Source: an uncultured Anaerolineaceae bacterium
Lineage (GTDB): Bacteria > Chloroflexota > Anaerolineae > Anaerolineales > UBA4823
Length of the DNA: 64,000 nt
NCBI GenBank assembly: GCA_964547225.1
Contig: CAZJMV010000212.1
Location: 80,465 to 144,464, forward strand
Direction: 5' to 3'
The notes beneath the pieces were generated by a model. It was given only the letters and a program-made list of their open reading frames with translations, was not told where the DNA came from and did not search any database. Below, one piece after another: positions 1 through 64,000 of this stretch. Positions within the stretch are counted from its first letter, which is position 1, and each line of letters begins with the position of its first letter. The position numbers and the translations under genes were made by a program.

Positions 1-1
1 T

Positions 2-3000
2 GATGAAGTGAAAATCGTAATCGAAAACTATCAAGAGGTCGTTTATGAAGACACCATCAGTTTATCTACATATGGTAGCTTTGATGGAAAATATATCTTA
101 GATACAGAAACAACGTTGGGCTATTACACTTTATATGTTTATCCACCAGAATCCGATGAATTAATTGGATCAATCAGTTTTAATGTCGCTGAGTATAGAA
201 AACCTGAATTCCAAGTACATGTGGATGCAAAACCAAACAACTTGCTCAAAGGGGAAGAATTCATAGCCGAAGTGCAAGCTGATTATTATTCTGGAGGTGG
301 TGTTTCAGATGCAACCGTTGAGTGGTCACTGGAATCCAATCCATTTACCTTTACAGCTCCCGACGAGTTCTCTAATTACAATTTCTCGGATTATGAGGCA
401 GACCTTTATCAATACGAAGAGGACAACGAATATAGCAGCAAGATCATCGCAGAGGGTCAAGGAACAACAGATGCCAATGGAAAATTTTTAGAGAATCTAT
501 TGATTGATCTAAGTGAGTATAAATCAAGTCGCCAACTTGTCTTTGAAGCTTCAATTACTGATATTTCAAAAAATACAGTCAGTGGGCGAACAGAAATCAT
601 TGCTCACCAAAGCTCTGTCTACCCTGGCATTCGTCCCCAAAATTATATTGGGGAACAAGACGAGGAACAGACCTTTGAAATCGTTACCTTAGATTGGAAT
701 GGAGAACCAATCAGTAACCAAATAGTTGATGTTGATATCGTCGAGAGACGCTGGTACAGCGTTCAAGAGCAAGATGCTACTGGAAAAGTTACCTGGACTT
801 CCAGTGTAGAGGAAATCCCAGTGATCGAATTCGAGGATCTTCAAACTAACTCGAGAGGAGAAACTGAGGTAAGCTTTACACCTGAACAAGGTGGCATCTA
901 TCGTGCCAGAGTAATCGCGCCAGACGATAAGAATAATCTAGGGAAGGCATCCGCTTTTCTTTGGGTCGCCGGAACCCACTATATTCCCTGGCGACAAACC
1001 AATGATCGCGGTTTCGATTTAGTTACCGATAAAAAGAACTACAAGCCCGGAGAGGTTGCTGAAGTATTAATCGCATCTCCTTTTCAAGGTCAAGCACAAG
1101 CATTGGTTACTGTAGAACGCGGTCGAATTCGGTATCAGGATGTTATTAAAATCACAAGCAATAGCACCATCGTTGAAGTACCGATCAGTGAAGACATGTC
1201 TCCAAACGCTTATATCTCAGTGGTTGTGATCAAAGGAGTCGATGAAACCAATCCACGCCCTAGTTTTAAAATGGGGATGGCAGAAATCGGAGTCGATCGC
1301 TTAGAACGCATCATCAATCTAGAAATTGAAGCAGATCCTCTGGAAGCGAGTCCTGGAGAACAAGTAATATTTACCGTTAAAACGAGCAACTATGAAGGTC
1401 AACCCATTCGTTCGGAGGTATCCATGAGCCTCAGTGACTTGGCAACTCTCTCCCTATTACCCCCAAACTCTCAACCTATTGATGATTTCTTCTTTAATGA
1501 GCGAGATTTAGGGGTAAGGACTTCTGTGCCAATCGCGTTAAGCATCGACGATTACAATGCAGAAATTCAAGAGAGTGAAGTGGATGGAGGCGGAATGGGT
1601 GGTGGCGGCGGCAAGGGTGGTGGTGAACTTGGTGTCATAGAAGTAAGAGAAGACTTTCCAGATACTGCTTTCTGGGATGCCTATATTGAAACTAATCAGG
1701 AAGGCGAAGCCACGGTATCGATTACCTTACCTGACAACCTGACAACCTGGCGAATGGATGCCCGTGCGATCACCAAAGAAACATTAGCCGGACAAACAAC
1801 CTTCGATATTGTTAGCTCAAAACCTTTGCTAATCCGCCCACAAACACCACGTTTCTTTGTGGTGAATGACCATGTGCGAATAGGTGCAGCTGTTCAAAAC
1901 AATACAAAACAAGACTTAGAGACACAGGTGAGTCTAGAATCCTCAGGGATCACTTTACTTGATGATCAAACACAGAATGTTACGGTACCAGCAGGTGGAC
2001 AAAAATATATTTCCTGGAACATCGCCGTTAACATGGATGCAGAACGGGTAGATTTAATCTTCCAGGTTGAAGGTGAAGAATACCAAGATGCTAGCCGCCC
2101 GCCTTTGGGCATATTGTCAGATCATGGCATTCCTGTATATCGTTATGAAGTACATGAAACCGTGGGCACCTCTGGAATGATGACAGAGGAAGGCACAACT
2201 GTTGAATCAATCAGACTCCCCGAAACAATGGAAGTGATAAGTGGCGACTTAACTTTGAGCGTTTCTCCATCGCTAGCTGCTGGAATGACCGACGGATTAG
2301 ATTATCTGGAACACTATCCTTACGAATGTGTAGAACAAACCATTTCAAGATTTCTACCAAACGTTCTGAGCTCAAAGGCGCTCAAATCTGCTGGAATAAG
2401 CAATCCAGATCTAGAAGATGCTTTGGTTGTTCAGGTAGACACAGCCCTCCAAAGAATATACAACTGGCAAAACGCCGATGGAGGCTGGGGATGGTGGAGT
2501 GGACAAGAGAGCAACCCATTCAATACCGCCTATGCCGTATTAGGCTTAGTAGAAGCCCAATTAGCTGATTATCAAGTTAATACAGCAGTCATTGAACGCG
2601 GAATAGCATATTTACAAACCCAAATAAAACCTATTGATGAACTTGCAAACCCGAGCGATTCGAATAGACAAGCTTTCCTCTTATACGTTCTGGCGCGCAG
2701 TAATGAGCCCAATAATAGCGCGACCGTTCAGCTTTATGACCAACGACAACGGATGGCAATTTATGGACGCGCTTTCCTTGCCAATACACTATATTTAATC
2801 GATCCCGAAGACTCACGTATTGATACACTACTTTCAGATTTCACCAATAAAGCAATCATCTCTGCAACTGGTAGTCATTGGGTAGAAGAGAGCCAAGACC
2901 GATGGAATTGGAATACCGATACGCGCACAACAGCAATAGTTTTGAGCGCCTTGAGTATGATCGACGCAGACAACCCACTCAATGCAAATGCTGTACGATG

Positions 3001-3787
3001 GTTGATGAGCAATCGAAGTCAAGGTCATTGGTATGGTACTCAAGAAACAGCATGGTCTTTGATGGCATTGACCAATTGGATGGTCTCTAGCGGAGAACTC
3101 GACGCGGACTATCAATATGCAGTTGCTTTGAATGGAGATCGACTTGGGGGGGGCATTGCAAATTCAGAAACCTTGCGACATTCCCTTGAGCTCAAGATTG
3201 ATATATCTGAATTGCTTCAAGATGAAATTAATCGGCTAGCTTTTGCGAGAGACGGTGGTGAAGGAAACTTATATTATACAGCATTTATGAATCTCGATTT
3301 ACCAGTCGAAGAAGTCCAAGCAATTGACCAAGGGATTGTTGTAGCACGAGATTACTATCTACTTGATGACATCGAAACTCCCGTGCAGAATGTCCAACAA
3401 GGTGAACTCGTACTTGTTCGATTAACCATCGTTGCCCCGAACACGCTTCATTATGTTGTGATCGATGACCCGCTTCCTGCTGGACTAGAAGCTGTCGATC
3501 AAAGTCTTCTCACCAGTCCTCAGAATGTGGAAATCCCACGCAACTACACGATGGAAGATGTCTTCTGGCGTGGTTGGGGGTGGTGGTATTTCACACATAC
3601 ACAAATGTATGACGAACGAGTTGTCCTTTCTAGTAATCGACTACCTGCAGGAACATATGTATACACCTATCTAGCGCGTGCGAGCAGTGTTGGAATCTTC
3701 CGAACAATCCCGACTACAGCACAGGAATTTTATTTCCCAGAAGTATATGGTCGAGTTGAAGGGACTTTATTCACAGTGACACCTTAA
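2..3787 (+). CDS. alpha-2-macroglobulin family protein, thioester-containing (5' end outside window)
   Basis: The frame is open from nt 2 to the window edge, so the GTG at 8 is probably internal. Thioester motif CxEQ is present in 'YPYECVEQTISRF'. Very long beta-rich protein (over 1250 aa visible) with a Gly-rich stretch 'GGGMGGGGGKGGG'. Convergent with a PBP1C-type gene, a known genomic partner. Confidence 0.85.
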   Translation, partial: DEVKIVIENYQEVVYEDTISLSTYGSFDGKYILDTETTLGYYTLYVYPPESDELIGSISFNVAEYRKPEFQVHVDAKPNNLLKGEEFIAEVQADYYSGGGVSDATVEWSLESNPFTFTAPDEFSNYNFSDYEADLYQYEEDNEYSSKIIAEGQGTTDANGKFLENLLIDLSEYKSSRQLVFEASITDISKNTVSGRTEIIAHQSSVYPGIRPQNYIGEQDEEQTFEIVTLDWNGEPISNQIVDVDIVERRWYSVQEQDATGKVTWTSSVEEIPVIEFEDLQTNSRGETEVSFTPEQGGIYRARVIAPDDKNNLGKASAFLWVAGTHYIPWRQTNDRGFDLVTDKKNYKPGEVAEVLIASPFQGQAQALVTVERGRIRYQDVIKITSNSTIVEVPISEDMSPNAYISVVVIKGVDETNPRPSFKMGMAEIGVDRLERIINLEIEADPLEASPGEQVIFTVKTSNYEGQPIRSEVSMSLSDLATLSLLPPNSQPIDDFFFNERDLGVRTSVPIALSIDDYNAEIQESEVDGGGMGGGGGKGGGELGVIEVREDFPDTAFWDAYIETNQEGEATVSITLPDNLTTWRMDARAITKETLAGQTTFDIVSSKPLLIRPQTPRFFVVNDHVRIGAAVQNNTKQDLETQVSLESSGITLLDDQTQNVTVPAGGQKYISWNIAVNMDAERVDLIFQVEGEEYQDASRPPLGILSDHGIPVYRYEVHETVGTSGMMTEEGTTVESIRLPETMEVISGDLTLSVSPSLAAGMTDGLDYLEHYPYECVEQTISRFLPNVLSSKALKSAGISNPDLEDALVVQVDTALQRIYNWQNADGGWGWWSGQESNPFNTAYAVLGLVEAQLADYQVNTAVIERGIAYLQTQIKPIDELANPSDSNRQAFLLYVLARSNEPNNSATVQLYDQRQRMAIYGRAFLANTLYLIDPEDSRIDTLLSDFTNKAIISATGSHWVEESQDRWNWNTDTRTTAIVLSALSMIDADNPLNANAVRWLMSNRSQGHWYGTQETAWSLMALTNWMVSSGELDADYQYAVALNGDRLGGGIANSETLRHSLELKIDISELLQDEINRLAFARDGGEGNLYYTAFMNLDLPVEEVQAIDQGIVVARDYYLLDDIETPVQNVQQGELVLVRLTIVAPNTLHYVVIDDPLPAGLEAVDQSLLTSPQNVEIPRNYTMEDVFWRGWGWWYFTHTQMYDERVVLSSNRLPAGTYVYTYLARASSVGIFRTIPTTAQEFYFPEVYGRVEGTLFTVTP

Positions 3788-3815
3788 ACACAAAATTTCA
3801 TTTCCCACTATTTTG

Positions 3816-3855
3816 AAATCCCTCCAATGATTTTCGAATTGGAGGGATTTATATT
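3816..3855 (+). terminator. rho-independent terminator after the alpha-2-macroglobulin gene
   Basis: Perfect 13-bp stem aaatccctccaat / attggagggattt (3816-3828 and 3838-3850) with a 9-nt loop, followed by a T-rich stretch. Confidence 0.6.
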
Positions 3856-3946
3856 AACCAACAAATTCTTTATAAAAATAGGAAAAATAGTAATATTTGA
3901 GATATAATTATTACTATCATTTATTAATGGTGTCAAGGAGGTTCAA

Positions 3947-4342
3947 ATGCCACAGTGGCTTTGGTTAATCATCGTTTTACTGATCATCTTGATCGTGTGG
4001 TGGGCATTAGCGCGTTCTGCCGAGAAATATGAAGAAGAATTTGTAATTGAACATGATGTTGATTTTGAAAAAGAAGATGATACTGAATTAGAAGATGACG
4101 ACTTTACTAAGATTGAAGGGATCGGGGTTAAGATCAACCAAATCCTTCACGATTCGGGAATAAAAACTTATCAAACACTATCCCAAACCAATGTCGAAGA
4201 CTTATATGAAATCCTCGAGCATAATAAACTTGGATTTCGTAATCCAGACACTTGGAGTAAACAAGCGAAGTTAGCAAATGAAGGGTTATGGGACGAATTA
4301 AGAAACCTCCAAGAAAAATTAAATAGAGGACGTGAAGGTTAG
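3947..4342 (+). CDS. membrane-anchored helix-hairpin-helix domain protein
   Basis: N-terminal TM helix 'WLWLIIVLLIILIVWWAL', an acidic linker, then an HhH-like 'IEGIGVKINQILHDSGIKTYQTL' and 'PDTWSKQAKLANEGLWDEL'. SD aaggagg lies 6 nt before the ATG. Confidence 0.6.
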   Translation: MPQWLWLIIVLLIILIVWWALARSAEKYEEEFVIEHDVDFEKEDDTELEDDDFTKIEGIGVKINQILHDSGIKTYQTLSQTNVEDLYEILEHNKLGFRNPDTWSKQAKLANEGLWDELRNLQEKLNRGREG

Positions 4343-4401
4343 GGCTCTACTATTTCTGAACAAAGAAAAAGTGGAAGTACCAGTATTTCGGTTGGCTTCA
4401 A

Positions 4402-6885
4402 TTAATCACTTGGTTCGTTTGGTTCAACCATAACAGATACAATAGAGCTAGTTAAGCTTTCACCACCCTCAAGTAATGCTTCTACCCAGAAATCATGCTC
4501 TCCTTCTTCTAAGATCCACCATGTTTGAAACGGAGGATTATTTACCTTAGCATAGATTTTTCCATTTACAAAGAATTTAATCGATACAAGATCAAGAGAA
4601 CTAACCGCTTCAACGAGAATCCGCTGACTGTCTTCATTTAACCTGTTTGAGACACGATACACACTGAAAGGAGCTGGGTGGATAATGCTTAATTCTGGTT
4701 TATGGTCCTCTTGTACAATTTCCTGAGTCTCTCCAATAGACAGATCACTGAACAAGATTAATCCTTTTCGATGCGCCCATGCTCGCGCTTGAAGTGGTAA
4801 ATCCAGCATTATTTGTTCTTCTAAATATTCATTGGGTGTATTTTCATCGGCTTGTTTTCCTGTACGAGAATCAATGGAAACTCGCCTATAGAATTTATCA
4901 TACTCCGTTGGCTGAGTTCCTTCAATAAACCATTCCAACCGTCGATAAGGACAATCTTTCGTGGGTAACAAACCACTAAGAGCACAAACTTCAACCTTCA
5001 CAAGACCATATGGTTGGGGAAATTCTATCTTTGGGCTTTCTCCAAGCACTGAACGGATAAACTGATGCCAGATAGGGGCTGCACCGGTCAATCCATCAAC
5101 CTCTCGCATCGGTTCATAATTGGAATTTCCAGCCCATACCCCTACAACTAGATTAGGGGTATAACCAATTGTCCAATTATCATGAAAATTTGATGTTGTT
5201 CCAGTTTTAACCGCTGCTGGACGATTCAACCGTAATACACTATTTTCACCAAATCCCATGATACGAGCTGTATTATCACTGAGAATATCGCTAATCAACC
5301 AAGCAACCCGTTCATCCAAGACTCTCTTTGATTGAACGTTTGCTTGTTCATAAAGAAGATTACCTGCAGAATCTCGCACATCAATGATCATAATGGGCTC
5401 CACAAGATAACCCCCATTCGCGAAAGCGCCATAAGCTGATGTTAATTCCAGCAATAATATCTCACCGCCGCCCAAAGCAAGCGACAAATCATAATCTCGA
5501 GGGTCGCCTAAAGTCGAGATTCCGAGTTTTGAAGCAAGCAGAAACAAGCGATCTAATCCAACATGTTCTAGTGTAATTACTGCTGGAATATTTAATGAAG
5601 AAGCCAGTGCATCACGAAGCAGAACTGGTCCATGTTCTTTTAGATCATAATTCTGTGGACGATATGCTTTTGCATCATTCGTTATGAAAGATGTATCTAC
5701 GTCCAATAGCATTGTGGCTGCAGTCCACCCCCCTCCACTATCTTCAGGATCAAGAGCAATCGAATATACAATCGGTTTAAGAGCAGATCCCGGTTGACGA
5801 GGTGATATCGCCATATTAATTGCCCCACTATGATCAGGGTCAAAATAATCAGGGCTTCCCACTAACGCTAAGATTCCACCACTATTCGGATCAATAGCCA
5901 CCAGAGCAGCATTGTTCAAATTATGTCCTAAGCCATCCGGACTTTTCACCATTTCCTCAATTTGACATTTGACCGCTTCATCAGCTTTTCGTTGCCAATC
6001 CAGATCTAATGTCGTTTTTATTTCTAAGCCACCAGAAGAAATGATTTCTTCGGAACTAAAAAGGTGATCTAACTGCGTTCGAACCATCATGACAAAATGA
6101 GGCGCTTGCATTGGATAAGGCTCCTCAGTGAACATAAGTTTCTCTCGCGCGGCTTGTTCTCGTTGTTCGAAGGATATATAGCCATCATCTTGCATTAACC
6201 CAAGCACAACTTCTTGACGTTGCTTAGATTCATCCGGATTGGTGAAAGGGTTGTATGACGCAGGCGCTTGGGGTAGACCAGCTAATAATGCACATTCTGC
6301 TAAATCCAACTCACTGATTGATTTACCAAAAAAGGTCTGCGAAGCTGCTTCTATCCCATAAGCCAAACCCCCATAATAGGTGTGGTTAAGGTACAGAGCC
6401 AAAATTTCATCTTTTGAGAATTTTCCAGAAAGCTGCCAAGCTAAAATGATTTCCCGAAATTTCCTGCGTAGACTACGTTCAAATCTTTCTTGCTCTGAAA
6501 ATAAGAGTGTACGCGCTACTTGCTGAGTTATCGTGCTGCCACCTGCAAGTGTCTCTCCTCCTTGAAGGTTTATCCATGCTGCACGCATGATACCAAACAA
6601 GTCAATTCCTGGATGGGAGTAAAAATCTTTATCCTCTGTAGCTAAAGTAGCCCAAATCATCGTTTCAGGGATATCTTCGATTGAAAGCACGACATGTCGT
6701 CCACCCTCCATCGGTATAACCTCGTATAATAGCCGACCATAACGATCAACAATCCGAACACTCGGTTGTTGTAACTGATCCGAAATGCTATCTACCGCTG
6801 GCAACCCTGGAATCAGCCAGATATAGAAAGTATAAATTCCTATTAATAGGATAATGATTAAGGCTACAATAAAAAGCTTTTTCAT
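4402..6885 (-). CDS. pbpC: class A penicillin-binding protein, PBP1C-like (glycosyltransferase plus transpeptidase plus C-terminal beta domain)
   Basis: GT51 motifs 'EDKDFYSHPGID' and 'GGSTITQQ'. Transpeptidase motifs SxxK 'SALK', SxN 'SLN' and 'KTGTT'. Extra C-terminal domain of about 100 aa. N-terminal TM anchor. Confidence 0.8.
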   Translation of the reverse strand: MKKLFIVALIIILLIGIYTFYIWLIPGLPAVDSISDQLQQPSVRIVDRYGRLLYEVIPMEGGRHVVLSIEDIPETMIWATLATEDKDFYSHPGIDLFGIMRAAWINLQGGETLAGGSTITQQVARTLLFSEQERFERSLRRKFREIILAWQLSGKFSKDEILALYLNHTYYGGLAYGIEAASQTFFGKSISELDLAECALLAGLPQAPASYNPFTNPDESKQRQEVVLGLMQDDGYISFEQREQAAREKLMFTEEPYPMQAPHFVMMVRTQLDHLFSSEEIISSGGLEIKTTLDLDWQRKADEAVKCQIEEMVKSPDGLGHNLNNAALVAIDPNSGGILALVGSPDYFDPDHSGAINMAISPRQPGSALKPIVYSIALDPEDSGGGWTAATMLLDVDTSFITNDAKAYRPQNYDLKEHGPVLLRDALASSLNIPAVITLEHVGLDRLFLLASKLGISTLGDPRDYDLSLALGGGEILLLELTSAYGAFANGGYLVEPIMIIDVRDSAGNLLYEQANVQSKRVLDERVAWLISDILSDNTARIMGFGENSVLRLNRPAAVKTGTTSNFHDNWTIGYTPNLVVGVWAGNSNYEPMREVDGLTGAAPIWHQFIRSVLGESPKIEFPQPYGLVKVEVCALSGLLPTKDCPYRRLEWFIEGTQPTEYDKFYRRVSIDSRTGKQADENTPNEYLEEQIMLDLPLQARAWAHRKGLILFSDLSIGETQEIVQEDHKPELSIIHPAPFSVYRVSNRLNEDSQRILVEAVSSLDLVSIKFFVNGKIYAKVNNPPFQTWWILEEGEHDFWVEALLEGGESLTSSIVSVMVEPNEPSD

Positions 6886-7088
6886 TTCAATTTGATTTTA
6901 TCAAATTTCACATGAATAAAGATACTTATTGATGATCTAAAAAGTCAAAGCGACTCAACTTATTGATTGTTTGACATAATCAATAGGCTTGGAACTTCTA
7001 TTCACAAAATTCAGATATAATTATAAGAAGAAAATTTACCGGTATGAAATCTAAACTCATTAAGCGAGCGATAAAATGATAGTAATTT

Positions 7089-7943
7089 ATGGATACTATA
7101 ATAATTCGATCACTAACTCATGAAAACTTGCCATTCGCAGCGAGCCAAACTAAACGAGAAGATTGGGACACCTCAACACAACTGGAATTAAAAACCTTAT
7201 TTGAATATGATCCATCCGGTTGTTTTATTTCCGAGCTAAATAAAAAACCCGTCGGAATGTGCTTCGGGACAGCCTATGAAAAATTTGGTTATATAGGAGA
7301 ATTAATAGTCGAGGAAAGTGCACGAGGGAGAGGAATTGGATCAAAGCTAATGCAACGAGCGATTGATAATCTTCGCTCGAGAGGGTTACAGAATATTTAT
7401 TTAGACGCGGTACAAAAAGCTGTTCCACTTTATGAACGATTAGGGTTTCAGAGTGTATGTTTATCGCTTAGGATGAATGCGGAAATCAATGGGAAAAGAC
7501 ATGAAGGTGTTCGCCCGATGAAAAAAATGGATTTGCCAGCAGTGGAATCCTTGGATAATGAAGTCTTTGGTGACGATCGCAGTTACTTTATTAGACATCG
7601 GCTTAAAAAATATCCCCAACTGTGCTACGTCCAATATGAAGGCTCAGAAATTAATGGATTTATTCTCGGCAGGCAAGGCAGAAAGCATATATCAGTCGGA
7701 CCATGGGTAATAGATCAATCAAATCAATTTCCACAATATTTGATTGAACATCTTGCCTTGAAAACATCAAATAAAAAAATTAATATCGGTATCTTAGAGA
7801 ATAATAATGTTGCTTTAGCAGAGTTAGAAAAACTAGGTTTCCACAATTCCCCAGATCATTCAGTAAGAATGGTCTTGGGAAATATACCTTTTCCGGGAAA
7901 AATCAACCAATCCTACGCGATAGGAGCGCCTTCCAAAGGATAA
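7089..7943 (+). CDS. GNAT family N-acetyltransferase (with extra C-terminal domain)
   Basis: Acetyl-CoA binding motif A 'ARGRGIGSKLMQRAIDNLRSRG ... LYERLGF'. Confidence 0.75.
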   Translation: MDTIIIRSLTHENLPFAASQTKREDWDTSTQLELKTLFEYDPSGCFISELNKKPVGMCFGTAYEKFGYIGELIVEESARGRGIGSKLMQRAIDNLRSRGLQNIYLDAVQKAVPLYERLGFQSVCLSLRMNAEINGKRHEGVRPMKKMDLPAVESLDNEVFGDDRSYFIRHRLKKYPQLCYVQYEGSEINGFILGRQGRKHISVGPWVIDQSNQFPQYLIEHLALKTSNKKINIGILENNNVALAELEKLGFHNSPDHSVRMVLGNIPFPGKINQSYAIGAPSKG

Positions 7944-7950
7944 ATTTCCA

Positions 7951-8850
7951 ATGAGTATGCCAAAAACGAAAATAAATCTTTCTGTACCAAAACCATTTTC
8001 TCTCGATCGCATCATCCATTCACACGGATGGATACAGTTAGCTCCCTTTAATTACGAAAAAGGAGCTGATCGTTTCTCCTATACAATCAGATTGACATCC
8101 GGTGAAGTCTCTACCTTCACAATTAACGAATCAATTTCTGGGATTGACATTACTTTAATTGGCGAACTTTCACCCACTTCTAAAAAAGAATTACTCAAAA
8201 AGATTAGTTGGATGTTAGCATTAGACATAGATTTATCTGACTTCTACAAGCTCGCATCCCAAGAACCTAAATTAGCCCATATTCCCAAAAATGCTGCCGG
8301 GAGAATACTTAGGTCAGCGACTCTGTTTGAAGATACAGTCAAGACAATTCTTACCACAAATACCAGTTGGTCAGGAACGATCCGCATGGTTAAAGCTTTG
8401 GTCGATCAATATGGGGAGTCAAATCCTTCAAACCCAGAACTCCGTGCCTTCCCAACATCATCAGCTCTCGCCAGATTGAGCGAACATGATCTACGCTCTA
8501 ATGCGCGGTTGGGGTATCGCGCGCCATATATCTTAGAGCTCGCGCAATCGGTTGAATCCAATCAAATAGATCTAGAGTCTTTTACGTGTCGAGCATTTCA
8601 AGGTGAAGACATCTATAAATATTTGATCGCCATCAAAGGTATCGGAACATATGCTGCTGCGAGCCTCTCGATTCTTTTAGGAGACTATAAACATTTACCA
8701 ATCGATTCCTGGGCATTAAAAATGGTTTCTGAAGAATGGTATGGTGGCAAGCCTATCGAAAAAAAAGAGGTTGAAGATGCGTTTGAGATATGGGGACAAT
8801 GGAAAGGATTGGTTTATTGGTATTGGAATTGGTCAAATCAAGTACAATAA
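7951..8850 (+). CDS. HhH-GPD superfamily DNA glycosylase (AlkA/Ogg-like)
   Basis: Helix-hairpin-helix 'LIAIKGIGTYAAASLSILL' followed by the Asp-containing 'LPIDSWALK'. Size fits the AlkA-like family. Confidence 0.7.
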   Translation: MSMPKTKINLSVPKPFSLDRIIHSHGWIQLAPFNYEKGADRFSYTIRLTSGEVSTFTINESISGIDITLIGELSPTSKKELLKKISWMLALDIDLSDFYKLASQEPKLAHIPKNAAGRILRSATLFEDTVKTILTTNTSWSGTIRMVKALVDQYGESNPSNPELRAFPTSSALARLSEHDLRSNARLGYRAPYILELAQSVESNQIDLESFTCRAFQGEDIYKYLIAIKGIGTYAAASLSILLGDYKHLPIDSWALKMVSEEWYGGKPIEKKEVEDAFEIWGQWKGLVYWYWNWSNQVQ

Positions 8851-8956
8851 AAACCCTCGGTTTAAATCAAGGTTTCAAAGTCTCTTTTTCTCTGATAAAA
8901 TAAGCGCGGAAATGATACCCTTATCCTTGCTTTCGTAATCATTTTCAGGAGTAAAT

Positions 8957-9361
8957 ATGCAAGTATTTCTTTATTTTGGTCTCTTTATATCCATATTAGC
9001 AATATTATTTGCTGTTCAAAACAATGACCCAGTAACGGTATCTTTTATCATTTGGCAATTTTCAGGGTCACTCGCACTGGTCTTATTAATTACAATGGCA
9101 GCAGGAGCACTCATCAGCTCTCTGATTTCAGTTCCAAATAATGTTAAAGCAAGATTGACGTCTCGAAATCTGAGAAAGAAAATCGATCAATTAGAGAATA
9201 CCATCAAAGAATTACATGTAAATATCGAAGAGCAAAAAAGCGAACTTCAAGATAGTTTTGAGACGATAAAACAACTACAGCTTCAACCTATTAAAAAGGA
9301 AGCATCAACTTCATCTGCAGAAATAGAGATAAGTGATGACAGTAATTCAGAACCAAATTAA
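8957..9361 (+). CDS. LapA/DUF1049-like small membrane protein with coiled-coil tail
   Basis: Two TM helices with 'FAVQNNDPVTVSFIIWQFSGSLALVLLI', typical of the LapA domain, then a coiled-coil segment. Confidence 0.6.
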   Translation: MQVFLYFGLFISILAILFAVQNNDPVTVSFIIWQFSGSLALVLLITMAAGALISSLISVPNNVKARLTSRNLRKKIDQLENTIKELHVNIEEQKSELQDSFETIKQLQLQPIKKEASTSSAEIEISDDSNSEPN

Positions 9362-10592
9362 CGACTTTTCTCTAGATACTTTTAGTCTTGGAGTAAATTA
9401 TTGGCCTCGTAAAAAAGCCATGTATTGGTGGTCAAATTTTGACCAGAGTGAGGTTGTTGAGGAATTTGGGATTATCAAAGATATTGGCTTAGATCTTATC
9501 CGGATCTTTTTACTGTGGGACGACTGGCAACCATCAGCCAAAACAATCAGTCAAGATTGTCTAAGAAATTTAGAAAAGGTATGTGATATTGCATCCGATT
9601 ATGAACTATCGTTAGATGTCACCTTCTTCATTGGTCATATGAGTGGACCTTCATGGGTTCCGTCCTGGATGTTGCACAAAGATCAACCAATGCCAGAAGA
9701 TATAAACCAAGTTATTAGTCAGGGGAGAGTTGAGAACTGTGAGTATGCAAATCCTTTTGTAGATTCAAGGGTTATCCAAGCAGAAGAATTATTCATAAGT
9801 GAGGTTGTGACGAACTTCATAGATCATCCTGCCATTAAACTATGGAATTTGGGTAATGAACCTGATCTTTTTGCAAAGCCTTCGAACGCATCAATTGGTA
9901 GTGCCTGGACCAATCATATGGTTGATTACATTAGACAAATTGACAAAAAGCATCCAATTACTTTTGGATTACATGTCCCAAATTTAACTGAGGAGAATGG
10001 ATTTCGGGTAAATGATATTTTCTCCAAGGTTGATATTCCCGCCATTCATGGCTATCCTATGTATGCTGATTGGGCTGATGGTCCACTCGACCCAGATTTT
10101 GTACCCTTTTTATGTGCATTAACTTCCGCTTTGTCAGGGAAAGCAACTCTAATGGAAGAATTTGGCGGTCCAACTCAAGCCCCAGGAATTCCATCCGATA
10201 CTTGGGAATGGAAATCATACGGGAAAATTAAGCAGCAATTTGTTGCTTCCGAAGATGAAATGGCAAATTATGTGGAAGCCGTCTTACCACGTCTGGTTGA
10301 AGTAGGCGCGCTAGGAGCAGTCATTTGGTGCTTTGCGGATTACAGCGCTGACTTATATTACCTTCCTCCCTGCGATGAAGCCATACACGAACGCTCTTTT
10401 GGCTTAATTCGCAGTGATGGCTCTTTGAAACCGCACGGTATTGCTCTAAGAGACTTTGCAAAAAAACGATCTAAGATCAAACCATTCAGACACAATATTT
10501 CAATTAAAGATCATCCAGATTTATATTACAAGAACCCACTACAAAATACAATTGAACTATATCATGATTTTAAACTAAAAATGAGTGAATAA
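9333..10592 (+). CDS. glycoside hydrolase, clan GH-A / GH5-like
   Basis: 'GVNYWP' beta-1 strand, acid/base motif 'WNLGNEPD', and nucleophile-like 'LMEEFGG'. Start is the GTG at 9333 or the ATG at 9336. Confidence 0.6.
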   Translation: MMTVIQNQINDFSLDTFSLGVNYWPRKKAMYWWSNFDQSEVVEEFGIIKDIGLDLIRIFLLWDDWQPSAKTISQDCLRNLEKVCDIASDYELSLDVTFFIGHMSGPSWVPSWMLHKDQPMPEDINQVISQGRVENCEYANPFVDSRVIQAEELFISEVVTNFIDHPAIKLWNLGNEPDLFAKPSNASIGSAWTNHMVDYIRQIDKKHPITFGLHVPNLTEENGFRVNDIFSKVDIPAIHGYPMYADWADGPLDPDFVPFLCALTSALSGKATLMEEFGGPTQAPGIPSDTWEWKSYGKIKQQFVASEDEMANYVEAVLPRLVEVGALGAVIWCFADYSADLYYLPPCDEAIHERSFGLIRSDGSLKPHGIALRDFAKKRSKIKPFRHNISIKDHPDLYYKNPLQNTIELYHDFKLKMSE

Positions 10593-11733
10593 AATGACAG
10601 ATAATAATATTAAAAACCCAACAGAATATCGCATTAAATACCCACGAAAGTTATTTGAAAGAGGATTTGCACGCACGATTGGACGTATTATACTTCCCAT
10701 CGCTTTCTCCCTAAATATTCGCGGGAAAGAGCGTTTCCCCAAACGAGGTCCTCTCCTGGTTGTAGGAAACCATACGGCAATTATGGAAACGGTGATGCTT
10801 TATACTCTAACTCCTTGGCAAATTGAGATGCTGGGATCAATTGATATTCCTCATGAAAGATTAACCGACTTGATTAGTCGTTTTATTGGTTATATACCCA
10901 TCAGGCGTGGTCGTATGGAGCGAGAATCAATGGAACAAGCTTTAGATGTTTTACGACAAGATGGTGTAGTAGGTATTTTTCCAGAAGGAGGTATTTGGGA
11001 AGCAGGAGGGATGAGCGCCCAGCCTGGTGTATCTTGGTTAAGCTTTCGCTCAGGAGCTCCTGTTTTACCGATCGGTTTTTCAGGTACAATCGGAGCACTT
11101 GGAAAAGCGATTAATCTTAAAAGACCTAAGTTGACCATGAATATTGGGAAATTAATACCAGCCGCGCTTCTCCCTAAAGGAAAACCTAGAAAACAATTCT
11201 TCGTTGAATATGCAACACAAGTATTAACCGCCATCCGCTCTCTTCTACCTCAAAACGATCCATCGATTCGATCAACGATCCGAGACGAACACTTCGAATT
11301 AGACGTAACTGCAAAAGATCAGAACGAACAAATCGTCAACATCCCCGAAGAATTTAAAATTAAGCATGATGTTGCATTGGCAAAAGTATTACACCGACCT
11401 GGAATTTTGAAGATATTCAAGAAAAATCTGAAGATGCCAGTTGAATCCTTACAATCTATCAGTGAAAACCATAATCCAGAAAACCTCATTACCCCTCTTA
11501 AGCAAATAATGGAATATCTGAAATCAGATAACCCCTATTTGTTTTCTTATCGTTTTGGTCCTAAACAAGGCGAGGAAATGGAGAATGGTCTTAAAGAATT
11601 ATTAAATCTTTCCGAGTGGGCTAACAAGAATTCCTATTCGCTTGATATTACACCGATTCGTTTTTACTATGATATCGAAAAAGAAGAGAAAGTAAAACAA
11701 ATCTTCCAGGGAGAATTTGAACATTGGATGTGA
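10585..11733 (+). CDS. lysophospholipid (1-acylglycerol-3-phosphate type) acyltransferase with long C-terminal extension
   Basis: Motif I region 'VVGNHTAIMET' (HX4E rather than HX4D) and motif III 'GIFPEGG'. An alternative ATG at 10594 lies directly after the upstream stop. Confidence 0.7.
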   Translation: MNKMTDNNIKNPTEYRIKYPRKLFERGFARTIGRIILPIAFSLNIRGKERFPKRGPLLVVGNHTAIMETVMLYTLTPWQIEMLGSIDIPHERLTDLISRFIGYIPIRRGRMERESMEQALDVLRQDGVVGIFPEGGIWEAGGMSAQPGVSWLSFRSGAPVLPIGFSGTIGALGKAINLKRPKLTMNIGKLIPAALLPKGKPRKQFFVEYATQVLTAIRSLLPQNDPSIRSTIRDEHFELDVTAKDQNEQIVNIPEEFKIKHDVALAKVLHRPGILKIFKKNLKMPVESLQSISENHNPENLITPLKQIMEYLKSDNPYLFSYRFGPKQGEEMENGLKELLNLSEWANKNSYSLDITPIRFYYDIEKEEKVKQIFQGEFEHWM

Positions 11734-11744
11734 AAGGTAATCTT

Positions 11745-12659
11745 ATGATCGATAATATTTATCTTCAGCCAATGCAACCCTATCATGGGTTAGAAAAACA
11801 TGCACATAGAATCCATCTTCCTAAAAGCAATTTGGAAATCTTCTATTATGATACCGATAGAAATGATCTCCCCAAAATGATCCTTGTCCATGGTCTCGGA
11901 GACGATGCGGACACTTGGAGGCATCTTATTGAACCCCTTTCTGAACAATGGCGTGTCATAGCACCCGATCTACCAGGCTATGGGCGAAGTCAAAAACCAC
12001 CTATTAAATATAGTCTCACATACTTTTCCCAAGTGCTGCTCGAATTGATCAATGAACTCGGCATCAAGCAACCATGTTGGGTAGGCAATTCTCTTGGGGC
12101 GATCTTATCCTCCAATATTGCTCTGATTTCTCCTGAACAAGTAAAGTCGCTCGTACTGATTGACGGCGCTATGCTTCAAGCAGAAAAACAGAGTATCAAC
12201 CTTATGAATATCCTTTTTCTGATCCCAGGTATCGGAAAATGGCTCTATAACCGATTGAGAAATGATCCACAAGCAGCTTATGAGACTTTAAGACCTTTCT
12301 ACTACGACTTAGATGCATTACCAGATGAAGAGAGAAAATTTCTTAACTACCGTGTCAACCAACGTGTGTGGGATGATCAACAACGAGACGCATATTTATC
12401 TACCTTACGGAATATGGTTTTATCTCTCATTGGGCAACAAAATGTTATCCAAGAAAAACTCTCTGAAGTAAGCATCCCCACACTGATCATTTGGGGTGAG
12501 GCTGACCAAATATACAGCCTCAAAAATGGGGAATTATTAAATCAGGTTTTGCCAAACTCTGAAATGATCACATTCCCCCAAACGGGACATCTAGTTCAAC
12601 AAGAAAGACCAGAAAAATTAATCGCTGCCATATTAGATTTCAAGGGAATTGATTATTAA
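11745..12659 (+). CDS. alpha/beta fold hydrolase
   Basis: 'LVHGLGDD' oxyanion region, nucleophile elbow 'GNSLGA', C-terminal 'GHLVQQERPE'. The ATG at 11745 has an aaagg SD; the ORF track TTG at 11724 is less likely. Confidence 0.75.
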   Translation: MIDNIYLQPMQPYHGLEKHAHRIHLPKSNLEIFYYDTDRNDLPKMILVHGLGDDADTWRHLIEPLSEQWRVIAPDLPGYGRSQKPPIKYSLTYFSQVLLELINELGIKQPCWVGNSLGAILSSNIALISPEQVKSLVLIDGAMLQAEKQSINLMNILFLIPGIGKWLYNRLRNDPQAAYETLRPFYYDLDALPDEERKFLNYRVNQRVWDDQQRDAYLSTLRNMVLSLIGQQNVIQEKLSEVSIPTLIIWGEADQIYSLKNGELLNQVLPNSEMITFPQTGHLVQQERPEKLIAAILDFKGIDY

Positions 12660-12676
12660 TTGAAGGGAAATTAATT

Positions 12677-13825
12677 ATGCAAGCAAAAACAATTAGCGTA
12701 GCAACAATACAGATGGAGGTAACACCTGCACCTGTATCCACAAGGTTAGCTCGCGCTGAAAAACTTATCATTTCAGCGGCGCAATCAGGCGCTCAACTGG
12801 TTGTACTTCCCGAGCTTTTCAATACGGGATATTCCTTCGATCCATCCCATCACCATTTTGCAGAAGATATATATGGACCAACAGCGAGTTGGATGAAAGC
12901 ATGCGCTAATCGAAATCAAATCCATATTGCTGGTTCTATGATGCTTCTTGATGGTGATGAAGTTTACAATTCTTTTCTCCTATTCGCGCCAGATGGAAAA
13001 TATTGGCGATATGACAAAAACTACCCATGGGGTTGGGAAAGAAGTTTCTTCCGTGAAGGCAATCGAATAAACGTTGCCCATACTAATCTCGGTGATATTG
13101 GTATGTTAGTTTGTTGGGATACAGCTCACCCAGAATTATGGAGACGTTATGCAGGTCGAGTTGATTTGATGATCATATGCACAAGCGCTCCAGATATCTC
13201 TAATCCAACATTCCATCTTCCATCAATTCAAGATCTAACCTTTGATGATATGGGTCCTTTTGCACAAAAGTTAAAGAATAAAGGGAATGAATTATTTGAG
13301 AATGTCCTCAAACAACAAATTACCTGGCTGGGAGTTCCAACCATCGTTAGTTCTGCGTTTGGGAAAATACAAACAAATATTCCCAATGGATTTCTTTCTT
13401 TTTTTCTCTTTGCAGTACTTAACCCAAAACTATTCAAATATCTTCCTGAAACCAGTCAACTCCAAATGTCATGCAAAGTACTTACAACTGCTAAGATTTT
13501 GGACGCTGGAGGCTTTCCATTAGTATTACCGAATGAAGAGAATGAGGAAAACTTTTATATCAGTGAGATTCAAACCAGTAATGAAAAAAAGCAACGTTAC
13601 GAACCACAACCAAAGACAAAATTAGGCTTACAATCCTACATTTTCTCAGATATCATCTTACCGTGGTTAAGTATCCCCATGTACCGAAAAGGTCTACGAC
13701 AAAACTGGGGTGAACGAATGGCTCCAATTCAAGCTTCTACTCGAAATTGGACATTCCTGATTTCAATAACCGCATTTTTCGCATTCTTATTAGGGATATT
13801 GTTCGGAAAACGAAAGCGGAAATAA
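12677..13825 (+). CDS. carbon-nitrogen hydrolase (nitrilase superfamily) with C-terminal TM helix
   Basis: Glu in 'VVLPELFNTGY', Lys in 'RYDKNYPW', Cys in 'MLVCWDTAHPE'. Hydrophobic C-terminus 'FLISITAFFAFLLGILF'. Confidence 0.75.
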   Translation: MQAKTISVATIQMEVTPAPVSTRLARAEKLIISAAQSGAQLVVLPELFNTGYSFDPSHHHFAEDIYGPTASWMKACANRNQIHIAGSMMLLDGDEVYNSFLLFAPDGKYWRYDKNYPWGWERSFFREGNRINVAHTNLGDIGMLVCWDTAHPELWRRYAGRVDLMIICTSAPDISNPTFHLPSIQDLTFDDMGPFAQKLKNKGNELFENVLKQQITWLGVPTIVSSAFGKIQTNIPNGFLSFFLFAVLNPKLFKYLPETSQLQMSCKVLTTAKILDAGGFPLVLPNEENEENFYISEIQTSNEKKQRYEPQPKTKLGLQSYIFSDIILPWLSIPMYRKGLRQNWGERMAPIQASTRNWTFLISITAFFAFLLGILFGKRKRK

Positions 13826-13856
13826 ATCACGAGAGGCAACTGAAAGAAGTCTATAT

Positions 13857-14882
13857 ATGAAAACAATGATTCTGACAAGAGTATGGAATTTTTCTGAAAA
13901 CCCTGCCCCATTAGAAGAAGCTGACATTCCAATTCCCACACCAATGAAAGGCGAAATCCTCATCAAGGTTCATACATGTGGCGTATGTCATACCGAGTTA
14001 GATGAAATTGAAGGCAGGACTCCACCCCCATTTTTCCCTATGGTGCTCGGACACCAAGTCGTAGGAAGCATTGAAGTCTTAGGGAATGGGGCAGATAAAT
14101 ATAAACTCGGCACGCGTGTTGGTATAGCTTGGATCTATTCATCTTGTGGAAAATGCAAGTTCTGTAAGCGGGGATTGGAAAATCTTTGCCCAGAATTCAA
14201 AGCTACTGGACGAGATGCTTTTGGCGGATATGCTGAATATATGAAAGTACCACAAGATTTTGCATATCCAATACCAGACGTGTTTTCGGACTCCGAAGCC
14301 GCACCGCTACTTTGCGCCGGTGCAATTGGGTACCGATCTTTAAAACTGACTGGTTTAAAAGATGGTCAGAGCTTAGGTCTGACTGGATTTGGCGCCTCAG
14401 CTCACATTGTTTTGAAACTCGTGAAGTATCAGTATCCTAATAGTCCAATTTTCGTTTTTAGTCGCAGTGAACCGGAGAGACAATTTGCGCTCGAATTAGG
14501 TGCAAAATGGGCTGGCGCTATAGAAGAAACAACCCCACAGGAACTCGATGCGATCATCGACACAACACCCGCATGGAAGCCTGATGTCGAAGCACTACGC
14601 AACCTGTCTCCCGGCGGCAGGTTAGTCATCAATGCAATCCGAAAAGAAGCTGGCGATCAAGATTATTTACTGAAGTTGGATTATCCTTTGCATCTATGGA
14701 TGGAAAAAGAAATCAAAAGCGTTGCCAATATCACCCGTAAAGATGTAGAAGAATTCCTGGAAATCGCTGGAAAAATCCCAATCAAACCAGAGTACCAAGA
14801 ATATTCTCTCCAGGAAGCCAATCAAGCGCTATTGGAATTAAAAACCAGAAAAATTCGAGGAGCAAAGGTGCTTAGGTTATAA
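13857..14882 (+). CDS. zinc-dependent alcohol dehydrogenase family oxidoreductase
   Basis: Catalytic zinc motif 'GVCHTELDEIEG ... GHQVVG', structural zinc 'CGKCKFCKRGLENLC', Rossmann 'GLTGFGASAH'. Confidence 0.85.
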   Translation: MKTMILTRVWNFSENPAPLEEADIPIPTPMKGEILIKVHTCGVCHTELDEIEGRTPPPFFPMVLGHQVVGSIEVLGNGADKYKLGTRVGIAWIYSSCGKCKFCKRGLENLCPEFKATGRDAFGGYAEYMKVPQDFAYPIPDVFSDSEAAPLLCAGAIGYRSLKLTGLKDGQSLGLTGFGASAHIVLKLVKYQYPNSPIFVFSRSEPERQFALELGAKWAGAIEETTPQELDAIIDTTPAWKPDVEALRNLSPGGRLVINAIRKEAGDQDYLLKLDYPLHLWMEKEIKSVANITRKDVEEFLEIAGKIPIKPEYQEYSLQEANQALLELKTRKIRGAKVLRL

Positions 14883-15009
14883 ATAGAAACATAGGGGGGA
14901 AATATCATTCACAATTATATTTGATCCATTCCATATTAACCTGAAGATTATTAAATAACTTCATCCTCTTTATGCTTGCAAACAAGAATACGGTATACTG
15001 TTAATTAAG

Positions 15010-15423
15010 ATGAATAAAAAATCGACTGGTTTTCGAGAGATCGCGCATACTGCAGACTGGGAACTCGAAGTATGGGCTCCTGATTACTTTACCCTACTGG
15101 AACAATCATCAATTGGTATGTACAAATTGATGGGGGTATGTTTAGACAAAAATATTACAAATCAGCATTCAATCAAAATACCATGGAGTGACCAAGAGAA
15201 TACCCTGGTAACCTTCTTATCCGAATTGGTATATATCTGTGAATCAGAAGGATTAGCCTTTTACAAATTTGAATTCTCAGTCAGTAACAATAATCTTATT
15301 ATCGACCTCCAGGGTTCCCCAATCCTATCCATGGAGAAAGAAATCAAAGCTGTCACTTATCACAATTTGAAAATTGAGACAAGTCTGGACGAACTTAACG
15401 TCCATATCGTTTTTGACGTGTGA
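15010..15423 (+). CDS. archease (RtcB activator)
   Basis: 'FREIAHTADWELEVWA' N-terminus and 'KAVTYHNLKI' C-terminal motif. About 137 aa, directly upstream of rtcB. Confidence 0.8.
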   Translation: MNKKSTGFREIAHTADWELEVWAPDYFTLLEQSSIGMYKLMGVCLDKNITNQHSIKIPWSDQENTLVTFLSELVYICESEGLAFYKFEFSVSNNNLIIDLQGSPILSMEKEIKAVTYHNLKIETSLDELNVHIVFDV

Positions 15424-15496
15424 TCACTCTTTTCGATTTATACCTGCGATTTTCTCTTGATGTCTTTTGGGTTGGTTCAGAAGCAGAGGTATTGAT

Positions 15497-16948
15497 ATGG
15501 TAGCGATAAAAGATTTAGTAAGAATAAACGATTATGAGTGGGAAATTCCAAAATCATTCCGACCCGATATGCGTGTACCGGTTCGGATCTTTGCCACGCG
15601 CAAATTATTAAACAGTGTAATGGAAGATAATTCTTTAGAACAGGCTGTCAATGCTTCAACCTTACCAGGTTTGGTCGGACGGGTCCTCGTCATGCCGGAT
15701 ATGCATCAAGGATATGGTTTTCCGATCGGGGGAGTTGCTGCAACAACTTATCCTGATGGTGTGATCTCTCCTGGTGGGATAGGTTATGATATCAATTGTG
15801 GTGTGAGACTATTAACCTCTCATATTATCTTTGATGAAGTCCAACAAGATCTCGATGACTTAGTAAGCGCACTAAACCATTATTGCCCAAGTGGAGTAGG
15901 AAAGAAGGGACAAATCCATCTAAGCGAAAGGGAAATCAACCAGGTTTGTACCAGAGGCTCAGAATGGGCATTGAAAGCTGGATATGCAACCGAAGCTGAT
16001 ATCCGCCGCACTGAAGATGGAGGGAAAATAGAAGGGGCAGATCCAAGTAAGGTCAGCCCGCGTGCTAAAGAACGCGGAAGACCCCAAATCGGGACATTAG
16101 GAGCTGGGAATCACTTTATAGAAGTGGATGTGATCGAAAAAATATTTGATCTAAAAGCAGCACAAATCATGGGGTTACAGGAAGGAAATCTAGCCGTTCA
16201 AATACATTGCGGTTCGCGCGGTTTCGGTCACCAAATTTGTACAGATTATGTCAGAGAATTCCAATCAGCGATCCAACGATATGATATCCAGCTTCCTGAT
16301 CGAGAATTAGTTTGCGCTCCCCTCAATTCAAAAGAAGGTCAGGATTACCTTGCAGCTATGCGATGTGCTGCGAACTATGCTTTCGCCAATCGCCAAATCC
16401 TTGCCCACCTAGCACGACAAGCATTTGAAAGTGTTTTTGCCGGGAAATTATCCGATTGGCGCCTATACCAAGTTTATGATATCGCCCATAATATGGGTAA
16501 GATAGAGAGTCATCTTATTGATGGAAAACAAGTAAAAGTCTGCGTTCATCGAAAAGGAGCGACGCGTGCCTTTGGTCCAAACTCGCCAGATTTACCAGAG
16601 GAATACAAAAAGATTGGGCAACCTGTGCTTGTCCCTGGCAGCATGGGAACCGCTTCTTGGGTGCTTGTTGGAACCGAGAGCAGTATGGAACGTTCTTTTG
16701 GGTCCAGCTGTCATGGCGCTGGTCGAGTGATGAGTCGAAAGAAAGCCAAGAAAGCTGTACGAGGAGCAACGCTGCGAGAAGAATTAGAAAAACAGGGCAT
16801 CCATATTAGAGCAGGATCGATGGCAGGATTAGCCGAAGAGGCTCCATCAGCATACAAAGATGTCGACGAGGTTGTTAATATCGTCGCTGGAGCAGGTATC
16901 GCAAAAAAAGTCGCTCGTCTGCTTCCTGTAGCTGTTGTAAAAGGATAG
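15497..16948 (+). CDS. rtcB: RNA 3'-phosphate/2',3'-cyclic phosphate ligase RtcB
   Basis: '[12 protein letters not shown]', 'GAGNHFIE', '[10 protein letters not shown]', 'HRKGAT', 'SSCHGAGR'. The ATG at 15497 is preferred to the TTG at 15467. Confidence 0.9.
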
Positions 16949-16951
16949 CTT

Positions 16952-17704
16952 TTAATGCGTTAGAATTTGCGAGAGGAATAATTTAGTACGATCTTCGCAC
17001 GGATCACAAAAAATACTATCTGGTGTTCCACTTTCGATAACTAAACCTTCATCAAAGAAAAACATCCGATCAGCCACTCCCTTTGCAAACCCCATCTCGT
17101 GAGTAACAACCACCATCGTCATCCCACTTGTCGCCAACTCAGTCATTACATCTAAGACTTCTTTGATCATTTCAGGGTCAAGTGCTGATGTTGGTTCGTC
17201 GAAAAGCATGATCTTTGGCTGCATCGCTAAAGCTCGGGCTATGGCTACACGTTGTTGCTGACCTCCAGAAAGCTGTCCGGGGAATTTATGTGCTTGTTCC
17301 GGAATACCAACTCTATCCAATAATTGGATGGCGATTTCCTCAGCCCTCTCCTTAGACCATTTACGCACCTGAATTGGCGCTAAAGAAATATTCTGAAGTA
17401 CTGTCATATGTGGGAATAGGTTAAACTGTTGAAAAACCATCCCTGTTTCCATTCGTATCTGTTCAATATCCTTCATTGAATTAGTTAATTCAATGCCGTC
17501 TACGGTTATAGAACCTTTTTGATGCTCTTCCAATCGATTTATTGTACGTATGAATGTCGACTTCCCAGAACCAGAGGGCCCAAAAATAACTACAACCTCT
17601 CCCTTATTAACGTTTAAATTAATCCCACGTAATGCGTGAAAATGACCAAACCATTTATGCACATCTTTACAAACAATAATGGGTTCTTCAAAGTTTTCTG
17701 ACAT
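16952..17704 (-). CDS. polar amino acid ABC transporter ATP-binding protein (GlnQ-like), no adjacent permease
   Basis: Walker A 'GPSGSGKST', signature '[15 protein letters not shown]', Walker B '[12 protein letters not shown]', and '[15 protein letters not shown]', typical of the amino-acid subfamily. Confidence 0.9.
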
Positions 17705-17866
17705 TCTATACTCCTATAATGATAATCGTATAATTTTCTAGGATTGAATTTTACCCTAAACCTTTACTGATTGTTTTAGAATTTCATTTCTAGATCAATA
17801 ACACAATTCATATGTTTTTGCTGCAATCATAATTATGAACACTGAATTGTATCACTATTATTTGAC

Positions 17867-18337
17867 CTAAATTGAAATTTTTTCTTTCTTTGCGTTTGTT
17901 AGTTGAAAAAGATCGTCAGGAGCTAAACTAATATTAAAACCTCTCTGTCCACCAGAGATGAATATCTTTTCATAATCCCAAGCAGAACTGTCAACCACGA
18001 CTTGAAACCCTTTATTAATCAATGCTAATGGAGATATCCCTCCAACCTGCAGACCTGTCAGCGCTTCGGCTTCACGTTGAGATGCAGATCTTAGCTTTTT
18101 CTCATTGAGGATCTTTGCAAGCGCTTTCAAGTCAACTTGAAGATTACCAGGCACAACGGATAAGATCGGTTTTCCACTTCCGGATCTCATGATAACAATC
18201 GTTTTAAAGACTTGAGATTGCGGTACATTTAAGATTTCTGCAACCTCGATTGCGCTAAATTTTTCTGCTGCAAATTCGTGAGCAGAATAGTCGATCTTTT
18301 TTTGATCAAGGTATCTCGTAATATTGTTTGTTTTCAT
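17867..18337 (-). CDS. ybaK: Cys-tRNA(Pro)/Cys-tRNA(Cys) deacylase YbaK
   Basis: About 156 aa YbaK/EbsC fold: 'KTIVIM...GKPILSVVPGNLQVDLKALA' and 'ISGGQRGFNISL'. Confidence 0.8.
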   Translation of the reverse strand: MKTNNITRYLDQKKIDYSAHEFAAEKFSAIEVAEILNVPQSQVFKTIVIMRSGSGKPILSVVPGNLQVDLKALAKILNEKKLRSASQREAEALTGLQVGGISPLALINKGFQVVVDSSAWDYEKIFISGGQRGFNISLAPDDLFQLTNAKKEKISI

Positions 18338-18359
18338 CGATATACTACTTTCTTCAAGT

Positions 18360-19742
18360 TCAAATTGGAAGACTTATGGTAAAAATCGCACCACCTTCCG
18401 GTACATTACTGGCAGATATCTTACCTCCATGCGCTTCAGTTAATTGTCGCGTTATCGCCAATCCCAAACCAGTTCCTCCGCGTAAACGACTACGGGAACG
18501 ATCTGCTCGATAAAAACGCTTGAAAATATTAGGAAGATCTTTCTCCGGAATGCCTGAACCACTATCTTGAATATCAATTTTTAGCGAGTGGTTGACCCGT
18601 GATATTCTGACGATGATTTTTCCATGATCAGGTGTATATTGAAGCGCATTGGATAATAAATTGTGTAGGATTTGTTCGATCCGATATGGGTCAGCCATAA
18701 TGTTTGGGTATGAATCTCTTGTACCATCGAGCACAAATTCGATCTGAATATCTTTCCTGGCAGCTTGAGGACGGAAATTTTCCACAATTCTTTCAAAGAT
18801 CTGGATGATATTGATCTTAGAAAATTCTAATTGAAGTTTTCCCGAATCTGCCAGAGCGAGTGTATGCAGATCATTGACCAGGCGGGTTAAGAGAAGATTC
18901 TGCTCTATGATCGGAGAAAGGTTTTCAATAGTAAGAGGATAAACACCATCCTGTATAGCTTCCAAATTTGCTCGTTGAATGGCTAATGGTGTACGCAACT
19001 CATGGGCAATATCAGCAGTCATTGCTCGCCTTCTCTGCTCCGATTGCTCCAAAGAATCAGCCATGTTGTTGAATGTATTTCCGAGTAATGCCAACTCGTC
19101 ATTGCCTTTCACCTGCACTCTCTTCGAAAGCTCACCACTTCCCAGGCTTTGAGCGGCAAATGTTAATTCTCTCACGGGACGGAGTAAGCGATATGCAAGG
19201 AATAAAGCGATCAGCAAAGATAAACCACCCGCGATAAGTCCAGCAATTAATGCAGCTCGATTCAAACGATTTACAAGAAACACTTCATCTGCAAGGGTGA
19301 ACTCCGTTACTCCTTCTTGGAGAAAGTATCCCACCAATTCTCCATCGACTTCCAACGGAAGAGCAGCCTCCATTTCGTACTTTGACAATTTTTCACCTAT
19401 TTCAAATCCCTCCGTATCAGCAACCAAAAGCCCTGATGGTTCAGCCAAACGTATTCGAGTCTCTAATCCGGCTGCTAAATTCAATCCATTCCCTTCGCTC
19501 CCAACTCTGCCCTGTCCCCGTCCTTTTCCATGAGTACTTAAGACTGTTTCTACCCCATCCCAACTACCTTTTGCCTGATAATAATCATCTAATTGATCGA
19601 TTATTCCACCTTGAGAGAACATTCCGCCCTTGAATACAAAGGAACGCACTTCATTGACCGCGCCTTGACGTGCTAAGAGAACAACACTGAGAACAGCTAT
19701 AAAAGCAACAACTGCGAAAGATAAAATTAATCGTAAACGCAC
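18360..19742 (-). CDS. sensor histidine kinase (TM - periplasmic loop - HAMP - HisKA - HATPase)
   Basis: H-box 'ADIAHELRTPL', N-box 'LLSNALQYTP', G1 'IQDSGSGIP', G2 'GGTGLGLAI'. GTG start with an agagg SD. Confidence 0.85.
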   Translation of the reverse strand: MRLRLILSFAVVAFIAVLSVVLLARQGAVNEVRSFVFKGGMFSQGGIIDQLDDYYQAKGSWDGVETVLSTHGKGRGQGRVGSEGNGLNLAAGLETRIRLAEPSGLLVADTEGFEIGEKLSKYEMEAALPLEVDGELVGYFLQEGVTEFTLADEVFLVNRLNRAALIAGLIAGGLSLLIALFLAYRLLRPVRELTFAAQSLGSGELSKRVQVKGNDELALLGNTFNNMADSLEQSEQRRRAMTADIAHELRTPLAIQRANLEAIQDGVYPLTIENLSPIIEQNLLLTRLVNDLHTLALADSGKLQLEFSKINIIQIFERIVENFRPQAARKDIQIEFVLDGTRDSYPNIMADPYRIEQILHNLLSNALQYTPDHGKIIVRISRVNHSLKIDIQDSGSGIPEKDLPNIFKRFYRADRSRSRLRGGTGLGLAITRQLTEAHGGKISASNVPEGGAIFTISLPI

Positions 19743-19758
19743 ACAAACACCTCTTTAA

Positions 19759-20397
19759 CTACTCGCCACGCGAGAAGCGATATCCTACCCCAAAAACCGT
19801 CTCAATATAACGTGGAGATCTTGGATCATGTTCAAGTTTTGCACGCAGGTTTTTTATATGTGCATCAACCGTACGTTCATAACCTTCAAAAGCAACTCCT
19901 TGACTAGCTTCCAAGAGTTGTAGGCGGGAGAACGCCCGACCAGGCTGCTCAACTAATTTCACAAGAAGATTAAATTCGGTTGGGGTCAAATTGATCTCTT
20001 CATCTGCTCTCTTTACCACATGTCCATCTAAATCAATTTCAATATCAGCTACTCGCAGAATTTGGCTGCTCGTTTTATGTGGATCATTTCTACGTAATAA
20101 CGCACGCACACGAGCCACTAATATGCGTGGCGAAAAAGGTTTGGCTATATAATCATCCGCGCCAAGTTCCAAGCCAATCAATTGATCTGTCTCTTCAACC
20201 CGCGCAGTCATCATAATGATTGGGGTATCTGATTTCCTTCGAATTTCTCGAGCCACATCTAATCCATCCATCCCAGGTAAATTGAGATCTAATATCACCA
20301 AATCTGGTTTCATTTTCTCCCAAGTGGATAATCCAAAGTCTCCTCTAGATGCAGATGTGACTTCATAACCAGATTTTTCCAGGTATGATTGGATCAC
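19759..20397 (-). CDS. OmpR-family response regulator (true start probably upstream at about 20448, see findings)
   Basis: Receiver 'PDLVILDLNLPGMDG' and 'KPF', winged helix 'LTPTEFNLL ... ETVFGVGYRF'. The first canonical start (GTG 20397) cuts off the conserved beta-1 'RILIIEDE' that is encoded in frame upstream. Confidence 0.85.
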   Translation of the reverse strand: MIQSYLEKSGYEVTSASRGDFGLSTWEKMKPDLVILDLNLPGMDGLDVAREIRRKSDTPIIMMTARVEETDQLIGLELGADDYIAKPFSPRILVARVRALLRRNDPHKTSSQILRVADIEIDLDGHVVKRADEEINLTPTEFNLLVKLVEQPGRAFSRLQLLEASQGVAFEGYERTVDAHIKNLRAKLEHDPRSPRYIETVFGVGYRFSRGE

Positions 20398-20472
20398 CTT
20401 TACTAATTCGACTTCATCTTCAATGATTAATATCCTCGCTATAAAAATATTTTACTCCTATAAGCATGAACT

Positions 20473-21198
20473 TTATTGACTAAAATATTTAAAAACCGCT
20501 TCAGCATCTTCAAACTGATTGCGTAATATTTGCTCTCTTCTACTTTTTGGATCAGGGAAAATGATCTTCATGACAATCGTATTATCTCTGGCAAAAATCT
20601 CATATTTCGGATCAATCTTAAAAAATCCTTGCATATGAGAAGAAGTAAAGAAATTCCGAATATTATTTTGTTCCTCGCCAAGAATAATAAAACGATCATC
20701 AATATAGGGAAATTCACCAAATTCAATTCTTTTGAGTTTATTTCGGTTACCTATCTTATCCACCAAGCCTGAAATCATTTGGTTTGCTAAAAAGGCTAGA
20801 CGATTATCAAAATTCAAAAAAGGAAACATAACAAAATACGGTAACGAGAGATAAGAAGAATGAATTACAAGAACATCTTCCCCTAAATTGGATGCTTCAG
20901 ATTCATCTTTAGCATTAATATCCATCAAATAATATTCAACATCCATCCTGCTTTGCACAAAAAGATTTTGAATATCAAGCGTATGTTCTTGCGGAAATAT
21001 TTGATTCAATTGATCAAGCACATTATTGTTTAGTTTTTCAATAGGTTTAAACCCTAACGACAACGCACGTTGCTTTTTCCTCGACAGTTGGTCTACTTTA
21101 TATCGATTTATCCAAAAAATACCTAAAGCAAAAAGGAGGATAAAGAAAAGCGCGATAAAAGTCCATAAATTTTGTTCAAGAATAGTTGAAAAAGTCAT
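20473..21198 (-). CDS. hypothetical membrane-anchored protein
   Basis: Long ORF with one N-terminal TM helix 'LWTFIALFFILLFALGIFWI'. No recognisable motif. Start taken at the Met of 'MTFSTILEQ'; the ORF is open to 21246. Confidence 0.5.
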   Translation of the reverse strand: MTFSTILEQNLWTFIALFFILLFALGIFWINRYKVDQLSRKKQRALSLGFKPIEKLNNNVLDQLNQIFPQEHTLDIQNLFVQSRMDVEYYLMDINAKDESEASNLGEDVLVIHSSYLSLPYFVMFPFLNFDNRLAFLANQMISGLVDKIGNRNKLKRIEFGEFPYIDDRFIILGEEQNNIRNFFTSSHMQGFFKIDPKYEIFARDNTIVMKIIFPDPKSRREQILRNQFEDAEAVFKYFSQ

Positions 21199-21276
21199 TT
21201 CAACTTTAAGTAAACGAGTGAATCTCTGATAACATAGCATCATCATTTTCCTATATCAGCATAAACTCTTCAAAGA

Positions 21277-23337
21277 TCAGTATTCATCTCTAAAACCATC
21301 ATCATCTTCACCCGCCAATAAACGTATCCTCTCCCAGGGAGGAATATTGCTCTCATCTGCTAATATTGAACGCAACTCAAACATTTCATCCCGTAACGCA
21401 GCTGCTTTTTCAAATTCGAGATTCTTTGCTGCCTCTTTCATTTTCTTCTCCAATTCATTGATCAGCCTACTCATTTCTTTCTTCGGTAATCCAGCTGCGC
21501 CACTTACTCGGTACTCACCCTTTGGTTCTGAAACTACTTTCATCGATAATTGATCGGTGAGATCACGAACTTGCTTGAAAATTCCAACTGGTTCAATGCC
21601 ATGCTCTTGATTGTAACCAATCTGCTTATCACGACGGCGATTAGTTTCATCAATCGCTCTACGCATTGAATCAGTGATACGATCCGCATACATGATCACC
21701 CTTCCATTTACATGACGAGCAGCGCGTCCAATAGTCTGGATCAAAGCGATTTCCGATCGAAGAAAACCTTCTTTATCAGCATCTAAAACTGCTACGAGAG
21801 ATACTTCGGGTAAATCCAATCCTTCACGCAAGAGGTTAATGCCGACAATCACATCAAAAACCCCTAAACGTAGGTCACGTAGAATTCCGACACGTTCTAA
21901 TGTATCAATTTCTGAATGCAGATAATGAACTTTAACCCCCATTTCCATCAGATAGTCGGATAATTTTTCAGCCATACGTTTTGTTAGGGTAGTAACAAGC
22001 ACGCGTTGTCCCAATTCAACTCGCTTGTTAATTTCTGATAACAGATCATCAACCTGTCCTTCAATTGGTCTGACTTCTACTTCTGGATCAACCAACCCCG
22101 TCGGGCGAATGATCTGCTCCACAACTTGGTTAGAACAATCCATTTCATAAGGTCCCGGTGTTGCACTGGTATAGATGGTGAAGCCCATCCGTTCCTGAAA
22201 TTCTTCAAAAGTCAATGGACGGTTATCCAAGGCGGAAGGAAGACGAAATCCATATTCTACTAATGTGGTTTTCCTTGAGCGATCACCATTAAACATACCT
22301 CGTATTTGAGGAATGGTCATATGCGATTCATCAATAACCAATAAATAATCACTCGGCAAATAATCCATTAATGTCCAAGGAGATGTACCTTCTGAACGTT
22401 GATCCAAATGTCTCGAATAGTTCTCAATTCCAGAACAATAACCCACCTCACGCAACATTTCAAGGTCATATTGAGTTCTACTTTCCAATCGCTGGGCTTC
22501 TAATAACATTCCATTTGAATTAAAATATGCCATTCGCTCAGATAGCTCATCCTCAATATCAAAGATTGCTTTCTTTAATTTTTCATCTTCGGTAATAAAG
22601 TGCTTGGCTGGATAGATATGAATAGATTTCAACTCGCGTTTTAATTCACCTGTAATACTATCGAATTCAATCACGCGCTCAATTTCATCACCAAAAAAAG
22701 AGACTCGGTAACCATATTTTTCTTGATAAGCAGGGACAATATCCAAGCTATCGCCTCTTACACGAAAAGTACCAGGGCGTAATTCCAAATCATTGCGTTC
22801 ATAATGCCCCTCGATTAATTGACGTAATAGGGCATTCCGACGGTAAATTAACCCACTTTCTAAATTAATGACAACACGTCCATAAGCATCCGGATTACCA
22901 ATCCCATAGATACAGGAAACAGAAGCGACAACAATCACATCCCTGCGAGACATCAAAGAAGTTGTAGCCGCCAATCTTAATCGTTCAATCTCTTCATTAA
23001 TATCCGCGTCTTTTTCGATATAGAGATCGTGACGGGGTACATAGGCTTCTGGTTGATAATAGTCATAATACGAGACAAAATACTCAACTGCATTATCCGG
23101 AAAGAATTGCTTGAATTCGGCATATAATTGAGCCGCAAGCGTTTTATTATGAGCCATCACTAGCGCTGGTTTTTGTATCTTCTCTATTACTGACGCTATT
23201 GTAAACGTCTTCCCTGTACCCGTCGCTCCTAGTAGAACCTGGTCATGTAAGCCATTATCGATACCCTCTACTAACTTTATGATCGCTTCTGGCTGATCAC
23301 CCATCGGTTTATAAGGAGCCTGAAGTTTAAATTCCAT
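21277..23337 (-). CDS. uvrB: excinuclease ABC subunit B
   Basis: Walker A 'GATGTGKTF', 'VIDESHMT', helicase motifs 'TTLTKRMAE' and 'QTIGRAAR', C-terminal UVR motif '[12 protein letters not shown]'. Confidence 0.95.
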
Positions 23338-23456
23338 TAACCTCTAACCTCAACTGAAAGAAAATCTTAAGTATCTATCCAACAGTGTAATAACACAACT
23401 TGATTATACTATGTGATCTAAGTGATCATTGTTTAGCACTTCTAATCCAATTTTTA

Positions 23457-23485
23457 TTGACCCAACGAACAATACAGAGTATTAT
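23457..23485 (+). promoter_or_regulatory. sigma-70 type promoter for rnpB
   Basis: TTGACC (23457-23462), a 17-nt spacer, then TATTAT (23480-23485). The predicted start lands at the 5' end of RNase P helix P1. Confidence 0.55.
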
Positions 23486-23489
23486 CAAG

Positions 23490-23894
23490 TTACCAGGTCG
23501 ATCGGGCGATCGCGGTACCTTTGATAGGTATCGAGGAAAGTCCGCACTCCATAGAGCATGATACCGGGTAATCCCCGGGGTGGGGTAACCTGCCGGATAG
23601 GACCACAGAAACATACCGCTGCGAAGTAATTCTCAGTAAGGGTGAAAAGGTGGTGTAAGGGACCACCGGCATGTTTAGCAATAAATATGTCAGGTAACCC
23701 CTATCAGGAGCAAGATCAAGCAGGAACAATACTTACGGGTAGGAAGTTGCTCGCTTCCAGATCTTCTGTTTCACAGAAGGGAAAGTTCCGGGTAGATCGC
23801 ATGAGTTATTTGGAGACAAATAACCTAGATAGATGATCGCCTGAATAGGTGAATTCCTATTCAACAGAATGCGGCTTATAGACCGACCTGGCTT
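23490..23894 (+). ncRNA. rnpB: RNase P RNA, bacterial type A
   Basis: Universal P4 strands 'GAGGAAAGTCCG' and 'ACAGAATGCGGCTTAT'. 'AAGGGTGAAAAGGTGGTGTAAGGGACCACC' matches the E. coli M1 P15 region. P1 pairing is ccaggtcg (23493-23500) with cgacctgg (23884-23891). Ends are approximate, within about 5 nt. Confidence 0.85.
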
Positions 23895-23946
23895 CAAAAG
23901 CATAAACTAACGTATCATTTTCGATAAATATCTGATAAATAAGTTG

Positions 23947-23979
23947 AAGAGTTCCTTCAATAAGCAGGAACTCTTTTTT
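23947..23979 (+). terminator. rho-independent terminator downstream of rnpB
   Basis: 10-bp stem aagagttcct / aggaactctt with a 9-nt loop, followed by a T-run on the plus strand. Confidence 0.55.
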
Positions 23980-24001
23980 ATAATGCGTAAACTCGATTAT
24001 C

Positions 24002-25141
24002 TTATTTTCCCGGAAGAAGCCCACCTCCACCAGGTCTTGGAAGCCCACCTCCTCCAGGTTTAGGGAGATTTCCACCACCTGGTTGTGGTAACTCTGGTTT
24101 TGATAATCCCTCTGGTCTGGTTCCTAGCGATTTTTCAAAGTTGCCAATATTATCTCGCGCTTGGGGTAATTGCCCTCCAGCTAATTGGAGTGTGATCTCA
24201 CTCACTCGAGGAGATAATCCCTGGAATTTTTCACCTCCATTTCGTTGTAAACCTTCAGATAAATTGGCTCCAATCTGTGCAATATTGAACAGCTCATCGA
24301 AAGAAAATTTATTATCTGCCAGCGATACTTGTACTTGATCAACAAAACTGAAAGCTTCCTTGAGGGTATCGGCTAAATTCTCGGGAACATTATCCGCTTT
24401 TATCTCTGCAATCGAATTGATACGATCTTGGCGTTCTGATTGAGCTATACCCACCCAATCTTGAACCTGTTCCTGCGTTTGTGCTAAATTTGAAGCAGCA
24501 TTGACAGCAGCAGTTTCTAGTTGTTCTATCGTTTCAGTCGCTAGATCTACACCCTGAATAAGTGCATCTTCCACTTCGACTAAAACTTCCGCTAAATACA
24601 CAACGCTATCCGCCATACTCTCCAAATCATCTTCCACAGCCATCAACAATTCAATGGTCTCATAAGCCAGATCTCCATAAACATAATAATAGGCATCAAT
24701 CAATTCCATTGCATAATAGATCGCCTCTTCAGCACCATAAACATAAGCCTCAACATATTCGTATTCCTCTTGGGAAACGGTATCATCATAAACCACTTCT
24801 GTGGTTGCGGTACTGGCTTGATTGGTGGCTGCGATCGCTTCTTCAACAGCTTGATTGATCAATTCCTCGAGTTCCTCTTCCGTTAAGGTGATATATTCAA
24901 CGGATGTTTCAGGCGTATCAGCCGGAGGCATTGCAGTTGTTGTTGCCGCTAATGCAGAATCGAGCGTCGCTTGTATTCCTACTTCCGCAGAATTTGTTGC
25001 CAAGATCGCATAATCAATCGTGGCTTGAGCGTCAATTGTTGCCGTAGCTTCACCCGTTGAAGATAACGCAGACATGCTGCAAGCAAGGGACAGCATCACT
25101 AACAGGCTAATCATCAATAGTGGGGTTATTTTATGTTTCAT
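24002..25141 (-). CDS. secreted/lipid-anchored acidic low-complexity protein with PGGG-repeat tail
   Basis: Signal peptide 'MKHKITPLLMISLLVMLSLAC', a long Glu/Asp/Ala/Tyr-rich helical body, and a C-terminal tail 'LPQPGGGNLPKPGGGGLPRPGGGGLLPGK'. Confidence 0.6.
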   Translation of the reverse strand: MKHKITPLLMISLLVMLSLACSMSALSSTGEATATIDAQATIDYAILATNSAEVGIQATLDSALAATTTAMPPADTPETSVEYITLTEEELEELINQAVEEAIAATNQASTATTEVVYDDTVSQEEYEYVEAYVYGAEEAIYYAMELIDAYYYVYGDLAYETIELLMAVEDDLESMADSVVYLAEVLVEVEDALIQGVDLATETIEQLETAAVNAASNLAQTQEQVQDWVGIAQSERQDRINSIAEIKADNVPENLADTLKEAFSFVDQVQVSLADNKFSFDELFNIAQIGANLSEGLQRNGGEKFQGLSPRVSEITLQLAGGQLPQARDNIGNFEKSLGTRPEGLSKPELPQPGGGNLPKPGGGGLPRPGGGGLLPGK

Positions 25142-25188
25142 TTCGTTCTCCTTTAAATTAATTATCTGATTACTTTAGAATAAAAACC

Positions 25189-26439
25189 TTATCTTTTTTT
25201 CGTAAGTGTCTGAACATCTTGTACAGGGTACAAAAATATACCTTTTGGCTTTAATAAAAAAGTGATTTCTCTTATCAGAACCAAATTCCATTCCGAAAAT
25301 ATCGTTTCAATGATCAGCGAGATAAAGTTACTAATATTGATCGTGAATTGACTGGTATTAATATTTGAATTTCCAAAAGGAAAATAGCAAAAATCTTTTC
25401 CACCCAAAACCAAAGTGGAATCCCAGCGAAAAGGATCAAAGCGCTGAGGATCTTTCACGAACCGAGCATCACGCTGCATGAGCCAAGGACTGATCAAAAT
25501 ACGGTCTTCCTCAGAAAAATGGAAACCACCTAATTCAAATAATTGCTGAACACTTCGAGTAAGTATCCATACGGGAGGAGACAATCGAAGAGTTTCATAA
25601 ATGATAAATCGAGAAAGATTTTTGTCATTTTCCTCATGATCCCCATAATGACTGAACCATCTTCGAGAGTCCTGATTCGGAATTTGCTCTTGTAAAAGTT
25701 GATCTCTTGCTAAAAAATACAGACACCAATACAGAATATTATTCACTAATTCAAACATAAACCGATCTTCTGGAATGAACAAGTCTTTATTAAAAGACAG
25801 CAAAGAATCCTGGTTCAACAATAAAAAGATATTCTTAGATAATTCCTTACTCGTTCTATAGATATCTATTTTTTGTCTGACATTCCACCTGTTAGTAAAT
25901 TGTCTGGTGGTTTGGATGATCTCATCCTTTAACTGATCAGAGATAACAAAATGTTCAGGTTGACTATTAAGAATGATAGAAAAAAAGGTTTGTTCAACTT
26001 CAAGCGCTGCTTTGTCATATCGATTTATATTTGAGTACGCTTTCCATGAAAAACGGTCATTTTCATCAGTTAGTATCATTTGAATATAATCAGGATGATT
26101 GATCAGATAGAAAGGAGATCTCCCTAATCGAACCCGTGAGATATCACCATGTTTACGAGTTGTTCTCTCAAGATAAGCAACCGGCGCCTGATAGAAAGCA
26201 GAAAACAGGAAATCATGTACTGAGTTCGGAGCGATCATATTCATCTTATTGATAGAAATTTGAGCTATTTTCATAATTTCCATTATCCGAAAAATCCTAT
26301 AATAAATCCATTTCCATAAAATTGCTTCTAGAATAACAAAGAAAACATGTCCTGTCTGCATACGGAAGTAGGAAATTACTCCCCCTCTTTGGTAGGTATA
26401 TAGATTAAGATTAAAGGCTTCCCATATCAGGTAGATCAT
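25189..26439 (-). CDS. cytochrome P450-fold protein lacking the axial cysteine (degenerate P450)
   Basis: ExxR in 'IIYETLRLSPP', meander 'DPQRFDPFRW', then 'FPFGNSNINTSQF' in place of FxxGxRxCxG. The start is uncertain: ATG 26439 overlaps the upstream regulator by 29 nt, and alternatives lie at 26361 and 26283. Confidence 0.7.
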   Translation of the reverse strand: MIYLIWEAFNLNLYTYQRGGVISYFRMQTGHVFFVILEAILWKWIYYRIFRIMEIMKIAQISINKMNMIAPNSVHDFLFSAFYQAPVAYLERTTRKHGDISRVRLGRSPFYLINHPDYIQMILTDENDRFSWKAYSNINRYDKAALEVEQTFFSIILNSQPEHFVISDQLKDEIIQTTRQFTNRWNVRQKIDIYRTSKELSKNIFLLLNQDSLLSFNKDLFIPEDRFMFELVNNILYWCLYFLARDQLLQEQIPNQDSRRWFSHYGDHEENDKNLSRFIIYETLRLSPPVWILTRSVQQLFELGGFHFSEEDRILISPWLMQRDARFVKDPQRFDPFRWDSTLVLGGKDFCYFPFGNSNINTSQFTINISNFISLIIETIFSEWNLVLIREITFLLKPKGIFLYPVQDVQTLTKKR

Positions 26440-27109
26440 CTTGGTTGATCAACCCATATCGAACAGCGATTAATGCTGCTTGAGTTCGGTCGGAAATATT
26501 TAATTTGCTTAGGATCGCGCTTACATATCCTTTAACCGTTGCTTCAGTCAGGGAAAGAGCTTGTCCAATTTCCTTGTTGCTGAAACCACGTGCGATTAAA
26601 ATCAGCACATCCTTTTCACGGGAGGTTAGATCTTTGAATGGATCAGAAGGCAGAGGCACCCGCTCCATTAATCTACGAGCAATATCAGGATGTAGTTGTG
26701 GCTCACCTCTTACCGCGCCTCGAATCGCATTCACAAGCTCTTCACCATCCATATCTTTTAACAAATAACCACTAATTCCTGCCCGCATTGCAGAAAAGAG
26801 TTGCGAATCATCACCGAAACTGGTCAAAACCAAGATAGCAATATCAGGATTTTGATCGTGAATGATATTAGCAGCCTGTATCCCATCCAATTCAGGCATT
26901 TGTAAATCTACAAGGATCACATCAGGTTTCATTTCGCGAGCTAATTCTACTGCTTGATTTCCATTTCGAGCCTCCCCCAATAATTCCATATCTGTCTCGC
27001 TATTGATCGTCATCCGTAAACCACGCAATACCATCTCATGATCATCTGCAATCACAACACCAATCATTTTCTGCTCATTTTGTACATTACGGTTCTGTTT
27101 ATTACTCAT
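26411..27109 (-). CDS. NarL/LuxR-family response regulator
   Basis: Receiver 'IADDHEMV ... DVILVDLQMPELDG', HTH 'LTSREKDVLILIARGFSNKEIGQALSLTEATVKGYV'. Confidence 0.9.
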   Translation of the reverse strand: MSNKQNRNVQNEQKMIGVVIADDHEMVLRGLRMTINSETDMELLGEARNGNQAVELAREMKPDVILVDLQMPELDGIQAANIIHDQNPDIAILVLTSFGDDSQLFSAMRAGISGYLLKDMDGEELVNAIRGAVRGEPQLHPDIARRLMERVPLPSDPFKDLTSREKDVLILIARGFSNKEIGQALSLTEATVKGYVSAILSKLNISDRTQAALIAVRYGLINQDDLPDMGSL

Positions 27110-29270
27110 CTTGCCCTTTCCTCGATAGGGGTATTTTAATTTCGATCTTAGTACCTGAACTTGGTTTGGATAGGATCTTTATAGTACCATTCAATTCACT
27201 GATCCGCTCTCGCATCCCTTTCAACCCCAATCCTCGACTGGATACCTCTTCTGTTAAGAATCCCAATCCATCATCACTGATCAGAATTAAAAAATTATCG
27301 GTTCCTTTTATCAATCGAAGGGTTACTTGTTCTTCTCCACTATGTTTATATGCATTATGGACAGCTTCTTTCACTATATGCAAGACATGATATGCAATCC
27401 ATTGAGTTACTAATATATCTGGAGGGATCTCCGAGGCTACCTTGAAATGATAATTAATAGAATTATCGTCAAAATGATTGATCTTTCCACAGTAATCGTT
27501 CAAAATTTGGCTTAGATCACAACTATCGGCTTTGCTACCTTCTTCGAAATGCCAAGATTGTTCAGAGAAAGAAATTTGATTGAGCTGACTTACTTCTCTT
27601 AATTGAATTAATAGGTCTCGCATCTCTTTAAGGGTAATTATTGCAGCTTCTTCCAGGTCCGATAATCCTTGCATCACAGCTTGGGGGTTAATTTTGAAGA
27701 GTTTCCTTAACGCTCTTGCACTAATATTGATACTGAAAAGAGATTGAGAGATGGAGTCATGCAAATCGCGGGCAATTCTTTGTCGTTCTTCATAAACAGC
27801 TAATGATCTCTGTTTTTCTAAAACCTCTTCGGTTTTACTTAATACTCGTTGCTCTAGTTCCTTATTTAATGCTTCGAGCTCATCAATGGTTTCTGTATAG
27901 GCTAATGCTAAAGCAGCTTGCCCAACTAATCCATCGAGTTGTTCCTTTTCATCGTTCTCTAAAGAAAGTCCAATTTGGCGAGGTCCTAACCAATAGCGCC
28001 CCAAAGATCTTCCAGCAACGATTAATTGAGCATTCCAAATTGGTGACGTTTCCTGCACACCAGACACATCCGGATCTGGAGCGAGTGTCAGGGAAGCCCA
28101 TTTGATTCCCAAACGAGGTGGTAGTTCTTGAGTCAAAAGATCGATAACTTCATTCTTGCTTTTTGTTTGTTTAAGTGCCTCACGAGCTGATTGTATCTCT
28201 CGAGTAAATCTAATTTTCTCGGGATATAAAGCTTTATCGACTAATCCTTGTAAAAGTGATCGAGCTGGTTCAAATAATACCGCTGCTATGAATAAGCTAA
28301 TCACAGTCACGACTAAGCGCGCCTGCTCCCAGATATTTGCGATCAACGCTGTCAATCCAGCTGTTACCATAAAATAAAAGGTTAACAATAAAACCGACAG
28401 AATTGAATAGGCGATTCCCCTTCGCAGAGCGCGGTCAATCCCAAATAGATCATGACGCAATACAGAATAGGCAATACTAACCGGTATTAAGATCTGAGCC
28501 AATAAGACGAGATCAAATGGAATAATCTCCATCCCCAAATAAAGACCTAAAGGACGCAATAGCGCTGGAGTCTCAGCAAAAATGAAACTAAAAAATAAAA
28601 GGCGCGCCTGTTGCGCTTCTCTTAGATATAAAGGATTTGTATCACGACTAGTTTTCAATAATAAACTAGCTGCAAAAACCAATATCCCAATTATCCATAA
28701 AGATAAGACTATAAAGGAACATATTCGAAAAAAAACATTCGCTGAGAATAATAATGAGAAAAGTAATCCAAGGCTAATAAAATAGGTACAGATTAATTGA
28801 TGTCTTGATATGGAATGTCTTCGGGGAAAGCGGGAAGCTAAATGTAATGTTAACGGACCAAGCAAAATACCATTTAACAAACGAATGATCAAATAACCTG
28901 GGAAATAGAAAATAATCCTATTTTTCAGTAGATGATCAGGCAATTCGGTATTCGACATCGGTGTAACCAATATGAATGCCATCACAGTAGCCAAACAACC
29001 AGCTAGCATAGTCGTCATACTAGGTCGGATCAGCGCTGGCAATAGACCGGATGACAAAATTAAAAAAGCAACGGTTCCAGATAAAGGAGTTACCAGGATT
29101 GGTGGGCGATGCTTAGCGAAAAAACCAAAAAAAAGAAATACCAAGACCTCAATTATGAATAATAAATATAAAGGATATACCCCTAGATAATCCTTTCGTG
29201 TATTTTCTGAGACACCAAGTACTTGACGTTTAAAGAATCGCATAGCTTCCCTAGGATAAATAACTTTCAT
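27102..29270 (-). CDS. sensor histidine kinase, HisKA_3 type, with large polytopic N-terminal domain
   Basis: About 10 predicted TM helices in the first roughly 330 aa, a coiled coil, H-box 'RIARDLHDSISQSL', and ATPase motifs 'HNAYKHS', 'DDGLGF' and 'GLGLKGMRERI'. Confidence 0.85.
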   Translation of the reverse strand: MKVIYPREAMRFFKRQVLGVSENTRKDYLGVYPLYLLFIIEVLVFLFFGFFAKHRPPILVTPLSGTVAFLILSSGLLPALIRPSMTTMLAGCLATVMAFILVTPMSNTELPDHLLKNRIIFYFPGYLIIRLLNGILLGPLTLHLASRFPRRHSISRHQLICTYFISLGLLFSLLFSANVFFRICSFIVLSLWIIGILVFAASLLLKTSRDTNPLYLREAQQARLLFFSFIFAETPALLRPLGLYLGMEIIPFDLVLLAQILIPVSIAYSVLRHDLFGIDRALRRGIAYSILSVLLLTFYFMVTAGLTALIANIWEQARLVVTVISLFIAAVLFEPARSLLQGLVDKALYPEKIRFTREIQSAREALKQTKSKNEVIDLLTQELPPRLGIKWASLTLAPDPDVSGVQETSPIWNAQLIVAGRSLGRYWLGPRQIGLSLENDEKEQLDGLVGQAALALAYTETIDELEALNKELEQRVLSKTEEVLEKQRSLAVYEERQRIARDLHDSISQSLFSINISARALRKLFKINPQAVMQGLSDLEEAAIITLKEMRDLLIQLREVSQLNQISFSEQSWHFEEGSKADSCDLSQILNDYCGKINHFDDNSINYHFKVASEIPPDILVTQWIAYHVLHIVKEAVHNAYKHSGEEQVTLRLIKGTDNFLILISDDGLGFLTEEVSSRGLGLKGMRERISELNGTIKILSKPSSGTKIEIKIPLSRKGQDE

Positions 29271-29325
29271 AAATTGTATCAGTACCTAAGGAAATTTTAC
29301 TTTTCAAAAAGCTTTCAGTTACGAA

Positions 29326-31578
29326 TTATTCTTCATCGTCATCTTCAGGCATGATTAAGACCTCACGATCTTTGCCTCCTCCAGAGGATGGTCCAACAAC
29401 TCCCATATCCTGTAACTGATCGATCAACCGGGCTGCTCGTGGGTATCCAATTCTTAATCTTCGCTGTAGCAAAGAGGCGCTAACACGTTGCGTTTTCCGC
29501 ACTAACTCGAGCGCCTTCTCCAATAGATCATCCCTATCTGCCAGTATTTGTTCCTCTTCGATCATCTCATCCCACGGCGCTTTTACTTGTTGGGATGTTT
29601 CATCAAATGAAATTTGCCAAAAATTAATCACGCGTTCAACTTCCTGATCACTAACCATAATACCTTGTAAACGAATTGGTAGGGAAGCTTCCGGTGGTAG
29701 GAATAACATATCTCCCTTACCCAGTAGATGTTCAGCTCCAACCGTATCAAGAATAACGCGAGAATCAATTGAGGAAGCAACCGCAAAAGAAATCCGCGTT
29801 GGAAAGTTTGCTTTGATCAAGCCAGTAACAATATCCGTACTTGGACGTTGTGTAGCGACAACCAAATGGATTCCGGTCGCGCGTGCCATTTGAGCCAAAC
29901 GTACCAAATTGTGCTCAGTTTGGTCTGGTGCAGACATCATCAAATCCGCTAACTCATCGATCATCACCACAATGCGAGGAAGGATCTCTACCCCTTTCTT
30001 CCGACGCGCTTTGCGGTTATAAGTATCAATATTTCGAGAACGACTCAATTCTAAGACCTTATACCGCCGATCCATTTCGACAACGACCCAGCGAAGAACC
30101 GCTAAGATCCGATCCAGATTGGTCTCCACATTTCCATACAGATGGGGTAACCCATTAAAACGTACTAGCTCAACCATCTTCGGATCAATCATCACCAATC
30201 GAAGATCTTCGGGCGTATTATTCATCACAAGACAAGTTGTGATAGCAGCAATCCCTACCGATTTGCCCGACCCAGTTGTACCTGCAATTAATAAGTGCGG
30301 CATCTGTGATAAATCAGCAACAACTGGTTGACCAGACACATCACGTCCTAATGAAATGGCTAGAGGAGAATTAAGCTTGTAAAACGACTCTGACTCCAAC
30401 ATGGATCGTAATCGCACAACCGTTGCTTGAGGATTAGGGACTTCTATACCAACATAAGGTCTTCCCGGTACTGGTGCTTGGATACGTAATCGCTCAGCAG
30501 ATAAAGCCAAGGCTAAATCGCGCCTCAGAGAGGATATTTGTGATACACGCACTCTTCGCCTGTGTTCATCATCCTTTTCGCCGTTTGAATCTTTCTCATG
30601 AAAACCTGGTTCAACAGCAAATTGTGTCACGGTAGGACCAACTTGAAACCCAACAACTCTTGAAGGAATTCCAAATTCAGCCAATGTTTTTTCAATCAAA
30701 CCAGCCGTCATATTAATATTTCGTTCGTTAGGTCGATGAGATCTTTCCGTAGATAATAGGTCTAGTCCAGGTAATCTTTCATCACGAATAACTGTATGAG
30801 ATTCGTGTTCAGTTTTTTCAGTATCAAATCGAAAACTTTTCCGAAATTCGGGGGGAATAAAAACCCGTTTTTTGTTAGATACTCTAGGAATCTCAATAGA
30901 CTTTCCAGCGCCATCTAATGGCGCTTCGCTAATGATGGGATCAATGCTCCTTATTTGTTTCTCTCTATCCACTCTTCCAAATTCTAATGCCTTCGTCGCA
31001 AGAAAAAATATCGGTTTATAGAAACCTAATCCAAAAAACAGACTCGCCAACGATATGATGATCAATAGGATCGCAGATATAAAGGGACCAAAAACACCCG
31101 TAGGATCAGTTATGCGCAATAACAACTCGGATAAACCCCATCCAATTCTACCCCCATCCAATCCCGCTTCTGCTCTTTCTAGGGATTGCCCAGCAAGAAG
31201 CGACATAAGAGATAATGACGAAAAAGAGATCAATTCTAAGAAGATCAATTTCCCTAAAAAAGATTGCCCAGAAATGCGCTTTGTGCGTTGGCGTAACATC
31301 CATAAAGCGATAAAGAACATGATAATTGCCATCCAAAAAGCGCCCCAACCCATCCATTGAGAAAGAATCTCCCCCCAGATGAGGAGTAATCCATCAGTAT
31401 ATTCCGGGTATAAAATCACTAAGGCAGTCATTAATGACCAGGCTAATAATAAGATTCCCCCAATATCCGAAAGGTAATCGATACGATTGGTTAACTCGAA
31501 TACTTTATTAATTAGATTAAATTTGTTCTCTTTAGAAGTATCTTCTAGGGATGCTTGATCAGATTTCTTCTTGGACAT
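29326..31578 (-). CDS. ftsK: DNA translocase FtsK/SpoIIIE
   Basis: N-terminal TM helices, Walker A 'GTTGSGKS', Walker B 'VVMIDELADL', gamma winged helix 'SASLLQRRLRIGYPRAARLIDQLQDMGVVG'. Confidence 0.9.
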   Translation of the reverse strand: MSKKKSDQASLEDTSKENKFNLINKVFELTNRIDYLSDIGGILLLAWSLMTALVILYPEYTDGLLLIWGEILSQWMGWGAFWMAIIMFFIALWMLRQRTKRISGQSFLGKLIFLELISFSSLSLMSLLAGQSLERAEAGLDGGRIGWGLSELLLRITDPTGVFGPFISAILLIIISLASLFFGLGFYKPIFFLATKALEFGRVDREKQIRSIDPIISEAPLDGAGKSIEIPRVSNKKRVFIPPEFRKSFRFDTEKTEHESHTVIRDERLPGLDLLSTERSHRPNERNINMTAGLIEKTLAEFGIPSRVVGFQVGPTVTQFAVEPGFHEKDSNGEKDDEHRRRVRVSQISSLRRDLALALSAERLRIQAPVPGRPYVGIEVPNPQATVVRLRSMLESESFYKLNSPLAISLGRDVSGQPVVADLSQMPHLLIAGTTGSGKSVGIAAITTCLVMNNTPEDLRLVMIDPKMVELVRFNGLPHLYGNVETNLDRILAVLRWVVVEMDRRYKVLELSRSRNIDTYNRKARRKKGVEILPRIVVMIDELADLMMSAPDQTEHNLVRLAQMARATGIHLVVATQRPSTDIVTGLIKANFPTRISFAVASSIDSRVILDTVGAEHLLGKGDMLFLPPEASLPIRLQGIMVSDQEVERVINFWQISFDETSQQVKAPWDEMIEEEQILADRDDLLEKALELVRKTQRVSASLLQRRLRIGYPRAARLIDQLQDMGVVGPSSGGGKDREVLIMPEDDDEE

Positions 31579-32509
31579 TTGATTTAATTCTAATTCTCGA
31601 AGTTATATAAATACCTACTAATATAAGTATAGCACCAATCAATTTTATCGAGGTTGGTTTTTCATCGAGAAAGATATAAGCTAATATGGCAGAACCAATT
31701 GGCTCACCCAATAATGTCACTGAAACAAAAGCGGCTGGTAAATAACCTAACGCCCAGTTATAAGTCGTGTGTCCTAATAATTGTGGAATTAATGCCAGGA
31801 GAAAAAACCAAATAAAAGTCTTCCAAGAATAACCAAAGGGAGAATAACCGGCTAAGATCATGATCAAAAGCAATACGAATGAAGCAGCTGTGTACACAAT
31901 AAAAATATAACTTAATAATGAAATCCCACTCCGCAATCTCCGCCCGATCAGCAAATATCCAACTGCCATCCAAGCCCCAATCAATGCAAGAATGTCTCCC
32001 AAGAAAGCCTTTCCTTGGATTAACTGATTGAATGATGGACACACAAACCCATTATTCCAAGCACAAGAATCGCTAATACCAACAATAAATCCTCCGATCA
32101 ATGCCAAAATGATCCCGATGATCGCAGATTCGGAAACACTTTCATGAATAGTGATCGGGGAAATAATTGCCACCCATAACGGTACTGTCGTAACAACCAC
32201 CACTGAACTAGCCACGCTTGTGTATTCAAGAGAACTGATCCAGCTTGCAAAATGAAATGCTAAAAAAACTCCCGACAATAACGCCCAACTTATTTGGTAT
32301 TTACTCAGAGAAACCAATTCGTGACGATTTCGCCAAAGAGCAATGGGCGCGATGAACATGGCAGAGAGCGTCAATCGATATGCTGCAATAACAAACGAAG
32401 GCGCCTCAGTCTGAGCAAACCGGATAAAAATGGATGCCGTAGAAACAGACAATACCCCAATAACTAATATGAGTATGGGAGAAAATGGCGATTGTTTTGA
32501 TTTTATCAT
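31559..32509 (-). CDS. EamA/DMT family transporter
   Basis: Ten hydrophobic helices arranged as two EamA repeats. Overlaps the ftsK start by 20 nt. Confidence 0.8.
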   Translation of the reverse strand: MIKSKQSPFSPILILVIGVLSVSTASIFIRFAQTEAPSFVIAAYRLTLSAMFIAPIALWRNRHELVSLSKYQISWALLSGVFLAFHFASWISSLEYTSVASSVVVVTTVPLWVAIISPITIHESVSESAIIGIILALIGGFIVGISDSCAWNNGFVCPSFNQLIQGKAFLGDILALIGAWMAVGYLLIGRRLRSGISLLSYIFIVYTAASFVLLLIMILAGYSPFGYSWKTFIWFFLLALIPQLLGHTTYNWALGYLPAAFVSVTLLGEPIGSAILAYIFLDEKPTSIKLIGAILILVGIYITSRIRIKSNVQEEI

Positions 32510-32685
32510 TAGGAACCTGGTTTATAAACAATTTCTATCACAAGAAAATATGGTTGGATCGATTAATACAATTATTCCGTCTATTTTGGATCGTATCTCT
32601 ATAAAGAACTATAGGGATCAATTTCCAATAATGAAAGTATACTGTAAAAATTGATCCTGCTTCTATTCAGTTCTTGCGTTTAAGT

Positions 32686-32985
32686 TCATTCCGCCAAAGA
32701 TTGCTCCAGTTTGGATTGATGCCAAATTACTTTACCAATTACTCGAATTTCATGTTTGGCTTTCTCAGCATGCTCTTCTTTTAGAAAATCCTATCGCGTC
32801 ATGCTATTCGCGCCTTCCTTTCCATCACCTTCAAGTGTATCAATTAGATCGACCATCCTTACGACTGTTAATGTGGCAATCTGAGCGGTGATGGAGTCAT
32901 AAATACCACAAGGAACATCACAATGAGCCTTAACATCTTCGATTCCAACAGACATTTCTACTGATTTTAATATTTGATAAATCAT
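32686..32985 (-). pseudogene. sodN: nickel superoxide dismutase (sodN-like) interrupted by an in-frame TAG and lacking the C-terminal third
   Basis: Leader then Ni-hook 'HCDVPCGIYD'. TAG at 32791-32793. The same frame continues 'DFLKEEHAEKAKHEIRVIGKVIW...', resembling the NiSOD 'VIKEQRAELAKHH' helix, and ends at TGA 32686-32688. The ATG at 32985 is preceded by a ggagg SD. Confidence 0.6.
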
Positions 32986-33187
32986 CGTCCCCTCCAAGAA
33001 ATTATATCAACACAGGACACTGACAAATATGATAACGATAATACAATTCCTTGACAATAGAGTACAAAGAAACCTGTACGAACACTTATCCTTACCCTAA
33101 AAAAGAAAGTAAATCCCTTAAAAACAAAGGAAAATATGACAACCTTCCCTACTTTATTAGATCACTGTCACCTTTTTCAGGTTGCGC

Positions 33188-33216
33188 TTGACAAAGATGT
33201 ATACGAGGGCTAAAAT
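33188..33216 (+). promoter_or_regulatory. sigma-70 type promoter for the ferredoxin gene
   Basis: TTGACA (33188-33193), a 17-nt spacer, then TAAAAT (33211-33216). A ggaggag SD precedes the ATG at 33290. Confidence 0.5.
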
Positions 33217-33289
33217 TTTGATTGAACAGTGTTTATAATACAATCTTAATCAGGAAAATTTTTAATTATCAGTTTGGAGGAGCCAACTC

Positions 33290-33688
33290 ATGTCCCACAT
33301 AATTACCAGCTTATGCTTACGTGACGCAGGATGCGCAGAAGTATGTCCAGTTGAATGTATTGTTCCTGGGAAACCAGTAGAAGAATACCCACTATATTAT
33401 ATTGACCCTGACACTTGTATAGACTGCGGCGCTTGCGTTCCCGAATGCCCCTATGAAGCGATTTTCCCAGAAGACGAAGTCCCGTCTGACTACACTGCTG
33501 AAGGCGGTGAGTATATTGCACGACTTGGACTTACTGGTCACTATGAGAATACCAATCATCATGATGAACCAGTCGTTTTAGACTGTGTAAAGCAATTGGA
33601 AGCTGGAGAGGTTGTTGACCTGACTGAAGATATCCAGGCAAACTACGACTACTTCTCAAACGGTCCAGGCTACGACGCATTAGACTAA
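33290..33688 (+). CDS. ferredoxin (7Fe-type, [3Fe-4S][4Fe-4S]) with C-terminal extension
   Basis: 'CLRDAGCAEVCPVECI' and 'CIDCGACVPECP' cysteine clusters. Confidence 0.85.
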   Translation: MSHIITSLCLRDAGCAEVCPVECIVPGKPVEEYPLYYIDPDTCIDCGACVPECPYEAIFPEDEVPSDYTAEGGEYIARLGLTGHYENTNHHDEPVVLDCVKQLEAGEVVDLTEDIQANYDYFSNGPGYDALD

Positions 33689-33700
33689 AATAATCAATGA

Positions 33701-33735
33701 AAAAAAATGGGCTATTTTATCTAGCCCATTTTTTT
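33701..33735 (+). terminator. rho-independent terminator after the ferredoxin gene
   Basis: Stem atgggcta / tagcccat (33707-33714 and 33722-33729), flanked by an A-run upstream and a T-run downstream, so it could work in both directions. Confidence 0.65.
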
Positions 33736-34012
33736 GATTCCTCCACTTCTCTTCAGATAATCCAATATTCGATCTGAATTCTAAAATTTTATCTCGAGAA
33801 AGTCCAAACCCAAGAAAACACTACTCAAATCGAAAAAAGTTTTAAAAGTAGTATCTAAGAAGAAAAACGCATCTTATTTCTCCCAAAATCAAAAAACTTT
33901 AAGAATGAATTTTATAACCCGTGCTTAAATGATTTTGATATAATGGACCATATTCAAATTATCCTTATCAGTCCAAGATAAAGAAATCAATCCGTTGAGA
34001 ATGGAGTAAATC

Positions 34013-34387
34013 ATGTCAACTGAAGACAATTCTGAAAATAATATTCATGAAGAGTTTAATTCCCTGGGGAAGAATTTTCTCAAAGCCGTACAAAGTGCAT
34101 GGGACCGTCCCGAAAGGAAACGAATAGAGAACGAGATTGCAAAAGGACTTGACAACTTAAGCACAGCGATAAAAAAAGAAACTGAAAACTTCTCCGATAG
34201 TCCAACTGCGCAAAAAATGAAAACGGAAATCGACCATCTTGGTGAAAGAATAAAGAACGAAGAGACTCAACAAAAGTTTAGAAAAGGAGTAATTGATATA
34301 CTCAAGAATGCGAATTCGGAATTGGAGAAAGCAATCAATAAACTGTCTACAGAAGAAAAAGAAGGAATACCGGAGGACGAAACATAA
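34013..34387 (+). CDS. hypothetical coiled-coil protein
   Basis: 124-aa charged helical ORF with a ggag SD before the ATG. An extended -10 (tgatataat, 33936-33944) lies upstream. No recognisable family. Confidence 0.5.
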   Translation: MSTEDNSENNIHEEFNSLGKNFLKAVQSAWDRPERKRIENEIAKGLDNLSTAIKKETENFSDSPTAQKMKTEIDHLGERIKNEETQQKFRKGVIDILKNANSELEKAINKLSTEEKEGIPEDET

Positions 34388-34518
34388 CAAAGCATCATAA
34401 CTTGGTTTATAATTCTAAAAACGATAATCGAGACATCAATTCTTATTGGCTAAAACTGCAACCATTATCATAAATTTAATTATTTTTTGAAAGTCTATTT
34501 AACGAGGTTTACTACAAT

Positions 34519-35166
34519 TTGGAAAATGTGAGAAAAGAAAAACACAGCATTACTTTAACTGACTATATGAGGAAAATATTTCGAGGTCTCTTAGAGACCA
34601 TCGGGAATAGTCTCAATCGATTAGGTTTAATGCCTAATACCATGACCTTATTAGGATTAACAGGAAATACGATCGGAGCTATCTTACTCGCTCAAGGGAA
34701 TATGGTTTGGGGTGGTTTAATTATTTTATTAATGGGACCCATTGATGCATTAGATGGCACAATGGCTCGATTACGCGGGATGGATGGGCATTTTGGCGCA
34801 TTCGTAGATTCAGTCACCGATCGCTACTCCGAATTAGTAATATTTGGCGGTTTATTATATTATTATGTATTACAAGGGGACGAAATAGCTACATTGCTCG
34901 TCTTCTCTGCAGCCGCCGGATCGATTCTAGTTTCTTACGTTCGAGCACGAGGGCAATCTCTCGGGTGGGACACAAAAATTGGTATCCTCACGCGTCTAGA
35001 ACGATACCTTGTTCTTGTTCCCGCATTATTAATCTCTCGCCCTGGTCTTGGGCTATGGATCATTGCGATATTTGCTAATATCACTGCCCTTCAAAGAATT
35101 ATCGATGTGCGAAAACAAGCTCATCAAGATATGAAAAATCAAACCTATACCAAAAATAGAGGTTAA
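34519..35166 (+). CDS. CDP-alcohol phosphatidyltransferase family protein
   Basis: Signature D(x)2DG(x)2AR...G(x)3D(x)3D seen as 'DALDGTMARLRGMDGHFGAFVDSVTDR'. TTG start with a gagg SD 11 nt upstream. Confidence 0.85.
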   Translation: MENVRKEKHSITLTDYMRKIFRGLLETIGNSLNRLGLMPNTMTLLGLTGNTIGAILLAQGNMVWGGLIILLMGPIDALDGTMARLRGMDGHFGAFVDSVTDRYSELVIFGGLLYYYVLQGDEIATLLVFSAAAGSILVSYVRARGQSLGWDTKIGILTRLERYLVLVPALLISRPGLGLWIIAIFANITALQRIIDVRKQAHQDMKNQTYTKNRG

Positions 35167-35168
35167 CT

Positions 35169-36044
35169 ATGCCACCTGGATTTCAAATAGGACCGTTCGA
35201 AATTCGATTTTACGGAATAATTCTGATGCTCGCCACAATCGCAGGCGCCTGGTTAGCGACCTATCAAGCCAAACGCAAGGATGAAGACCCGGAAATCGTA
35301 TGGGATGCCTTGGTTTGGGTGCTAATCGCTGGGATCATTGGCGCACGTCTATGGCATATTTTTACTCCTTCACCTACAAGCATAGAACAAGGACTGACCA
35401 CCAACTATTATCTTACTCACCCGCTTGATGCAATCGCCATCTGGAATGGGGGCTTAGGCATCCCTGGTGCAGTGCTTGGTGGCGCCTTGGCAATGTATCT
35501 CTACTGCCGGAAAAGAAACGTCAGTTTCCTCGTGTGGGCGGATATCGTCGCACCTGGACTGGCTTTAGCACAAGCAATAGGACGCTGGGGTAACTTTGTG
35601 AATCAAGAATTATACGGCGCTCCATCCAACATGCCATGGGCAATTCGGATTGATCTCAACTATCGCTTACCCGGATATGAAGAGATTGCCTATTATCATC
35701 CGCTTTTCCTATATGAGTCATTATGGAATCTGGCAAACCTAGCTTTCTTATTATGGTTAGATCGTAAGAAAAGAGACTCTTTAAAAAATGGGGACATTTT
35801 TATTATATACTTAATTACTTATCCCATAGGCAGGTTTCTTTTAGAATTCTTAAGATTAGACCAATCCATGATCGGAGGCATAAATGCCAACCAAGCCTTT
35901 ATGCTGATCATCGCATCATCAGCGATCATCACTCTTTTCCTAAGACATCGAATAGATACTACTTCAGAATCTCCAGTACAGCCCCAAGAGATTAACTCTG
36001 AGAATGCTGAAGATAAAGAAAAAATAGAAATCGAAGATGATTGA
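35169..36044 (+). CDS. lgt: prolipoprotein diacylglyceryl transferase
   Basis: 'GRWGNFVNQELYG', 'HPLFLYESLWN', polytopic membrane protein. Starts 2 nt after the upstream stop. Confidence 0.9.
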   Translation: MPPGFQIGPFEIRFYGIILMLATIAGAWLATYQAKRKDEDPEIVWDALVWVLIAGIIGARLWHIFTPSPTSIEQGLTTNYYLTHPLDAIAIWNGGLGIPGAVLGGALAMYLYCRKRNVSFLVWADIVAPGLALAQAIGRWGNFVNQELYGAPSNMPWAIRIDLNYRLPGYEEIAYYHPLFLYESLWNLANLAFLLWLDRKKRDSLKNGDIFIIYLITYPIGRFLLEFLRLDQSMIGGINANQAFMLIIASSAIITLFLRHRIDTTSESPVQPQEINSENAEDKEKIEIEDD

Positions 36045-36073
36045 TTATATGGATAGCCATCAACATATTACAA

Positions 36074-37021
36074 ATGATAATAACCCACCAATTAAGTAAA
36101 CACTTTGATGACTTTATCGCTGTAAACCATATTAATCTAAATGTTGAAGCTGGAGAAGTTCTAGGGCTTCTCGGTCCTAATGGGGCTGGTAAAACAACAA
36201 CTGTTCGTTTACTTACATCGGTATTAAAACCAAGTCACGGTTGGGCAAAGATTGCTGGTTTTGATGTTGAAAAACAAGCCAATGAAGTACGTGCATCTGT
36301 AGGTGTTCTCACAGAACATCACGGGGTTTATAATCGAATGCCTGCGGGAGAATATTTAGATTTTTTTGGTCAATTATATAAAATAGAACCGACAATCCGA
36401 CAAAAACGGATTGAAGAAATCCTGCACCATTTTGGAATTGCAAGATCTATTCACCAACCGATTGGCGAGTTCTCAAAAGGCATGCGCCAAAAATTGGCTT
36501 TAGCAAGGGCATTGATCCATAATCCCCCGGTATTACTTCTCGATGAGCCGACTTCTGCTATGGATCCCGAAAGCGCCAAAATTGTGCGCGATGAAATTCG
36601 AAAACTACGCTCAGATGATCGTGCGATTATTATTTGCACACATAATTTAGCTGAAGCGGAAGGATTAGCAGATAAAATCGCGATCATACGCGATGGGAAA
36701 ATTATCGCCCAAGGATCTCCGAAAACCTTAAAACAGCAATTTCTCGGACAAGCTGAATATATCATTCATTTTTCAAAAAACCAATACCTCGATAAAAAGA
36801 AAGTTGAATTACCTAAAGGAGCAAAACTCGTAAGAAATGGAGATGATTGGCTCATTTATTGCACAAATGATCCTGCAAAGGTAAATCCAAAGGTACTAGA
36901 AACCCTCATCTCACAAGGACTGCAAGTGATTAGCCTTCACGAGGTATCACAAAATCTAGAGCAGGTATATCTTCAGGTGATCAATAACCACAGAGATACT
37001 GAGATACCCTATGATCAATGA
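36074..37021 (+). CDS. ABC transporter ATP-binding protein (ABC-2 / drug-exporter type)
   Basis: Walker A 'GPNGAGKTT', signature 'FSKGMRQKLALARAL', Walker B 'VLLLDEPTSAMD'. Start taken at the Met of 'MIITHQLSKHF'. Confidence 0.9.
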   Translation: MIITHQLSKHFDDFIAVNHINLNVEAGEVLGLLGPNGAGKTTTVRLLTSVLKPSHGWAKIAGFDVEKQANEVRASVGVLTEHHGVYNRMPAGEYLDFFGQLYKIEPTIRQKRIEEILHHFGIARSIHQPIGEFSKGMRQKLALARALIHNPPVLLLDEPTSAMDPESAKIVRDEIRKLRSDDRAIIICTHNLAEAEGLADKIAIIRDGKIIAQGSPKTLKQQFLGQAEYIIHFSKNQYLDKKKVELPKGAKLVRNGDDWLIYCTNDPAKVNPKVLETLISQGLQVISLHEVSQNLEQVYLQVINNHRDTEIPYDQ

Positions 37022-38432
37022 AATTAAAGGCGCGCTGATTATCACCAAGCGCGAGGTAAGGGATCAATTTAGAGACTGGAGAATAGTTTTTCCAATCATT
37101 CTATTAACCATTTTATTTCCTGGTCTCATGAATTTTACCGCCCATCAAGCAGTAAACTTTGTCGAAAGACATAATGCTCCTATCATCGGTGATCGATTGA
37201 TCCCATTCCTATTAATGATCGTGGGTTTCTTTCCCATCTCAATTTCACTCGTGATTGCATTGGAAAGTTTTGTTGGAGAAAAGGAACGAAAAAGCATTGA
37301 ACCACTACTATGCAGCCCTTTGAGTGACGGGCAGCTTTATTTGGGAAAACTCTTAGCTGCTATGGTACCACCGCTCTTAGCAAGTTATTTGGGGATAACG
37401 GTTTATTTGATCGCTGTTCGTTTGCAAATTGGATGGAAACCAGATTTAGTCCTTCTGACCCAGATATTATTATTAACCACCATTCAAGCAATCACCATGG
37501 TCAGTGGTGCTGTAGTTTTATCCTCTCAAACAACTTCCACTAGAGCTGCTAATCTGCTCGCCTCATTTATAATCATTCCATTTGCACTCCTAATCCAAGG
37601 AGAGAGCATCGTCATGTTTTGGGCAGTCTATGATGTCCTATGGTGGGTCATCTTTGCACAGATATTGATTGCGATCTTATTCGTGCGAACAGGGGTCGCC
37701 TATTTTAACCGTGAAGAAATGCTAGGACGTGAGTTAGATCGATTGGACATTGGTTGGGGCTGGAGGATATTCAAATCCGAATTTCGTGGAGAAGCGAATA
37801 ATATCTATGCATGGCTTCGGTTCGAATTATCAAAGAGTATTCGAGGCATGAAACTCGCTCTACATTTTTCTTCAATTTTATTATTCACCGCGCTATTTAT
37901 CGGATACAGTCAAGCTTCCCGATTTCCAATATCGAGCGATTTATTATCTTTTGATCATATGAGCAAAGGATTTCTAGAAGGTTTAGAAGAAATTCGTTTC
38001 TTTTCTGCAGGTAGTGTTACGCTGATTTGGTGGCATAATATACGTGTCATACTTCTAGCAACCTTTCTAGGTATCTTTTCATTTAGTATCCTAGGTCTTC
38101 TAATTACCATGTTGCCCCTGGTATTTATCGGATATATGGTTGGTAATATTTTTATGGCTGGTTTGTCGATTTCTAAATTTATTACTGGACTGATTCTCCC
38201 TCATGCTTGTTTTGAAATCCCAGCGCTCATCTTTGCTGGTGCAGCCATTTTAAATCTTGGTGCCACTTTAACAACACCTGCCAATGGAAAAACTATCGGA
38301 GAGGCATGGATCATCTCTCTCGCCCAATGGGCAAAATTAATGGTAGGTCTGATCATTCCACTTTTTTTATGTGCCGCGATAGTTGAAGTATTTATTACTC
38401 CAAGAATTGCATCTATCCTTTTCGGTGGATGA
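37011..38432 (+). CDS. ABC-2 type permease fused to a SpoIIM-like (DUF95) membrane domain
   Basis: N-terminal half carries 'GEKERKSIEPLLCSPLS...GKLLA', typical of ABC-2 permeases. C-terminal half carries 'LPHACFEIPALIFAGAAIL', typical of stage II sporulation protein M family proteins. Overlaps the ATPase gene by 11 nt. Confidence 0.7.
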   Translation: MINEIKGALIITKREVRDQFRDWRIVFPIILLTILFPGLMNFTAHQAVNFVERHNAPIIGDRLIPFLLMIVGFFPISISLVIALESFVGEKERKSIEPLLCSPLSDGQLYLGKLLAAMVPPLLASYLGITVYLIAVRLQIGWKPDLVLLTQILLLTTIQAITMVSGAVVLSSQTTSTRAANLLASFIIIPFALLIQGESIVMFWAVYDVLWWVIFAQILIAILFVRTGVAYFNREEMLGRELDRLDIGWGWRIFKSEFRGEANNIYAWLRFELSKSIRGMKLALHFSSILLFTALFIGYSQASRFPISSDLLSFDHMSKGFLEGLEEIRFFSAGSVTLIWWHNIRVILLATFLGIFSFSILGLLITMLPLVFIGYMVGNIFMAGLSISKFITGLILPHACFEIPALIFAGAAILNLGATLTTPANGKTIGEAWIISLAQWAKLMVGLIIPLFLCAAIVEVFITPRIASILFGG

Positions 38433-38459
38433 TTTTTTTTACTTACCAGGAAGGAAACA

Positions 38460-39218
38460 ATGACAAAGCTAATTTTTCTGGGTACCTCTAACGCAATTCC
38501 CGATCAACATCATGAAAATACACATTTGGCTGTTCTAGGAAAAAGAAACAAGCTACTGATTGATTGTGGCAGCAATCCGATTGTGCGATTACAAGAAGCT
38601 AATATCAATGTACTCGAAATTACAGATTTAATCTTAACCCATTTCCATCCAGACCACGTCTTCGGAGCGCCCTTATTGTTAATGAGCAGTTGGTTAATGG
38701 GGAGACAAACACCATTGAATATCTATGGCTTAAAATACACCCTGGATAGGGTCAAGATCATGATGGATGCTTTTGAATGGAAGACATGGCCAAATTTCTT
38801 CCCGGTTGCATTCCACGAAGTACAAGAAACAGATATGTTTCCTGTGTTCGAGAATAACGAGTTCAAGGTGTATTCTTCTCCAGTACACCATATCATCCCC
38901 AATATCGGTCTGCGTATAGAATTTGAAGAGAGCAATCAAGTACTTGCCTATTCCTGCGACACCGAACCATGTGATGAGGTCATTAAACTTGCTGAGAAAG
39001 CGGACATTCTCGTTCATGAAACTGCTGGAGACACAAGAGGACATTCTTCCGCATCTCAGGCAGGTGAAATCGCTACAAAATCGAATGCAAAGACACTCTA
39101 CTTGATCCATTATCCGACAGATAAAGTTAGCTTGAGTACATTAACAAAAGAAGCCCAAAAAACTTTTTCTGGGCATGTTTATCTTGCGGAAGATCTTCAA
39201 GACCTATCGCTTGAATAA
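38460..39218 (+). CDS. MBL-fold metallo-hydrolase (RNase Z/ElaC-like)
   Basis: 'LILTHFHPDH' metal motif, later 'SCDTEP' and 'LVHE'/'LIHY' His/Asp ligands. Confidence 0.8.
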   Translation: MTKLIFLGTSNAIPDQHHENTHLAVLGKRNKLLIDCGSNPIVRLQEANINVLEITDLILTHFHPDHVFGAPLLLMSSWLMGRQTPLNIYGLKYTLDRVKIMMDAFEWKTWPNFFPVAFHEVQETDMFPVFENNEFKVYSSPVHHIIPNIGLRIEFEESNQVLAYSCDTEPCDEVIKLAEKADILVHETAGDTRGHSSASQAGEIATKSNAKTLYLIHYPTDKVSLSTLTKEAQKTFSGHVYLAEDLQDLSLE

Positions 39219-39243
39219 ATTGAGTAAACTAGTACGCAATTAT

Positions 39244-39747
39244 TTACCAACCTTCAATAAATGGCAACCAATCTTCGTTATCTTTGAGATGATTATCAAA
39301 CATATATCTCGCCGAGGATGGAGGTTCTTTTGGAGTGTGAAGCAAGTTCATTTGAACTTGCTGTAATATTCGTCCACCTTTTCGGTGATTGCATGATGGA
39401 CATGCAGCAACGAGATTCTCCCAAGTATGCTGCCCTCCCAAGCGTCTCGGAATGATATGGTCTATAGTTAGATAAGCCACCTTTTTCCCGCAGTATTGAC
39501 AGGTGTAATTATCCCGACGTAAAATTTCACGCTTCGTTAGGTGAACCCTCGGTCTAGGTCTCTTAATCTGTCGAGAGAGACGGATGATAGATGGACGCGG
39601 GAATGTATTGTTGACAGCCTGTATCTCGCCGCGACCGTTTAACACCATACTAGCTTTTTCTTTGAGTATCAACCCAATTGCTCGCCGTGTGGTGCATACA
39701 TTGATCGGCTCAAAATTGGCATTTAGTACCAAAACTGGCTCATACAT
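39244..39747 (-). CDS. HNH endonuclease
   Basis: 'CQYCGKK...LTIDHIIPRRLGGQHTWENLVAACPSCNHRK' (Cys4 zinc site plus the H-N-H core). Confidence 0.85.
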   Translation of the reverse strand: MYEPVLVLNANFEPINVCTTRRAIGLILKEKASMVLNGRGEIQAVNNTFPRPSIIRLSRQIKRPRPRVHLTKREILRRDNYTCQYCGKKVAYLTIDHIIPRRLGGQHTWENLVAACPSCNHRKGGRILQQVQMNLLHTPKEPPSSARYMFDNHLKDNEDWLPFIEGW

Positions 39748-39879
39748 ATCCTCATCTCACAAACATGTGCAATTATAGCATAACCTCAGAAAAATCCAAC
39801 ACGATAATTTCATGTCACTCAACGACAAACGATCAAACCCTTATCCTATTTGTCCAAAAATCTTGTATAATCAAACCTA

Positions 39880-40386
39880 ATGAATACCAAACAAAGATAT
39901 TACCCCGAATTGATCTCTCGCAAAGGAGAACTGATTGCGTGGTCTTCTTTCCTAATGGCGAGTATCACCTGGTTGATTTTATCGTTGTATGGAGCACCAA
40001 TCCATACCGGACTACGCTTCCTTTCGTACTTCCTTTTAGGTTCAAGCTTGATGATCAGTTTCGGAAATTGGATGGATCGAAAAACCATTTTACAGATAGA
40101 TGATGAGGGTATATCTTTTCAGAATGGATTAAGAAAAGTTCGCTTAGAATGGAACGCTATCCAACAGATCGACATTTTTTCATCACGGTGGGGTAAAAAG
40201 GTCTGTGTAAGCGGAACTGAACTAAGATTCAATTTTCGGACTTTCGGTGAAGTAAATTTACATGGTAAGGAAAAAGGTCGCATGGGTTTTGAAAAAGGCG
40301 AAGAAATAATAAAAATCATTATTGAGAGAACTGGCTTAGAGGGAATAGGACAAGCTGGGAGCAATGAAACTTATAAACATCCATAA
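39880..40386 (+). CDS. hypothetical membrane protein with PH-like C-terminal domain
   Basis: Two TM helices followed by a short beta-rich module 'ILQIDDEGISFQNGLRKVRLEWNAIQQIDIF'. The competing ORF 39765-40103 has no features. Confidence 0.5.
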   Translation: MNTKQRYYPELISRKGELIAWSSFLMASITWLILSLYGAPIHTGLRFLSYFLLGSSLMISFGNWMDRKTILQIDDEGISFQNGLRKVRLEWNAIQQIDIFSSRWGKKVCVSGTELRFNFRTFGEVNLHGKEKGRMGFEKGEEIIKIIIERTGLEGIGQAGSNETYKHP

Positions 40387-40479
40387 TCTACAATACATCT
40401 GAAGCACTAAATATCTTTAACAAAAAACTAGAGTCACCGAAAGGATAAAAAGATTTTTCAAAGAAACAGGAGTCAGTTT

Positions 40480-41709
40480 ATGACAAATCACAATATGAAC
40501 ATTGATGAACAAGTACAATACCTTATGCAAGGAACAGAATATGGTGACGATGATCTTAAGAACGCCATGGCAGAAGAATTACACCAACGGCTAAAGGAGG
40601 CAAAAGAAGAAAATCGTCCACTTAGAATATATTGCGGCTTTGATCCTCGCACAAGTGACTTGCATTTAGGTCATACTGTTCCCATGCGAAAGCTGCGCCA
40701 ATTTCAAGAGCTAGGACATGAAGTAACCTTTCTTGTCGGAAACTACACTTCATTAATTGGCGATCCATCCGATAAAGACAAGCTACGCCCTCAGCTAACA
40801 CCTGAAGAAGTAGAAATCAATGCCCAAACCTACGCACAACAAGCTTTCAAAGTACTTGATCCTGATAAAACATTAATTAAATACAACGCAGAATGGTTAT
40901 CAAAATTAGACTTTGCCGATTTGATCAAACTAGCCTCCAATTTCACCATTCAACAATTCCTCACACGAGAGAATTTCAGAATACGTTGGGATAATAACGA
41001 CGCGATATACTTGCATGAAACTTTTTATGCCATCATGCAAGGCTATGATGCTTACGCCATGCACACCGATGTACAGGTCGGTGGAACTGATCAGCTTTTC
41101 AATATCGTTACAGCTGCGCGCAAATTGATGACCTTTATGGGTGAAAAACCAAATATCGGAATAATCTTAGGCATCCTACCAGGCACGGATGGCGAAGTAA
41201 AAATGAGCAAATCTCTTGGAAATCATATCCCACTATTATCAAACCCCGAAGATATGTATGGGAAAGTGATGAGTATCCCTGATAATGCGATGGGACAATA
41301 TTTTCGTCTATTAACTCGCTGGACACCTCCGGAAATCTCAGCATTCGAAAAAGCGATATCAGATGGAGAAATTCATCCACGCGACGCGAAAATGAAACTA
41401 GCTCATGAGATTGTAGCCATATACTATTCTCCAGAGCAGGCAAATCAAGCTCAAGCAGACTTCATCCGCGTCTTTCAGCAAAAAGACATTCCCTCTGATA
41501 TGCCTGAATACAAACTCCATGCTGAGCACACTCTTCTAGATATTCTTGTCAAAACCGAGATGGTGAAGAGCAAAAGTGAGGGCAGGCGTATGATTTCTCA
41601 GAATGCAGTTCGGTTTAATGGGCAAACGCTGAATGATCCCAATCAATTCATTTCAGAAGCAGGTGTTTTGCAACTCGGTAAGAGACACTTTATTCAACTT
41701 ATCAGATGA
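40480..41709 (+). CDS. tyrS: tyrosine--tRNA ligase
   Basis: HIGH motif 'DLHLGH', 'KMSKS', tyrosine-pocket 'GGTDQ', C-terminal S4-like 'SKSEGRRMISQNAVRFNG'. Confidence 0.95.
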   Translation: MTNHNMNIDEQVQYLMQGTEYGDDDLKNAMAEELHQRLKEAKEENRPLRIYCGFDPRTSDLHLGHTVPMRKLRQFQELGHEVTFLVGNYTSLIGDPSDKDKLRPQLTPEEVEINAQTYAQQAFKVLDPDKTLIKYNAEWLSKLDFADLIKLASNFTIQQFLTRENFRIRWDNNDAIYLHETFYAIMQGYDAYAMHTDVQVGGTDQLFNIVTAARKLMTFMGEKPNIGIILGILPGTDGEVKMSKSLGNHIPLLSNPEDMYGKVMSIPDNAMGQYFRLLTRWTPPEISAFEKAISDGEIHPRDAKMKLAHEIVAIYYSPEQANQAQADFIRVFQQKDIPSDMPEYKLHAEHTLLDILVKTEMVKSKSEGRRMISQNAVRFNGQTLNDPNQFISEAGVLQLGKRHFIQLIR

Positions 41710-41731
41710 ATCCGATGAAAAGGATTATGTA

Positions 41732-41761
41732 GCAGTCCAATAGTTATTGGACTGCCTTTTT
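41732..41761 (+). terminator. rho-independent terminator after tyrS
   Basis: Stem gcagtccaata / tattggactgc (41732-41742 and 41745-41755) followed by cttttt. Confidence 0.65.
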
Positions 41762-41767
41762 CATTTA

Positions 41768-44218
41768 TTATTTTTGATCAAAGCTCTCTAACAAAATATT
41801 CTTCCCTATTTCTTTAGCTAAAGCCAAGTTCCTTTCTTCTAATAATAACGCAATGGAAATTGGAGGCTTTCCTGCAATTGCCTGGATGCCTCCCCAAAAC
41901 CAGGTTATATAAGCTTGGTTCTGCGTTTCAACCGAGAACGCTAGATGCCAAATTTCTTTGTGATCAATATCAACTTGTTCTTGTCTAAATTCAACAATAT
42001 CAGTAGAAAAGACTAAATAAGGTTCACTCAAAGAATCTAAGGGAACCCAACCCGCTTTTTGTGTATTCACAGCGGAGACAATCTGTGGAGCTGGTTCCTC
42101 GCCCGCGTTGCTGATCGCAGACGCGATTAAAGCAGCTTCAAACAGGTTCAGATATTTACCATCCCCTTGATCACCTCTCGCTTCCGCACCTACTAGACGG
42201 ATGCTACTACTTGAAATCAGATTCCTTTCCGGAAGTAAAAAGTTTGAAAGTCGATCTTCAACTTCCCCAATGGGGTAATATCCAAAAAAAGCACGATTCA
42301 ATAACGGCGAGCTCTCATCGCTTGTGTATATTTCCCATTTTTCATTAAGTTGGTTGGCATCAAAACCAGGATAGGATGCCATCGAATATATTTCACCTGT
42401 GGAATTATCAATCATCACAATCGCGGCTGTCCTATTTTTTAATTTCTGATCAATCCTTTGTTGAATATCCAAATCGATGGTCAAACGAATATCAATACCA
42501 GGTGGCGGTTGACCATATAATAATTGATTCCACCATACCAAGGAGTTAGGATTACCACGTAGCCCTCGCAGATAATCATCCATGGATGCTTCCAAACCTG
42601 CTTGACCAAAAACAGGGCTTGTATAGCCTACGACGTTACTGAGTGAGGGGTACAAATATTCACGAGTATAATTCCCCGATTCTCCAAAGGAACTATTGAT
42701 CGGTTCAAGATCACGATCAAAGATCGTCCCACGATGAACATAACGATCTGAGATTGACCTACGAGCATTATCCGTACGACTAAGTAAATTTGACCCACGT
42801 ATGATCACCCACCAACCAGTAACCAAGCTCAAGGAAACAAATCCTGCCAAAAGCACTTTTCCCGTTTGCAGATACGGCTCATGGTTAAATTTTTGTCGAT
42901 ACTCATCTTCCGTCGAGGCGCTGATATGGATCAACAACAGGATCGCCAATGCAGATACAAGCAGGGAAGACCCCCCATATGAGATAAACGGTAGTGTTAC
43001 CCCCGTCAGTGGAAATAAGCGTACACTTCCACCAATGATCAGTATACTTTGTCCAGATAGATAAATGGTTAAACCAATCGCTAAAAATCTTTGATAAGCA
43101 TTGCGTGCATTCAAGGCAATTTTCAAAGCGCGTATCGCAAGAATTGCGATCACCAAAATGATTGCGATGATCCCCAAAAAACCGTATTCTTCTCCCAGAG
43201 CGGCAAAGATCAAGTCTGAATGTGCAATGGGGACTAGACCTGGATTACCGATCCCCAGCCCACGTCCAATTAATCCTCCATTCGCAATCGCTATCAGAGA
43301 TTGCACAATCTGATAGCTTCGCCCACTTGAATCACTCCATGGAAACAGCCATGAATCAACTCGAATTTGGACAATATCAAAAAGTAAATAACCAAGCGCG
43401 GCTGAAATTGCTAGCACTGCTAGCCCCCCGATAAGGATTTTCTTATCCCCTACCATGAGATAGATCAATGCTGTATAAATCAAGAGAAGGATACTCGCGG
43501 TTCCAAGATCTCTTTGAACTAACAATAGAATAAGCGCCATCCCAGTCATTAAGAAGGTAGGCGACAATAAGGCAAGCATTAATCGTGATTTGGATAATAA
43601 TCGTGTCTGGTTTTGGGATTGTGAGAGCGTTAGGTCTAGACGTTTATCCGCCATATAGGATGCCATATAGGCGATTAATAAAAGTTTCAAAGGCTCTGAT
43701 GGTTGCAGGTAGATGCCGCAACAACCCAACCACATTTTTGAGCCATAACCGAGTGGATTTGTCCCAAACACTAACGTCAAGGCGGTCAATAAAAGGCTAG
43801 CTGTTAACCAAAGATATTTATATTGGCGTAATATCTTCAAAACCTTAGGGTAATTCAACCCCAATACGAGGATAAAAACGGTAATCAAGATCCAAACACT
43901 TTGCCGTAGCCCGAAATCCGGTAATAATCGCCAAATGGTAAGCATTCCTATCCCACTCAATAACGCAAATATCGGTAATAGAAATGGGTCATAGTGGATA
44001 AGCTTACGTTTCATGGATAAATGGGTAATTCCAAAACTCAACACCCAAAATAAAACTCCAATCCAATGATCCCATCGGTAAATCACCTGCCATGAACGTG
44101 CGCGCACAGCAGGGGAAAGCGTCAAGACAAGTGCATCGAGCAATATGATCAACGTTGCAAGTCTTAATAAGATCACTTGTCTCCGATCTTGTGAGTTCTG
44201 AGAATGATTATTCAGCAA
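41768..44218 (-). CDS. SEDS family (FtsW/RodA) peptidoglycan polymerase fused to a degenerate PBP-like domain
   Basis: SEDS motifs 'LQPSEPLKL', 'HSDLIFAALGEEYGFLG' and 'PLTGVTLPFISYGGSS'. The C-terminal roughly 340 aa resemble a PBP2 dimerisation/transpeptidase N-lobe ('GQAGLEASMDDYLRG', 'IVMIDNSTGEIYSMASYPGFD', 'LNRAFFGYYPIGEVED') but have no SxxK. TTG start. Confidence 0.85.
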   Translation of the reverse strand: MLNNHSQNSQDRRQVILLRLATLIILLDALVLTLSPAVRARSWQVIYRWDHWIGVLFWVLSFGITHLSMKRKLIHYDPFLLPIFALLSGIGMLTIWRLLPDFGLRQSVWILITVFILVLGLNYPKVLKILRQYKYLWLTASLLLTALTLVFGTNPLGYGSKMWLGCCGIYLQPSEPLKLLLIAYMASYMADKRLDLTLSQSQNQTRLLSKSRLMLALLSPTFLMTGMALILLLVQRDLGTASILLLIYTALIYLMVGDKKILIGGLAVLAISAALGYLLFDIVQIRVDSWLFPWSDSSGRSYQIVQSLIAIANGGLIGRGLGIGNPGLVPIAHSDLIFAALGEEYGFLGIIAIILVIAILAIRALKIALNARNAYQRFLAIGLTIYLSGQSILIIGGSVRLFPLTGVTLPFISYGGSSLLVSALAILLLIHISASTEDEYRQKFNHEPYLQTGKVLLAGFVSLSLVTGWWVIIRGSNLLSRTDNARRSISDRYVHRGTIFDRDLEPINSSFGESGNYTREYLYPSLSNVVGYTSPVFGQAGLEASMDDYLRGLRGNPNSLVWWNQLLYGQPPPGIDIRLTIDLDIQQRIDQKLKNRTAAIVMIDNSTGEIYSMASYPGFDANQLNEKWEIYTSDESSPLLNRAFFGYYPIGEVEDRLSNFLLPERNLISSSSIRLVGAEARGDQGDGKYLNLFEAALIASAISNAGEEPAPQIVSAVNTQKAGWVPLDSLSEPYLVFSTDIVEFRQEQVDIDHKEIWHLAFSVETQNQAYITWFWGGIQAIAGKPPISIALLLEERNLALAKEIGKNILLESFDQK

Positions 44219-44270
44219 ATCACACCCTCATCAAAACATTCTATCGTAATCAATCTTTGAGGTAAAAGGA

Positions 44271-45134
44271 TCACATATATTTTCCAATCAATAACTCTAA
44301 CCGATTCTCAACTTCTTTGGGTATTCTATTCTTATCCGTGATTAAAGCATTGGCTAATGCGCTGCGACAGTTACAATTTTCTTGAACCGGTAATAATTTT
44401 GTTAAATTATGAATGGCTTCTTGAGCAGCGCGTGTATTTTTATTCAAAATCTCAATAACCATATCTACGGTGACTGGTTCAGCGCTGATATGCCATACAT
44501 CAAAATCGGTCACATGCGCCATAATGGCGTAGCACATCTCTGCCTCCCTGGCTAAAAAGGCTTCTGGCGAAGCAGTCATACCAATCAAAGACATCCCCCA
44601 GGAACGAAATACATTCGACTCAGCTCGAGTTGAAAAACGTGGACCTTCGATGGTGATAAAGGATCCACATTTATGGGTTGTTGTTCCAGTCATTTTCACT
44701 GCCTGATAAGTGAGTTCAGAAAGTTGAGGACAAAAAGGATCCGCCACATCGATATGCGCGACAATCCCCTCACCGAAAAAAGTGCGTTTGCGATCACGCG
44801 TAAAATCAAAAAGCTGATCAGGGATTACAATTTCTCCCGGGGCGTAATCTTCTCTCAACGATCCGCATGCGCTGATACTAACGACCCATTTAACCCCCAG
44901 CATTTTTAGAGCATATATATTCGCCCTATAATTGACCTCACTAGGCAAGATATGATGTCCAATTCCATGCCTCGAAAGGAAAGCCACTTTCAGCCCATTA
45001 ATTACCCCAATTATTATCGGAGCGCTGGGTTTACCATAAGGAGTGATCAGTTCAATCTCTTGAATATTTTCCAGCCCAGAAATCGAATACAGCCCTGAAC
45101 CACCAATGATCGCTAAAGTCGCATTTTCTTCCAT
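44271..45134 (-). CDS. mtnP: S-methyl-5'-thioadenosine phosphorylase
   Basis: 'IIGGSGLY', 'FLSRHGIGH', 'NIYALKMLGV' and 'MTASPEAFLAREAEMCYA', typical of MTAP/PNP family 2. Confidence 0.9.
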   Translation of the reverse strand: MEENATLAIIGGSGLYSISGLENIQEIELITPYGKPSAPIIIGVINGLKVAFLSRHGIGHHILPSEVNYRANIYALKMLGVKWVVSISACGSLREDYAPGEIVIPDQLFDFTRDRKRTFFGEGIVAHIDVADPFCPQLSELTYQAVKMTGTTTHKCGSFITIEGPRFSTRAESNVFRSWGMSLIGMTASPEAFLAREAEMCYAIMAHVTDFDVWHISAEPVTVDMVIEILNKNTRAAQEAIHNLTKLLPVQENCNCRSALANALITDKNRIPKEVENRLELLIGKYM

Positions 45135-45223
45135 AATTGATTATCCTCGATTCTATAATTTAATCCAGCACAGAGATTTTTCCCTTATACAGGATGATAA
45201 CAGACATCTAAACAAGACTGAAC

Positions 45224-45637
45224 TTATTCATCAAAGCTAACTTCAAATTCTTGTGTGGCACATCTAATCATGTCACCAGCGGTAATTACGATCGGATTTA
45301 CAACTTGTTTTTCATTTAAAAAGGTACCATTTCTAGATTTCAGATCTTCCACCCACCACTGACCATGATGATAGGAAAGTCTTGTATGACGGGCTGAGAC
45401 GGCTTTGTCTTGTATCGGTAATTCATTTGCTTGATCTCTGCCAATGATAACTTCTGGAGAAGAGAATTTAAATTGCTGAACGCCATTATCTAAATAAACC
45501 GTTGGTACGCTCTTCATGACAGTTGATTTGCTGCTCACTTTCAGATCGTTCCAAAGCACCCAGATCGACCAACCAACAAAACCGTAGATAGCAAGCGTTA
45601 GAATAATTCGAATGTTTAGAACGACCAATCCACTCAT
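45224..45637 (-). CDS. FHA domain protein with N-terminal TM anchor (FhaB/FipA-like)
   Basis: TM 'LTLAIYGFVGWSIWVLW', FHA core 'IIGRDQAN...VSARHTRL...DLKSRNGTFLN'. Confidence 0.8.
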   Translation of the reverse strand: MSGLVVLNIRIILTLAIYGFVGWSIWVLWNDLKVSSKSTVMKSVPTVYLDNGVQQFKFSSPEVIIGRDQANELPIQDKAVSARHTRLSYHHGQWWVEDLKSRNGTFLNEKQVVNPIVITAGDMIRCATQEFEVSFDE

Positions 45638-45652
45638 TTTCAGTTCCTCACT

Positions 45653-46426
45653 TTATCCAAGAGCACTCAGCTCTTGCGTCTCTCCTCGTTCATCATCCTG
45701 TCCATAAACCAATGGGAAACCTGACAGCGAAATCACATCACCAGCCATAAGCATATGCTGTTTAATCGGTTGGCTGTTGACAAATGTACCACCTGTAGAA
45801 TCTAAATCGAAAATAACAAAACGACTATTGACTACTCTCAATTGCGCATGTAGCCGAGAAACACGCTGATCATTTAGAACAAGATGATTATCTGGACGGC
45901 GTCCAATATTGATGATCTCTTGATCTAGAGGAAAAATGTTCGTTCCATTGACGATCAAAAAAGCATTCTTTGGGAGAGTTAAAGCACGCTCCTCTGGTTG
46001 AATTTGCGCATTCATAGTCTGAGAAATATCCTCGTGGCTATAGGACGCTAAAACCTTTAGCGCTCCTGGTTCTAAAACAAGATCGGGCACAATTCTTAGA
46101 ATTGGAGTTGAATGGAAAATCAATCCCGCTTCTTCCGCGATTTCGTGGATCGTTGAAATAAAAGCATTTTGGAATTCGAAGTTTTCCTCAAAATTTTGGG
46201 TGTGTAATTCGGGTACCAATAGAACGAAAAGATTAGGAGCAATCAGCGAACCCTCTTCAGTCGTCTCAATCCCTTGACTCAAGGCATCCCACAAATCTTC
46301 TGGAAGAAGAGTGTATTGTTTTTCTCCCGAGAAGAGATGAAAAGAACCACCCTCAATTACTTTTTTCAAGCGATCTTCGATCTTCCTGAAATCGCTTTTA
46401 AGATCAAATTTTGATTTGGAATCCAT
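45653..46426 (-). CDS. FhaA-like protein (DUF3662-type N-domain plus FHA domain)
   Basis: C-terminal FHA 'INIGRRPDNHLVLNDQRVSRLHAQL...DLDSTGGTFVN'. The N-terminal domain layout matches actinobacterial FhaA. Confidence 0.75.
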   Translation of the reverse strand: MDSKSKFDLKSDFRKIEDRLKKVIEGGSFHLFSGEKQYTLLPEDLWDALSQGIETTEEGSLIAPNLFVLLVPELHTQNFEENFEFQNAFISTIHEIAEEAGLIFHSTPILRIVPDLVLEPGALKVLASYSHEDISQTMNAQIQPEERALTLPKNAFLIVNGTNIFPLDQEIINIGRRPDNHLVLNDQRVSRLHAQLRVVNSRFVIFDLDSTGGTFVNSQPIKQHMLMAGDVISLSGFPLVYGQDDERGETQELSALG

Positions 46427-46496
46427 AGACCTATTATATGCCTAAGGATAAATCTTTTGCAAGTTCCTGGAAAAGGATTCCGTCAGCGTGTCAGGG

Positions 46497-46525
46497 TTGC
46501 CAAAAAAGCATTGATAGATTAAAAT
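46497..46525 (+). promoter_or_regulatory. sigma-70 type promoter for tRNA-Gly
   Basis: TTGCCA (46497-46502), a 17-nt spacer, then TAAAAT (46520-46525), about 12 nt before the tRNA 5' end. Confidence 0.5.
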
Positions 46526-46537
46526 AACTCCACGTTA

Positions 46538-46609
46538 GCGGGTGTCGCCAAGTGGTAAGGCAGTAGCTTCCCAAGCTACTATTCGTGGGTTCGAGTCCCA
46601 TCACCCGCT
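46538..46609 (+). tRNA. tRNA-Gly (anticodon CCC)
   Basis: Cloverleaf folded by hand: acceptor GCGGGTG/CACCCGC, anticodon stem GTAGC/GCTAC with loop TTCCCAA, T-arm GTGGG-TTCGAGT-CCCAT. No encoded CCA. Confidence 0.9.
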
Positions 46610-47090
46610 CTTTATTTTTAAACTGCTAGAAATTTTTGCGGCTTTTTTTCTCCCTAAACATCAAATGTATATCAATTATTACTAATTTTGAGAATTATTA
46701 ATAACAAATATTTCTCAACTGCTTCCTAAGCTATATCGATTATGCCGCACAAGTCTATTCACCTATATCACAATTATCAATGGAAGAATAGAATTGTAGT
46801 TCCAGTGTACATTGACAGCCTAATATCAGCGATAATCTAGTAAGAATGCTAAACGATTAAGGATTTCCCTTTTCAGGTTATTCTTTATCCAATTCTTTTG
46901 TTTTTCGTTATCTAACTCTCCAAGTCCATGAAGAATATTCTGATCTGTCAAATTTTTTTCTGTGAAGATGATTAAATCTTGCAGGTATTGTCGATAATCC
47001 TTTCCGGAGCCAATTTCTACTGTAACTCTATCTGGCAGAATTCCTTCTTTTAAATCGAAGATTCAACGATAACTTGCAAAGTTTAAGAAA

Positions 47091-48071
47091 TCATTTTGTT
47101 ATAATATTCTTTATCAATCCACAACTCATTAACACATCCCATCCCCTTTCTAGAAAATCATCCAAATCCACCTCTCCATGCTTATATTTTTCATGCCAAT
47201 CATCCGGAACTGGCAGCCATTCATAGAGTTTTTTCCGCCAGGCTTCCAGCAGTAATAGCTGTGTGCCCATGAATTCAGCCGCGCTAATGACATGATTCCC
47301 AGTTTGATCTTCGATTTTCTTCTGCCAGGCTAATCCTACTCCGCTTCGTAACAGATGATGATCGATGATGAGTGTCTCAACATTGCGAGAGAGTTCAATT
47401 GCATTTTTTCTGGCGAATTCATCCTGCTCAACAGTTAGTCTAGATAAATAAATTGGAGGACCAGAACTTAAAACAATCGTAGGCTTCCAATCCAAAATGA
47501 TTTCAATCGCCTCACGATGCAGAAATTGAATATCTGATGCGTGTACAAAGACCTCTCCAGCCTCTTCAATACGCACCATCATAACCGAGACTGAGTCTAT
47601 CTCTCTTAATCCATGAGCAACCGGAGCAGAAAAACGCATCCCTCCACAGGTTTGATCTTCCATTGCTGGGATTTGCCGCATGATTGTATTCTCAATCGCT
47701 TGTCGCCTGCTATATTGGATATTCGCATTGGGTTGAACGCCTTTAGCCCAAATTTTTGCGTTCGAGAGCTGCTTGGCAACCATATCTAAACTCAATTGAT
47801 AGGGATTCGCATCTGCTAAAGGAACGTGATCGCCATCATAATGACTGAATACCACATCCGTAACTGTTTCTAACTCTTTGATGATCGCGCTTCTGATTTT
47901 CGCACCCACCGCGACTTGAAATGGATGTGGCATTAATCCATATCGCCTCCAACCCAAAGCGATCCCAGGGTCTATAATGATCTTTCGATCTTCCATCTCT
48001 ACCGCACAGCAAAGACCCCGCACGCCCAAAGACTCCGTACCCAAAACCTTTATCCGCATTACACTACCCAT
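47091..48071 (-). CDS. MBL-fold hydrolase-like protein resembling the archaeal UPF0282 family
   Basis: 'GTESLGVRGLCC', 'IIIDPGIALGWRRYGLMPHP' and 'VVFSHYDGDHVP' recall, from memory, the conserved N-terminus of archaeal UPF0282 proteins of about 300 aa. Not verified by search. Confidence 0.55.
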   Translation of the reverse strand: MGSVMRIKVLGTESLGVRGLCCAVEMEDRKIIIDPGIALGWRRYGLMPHPFQVAVGAKIRSAIIKELETVTDVVFSHYDGDHVPLADANPYQLSLDMVAKQLSNAKIWAKGVQPNANIQYSRRQAIENTIMRQIPAMEDQTCGGMRFSAPVAHGLREIDSVSVMMVRIEEAGEVFVHASDIQFLHREAIEIILDWKPTIVLSSGPPIYLSRLTVEQDEFARKNAIELSRNVETLIIDHHLLRSGVGLAWQKKIEDQTGNHVISAAEFMGTQLLLLEAWRKKLYEWLPVPDDWHEKYKHGEVDLDDFLERGWDVLMSCGLIKNIITK

Positions 48072-48080
48072 TCACATTGT

Positions 48081-48728
48081 TTATACTTCAATCACCCGAC
48101 CGGCGCCACCTTCCATATACACATCTGGATAAAATCGTTTGATCTCGTCTTTATAACGGGTGCAGTGCGTCGCGCAAATCAGGCTTAAACCCTGCAAAGC
48201 TTCTGGACGCGTCCCGTGCAGTCCACCCACAATCCCATAAACCTCGCCAAATAAGGATGCCTTCGCACGGATATTCTCCATGCTGGGATGAGAGCAACCC
48301 AGCATGATGATCAAACCCAGCGTGGTTTCCACGACCATGCTCTGTTCAATCCCTTCCAGTTCTCCTGTGGAATAAACACCCTTTCGCAACTGGGTCGCAT
48401 TACTGATCACAATGACTTCATCTGCACGAGGAACTGCTTTCATTGAAGGGGGAAGCCATACCTTAACAGCGTGATTGTGCCTTAGAAAAGTATTTAAACC
48501 TCCAACATGATCGAGGTGCGCGTGCGAAATGAAAACTGCATTGATCGATCTCGGATCAAAATCCAGGACGTTCATATTATGCAAAAGGTTTTCTCCATCC
48601 GCGCCAGTATCAAAAAGGATTCTGTAATTCTGATCGATTTCAAGAATTGCAGAGAAACCCCAATCAGCACGCAGATTATATTTTGCTGGTTTCATATTGT
48701 CATAAATAATTGTAATTTTGATAGACAT
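48081..48728 (-). CDS. MBL-fold metallo-hydrolase
   Basis: 'VFISHAHLDHVGG' (HxHxDH), later 'GCSHP' and 'THCT' ligand regions. About 215 aa. Confidence 0.8.
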   Translation of the reverse strand: MSIKITIIYDNMKPAKYNLRADWGFSAILEIDQNYRILFDTGADGENLLHNMNVLDFDPRSINAVFISHAHLDHVGGLNTFLRHNHAVKVWLPPSMKAVPRADEVIVISNATQLRKGVYSTGELEGIEQSMVVETTLGLIIMLGCSHPSMENIRAKASLFGEVYGIVGGLHGTRPEALQGLSLICATHCTRYKDEIKRFYPDVYMEGGAGRVIEV

Positions 48729-48785
48729 TTTGTTTTACTCCTATCACCCAAACCAAAATTGCATGAAAGGTATTTTTCCCAAATC

Positions 48786-50063
48786 CTATCGCCTCAAGTT
48801 TCCATGAACATCCTTCTGGATTAGACCATTCTGATCAATGACCTGCTTGTAAAGTGTAGACATTTTTTGAGCAATGATCTCCCAAGAATAGGATTGCGCT
48901 TCTGCAAATGCGTTCAGACCCATTTTTCGTTGCAAATCAGGATCTCGCAACAGGAGGCTCAATCTATCAGCTAATAACTCTGGATTGTTGACTGGAACCG
49001 TATATCCTGTTTCGCCATCCTTCACTAAAAAGGCTAACCCACCCACTTGTGAAGCAACCACTGGTGCCCCACATGCCATTGCCTCTAGCGCGACCATCCC
49101 AAATGACTCATAATGCGAAGGTACAACAACTGCTTCCGCAGCGGAATAATAATAAGGTAAGGTGTCCTGAGCGCGTTTTCCCAAGAAACCAACCTGATCC
49201 GATAAAACATTTTCTTCTCGAATAGCTTTCAAACGAGCCATCTCAGCACTTTGTACTTCTGGATTTAGGTCTGGGTCACCACCGATGATGGATAAGCAAA
49301 TCTCTAATCCTTGGTCTCGCAGCAAGGCTATTGCTTTCATCAATGTATCGATGCCTTTCAAAGGTTCAATCCGTCCCACAAAAAGTAAGACTCTTTGACA
49401 AGGGTTAACGCCGATGAACTCTTTCGCTTCATCAGGAGGGATTGGGTAAAATCGGCTTAAATCAACTCCCGGTGGAATCACTACTATCTTTTCGGTTGCA
49501 GCACCATAAAGCCATTGAAGTTGAGCGTATTCTGCCTGTGTAGCAGCAATGATTCGATCGGCAATATTTAATACCTCTCGCTCTCCATCTAAACGGTATT
49601 GACCTTCGATTTCTTCTGCATTCCTAGCGACTCTCTGCTTCATCACACCTAGCGTATGGTACATATGAATGATCGGAATATTCCAATCCTTTTTCAATTC
49701 CTTCGCTGCAATACCTGACATCCAATAATGACTATGAATCAAATCATAATTCAGACCTTTGGTGGATGTAAATTCTTGTATGCCATTAACAAATTCGGGA
49801 AGATACTCAGCCAATTCCTGTTTGGGTAAAGGTACTTCTGGGCCTGAACGCACATGCACAACACGATTGCCATAACCAAGATCGTGCAAGACATGCGGAG
49901 CATGTTCATCTTGAGAGCGAGTATACACATCAACATGCACTCCTAAAGGGCCTAAATGACGAACTAATTCTCGCACATAGACATTCATGCCACCAGTATC
50001 CTTGCCCCCTAAGATCGCAATCGGACACGTATGATAAGAAAGCATCGCAACTCGCAATTTCAC
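48786..50063 (-). CDS. GT4 family glycosyltransferase, MshA-like
   Basis: N-terminus 'RVAMLSYHTCPIAILGGKDTGGMNVYVRELVRHL' resembles MshA / retaining GT-B enzymes. 'GRIEPLKGID' and the EX7E motif 'ESFGMVALEAMACG' are present. GTG start. Confidence 0.85.
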   Translation of the reverse strand: MKLRVAMLSYHTCPIAILGGKDTGGMNVYVRELVRHLGPLGVHVDVYTRSQDEHAPHVLHDLGYGNRVVHVRSGPEVPLPKQELAEYLPEFVNGIQEFTSTKGLNYDLIHSHYWMSGIAAKELKKDWNIPIIHMYHTLGVMKQRVARNAEEIEGQYRLDGEREVLNIADRIIAATQAEYAQLQWLYGAATEKIVVIPPGVDLSRFYPIPPDEAKEFIGVNPCQRVLLFVGRIEPLKGIDTLMKAIALLRDQGLEICLSIIGGDPDLNPEVQSAEMARLKAIREENVLSDQVGFLGKRAQDTLPYYYSAAEAVVVPSHYESFGMVALEAMACGAPVVASQVGGLAFLVKDGETGYTVPVNNPELLADRLSLLLRDPDLQRKMGLNAFAEAQSYSWEIIAQKMSTLYKQVIDQNGLIQKDVHGNLRR

Positions 50064-50066
50064 ACC

Positions 50067-50095
50067 TTGCCTTTCAAGCTTTTCCCCTGTATAAT
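50067..50095 (+). promoter_or_regulatory. sigma-70 type promoter for tRNA-Thr (and possibly udk)
   Basis: TTGCCT (50067-50072), a 17-nt spacer, then TATAAT (50090-50095). Confidence 0.5.
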
Positions 50096-50127
50096 CGCAT
50101 CGAAATAAATTTCATTACCTTACTCCT

Positions 50128-50200
50128 GCCACCGTAGCTCAGTTGGTAGAGCAGACGATTCGTAATCGTCAGGTCAAGGGTTCGAATCCCTTCGGTGGCT
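50128..50200 (+). tRNA. tRNA-Thr (anticodon CGU)
   Basis: Acceptor GCCACCG/CGGTGGC, D-arm GCTC-AGTTGGTA-GAGC, anticodon stem GACGA/TCGTC with loop TTCGTAA, T-arm AAGGG-TTCGAAT-CCCTT. Confidence 0.9.
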
Positions 50201-50274
50201 CTCACATGAGCGCAATTTTGCGCTTTTTATTTTATTCTTCACCCAAATTCTCGCCTATCCAGTATAATTCCAAT

Positions 50275-50913
50275 ATGCATACTCGCGCAACCCCCTTAGT
50301 CATCGGAATCGCAGGAGGTTCCGGATCAGGGAAAACAACGCTGGCAGAAATTATTCTCGACCGAGTCGGTAGAGAGCGAATCGCCTACTTACCCCATGAC
50401 GCTTACTATAAAGATCTAAGCCATCTCAATGCCGCTAAGAGAATGTCGGTAAACTTTGATCACCCGGATTCTCTTGAGACGGAGCTGCTTGTCGAACATA
50501 TCCTGGCATTGAAAAAAGGTCAAACGATTGAAATGCCAGTTTACGACTTTAAAACCCATACCCGCAGTAGCGAAACAATCAGCACCGTACCTCATCAAGT
50601 CATCATGGTTGAGGGGATATTGATCTTCGCAGATCGAATGTTGAGGGAAGTCATGGATGTCAAGGTTTTTGTAGACACCGATCCTGATATTCGTTTCATC
50701 CGCCGTCTAGAGCGAGATATTCAAGAACGCGGACGAACTATGGAAACCGTGGTAAACCAATACCTGACTACCGTACGTCCAATGCACCTCGAATTTGTCG
50801 AACAATCCAAACGATATGCCGATGTAATCGTTCCTGAGGGTGGTTTGAATGCTGTTGCTATGGAAATGGTCGTTGCCCGATTACAATCATTGCTAAAGGA
50901 TGAAGACCAATAA
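50275..50913 (+). CDS. udk: uridine kinase
   Basis: P-loop 'IGIAGGSGSGKTT', 'NFDHPDS', 'IMVEGIL' and 'RRLERD'. The ORF track start at 50143 lies inside the tRNA-Thr gene, so the Met of 'MHTRATP' at 50275 is used. Confidence 0.9.
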   Translation: MHTRATPLVIGIAGGSGSGKTTLAEIILDRVGRERIAYLPHDAYYKDLSHLNAAKRMSVNFDHPDSLETELLVEHILALKKGQTIEMPVYDFKTHTRSSETISTVPHQVIMVEGILIFADRMLREVMDVKVFVDTDPDIRFIRRLERDIQERGRTMETVVNQYLTTVRPMHLEFVEQSKRYADVIVPEGGLNAVAMEMVVARLQSLLKDEDQ

Positions 50914-50977
50914 AAACAAATCAAGGTAAATATCAGAATCTTGAAACAATAAATAGACATTAGTGAAAGGAAAAAGT

Positions 50978-51493
50978 ATGACCAATAATATGCAGTGGAC
51001 AACCCCTCCCAACATGGAAATTGACCCCGAAAAAGAATATTACGCAATCATTAATACCGATAAAGGTACAATGAAATTAAAACTATTTAGCGATAAAGTT
51101 CCTAATACAGTGAATAACTTTGTATTTCTTTGCCGGCAAGGATTTTATGATGACACGGTCTTCCACCGAGTGATCACCGATTTTATGGCTCAAGCAGGAG
51201 ACCCAACTGGCACTGGACGAGGTGGTCCTGGTTATAAATTCGCGGATGAATTTCACCCCAAACTTCGCCATAACAAACCTGGCATCCTTTCCATGGCAAA
51301 CGCAGGACCAAACACAAATGGATCTCAATTCTTTATCACCCATGTGCCGACCCCCTGGTTGGATGATAAACACAGTGTTTTTGGTGAAATCACCGAAGGT
51401 GAAGATGTGCTATTCGCTATTCCTGAACGAGATCCCATGAGACCAGAAAACCATGGTATAAAAATCAAATCAATAGAAATCGTAGAAGTATAG
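50978..51493 (+). CDS. ppiB: peptidylprolyl isomerase, cyclophilin type
   Basis: '[15 protein letters not shown]', '[18 protein letters not shown]', 'HSVFGEI'. The ATG at 50978 follows an aggaaaaag SD. Confidence 0.9.
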
Positions 51494-51514
51494 GATTTTC
51501 CTTCTAGCATTCAA

Positions 51515-52069
51515 ATGTTATCATCAAAACGCAAATTAGCCATTGCTCGTATCTTAGCGTTAGTGATCGTCATCGCGATTAGTATTTATATCTATTCCAT
51601 TCGAGATCAAGCAGAACAATTAGCAAAATATGGATATCCGGGAATTTTTCTGCTCTCCATCCTTGCAAATGCAACAGTATTGTTACCCGCTCCGGGTGTC
51701 CTTTTTGTGTTTGCGATGGGCGCTGTTTTTGATCCTTTTTGGGTAGCTATCGCATCAGGAGCAGGAGCTGCCTTGGGAGAATTGTCCGGTTATCTAGCTG
51801 GCTTTAGTGGTCAAGCGGTTGTGGAAAATAAGGACTATTACGAACGCCTGCGTAACTGGATGGAAACTCACCGAAAACTAAGTGATATCGCGATCACTGT
51901 TTTGGCATTTATACCCAACCCATTATTTGATCTGGCGGGTATGGCAGCGGGGACACTGAAAATCCATCTTATCCGGTTCTTGTTTTTTTGTTTAATTGGC
52001 AAGATCTTAAAAATGATGATGTTTTCATATGCAGGATCTTCATCGATCAATAGATTGTTTAGTCAGTAA
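51515..52069 (+). CDS. DedA/VTT (SNARE-associated) family membrane protein
   Basis: Four to five TM helices with 'LLPAPGVLFVFAMG' and 'GELSGYLAG', typical of VTT domains. Confidence 0.7.
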   Translation: MLSSKRKLAIARILALVIVIAISIYIYSIRDQAEQLAKYGYPGIFLLSILANATVLLPAPGVLFVFAMGAVFDPFWVAIASGAGAALGELSGYLAGFSGQAVVENKDYYERLRNWMETHRKLSDIAITVLAFIPNPLFDLAGMAAGTLKIHLIRFLFFCLIGKILKMMMFSYAGSSSINRLFSQ

Positions 52070-52087
52070 ACCAACAAGGAAAGAATC

Positions 52088-53446
52088 ATGAAAGATTATT
52101 CAAAGACAGATAAATATCTTGATGAGAACCTCGATATAAATATTGAGGAATTATCTCAATTAGTGGCTCAACCAAGTGTATCGGCGCAGAATCTGGGATT
52201 ACAAGAATGTGCCGCCATGGTAGCGAGCATGCTCGAGAAGCGCGGCTTCCAAGTAGAAGTCATGCCTACCGAAGGCGCTCCTGTTGTATTAGCAGAACGA
52301 TCAGGACGCAGTGATAAAACACTCCTAATCTATAATCACTATGATGTTCAACCACCTGAACCGTTAGAATTATGGAATTCGCCACCTTTTGAGCCAACCT
52401 TGAGGGATGGTAAGCTTTTTGGACGCGGGGTAAGCGATGATAAAGGGCAATTAGTTGCTCGCCTTTTCGCGATCGATGCCATTTTAGATGCTGATGGTGA
52501 GTTACCTTGTAATGTGAAATTCATCATCGAAGGTGAAGAGGAAACGAGCAGCATTCATTTACATGATTTCATTGAACAGAATGCTGATCGTCTGCAGGCA
52601 GATGCTTGTATTTGGGAATTTGGTGGTGTCGACCACAGAGAAGTTCCGATGCAATATCTAGGTTTGAGAGGGATTTGTTATGTTGAACTTTCAGCAGAAA
52701 CCGCCAAAACGGATACTCATTCGGGAACTGGAGGATCAATCTTTCCCAACGCAGCTTGGCGGTTGGTTTGGGCATTGAATAGTCTTAAGACACCTGATGA
52801 ACATATTCTGATCCCAGGATTCTATGACTCCGTCGAGGAACCAAGCCAGCGCGACCTTGAATTCATGGAAGCATTACCTGAGGTTTCGGAAGAATACAAA
52901 GAACGCTATGGTATAAAAAAATTCACCAAAGGATTAACCGGTGGAATTGAATTACAAATTGCAAGCGTCTTTGAACCAACTTGTACAATATGCGGATTAA
53001 CTTCGGGTTACCAAGGACCCGGATCGAAAACAGTTCTTCCTGCAAATGCATCCGCTAAAGTTGACTTTCGATTAGTGCCGAACCAAACACCACAAGAAGT
53101 CCTCAAACAACTGCGCGAGCATCTCGATAATCAAGGATTCTCGGATATACAGATTAAGTATTTGGGAGGCGAACCTCCAGCAAGGACTGATCCCGATGAT
53201 CCTTTTGTAAAGATGGTTGTTGAAACTGCTGAGCCAGTATTTGGTCAACCAATGCAAATTGTCCCCATGATTGGTGGGTCAGGTCCAAATTATCCCTTTA
53301 TCCATTTATTAAATCTGCCGGTTGTTACTGCTGGATCAGGCTACCCCGGAAGCCTTGCCCATGCGCCAAACGAAAATATTCGCTTGGATTTACATCTAAA
53401 ACATGCCAAACATATGGTAAGAATTCTTGGGGAATTTGGAAATTAG
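52088..53446 (+). CDS. M20 family metallopeptidase (dipeptidase/deacylase type)
   Basis: 'IYNHYDVQP', 'GRGVSDDKG', 'IIEGEEET', C-terminal 'AHAPNE'. Confidence 0.85.
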   Translation: MKDYSKTDKYLDENLDINIEELSQLVAQPSVSAQNLGLQECAAMVASMLEKRGFQVEVMPTEGAPVVLAERSGRSDKTLLIYNHYDVQPPEPLELWNSPPFEPTLRDGKLFGRGVSDDKGQLVARLFAIDAILDADGELPCNVKFIIEGEEETSSIHLHDFIEQNADRLQADACIWEFGGVDHREVPMQYLGLRGICYVELSAETAKTDTHSGTGGSIFPNAAWRLVWALNSLKTPDEHILIPGFYDSVEEPSQRDLEFMEALPEVSEEYKERYGIKKFTKGLTGGIELQIASVFEPTCTICGLTSGYQGPGSKTVLPANASAKVDFRLVPNQTPQEVLKQLREHLDNQGFSDIQIKYLGGEPPARTDPDDPFVKMVVETAEPVFGQPMQIVPMIGGSGPNYPFIHLLNLPVVTAGSGYPGSLAHAPNENIRLDLHLKHAKHMVRILGEFGN

Positions 53447-53462
53447 AATATAATTATCGCAG

Positions 53463-53501
53463 TCCGGAGGATCAGGATATATCCCATCCTCCGGATTATT
53501 T
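53463..53501. terminator. stem-loop between convergent genes, probably a bidirectional terminator
   Basis: Perfect 10-bp stem tccggaggat / atcctccgga (53463-53472 and 53486-53495) with a T-rich 3' flank. Confidence 0.6.
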
Positions 53502-53512
53502 CATCTAGTGAT

Positions 53513-53968
53513 TCATTCACCAAGCGTATGCAAAAATGACACAATCTTCCAAATCTCTTGATCTGTCAATACTGCATCCCAAGAAGGCATAGCTGAATTA
53601 AACGGTTCTTGAATCCCCCCTTTCGCTATCCGCCAATATATATAATTATTTTTCACTTTTGGCACAACAATGTTTAAATTTGAAGGTGGAGGTTCTAATG
53701 ACTCCCCAATTGAACCATTCCCAAGCGCGGTATTTCCATGACATGCAGCACAATTATATTGAAAGAGCTCTTCACCCTGCAAAATCTCGAATTCTTGGGG
53801 ATCTTCAATTGGATTCTGAAGCTCAGCATATTCCGTTGGGAGGATCGATTCGGGGGAAAAATCACGATCGATAGTATTATTATCTACAAGGTGACATGCC
53901 GAGTTGAGCAATGCTAAGCTGACCAGGTAAAATATAAATAATTGCTTCTCGTAAAAAAGCTTCTTCAT
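53513..53968 (-). CDS. class I c-type cytochrome (monoheme), secreted or membrane-anchored
   Basis: Signal/anchor 'LFIFYLVSLALLNSAC', heme motif 'CAACHG', distal 'NSAMPSW' Met region. Confidence 0.8.
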   Translation of the reverse strand: MKKLFYEKQLFIFYLVSLALLNSACHLVDNNTIDRDFSPESILPTEYAELQNPIEDPQEFEILQGEELFQYNCAACHGNTALGNGSIGESLEPPPSNLNIVVPKVKNNYIYWRIAKGGIQEPFNSAMPSWDAVLTDQEIWKIVSFLHTLGE

Positions 53969-53983
53969 CCACACCTATTATGA

Positions 53984-54445
53984 TTATTGATTTAATTCAG
54001 CAAGAATTTCACTGCTATGATCCGCTGGTCGCACTTTTTCGAAGACAGATATGATCACACCGTTTTCATCGATAATGAATGTCGTTCGAAGTACTCCATA
54101 ATACTCTTTTCCTCGCATCTTTTTCTTTCCCCAGACACCATATAGTTCACAGACTTGATGATCAACATCTGATAAAAGCGTAAATGGAAGTTGAAACTTT
54201 TGTTTGAATTTGGTGTGTTTTTCGGGGGTATCCGGACTTACACCTAAAATAACAACTCCTCTTTCCAAATAATCACTATAGTCATCTCGGAAGCTACAGG
54301 CTTCTTTGGTACAACCAGGGGTATCGTCCTTAGGGTAGAAATACAAAACAATTGGTTTTCCGAAATAATCTGACAATTTCCTTTCCGTAGCTGTTTCATC
54401 CAACAGTTTGAAGTTTGGTGCTGGAATTCCCTTTGAGAGTGGCAT
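53984..54445 (-). CDS. bcp: thioredoxin-dependent peroxiredoxin Bcp
   Basis: 'YFYPKDDTPGCTKEACSFRD' with the peroxidatic and resolving Cys spaced as in Bcp/PrxQ. Confidence 0.9.
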   Translation of the reverse strand: MPLSKGIPAPNFKLLDETATERKLSDYFGKPIVLYFYPKDDTPGCTKEACSFRDDYSDYLERGVVILGVSPDTPEKHTKFKQKFQLPFTLLSDVDHQVCELYGVWGKKKMRGKEYYGVLRTTFIIDENGVIISVFEKVRPADHSSEILAELNQ

Positions 54446-54495
54446 AACAACCTCCTTATATTATTGACAAACGATTAGAATTTTATTAATTTAGA

Positions 54496-56523
54496 TCAGG
54501 TTTTTCCATTTACGTCCGCGACTAATTTTCCCATTTCAGAAATATCATAACCTGGCATTTGGGATACTTTTCTTTGAAATTCGCGATCATTGACCACATT
54601 CCAAAGTGGCTCTAATAAGGCATCTTGATAATACTTATCAGGCACAATCAGTTGATAACTTTCTTTGAAAAGGGGAATAAATTCAAGGTCTAAGGCATTC
54701 GCAGCAGCTTGAATGCCTAGACCACAATCAGCGCGTCCAGAAGTGATTGCGGCTGCGACAGAAAGATGAGTATATTCTTCCTGGCTATAGCCAATAATTT
54801 GATCTTGAGATATCCCCAATAAACCCAAATGATAATCTAACAAGACACGTGTTCCAGCGCCGCGTTGACGATTAACATAGCGAACATCATCTCGAATAAG
54901 ATCATCCAAAGCAAAAATACCTTTAGGGTTTCCTTTTGGTACCATCAAACCCTGTGTCCTACCCACAAAAGCGATAACTTTTACAGGGACTTCTGATAAA
55001 TACCGATGGATATAAGACAGATTATATTCACCTGTTTCAGGATCCAATAAATGTGAACCAGCAAAATGAGCTTCACCCCTCTTTAAAGCGACTAGCCCAC
55101 CCATACTCCCCACATTCGCAGAAGCAAGCCGTCGATTGTATCCCGATAGATATTGAGCAAGCAAATCAAGGATCACATCATGGGAACCGATCGCGAAAAT
55201 GGTGCGACGTAGGTCAGAAACAGGTCGATATAACTGTACATCAATCTCTGCGCCCGCAGGTAGTCCTTGTGTACCTCGAGGGAGAATAGCGATCCCATCT
55301 GCATTAACCAAGGAAGTGATTACCCCTGAACCACGCGATAGAGGAGCGGCTAACAGTTTATCCCCAACCCATCCTACAGCAACACGCATATAATCATCAT
55401 CTCCAGCAGGTGAGGTTACTTTTCGGGTTAAGGTCGCCTTTATTTTTGTCGATTCGCCTGGTTGCCGTCCCAGCCAAAGCGCAATGATCGGTTCAACAAA
55501 TATTTCTCCAGTTAAGGCAGCTGAAACCGGATAACCAGGTACTCCAATGATCAGAGTTTTCCCTTCCGAGGAGATTTGATCACTCTTTCCTTTAAGGTAC
55601 TGTTGCGCTTTTTGATGATCAATCAATCCAACAATAACTGGATGTCCTGGACGAACCGCAACGCCGTGAACCAATAATTCGCCAAGTGTTTCCACAATTG
55701 TGGCAGAATAATCTTCGGAACCGGCTGATGAACCAGCATTAAGTAAAATTAAATCGTTATTGATTGCAGCGTCAGAAACTCTTTGACATAATAAATCAAA
55801 ATCATCTGGGGTAATTTCATAACGCATTGCAGCGCCCCCCCATTCATTGATCTGTCCAGCTAGCACTTGAGAATTAAACTCAATAATATCCCCTTTTTTT
55901 ATCTCTTGTCCAATAGGGATTAATTCCGTACCCGTAGGTATGATCGCTACACGCGGTTTTCTTGAGACAAGGATATCTGAATGCCCACTCGCAGCAATAG
56001 CGCCCAGATCAACCGGTCTTAAGATATGACCTGCTGGCAATACGAGTTGCGTTGCCACCATATCTTCTCCCATCGGTCGGACATGGCTCCATGGTGTGAC
56101 CGATGCACGAATTCGTATCAGATCCGGTTTTCGCGGAGTTGTAGATGGAGACCCACTTGAATCAAATGGCTCTACATTCTCAACAGGAATGACTGCATTT
56201 GCCCAGTCAGGCAATGGATCACCGGTATCCACATAGGCAGCGAAAATAATCTCGCCACTACAATTCAAGCTTATGGGATTATTTAGTAAAGCGCCAGTTG
56301 TGTCTTCTGCTCTTACGGCGAAACCATCCATTGCCGAGGCGTGATAATGAGGAGATGATATCTTCGCCCAAACCGGTTTTGCGAGCACTCTACCTACTGC
56401 GAACTCGTTAAGATCTATTTGCTCAATTTCTAAGATACCAGCCTGCCCAATTTTTTCTAAAGCAGAGAATAATCTCTCTTTCGCAACATCTAAGGGGATA
56501 TCATGCAGATAAACGGACATCAT
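54496..56523 (-). CDS. moeA: molybdopterin molybdenumtransferase MoeA fused to a periplasmic-binding-protein-like domain
   Basis: N-terminal roughly 430 aa MoeA ('SAMDGFAVRAED', 'VAIIPTGTELI', 'LNAGSSAGSEDY'). The C-terminal roughly 240 aa resemble a PBP type-2 (molybdate/tungstate-binding-like) domain ('FAIGSHD...GSMGGLVALKRGEAHFAGSHL'). Confidence 0.85.
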   Translation of the reverse strand: MMSVYLHDIPLDVAKERLFSALEKIGQAGILEIEQIDLNEFAVGRVLAKPVWAKISSPHYHASAMDGFAVRAEDTTGALLNNPISLNCSGEIIFAAYVDTGDPLPDWANAVIPVENVEPFDSSGSPSTTPRKPDLIRIRASVTPWSHVRPMGEDMVATQLVLPAGHILRPVDLGAIAASGHSDILVSRKPRVAIIPTGTELIPIGQEIKKGDIIEFNSQVLAGQINEWGGAAMRYEITPDDFDLLCQRVSDAAINNDLILLNAGSSAGSEDYSATIVETLGELLVHGVAVRPGHPVIVGLIDHQKAQQYLKGKSDQISSEGKTLIIGVPGYPVSAALTGEIFVEPIIALWLGRQPGESTKIKATLTRKVTSPAGDDDYMRVAVGWVGDKLLAAPLSRGSGVITSLVNADGIAILPRGTQGLPAGAEIDVQLYRPVSDLRRTIFAIGSHDVILDLLAQYLSGYNRRLASANVGSMGGLVALKRGEAHFAGSHLLDPETGEYNLSYIHRYLSEVPVKVIAFVGRTQGLMVPKGNPKGIFALDDLIRDDVRYVNRQRGAGTRVLLDYHLGLLGISQDQIIGYSQEEYTHLSVAAAITSGRADCGLGIQAAANALDLEFIPLFKESYQLIVPDKYYQDALLEPLWNVVNDREFQRKVSQMPGYDISEMGKLVADVNGKT

Positions 56524-56911
56524 TTAACACCAAAAATCCTTCAGAAATTAGTACTTCAGTAGCACGCTCTAATACGATCTCTTTCACCAATACATAATCG
56601 GTATCATAAGTTGAGATCACGAAAATACTTACGCCAGCCTTAGCTAGAGGTGATGAGATCGCAGCTAATACACCTATGATAGAAAAATCTAAAGGCCCTT
56701 GAACCTTGATCACACGCCAACCAGATTCAGATTTAACTTCTGGCGGTATAAAACGCTCTTCGCATACCACACTCAACTCATCAGCAGTGCGAGTGTAGGA
56801 TATTATCTGTGAAGAATTTGCCCAATCCGGGAATGGATGATCTGGAGCTAATCTACAAATCGCAAAGCTATGGGGAAGAATGATTACAGGAATATCTTTT
56901 ACTTCGGTCAT
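56501..56911 (-). CDS. ACT domain-containing protein
   Basis: 136-aa protein. The C-terminal 'GPLDFSIIGVLAAISSPLAKAGVSIFVISTYDTDYVLV' fits an ACT fold. Overlaps both flanking moeA genes (4 nt and 23 nt). Confidence 0.65.
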   Translation of the reverse strand: MTEVKDIPVIILPHSFAICRLAPDHPFPDWANSSQIISYTRTADELSVVCEERFIPPEVKSESGWRVIKVQGPLDFSIIGVLAAISSPLAKAGVSIFVISTYDTDYVLVKEIVLERATEVLISEGFLVLNDVRLSA

Positions 56912-58140
56912 AATACGATTACATCCACCATTTCTCCAGTATCTAATCCTGTTTTATCGGGAGGAATGCGGATCAATCCATCCGCTCGTGAAAGTGTGAA
57001 TATTAAATTGCTTTTTCCAAAAATGGGTTCCGCGATATATCCTTTAGGTTCTGGGATCAATTTTACAGCTACCCAATCTTCACGCCCAGATTGTGAGGCA
57101 AGATTCAAGCTTATCTTCGCCGGAATGGATGGCGTTTGGATCTTATTTGTGACACCAACTATATATTCAACGACAGGTTTAACAAAGAGTGAAGCAATCA
57201 CCAACGCGCTCACAGGGTTCCCTGGTAAGCCGATCACAGGTATATCCTTACAGACCCCCAAAATGGTTGGCTTTCCAGGTCTTACATTAACCCCATGCAC
57301 CAAAACCCCTGGCTCTCCCAATTCATTAATCACTTGGGAAGTTAGATCTCGCGTACTTGCTGAAGAACCAGCTGTTATCACAACCAAGTCCATCTCTTTG
57401 AGCGCCCTTTCTACAACCTCTCTCAAGGAATCCATCTGATCAGAGACGATCCCATAACGCTTAGGAATACCACCTGAGTTTTGAATTAGGGCGCTAAGAC
57501 TGTAAGAGTTGACATCACGTACTTGTCCAATTTTTATTTCGCATCCAGGAGCAACAACCTCATCACCACTAGAAATGATCCCAACAAATGGCTGTTTGAC
57601 TACTTGGAGTTTTAATATACCAAGAGCCATCAATCCCCCAATTTCCGCTGGACGAATGGTTTTTCCAATTGGAATCACTTCTTCATTGATGGAGACATCT
57701 TCTCCTTTTTGGATCATATTTTCCCCAATCGCGACAGCCCGCAAAATCTCTACCTCGTCGTCTCCAACTCCCTGTGTATTTTCAACCATCACAACGGCAT
57801 CTGCACCAATCGGTAACATTCCGCCGGTATGAATAAGCGCACAATCAGCCCCGTCTAATTCAAAGGATGGCTCAGTCCCCATAGGGACTTCCCCAACCAC
57901 GCGAAGATAAATTGGCAAAGATTCACTGGCGCCGAAAGTATCTGAAGCTCGCACGGCAAATCCATCCACTGTCGATCTCGGGAATGGTGGAAGAGAATGA
58001 GGCGCGATAACTGGTAAAGCCGTTACGCGACCTAACGCTTGTTCTGTCTTAATCACTTCAAATCGTGCTTTTAAATGAATATGCCTTAATAATTTTTCTA
58101 ATGCTTCTAAGGGGGGCAGTAATTCCAAAAACTCAGGCAT
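56908..58140 (-). CDS. moeA: molybdopterin molybdenumtransferase MoeA
   Basis: 'FPRSTVDGFAVRASD', 'VGIISSGDEVV', 'VITAGSSASTRD', 'VRPGKPT'. About 410 aa, canonical size. Confidence 0.9.
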   Translation of the reverse strand: MPEFLELLPPLEALEKLLRHIHLKARFEVIKTEQALGRVTALPVIAPHSLPPFPRSTVDGFAVRASDTFGASESLPIYLRVVGEVPMGTEPSFELDGADCALIHTGGMLPIGADAVVMVENTQGVGDDEVEILRAVAIGENMIQKGEDVSINEEVIPIGKTIRPAEIGGLMALGILKLQVVKQPFVGIISSGDEVVAPGCEIKIGQVRDVNSYSLSALIQNSGGIPKRYGIVSDQMDSLREVVERALKEMDLVVITAGSSASTRDLTSQVINELGEPGVLVHGVNVRPGKPTILGVCKDIPVIGLPGNPVSALVIASLFVKPVVEYIVGVTNKIQTPSIPAKISLNLASQSGREDWVAVKLIPEPKGYIAEPIFGKSNLIFTLSRADGLIRIPPDKTGLDTGEMVDVIVL

Positions 58141-58196
58141 CTAATAATGACCAATAATTCCTTTCTAATAATCTCTCTGATTTTACTCTGAATATC

Positions 58197-59108
58197 TCAG
58201 TTCGTCCAAAAAGTAAAGGCTAAAAGATAAGCTGTGATGATAAATAAGGAAGCTGCGCCTATGGTTAATAAATTCCAATTCGGTTTCGCGCCACTAGCAA
58301 TATTTCTCATCTGAAAGATCTGGAATAAGCCGATCGGAATGGATAACAAACCCGCTAAAAGAGCAAACCTAGGATAACCAAAGGTCCTCGCTAACAATAA
58401 CAAAAGGAAAGCGCCAATAATAAGAAGATTGTGCAATATCATCCCATTTTGCCATCCAATGCGAATCACCAAGGTTCGTTTCTCAAACTTAAGATCAGTT
58501 GCATAATCAGGTAATTCAAAAACAATCAACATTCCCAAATGCAAAAACACCAATGGGAAAGTCGTCATGGCAATCAATCGATGAAGTGATCCAGCTTGCA
58601 AGATAAAAGCAAACAAAGGCACAAGAAAAGCCACAATGACAGATACTATCAACTCCCCATAACCTGAAGCCTCCAACCTAAGCGGTGGTGCAGAATAGAA
58701 AAATGAACCAATAAATGCGAGAAAAAGAATCAAATAGGTTTCAAATGGGGGTTGGATTCTTGTGGCTAGGACAACAGTCAAAGATGCTAAGAACGCTAAT
58801 GTGGTAAGCGCGGCTATTAAAGCAATCAGTGGGTCTAATTTCCCTTCACCTAGAGCATTGCTTCCTCCAGTGAGGTAGGTTCTATTGGTGTTCTCTCGAT
58901 CAGCCCAAGCATTATAGTATTCGTTAAAATAAGTTGTACTTAATTGTAAGAGAGTCACCCAAGTCTGCCCGAGAACATAAGCTTCCCAATTGATTCTTAC
59001 ACCTAAATAATGAGCAATGCCCACCCCTAAGGCAAATAATACGGCGACAGCAAAAAGAAAAAGCGGACGAGATAATTTAATGAATAATTTGATATTTTTC
59101 ACATTCAC
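58197..59108 (-). CDS. UbiA family prenyltransferase
   Basis: Eight to nine TM helices with the Asp-containing loop 'NEYYNAWADRE'. GTG start. Confidence 0.7.
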   Translation of the reverse strand: MNVKNIKLFIKLSRPLFLFAVAVLFALGVGIAHYLGVRINWEAYVLGQTWVTLLQLSTTYFNEYYNAWADRENTNRTYLTGGSNALGEGKLDPLIALIAALTTLAFLASLTVVLATRIQPPFETYLILFLAFIGSFFYSAPPLRLEASGYGELIVSVIVAFLVPLFAFILQAGSLHRLIAMTTFPLVFLHLGMLIVFELPDYATDLKFEKRTLVIRIGWQNGMILHNLLIIGAFLLLLLARTFGYPRFALLAGLLSIPIGLFQIFQMRNIASGAKPNWNLLTIGAASLFIITAYLLAFTFWTN

Positions 59109-59155
59109 CTTGATCCTTCTTTTTTGAAGTCGATTTTATCCTTAAAATATCTCTT

Positions 59156-59305
59156 TTATTCTAACGGGAAACCAGAATTTATCCAAGCATTAATGCCGCC
59201 TTGTAAGGGCATAACCATAGAAAATCCATTATTCTATAATAATCGCGCTAGTTTTGCACTTGTTTCTACAGATGTGCAATCACAATAAGTAATGATCCAA
59301 TAATC
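59156..59305 (-). pseudogene. rhodanese-domain remnant (C-terminal half only, with in-frame TAG)
   Basis: The minus-strand frame reads 'DYWIITYCDCTSVETSAKLARLL*NNGFSMVMPLQGGINAWINSGFPLE*'. This fits the active-site-loop to C-terminus pattern of single-domain rhodaneses (...YC......A..L...GF..V..L.GG..AW...G.P). No N-terminal half or start codon is present. Confidence 0.45.
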
Positions 59306-59468
59306 TTAGTCCAATTCAGTAATTCGTTCTAATAATTGATCTTCGATGATACCATATCCATAATACAGCTCTGTTAATAGGGTGGTTAATAATTTCTCAA
59401 GTCACAGCCATAAAACAAAGCTATGCAAGAGCGCAATGCTATGGGTTCAAATCAAAATTATTCTGTCA

Positions 59469-60428
59469 TTAACCTCTGAAGAAATTTGAGATGAAAAACC
59501 ATAAATTAGCAGGACGTTCAGCTAAACGTCTCATAAAATAAGGGTACCATTCAATCCCATAGGGTACATAAATACGCAGAGAATAACCCTCATTAACGAG
59601 TTGCGTTTGCAAATCCCTTCGAATGCCATATAACATCTGAAACTCAACATCATCCTTGGATATGCCAGATCTTTTAATTGCTTCCTTTGCATATTCGATT
59701 CGTTTAACATCATGTGTAGCAATAGCTACATAAGGTGGATAATAATCCCGATTGTCAATTTGTTTATCTGTAATTTTCTTACTTTCAGCTAACATAACAT
59801 CGACTAATTTATCATAGTTCCCATCGACGTCAGTTTTCTTAGGAAAAGCGATATCAGGGGGTTCTCTATAGGCTCCTTTGCACAAACGTACCCGCCCACC
59901 ATCCTTCATAGCAGATATGATATCTTGCTCACTTCGGTAAAGATAGGATTGGATCACAATTCCAACATTCGTATAACCTAGATCTAATAACTTGTGAAAT
60001 ATTTCTAATGTTTTAGGTAGACGATCTGAGTCTTCCATATCAATTCTTACAAAATTATCTTGCTGCTTTGCTGTATCAACAATTTGAAGGATATGCTCAA
60101 AACATAGTTCTGGATCTAAAGTAAGACCTATTTGTGTTAATTTGACAGATACATTTGCCTTTATTCCAGTTTGATCAATCCTACTGAAAATTTCAACGAT
60201 ATCTGAAGCAGCCATTTTCGCCAATTCAAAAGATTCAGTGTTTTCACCCAAATGATCAACAGTCGCTCGAACTCCATCGCTATTCAATAGTTGGATCGCC
60301 TTAATGGCATTTTCTAAATCATCACCAGCTACAAATCGAGATGCTGTTTTCCATGCAAATTTTGATTTACTGACCAATGATCTTGCCCATTCAGCTTGAG
60401 ATAAATATATTAGTGTTCTACGCAACAT
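59469..60428 (-). CDS. proline dehydrogenase family protein
   Basis: 'RATVDHLGE', 'VSVKLTQIG', 'VRIDMEDS', 'RLCKGAY', 'IATHD', 'EFQMLYGI'. The ATG at 60428 has a gaggag SD; the TTG extension to 60488 is unlikely. Confidence 0.85.
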   Translation of the reverse strand: MLRRTLIYLSQAEWARSLVSKSKFAWKTASRFVAGDDLENAIKAIQLLNSDGVRATVDHLGENTESFELAKMAASDIVEIFSRIDQTGIKANVSVKLTQIGLTLDPELCFEHILQIVDTAKQQDNFVRIDMEDSDRLPKTLEIFHKLLDLGYTNVGIVIQSYLYRSEQDIISAMKDGGRVRLCKGAYREPPDIAFPKKTDVDGNYDKLVDVMLAESKKITDKQIDNRDYYPPYVAIATHDVKRIEYAKEAIKRSGISKDDVEFQMLYGIRRDLQTQLVNEGYSLRIYVPYGIEWYPYFMRRLAERPANLWFFISNFFRG

Positions 60429-60543
60429 CAATTTCTCCTCATAATTCAAAAATTTGTAATAATAGTGTATGTGAAAATTATAACTCAATTTTTCCTGTCT
60501 AGTTAGAAGATAAGGTTACCTAAACTGATTGTTAGCTCAATTG

Positions 60544-60691
60544 AAAATGTTACTAAAGAACCTCAAATTCACGGCTTCTGTTTCTCTCATCGTTAGCCTC
60601 GGTAACATTTTCTTTTGATCTAAGGATGGAACTTCAGTAACATTTTATGCAAATTAACGTGCTTCAGTAACATTTTACATGAACTAACGCG
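60544..60691. repeat. cluster of four GTAACATTTT boxes, including a 30-bp tandem direct repeat (candidate operator array)
   Basis: AAAATGTTAC at 60544-60553 (inverted orientation). GTAACATTTT at 60602-60611, 60637-60646 and 60667-60676. Units 60632-60661 and 60662-60691 are identical at 24 of 30 positions. Confidence 0.5.
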
Positions 60692-60697
60692 ATCTAC

Positions 60698-60727
60698 TTG
60701 ACATATTCGATTAAAGAATGATATTAT
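60698..60727 (+). promoter_or_regulatory. sigma-70 type promoter with extended -10, facing the liv-side genes
   Basis: TTGACA (60698-60703), an 18-nt spacer, then TGaTATTAT (60719-60727), immediately downstream of the repeat boxes. Confidence 0.5.
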
Positions 60728-60889
60728 AATTACCGAGTATATTTGTATTTTTCAGATGATGTATAGATGAAAACCGAAAAACGGACATAACCGTAGTTTT
60801 AAAACTCAGGAGGTGGTTGCGGTAATATACGGTTATAGTATGGTCTTGACCTTAGATTTACGATAGCAGATTTTGGAGAGGAATAAAAC

Positions 60890-61228
60890 GTGCAGAAACC
60901 CTTGATTCCACCGAACGACTGGATCAAGATCAAGACAAATAGAACTCACAAAGGAGAAGCAACTTTGAGAATAATACTTGAAGGTTTGCTATTCCTTCCG
61001 GGGGATTTAATACTAGAGAGGAGGTGCTATCAAAAAAACGACAATGAATTATTAAGTAAAGCATTAAATTGTGATTCGTATGAATATACTAATATGTGCA
61101 CGGCTAATTGTGCTAATCCAATATACTTGGAGACCGATTTTGATATGATCTTTCTCCAATGTGGTAAAGGTACGAATACTCGAGCTGGAGTACATTATTT
61201 CACGAATGACCAAATAATGAATGGGTAA
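60890..61228 (+). CDS. hypothetical Cys-rich small protein (orphan ORF, coding status uncertain)
   Basis: GTG start 8 nt after a ggagagg SD. 112 aa with 6 Cys ('RRCYQ', 'LNCDSYEYTNMCTANCANP', 'LQCGKG'). No recognisable family. Confidence 0.35.
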   Translation: MQKPLIPPNDWIKIKTNRTHKGEATLRIILEGLLFLPGDLILERRCYQKNDNELLSKALNCDSYEYTNMCTANCANPIYLETDFDMIFLQCGKGTNTRAGVHYFTNDQIMNG

Positions 61229-61343
61229 TTTTTTATACCCTCAGAACCCTCTGCGTAACGGGTTCATTCTCCAATGAAAGATCAAACAATGCAAAATTTT
61301 GCAGAAGACTTTTACAAATCTTGTTAGACGTAATGGAGTAAAA

Positions 61344-62507
61344 ATGAAGAAGACAATAATCTGGCTCTTAACCATCGCAATTTCATTATCATTTGTACTT
61401 GCCAGCTGTGCTCAAAAACCAGCAGAGGCTGATACTATTAAGATAGGACTTCAAGCTCCTCTGACAGGCGACTATGCAGCTGAGGGACAATGGGCACAAC
61501 AATGTGTTGAAGTTGCCAAAGAACTAATCAATGCTAATGGTGGGGTATTAGGCAAAAATATTGAAATCGTGGTAGCAGATGACGCTTCTAACCCCAAAGA
61601 CAGTGCGCTCGCCGCTCAAAAACTGGTATCACAGGGTCTAAAAGAAGTAATTGGAACGTATGGTTCATCTGTCACCGCCCCTGCAGCTGACCTTTACGAC
61701 GCGAACAAGGTCGTATCTGTTGGTTATGGTTGCACCGCTGTAAGCTTAACAATGGAAAAAGAACGTCCGTATTTCTTCCGCACCGCTGGTCGTGACGATA
61801 CCCAATCCGAATTCTTTGCTAAATTCGTCGTTGAAAAACTCAACGCTAAACGAATTGCCATCATGCATGACAACCAAGACTATGGTAAGGGTGTAGCTGA
61901 CGATGCAATGAAATTCCTCCAACCATATATTGACGCAAATCAAACTGAGGTGGTCTATTTTGATGCCATCACTCCAGGTGAAAGCGATTATTCAGCAGTT
62001 GTAAGTCAGATCAAAGAACTCAACCCTGATGTTTGGTTCTTTACAGCTTACTATCCTGAAGCAGCACTTCTGCTGAAACAAGCTCGTGAAGCAGGAGTAA
62101 CAAGCACATTTGTAGGCAATAACGCCGTTCCTAACCCTGAGTTTGAAAAAATTGCAGGAGTTGATGTTATTAAAGGTTCAATCCATCTGAATGAGCCAAT
62201 GCCTCAATTCTTAACTTTTGACGAGTCAAAGGAATTCCTAGATGCCTATCAAGCAAAATACAATGAAATGCCTGGCTCGATTTGGGCTGTTTACGCAGGT
62301 GATGCTCTCAATGCCTTAGCTGCAGCTATTAATGAAGCTGGTAGCACAGACCCTGATAAGGTGGCAAGCGCCATGCGTACTATGACCGACGCCAAAGGAA
62401 TAACCGGTCCATTAATGTTCACGGAACGTGGAGACAGAAAAGATATTCCGTACTATGCCTATATTTACAATGATGAAGGTGAATTAGAGCTCTACTGGCC
62501 AAAGTAA
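61344..62507 (+). CDS. branched-chain amino acid ABC transporter substrate-binding lipoprotein (LivK/LivJ-like)
   Basis: Signal peptide plus lipobox 'FVLASC'. Type-1 PBP features 'IKIGLQAPLTGDYA' and 'GTYGSSVT'. The ATG at 61344 follows a ggag SD; the ORF track start at 61299 is less likely. Confidence 0.9.
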   Translation: MKKTIIWLLTIAISLSFVLASCAQKPAEADTIKIGLQAPLTGDYAAEGQWAQQCVEVAKELINANGGVLGKNIEIVVADDASNPKDSALAAQKLVSQGLKEVIGTYGSSVTAPAADLYDANKVVSVGYGCTAVSLTMEKERPYFFRTAGRDDTQSEFFAKFVVEKLNAKRIAIMHDNQDYGKGVADDAMKFLQPYIDANQTEVVYFDAITPGESDYSAVVSQIKELNPDVWFFTAYYPEAALLLKQAREAGVTSTFVGNNAVPNPEFEKIAGVDVIKGSIHLNEPMPQFLTFDESKEFLDAYQAKYNEMPGSIWAVYAGDALNALAAAINEAGSTDPDKVASAMRTMTDAKGITGPLMFTERGDRKDIPYYAYIYNDEGELELYWPK

Positions 62508-62545
62508 GAATAATTTGACTATCAAACTTCGGTAAACTATTGGAA

Positions 62546-62590
62546 GCACCCTTTCTCCCATCAACAATCAAAGGGATGAGAGGAGGGTGC
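62546..62590 (+). other. imperfect intercistronic stem-loop between the binding-protein and permease genes
   Basis: gcaccct (62546-62552) pairs with agggtgc (62584-62590), with further partial pairing inside. No T-run follows, so it is not a clear terminator. Confidence 0.3.
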
Positions 62591-62707
62591 TCTCTATAAT
62601 TGAAAGAACTTTTTGATAACAGAACACAAAAATTCCCAATAGAAACCCTTTAATTGGTCAAAAAAATAGTGTTTCATTATCAAATAAAAAAAGAGAGGTG
62701 ATTTCAA

Positions 62708-63622
62708 ATGCAAATGCTCCTTGAACAGTTATTAAATGGACTAACAATTGGTTCTTTCTACGCTCTTGTAGCCATGGGATATACCATGGTTTATGGCGTG
62801 ATGAAATTAATCAATTTCGCACATGGCGATCTTTTTGCCTTAGGCAGTTATCTGGGATATACCATTCTTGTTATTGGAGCTGGTTGGGTTACCCATACAT
62901 TTGGTATTTGGGGTGGCATGGTAGTGGCGATAATTGGGTCTATGCTGGGTATCGGTATCGCTGGATTGATTGTGGAACGGATCGCATACCGCCCCGTTTA
63001 CAAAGCTGGTCGCCTTCCAATGGTCGTTTCCGCCTTGGGTGCATCAATTTTTATTTCAAATGGAATCATGGCTGTATGGGGTCCTAGGTTCCAGGCTTAC
63101 CCCCAAACCAGTATACCAACGGGTTCAATAGTGTTATTTGGCGATATCCGAATAACAATCCTGAAATTAGTTACGATTCTTGTCTCATTAGGCCTTATGG
63201 CTGCCATATATTGGATAATTGAAAAGACTTTATTCGGCGCTGCTGTACGCGCCACTGCATTAGATAAAGATACTGCCACATTAATGGGTATTGATTTTAA
63301 TAAGATTATTTTATTTGCATTTTTCGTAGGACCAGCGTTAGGAGCCTTAGCTGGCGTTTTCGTGGGATTGAATTATACACGCATCATATTCAATCTAGGA
63401 TGGAACTATGGTTTAAAAGCATTCACCGCTAGCATACTGGGAGGAATTGGCAACATTCCTGGCGCTATGATTGGAGGATTGTTGTTGGGTATAATGGAAT
63501 CTCTATTCGAGGGTTATGTCTCAGGTGCATGGAAAAGTGTCTTTGTTTTTCTTATCTTGATTATCATTCTAATCGTTAGACCAACCGGTCTAATCGGAGA
63601 GAAAGTTGCAGAGAAAGTATAA
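62708..63622 (+). CDS. livH: branched-chain amino acid ABC transporter permease (LivH-like)
   Basis: 'INFAHGDLFALGSYLG', 'ATALDKDTATLMGI', 'GGIGNIPGAMIGG', 'RPTGLIG'. Confidence 0.9.
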   Translation: MQMLLEQLLNGLTIGSFYALVAMGYTMVYGVMKLINFAHGDLFALGSYLGYTILVIGAGWVTHTFGIWGGMVVAIIGSMLGIGIAGLIVERIAYRPVYKAGRLPMVVSALGASIFISNGIMAVWGPRFQAYPQTSIPTGSIVLFGDIRITILKLVTILVSLGLMAAIYWIIEKTLFGAAVRATALDKDTATLMGIDFNKIILFAFFVGPALGALAGVFVGLNYTRIIFNLGWNYGLKAFTASILGGIGNIPGAMIGGLLLGIMESLFEGYVSGAWKSVFVFLILIIILIVRPTGLIGEKVAEKV

Positions 63623-63625
63623 ATC

Positions 63626-64000
63626 ATGAGCGAGATATCTCAAAAAATAACTCAACGAATCTTTAGATCTCAGAACGAAGGTGAATCTCCTTCAAATAGA
63701 AGTAAACTTCAATTTTTATTACTAGGTGTTTTACTCTTCTTCCTGATTTTATACCCTTTTCTTCCCTTTGCTAATAACTATTGGATTGATGTAGGATTTT
63801 TTGTTGGAATTTACTTTCTCCTTGGATTAAGCCTTAACATTGTCCTTGGAGAAGTTGGCTTATTCGACCTTGGTCATGCTGCCTTCTACGCCATTGGCGC
63901 TTATACTACAGGAATTCTCTACAGCGAATTAGGCATTCCCATAATAATACTACTGCCTATAAGTGCACTCCTCGCAGGAGGTTTTGCATATCTAGTAACA
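63626..64000 (+). CDS. livM: branched-chain amino acid ABC transporter permease (LivM-like), 3' end outside window
   Basis: My own translation from the ATG at 63626 reads 'MSEISQKITQ...LSLNIVLGEVGLFDLGHAAFYAIGAYTTG'. The frame is open to the window end and starts 3 nt after the livH stop. Confidence 0.85.
   Translation, partial: MSEISQKITQRIFRSQNEGESPSNRSKLQFLLLGVLLFFLILYPFLPFANNYWIDVGFFVGIYFLLGLSLNIVLGEVGLFDLGHAAFYAIGAYTTGILYSELGIPIIILLPISALLAGGFAYLVT

Follow-up and report, generated by a model that had tools for sequence, protein, structure and literature searches.

The window, a 64-kb stretch of DNA from an uncultured Anaerolineaceae bacterium, carries on its minus strand genes for a sensor histidine kinase, a NarL/FixJ-type response regulator, a P450-derived protein and a probable lipoprotein (Table 1). 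Examination of the open reading frames placed the first three genes where the first-pass annotation had located them, including the 8-nt overlap of kinase and regulator and the longest form of the P450-like ORF at 25189-26439. The operon had been described as ending with the P450-like gene; we found the lipoprotein gene 47 nt past its stop codon, preceded by a strong ribosome-binding site (AAGGAG). The kinase is polytopic, as proposed, with eight predicted transmembrane (TM) helices (residues 34 to 335) lacking a large external loop, followed by a cytoplasmic linker, HisKA_3 (residues 495 to 560) and HATPase_c (residues 629 to 716), and its translation shows an H-box (DLHDS), an N-box and G-boxes. 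The eight-TM sensor region matched no characterized input domain. Assignment of the regulator to the NarL type was confirmed by its REC and GerE domains, with MadR and NarL as best NCBIfam matches; the acidic pocket (DD), phospho-acceptor Asp (ILVDLQMP), Thr (VLTSF) and Lys (YLLKD) are present, and the protein is 90% identical to its ortholog in the related locus L001 (dN/dS 0.16).

Table 1. Features of the locus, with positions in the window.
Feature	Position	Strand	Basis
Sensor histidine kinase, 722 aa	27102-29270	-	HisKA_3 and HATPase_c
NarL/FixJ-type response regulator, 232 aa	26411-27109	-	REC and GerE HTH; overlaps kinase stop by 8 nt
Conserved repeat-plus-promoter element, between regulator and P450-like gene	26330-26397	-	16-locus alignment
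First repeat, ACCTACC	26391-26397	-	
Second repeat, TTCCTACT	26367-26374	-	
-35-like box, CAGACA	26353-26358	-	
-10-like box, TATTCT	26330-26335	-	
P450-derived protein without heme-thiolate ligand, 364 aa	25189-26283	-	PF00067, stored gene calls, AF2/Foldseek
Deletion junction and I-helix remnant, residues about 161-186	25726-25803	-	Alignments
K-helix ExxR motif (ETLR), retained	25585-25596	-	Alignments
Meander DPQRFDPFRW, retained	25423-25452	-	Alignments
Former Cys-ligand loop, FPFGNSNINTSQF	25345-25383	-	Alignments to CYP51 and canonical relatives
Probable lipoprotein, 379 aa	24002-25141	-	Signal peptide with invariant LAC lipobox

The 29-nt overlap of the P450-like ORF with the regulator, proposed from the longest form of 416 aa, is unsupported. 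The ATG at codon 27 of that form reads ACG in the nearest ortholog, whose open frame begins only past the regulator stop, so that nothing there corresponds to the overlapping first ATG. For both orthologs, the recorded gene calls begin with the ATG at 26283, the resulting 364-aa product is the stored gene call in two independent assemblies and an ortholog, and a conserved promoter falls within the supposed N-terminal extension. The 416-aa form was therefore rejected, and the supported gene lies 127 nt from the regulator without overlap.

This interval contains an element that aligns without gaps and with fixed geometry across 16 loci, 18 columns being invariant. It consists of two direct CCyAC repeats followed by a -35-like box, a 17-nt spacer and a -10-like box. 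One match of the composite pattern occurs in the window versus zero in 100 shuffles; the pattern has exact matches in 12 loci, and the element directly precedes the lipoprotein gene where the P450 gene is absent (L012, L055 and L045). Furthermore, the two repeats covary between lineages (CCTAC/CCTAC, CCCAC/CCCCAC and CCCTCC/CCCCTCC), and the correlation of repeat sequence with the recognition helix of the regulator is confounded by phylogeny. We read the element as a putative operator of the regulator, which would bind there, joined to a sigma-70-type promoter from which the P450-like gene and the lipoprotein gene would be transcribed together. With a conserved promoter of its own and repeats upstream of that, the P450-like gene looks like a target operon of the regulator rather than a distal member of the kinase operon. 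With NarL/LiaR systems the locus shares a HisKA_3 kinase translationally coupled to a REC-GerE regulator and an adjacent target promoter with short repeats beside a weak -35 box. However, its repeats are direct and spaced by 24 bp, whereas inverted repeats are described for NarL-family operators; the eight-TM sensor, lacking a characterized input domain match, and the output genes, a P450 and an uncharacterized lipoprotein, are likewise unlike known NarL/LiaR systems and regulons.

The P450-like ORF matched PF00067 with an E value of 1.3e-21 (77 bits, cut-off 22.8), and the best 50 Foldseek PDB matches listed for the AF2 model of the 364-aa protein (pLDDT 76.8, pTM 0.79) were all P450s, led by CYP170A1, CYP184A1 and CYP51 at query-normalized TM-scores of 0.63 to 0.67. 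Both checks agree with the proposed P450 fold; the input alignment of the AF2 model was shallow (18 sequences, mostly canonical P450s), which biases the model toward this fold. The strings on which the proposal was based (IIYETLRLSPP, DPQRFDPFRW, the former Cys loop and KDFCYFPFG) are all present in the translation. E230 and R233 of the ExxR motif are invariant across all degenerate and canonical sequences; P279, P284 and R286 are invariant in alignments A1 and A4, as is W287 in A4, and in the 18-sequence alignment A7, R286 is invariant with P279, F282, P284 and W287 at least 90% conserved. Meander and ExxR form the fold-stabilizing ERR triad, and the retained fold-stabilizing motifs comprise ExxR, PPxW, QRDARF, DPxRW and FPFG.

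The elements required for catalysis are in a different state. In alignments to CYP51 and the closest canonical relatives, FPFG falls on the FxxG of P450s, and the loop retains none of the Arg, Cys and Gly of FxxGxRxCxG. None of these alignments puts a Cys at the ligand position, whose column is occupied by T310 when ungapped or by S311 with a one-residue gap; of the proposed Cys-to-Thr replacement, the loss of Cys thus stands and Thr holds for the ungapped alignment. The upstream Cys of KDFCYFPFG was rejected as a ligand, as canonical relatives have both this residue and the real ligand Cys; it is Arg in the closest ortholog. Orthologs continue after FPFG with NSNLKISQ, NSNLKTSQ, YSAAFACYHH or CLEQPGDQGR, so the Thr position is not conserved but reads T, I, A/C or D/Q, and this variability indicates that Thr is no replacement ligand. 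The I-helix (A/G)GxxT motif is unrecognizable, as first noted: AGHETT of canonical relatives aligns with FMFELV. About 80 residues of the canonical orthologs are missing, which cover helices F, G and H and the first half of helix I, and the C-helix heme contacts (His/Arg holding the propionates) are also lost. The deletion junction with the I-helix remnant is the least conserved stretch versus L001 (45% identity); pLDDT falls below 50 there (residues 161 to 168) and in the former Cys loop (residues 305 to 309). With thiolate ligand and oxygen-activation motif lost, canonical P450 monooxygenase activity is impossible, and judging from its sequence, the protein cannot act as a thiolate-heme monooxygenase.

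We compared about 65 related loci (designated by L numbers) and found the order HisKA_3 kinase, NarL-type regulator, repeat-promoter element, P450 and lipoprotein to be a conserved cassette of Anaerolineales (Chloroflexota). Kinase orthologs occupy the same position in L001, L006, L024, L027, L034, L050, L051, L057 and L062 to L065, and the proposed tie of the P450-like gene to the kinase-regulator pair is conserved in every lineage with upstream DNA available. In eight of the loci compared (L006, L017, L024, L025, L027, L034, L050 and L051), the slot between the promoter element and the lipoprotein gene holds a canonical P450. For example, the L006 protein (Chloroflexota MAG276, JBFMFR010000056.1; 469 aa, Pfam E value of 6e-84) carries LAGHGTTA and FPFGGGPRVCIGE. 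The canonical cassette P450s, with CYP184A1 (7WZL, E value of 5e-82) and CYP170A1 (3DBG) as closest solved structures, share with the window protein the LxNHPDYI N-terminal region, ExxR, meander, FPFG and L-helix but, unlike it, have 437 to 485 aa, intact AGHETT, C-helix heme contacts and FPFGGGxRxCIGE. The first-pass view of a non-catalytic P450-fold protein thus holds for the fold and for the loss of the Cys and I-helix motifs; its view of the gene as a stand-alone oddity does not, as a normal P450 holds the same slot in related genomes.

Further loci carry intermediates with Cys and without AGxxT (L054, L011 and L057), Cys-less short forms (L001, L009, L004 and L005, besides the window) or no P450 gene or remnant at all, with regulator and lipoprotein genes still adjacent (L012 and L055). 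In the lipoprotein tree, canonical L006, intermediate L011, P450-less L012 and the Cys-less clade group together. Degenerate P450s also occur in L063 and L064 (340 aa, Cys-less) and in L065 (displaced Cys), all with the full cassette including the lipoprotein, and in L062 (337 aa, Cys-less), whose retrieved locus stops just past the P450 gene and so shows only kinase and regulator. The deletion boundaries of these proteins differ, and the L062 protein has a Cys-containing sister; we conclude that the cysteine was lost independently at least once more in related lineages. No member of the output unit is more constant than the lipoprotein (92% identical to its L001 ortholog, dN/dS 0.11). Strongly acidic (net charge -45) and helical throughout, it ends in a Gly/Pro-rich tail, and its AF2 model is confident only for the C-terminal helical domain, with no fold match in the PDB. 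Its family comprises at least 338 clusters, of which one among the 120 listed has a Pfam entry, and all organism-named members are Anaerolineales or Chloroflexota metagenome-assembled genomes.

Between the window and L001, the P450-like protein is 67% identical compared to 83 to 92% for five flanking genes. Its dN is 0.183 versus 0.04 to 0.09 in flanking genes, four to five times that of neighbors, and its dN/dS is 0.29, a comparison not perfectly like for like since its dS is 0.63 versus 0.30 to 0.42 in neighbors. Canonical P450 pairs show no such acceleration and evolve about as fast as their neighbors. Substitutions at the three codon positions number 71/50/116, no indels occur across 364 codons, the open frame has a probability of 5e-5 under neutrality, and the identity exceeds the 58% expected under neutrality. 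At codon positions 1 and 2, GC content has moved toward the AT bias seen at position 3. In four lineages with proteins that share only 32 to 37% identity, the frame has stayed open, at similar length and with this large deletion in common; together with the dN/dS and the fold motifs kept, this argues against a dead pseudogene.

We consider it probable that the gene encodes a degenerate, heme-ligand-less positional ortholog of the cassette P450s that is folded, non-catalytic and under relaxed purifying selection within the four-part Anaerolineales cassette. A sequencing, assembly or gene-calling artifact, in which a frameshift or chimera stripped the Cys loop from a normal P450, has a next to negligible chance of being the cause. 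The data are metagenomic, and the related contig L004 looks chimeric upstream of the regulator; however, the gene does not differ by a single nucleotide between two contigs that were assembled separately from different samples, and the same architecture recurs in orthologs that are 67%, 33% and 29% identical, whose contigs come from three metagenome samples (one of these also a source of the window sequence). Also, no C-x-G appears when 25345-25400 is read in either of the other two frames. It is very unlikely that the protein is still a heme enzyme with Ser, Thr, His or Tyr as proximal ligand, i.e., a natural "P411-like" or peroxidase-like protein. S311, common to the window and L001, reaches the Cys column in one alignment, and in L004 a Cys follows one residue later (FPFGYSAAFAC), but residues past FPFG differ in all four Cys-less lineages, and no newly conserved Cys, His or Tyr exists, the sole invariant His lying in NHPDY, which is common to canonical P450s. 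Loss of the Cys-loop Arg and C-helix His/Arg that serve the heme propionates, of the I-helix groove and of the F/G lid, and the low modeled confidence of the loop, speak against it as well.

More weight, although still on the unlikely side, goes to a decaying relic whose function vanished with catalysis and whose frame persists through weak indirect selection, for example, because nonsense mutations would cut downstream lipoprotein expression through polarity; the function may have gone because a monooxygenase that needs O2 is of no use in an anoxic niche. Weak purifying selection and outright gene loss in some relatives mean that the window copy could be such a slowly decaying relic. The elevated dN, the GC drift, a ribosome-binding site weak compared to that of the lipoprotein gene, the absence without remnant in L012 and L055 and the lost catalytic motifs are consistent with decay, and a stop-interrupted NiSOD-like gene in the window fits loss of O2-related functions. 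A dN/dS well below 1, the third-position excess, the identity above the neutral level and the lack of indels argue for continued constraint, and selection against stop codons alone would not keep the five fold motifs across lineages 29 to 37% identical.

The first pass knew of no described pairing of this kind; there are two precedents. The first is that of EryCII/DesVIII (PMC3391682; PDB 2YJN complex), Cys-less P450 homologues that lack the heme-ligating Cys, heme and parts of the C/G/H helices, keep the I-L helices and C-terminal sheets, and are non-catalytic scaffolds maintained by selection. Membership of the window protein in this P450-derived glycosyltransferase-activator family (EryCII, DesVIII, TylMIII and AknT) is nonetheless highly improbable. 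The missing Cys and G/H helix parts (PMC3391682) and a weak TIGR04515 match (E value of 1e-5) speak for it, but the match reaches 25 bits where the cut-off is 343, and the canonical ortholog scores comparably weakly, which indicates generic P450 similarity. We found no evidence of an A''-type added N-terminal helix in the window protein and no called sugar glycosyltransferase, the partner of EryCII/DesVIII, within about 10 kb on either side. The CYP184/170-like origin and the canonical positional orthologs place the protein in a different P450 lineage with an independent origin, in a two-component-regulated cassette with a lipoprotein rather than an antibiotic gene cluster. The second precedent is CYP157, whose genes adjoin the Streptomyces conservons (cvnA-D), sensor-kinase-like operons, and whose ExxR is degenerate to EQSLW according to a passage citing Rupasinghe et al. 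2006 (PMC3599690). Conservon and window locus both tie a P450 gene with a degenerate, supposedly invariant motif to a sensor-kinase-like operon; the conservon, unlike the window locus, has no classical kinase/regulator pair and no lipoprotein partner and belongs to a different phylum. CYP157 reportedly keeps its Cys ligand.

Under the favored reading of a folded, non-catalytic P450 descendant, the membrane-embedded kinase would phosphorylate the regulator, which most likely binds the two CCyAC repeats upstream of a weak sigma-70-type promoter, and this promoter would drive a two-gene transcript for P450 and acidic lipoprotein. The ancestral first gene would have been a normal P450 of the CYP184/CYP170-like group, as survives in related genomes. 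The window lineage would then have lost about 80 lid residues (F/G/H), the I-helix AGxxT, the C-helix propionate contacts and finally Arg, Cys and Gly of the Cys loop. What remains of the protein is presumably expressed together with the lipoprotein to this day and may serve as a scaffold, bind a ligand or partner another protein. The gene in the window illustrates how an enzyme becomes a protein without catalysis and is not a new type of system.

Profile and structure comparisons place the 364-amino-acid product of the P450-like gene among the cytochromes P450. The ORF matches PF00067 with an E value of 1.3e-21 and a score of 77 bits, the cut-off being 22.8, and solved P450s, including CYP170A1 and CYP51, also match it by sequence. 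The AF2 model of the protein, built on a shallow alignment of mostly canonical P450s, has a mean pLDDT of 76.8 and a pTM of 0.79, with low confidence at the junction of a deletion and in what was once the Cys loop. In a Foldseek search of this model against the PDB, the best 50 matches listed are P450s only, led by CYP170A1, CYP184A1 and CYP51. The Cys-ligand loop reads FPFGNSNINTSQF and lacks the thiolate Cys of the FxxGxRxCxG motif as well as its Arg and Gly. When the protein is aligned with CYP51 using HMMER, GKDFCYFPFGNSN falls on GEKFAYVPFGAGR; the ligand column corresponds to T310 (364-aa numbering) without a gap and to S311 in a MAFFT alignment with a one-residue gap, and neither alignment has a Cys at the ligand position. 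These positions vary among orthologs. The I-helix motif (A/G)Gx(D/E)T(T/S) is also gone, with canonical AGHETT aligned to FMFELV and the N-terminal half of the helix deleted, and the ERR triad is kept (E230 and R233 of the K-helix ExxR and R286 of the meander, invariant across all aligned sequences). These alignments predict a protein that would not bind a thiolate-ligated heme.

The first-pass annotation had arrived at the same reading, a P450 fold devoid of its heme-ligand Cys and of a recognizable I-helix motif. All motif strings that it quoted are found in the translation, and the sequence gives good support to its proposal that the protein has a P450 fold and is non-catalytic. The Cys of KDFCYFPFG, which it had named as one that an alignment might place at the ligand position, is not a displaced ligand: canonical relatives carry this residue in addition to the true ligand, and in the closest ortholog it is replaced by Arg. 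Direct reading of the sequence revealed no hidden Cys loop in another reading frame.

The three minus-strand ORFs of the first-pass annotation and the 8-nt overlap of kinase and regulator were confirmed exactly, and two other points of the gene model had to be revised. The reported 29-nt overlap of the third ORF with the regulator stop codon depends on the 416-aa form. Gene calls on record begin at ATG 26283 in both the window gene and its 67%-identical ortholog, leaving a true spacing of 127 nt behind the regulator. In the ortholog (locus L001, the nearest Cys-less relative), the open frame begins only past the regulator stop codon, so that the overlapping first ATG has no counterpart, and the residue-27 ATG of the long form reads ACG. 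Since both upstream ATGs are thus unconserved and sit within or upstream of a conserved promoter, the 416-aa form and its overlap are longest-ORF artifacts, and the hydrophobic N-terminal segment of this form (VFFVILEAILWKWIYYRIF) was rejected as a membrane anchor on the same grounds. The gene block also does not end with the P450-like gene, as had been proposed, but continues with a gene for a probable lipoprotein; a generic promoter and terminator scan revealed no convincing terminator between regulator and P450-like gene or between the latter and the lipoprotein gene. The JGI metagenome contigs MLSed_10000197 and ML8_10000027, which were assembled separately, are both 99.9% identical to the window across 21 kb and carry the gene of the 364-aa protein without a single nucleotide difference. 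The Cys-less gene is not an artifact.

Features of the cassette, its surroundings and related loci
Feature	Sequence	Position	Strand	Remarks
Sensor kinase	window	27102-29270	-	HisKA_3, E=2e-16; HATPase_c, E=1e-12; H-box DLHDS in translation
Response regulator	window	26411-27109	-	Response_reg (REC), E=9e-27; GerE, E=4e-17; acceptor Asp found
Repeat 1	window	26391-26397	-	conserved element
Repeat 2	window	26367-26374	-	conserved element
-35-like CAGACA	window	26353-26358	-	conserved element
-10-like TATTCT	window	26330-26335	-	conserved element
P450-like gene, long form	window	25189-26439	-	416 aa
P450-like gene, supported start	window	25189-26283	-	364 aa
Probable lipoprotein	window	24002-25141	-	379 aa; 47 nt past P450-like gene; AAGGAG ribosome-binding site
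RNase P RNA, bacterial class A	window	23494-23894	+	272 bits, full-length model; between uvrB and lipoprotein gene
Small ORFs	window	23426-23836		spurious
NiSOD-like ORF	window	~32687-32997	-	Ni-hook HCDVPCGIYD
In-frame TAG of NiSOD-like ORF	window	32791-32793	-
tRNA-Gly(CCC)	window	46538-46610	+	ordinary
tRNA-Thr(CGT)	window	50128-50201	+	ordinary
Leaderless-type start	L006	4538-4553
Leaderless-type start	L054	1803-1821
Leaderless-type start	L057	2716-2734
Leaderless-type start	L063	4982-5001
DUF6951 gene	L012	~590-910	-
Unrelated genes	L034	2834-4926	-	two ORFs, 378 and 249 aa
Unrelated genes	L017	1117-2870
SusD/RagB gene	L004 (MLSed_10011775)	2815-3761		abuts 5'-truncated regulator copy

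The kinase has eight predicted transmembrane segments (residues 34 to 335). The top NCBIfam matches of the regulator are MadR and NarL, both short of their equivalog cut-offs, and it is therefore assigned at the family level only. The lipoprotein has no significant match in Pfam or NCBIfam, and no description of its family was found in literature and database searches. The family comprises at least 338 clusters; a Pfam entry is attached to one of the 120 members listed, and the organism names given by the sources are all Anaerolineales or Chloroflexota MAGs, with the product called hypothetical protein. The protein is all-helical and acidic, its net charge being -45, and has a Gly/Pro-rich tail; AF2 is confident only in a C-terminal four-helix domain (residues about 230 to 350), and a Foldseek search of the model against the PDB gave no match with an E value below 0.1. 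The RNase P RNA gene in its neighborhood accounts for the small spurious ORFs predicted there.

When 1.84 billion representative proteins were searched exhaustively by HMMER with the P450-like protein as query, only three others (P0002, P0009 and P0010) were found that align nearly end to end in one continuous stretch, and all three genes lie between a GerE-type regulator gene and a lipoprotein-gene homolog. The remaining matches listed are nearly all P450s of ordinary length (about 400 to 480 aa), and a few are shortened. While a scan of GTDB genomes with N-terminal peptides of the P450-like protein only found nothing, the lipoprotein was a better probe and led to two genomes, both Chloroflexota MAGs, and 54 metagenome loci, the neighboring genes of which were classified by phmmer and MAFFT. 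In the canonical state (L006, L017, L024, L025, L027, L034, L050 and L051), the genes follow in the sequence kinase, regulator, P450 and lipoprotein, the P450 having 437 to 485 aa and LLAGHETTA and FPFGGGxRxCIGE motifs, and the P450 of L006 covers the full Pfam model (E=6e-84). Intermediate forms (L054, L011 and L057) keep the Cys (LPFGGGARACPGEE) but no longer have AGxxT or the heme contacts of the C helix, those of L054 and L011 being additionally short by about 50 residues. The Cys-less forms (window, L001/L009, L004 and L005) share a deletion of about 80 residues that removes the F, G and H helices and half of the I helix, and lack the Arg, Cys and Gly of the Cys loop. In L012 and L055, finally, regulator and lipoprotein genes adjoin, with no P450 remnant. 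In a tree of the lipoproteins, the Cys-less clade falls into one group with L006 (canonical), L011 (intermediate) and L012 (no P450), which indicates that the P450 states are steps within one lineage, and these comparisons identify the P450-like protein as a degraded ortholog of a normal P450. The nearest relatives of the canonical ortholog are CYP184A1 (E=5e-82) and CYP170A1, followed by CYP97, CYP46 and CYP102. Substrates of enzymes of these types are mostly lipids or terpenoids, and the deposited CYP184A1 entry contains an oleic-acid complex.

Three further degenerate P450s from the representative search also adjoin kinase and regulator genes. P0018 (L062; 337 aa) and P0058 (L063/L064, a MAG labelled o__Anaerolineales; 340 aa) are Cys-less, and P0015 (L065) has the loop FPFGGDRCAPIM. 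A lipoprotein homolog comes next in the loci of P0058 and P0015; that of P0018, with kinase and regulator visible, ends right after the P450 gene. The deletion boundaries of all three are unlike those of the window protein, and a tree of the C-terminal half places L062 as sister to a Cys-containing protein. The thiolate was thus lost at least twice in this cassette, and probably three or four times. As a side observation, L012, L054, L055, L057 and L065 have a small gene for a Cys-rich DUF6951 protein (E=1e-22 to 6e-32) between the regulator gene and the predicted operator; it is encoded on the opposite strand, fills the interval of the missing P450 in L012 and L055, and is absent from the window. 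The contig of L004, with a SusD/RagB gene of a family associated with Bacteroidota, is probably chimeric at about position 3700.

The interval between regulator and P450 genes aligns without gaps over 16 loci and contains a composite element with the consensus tACCyACCAAAgnGGGG - N7 - tCCCyACc - N7 - GGCaGACa - N17 - TATcCT. The exact pattern is present in 12 loci and occurs once in the window versus none in 100 shuffles; the generic promoter scan missed the conserved promoter (score 8/12, under the tool threshold). Where the P450 is missing (L012, L055 and L045), the element lies directly upstream of the lipoprotein gene, and where extra genes follow the regulator (L017, L034, L054, L057 and L065), it remains with the P450-lipoprotein pair. 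The unrelated genes inserted in L034 and L017 show that adjacency to the regulator is loose, whereas the putative operator stays with this pair. The two repeats covary from lineage to lineage. Conservation of the repeats and the promoter geometry suggest that the regulator binds here and controls the adjacent promoter; the repeats would then be its operator and the P450-lipoprotein pair its target operon. An association of a recognition-helix residue of the regulator with the repeat sequence is suggestive and was not taken as evidence, because it is confounded by phylogeny. We rejected the idea that the element forms an RNA hairpin or attenuator: CCTAC can pair with GTAGG in L006 and L012, but the complement is not kept in the window or in most of the other loci, and the element lies upstream of the predicted transcription start. 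The P450 ATG is located 6 to 10 nt past the -10 box in L006, L054, L057 and L063, implying leaderless mRNAs from such canonical and intermediate cassettes. In the Cys-less clade this ATG is gone and the start lies about 40 nt further downstream; in the window, the codon reads ATT, which makes 26283 the first in-frame ATG past the predicted start.

Whether the P450-like gene is under selection was assessed by Nei-Gojobori analysis of the window and L001. Its amino acid identity is 67% (dN/dS of 0.29), compared with 92% for EamA (0.12), FtsK (0.10) and the lipoprotein (0.11), 90% for the regulator (0.16) and 83% for the kinase (0.25), and its dN is 0.183 versus 0.04 to 0.09 in the other genes. 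Identities of regulator, P450 and lipoprotein are 94/85/93% for L017-L025 and 75/59/71% for L050-L017 (both canonical), 85/51/76% for the intermediates L054-L057 and 79/34/71% for the Cys-less window-L004 pair; acceleration of the P450 is confined to degenerate forms. The GC content of the gene is the minimum of the block, and codon positions 1 and 2 have drifted toward the AT bias of the third position. A slowly decaying relic would evolve in this manner, but we consider such a relic unlikely. The two genes differ by 237 substitutions (71, 50 and 116 at the three codon positions) and by no indel over 364 codons; placing as many substitutions at random left an open frame in only 5e-5 of simulations and predicted 58% identity. 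The fold-stabilizing motifs LxNHPDYI, ExxR, PPxW, QRDARF, DPxRW and FPFG are invariant across all degenerate forms, and the residues after FPFG differ by lineage (NSNINTSQ, NSNLKISQ, YSAAFACYHH and CLEQPGDQGR). Such a pattern marks a protein that needs its fold and not its active site, and the AF2 model is consistent with it. Counting all non-catalytic roles, we consider it probable that the protein keeps a function.

The proximal Cys is regarded as the sole absolutely conserved P450 residue, and natural exceptions are rare and, to our knowledge, confined to a family of glycosyltransferase activators. These DesVIII/EryCII-type auxiliary proteins lack Cys, heme and parts of the C, G and H helices, and they serve as scaffolds in the activation of glycosyltransferases (PMC3391682). 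Membership of the window protein in this family was rejected: it scores 25.2 bits with TIGR04515 (EryCII/DesVIII) against a family cut-off of 343, its parent lineage is a different one, and no sugar glycosyltransferase is found among the genes called over about 10 kb to each side of it (ABC ATPase, Lgt, CDP-alcohol phosphatidyltransferase, ferredoxin, EamA, FtsK, kinase, regulator, lipoprotein and UvrB). A P450 tied to a signaling operon has a precedent in the CYP157 genes downstream of Streptomyces conservons (PMC3599690). This Anaerolineales cassette of kinase, regulator, P450 and lipoprotein was not found described in the literature. CYP157 P450s reportedly keep their Cys, according to work cited by the conservon paper. 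A search of the literature for other natural P450 pseudoenzymes without heme, outside the EryCII class, turned up nothing relevant, and neither did one for P450s of Anaerolineae with a link to two-component systems.

Taken together, the gene is best described as a P450 partway from enzyme to pseudoenzyme or loss, inside a conserved cassette that a two-component system probably controls, and its Cys-less product adds an independent new instance to a phenomenon already known and does not form a category of its own. A heme-independent job of the P450 body in the kinase/regulator pathway, such as binding a lipid or another ligand or interacting with the signaling or lipoprotein-export machinery, is a tentative idea that we hold to be possible at best; it would explain why lid-less, Cys-less folded versions were kept once the thiolate had been lost, on at least two and probably three or four independent occasions. 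If true, P450-derived pseudoenzymes would comprise a second natural class, which has no relation to the EryCII/DesVIII glycosyltransferase activators and is tied to signal transduction. As an ecological rationale, one may speculate that an O2-dependent enzyme is dispensable in anoxic habitats. The window also contains a NiSOD-like ORF that is interrupted by an in-frame stop codon and ends early, at about 100 codons compared with about 130 for the Streptomyces enzyme. This ORF is probably a pseudogene and would fit the equally speculative idea that O2-related functions were lost in this lineage.

The practical significance is modest, as the organisms are uncultured and no function is attached to the output genes. 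A single genomic slot nevertheless displays a series from canonical P450 through a motif-less form with Cys to a lid-less and Cys-less form and gene loss. Together with at least one further independent Cys loss in the cassette, this series provides a natural time course from enzyme to pseudoenzyme or disappearance, and the matched canonical and degenerate orthologs allow direct biochemical comparison. The previously undescribed cassette, consisting of kinase, regulator, predicted operator and promoter, P450 and a member of the large lipoprotein family, recurs across Anaerolineales genomes and metagenome contigs and offers a concrete handle on signaling in a phylum of which few members are in culture and genetically tractable.
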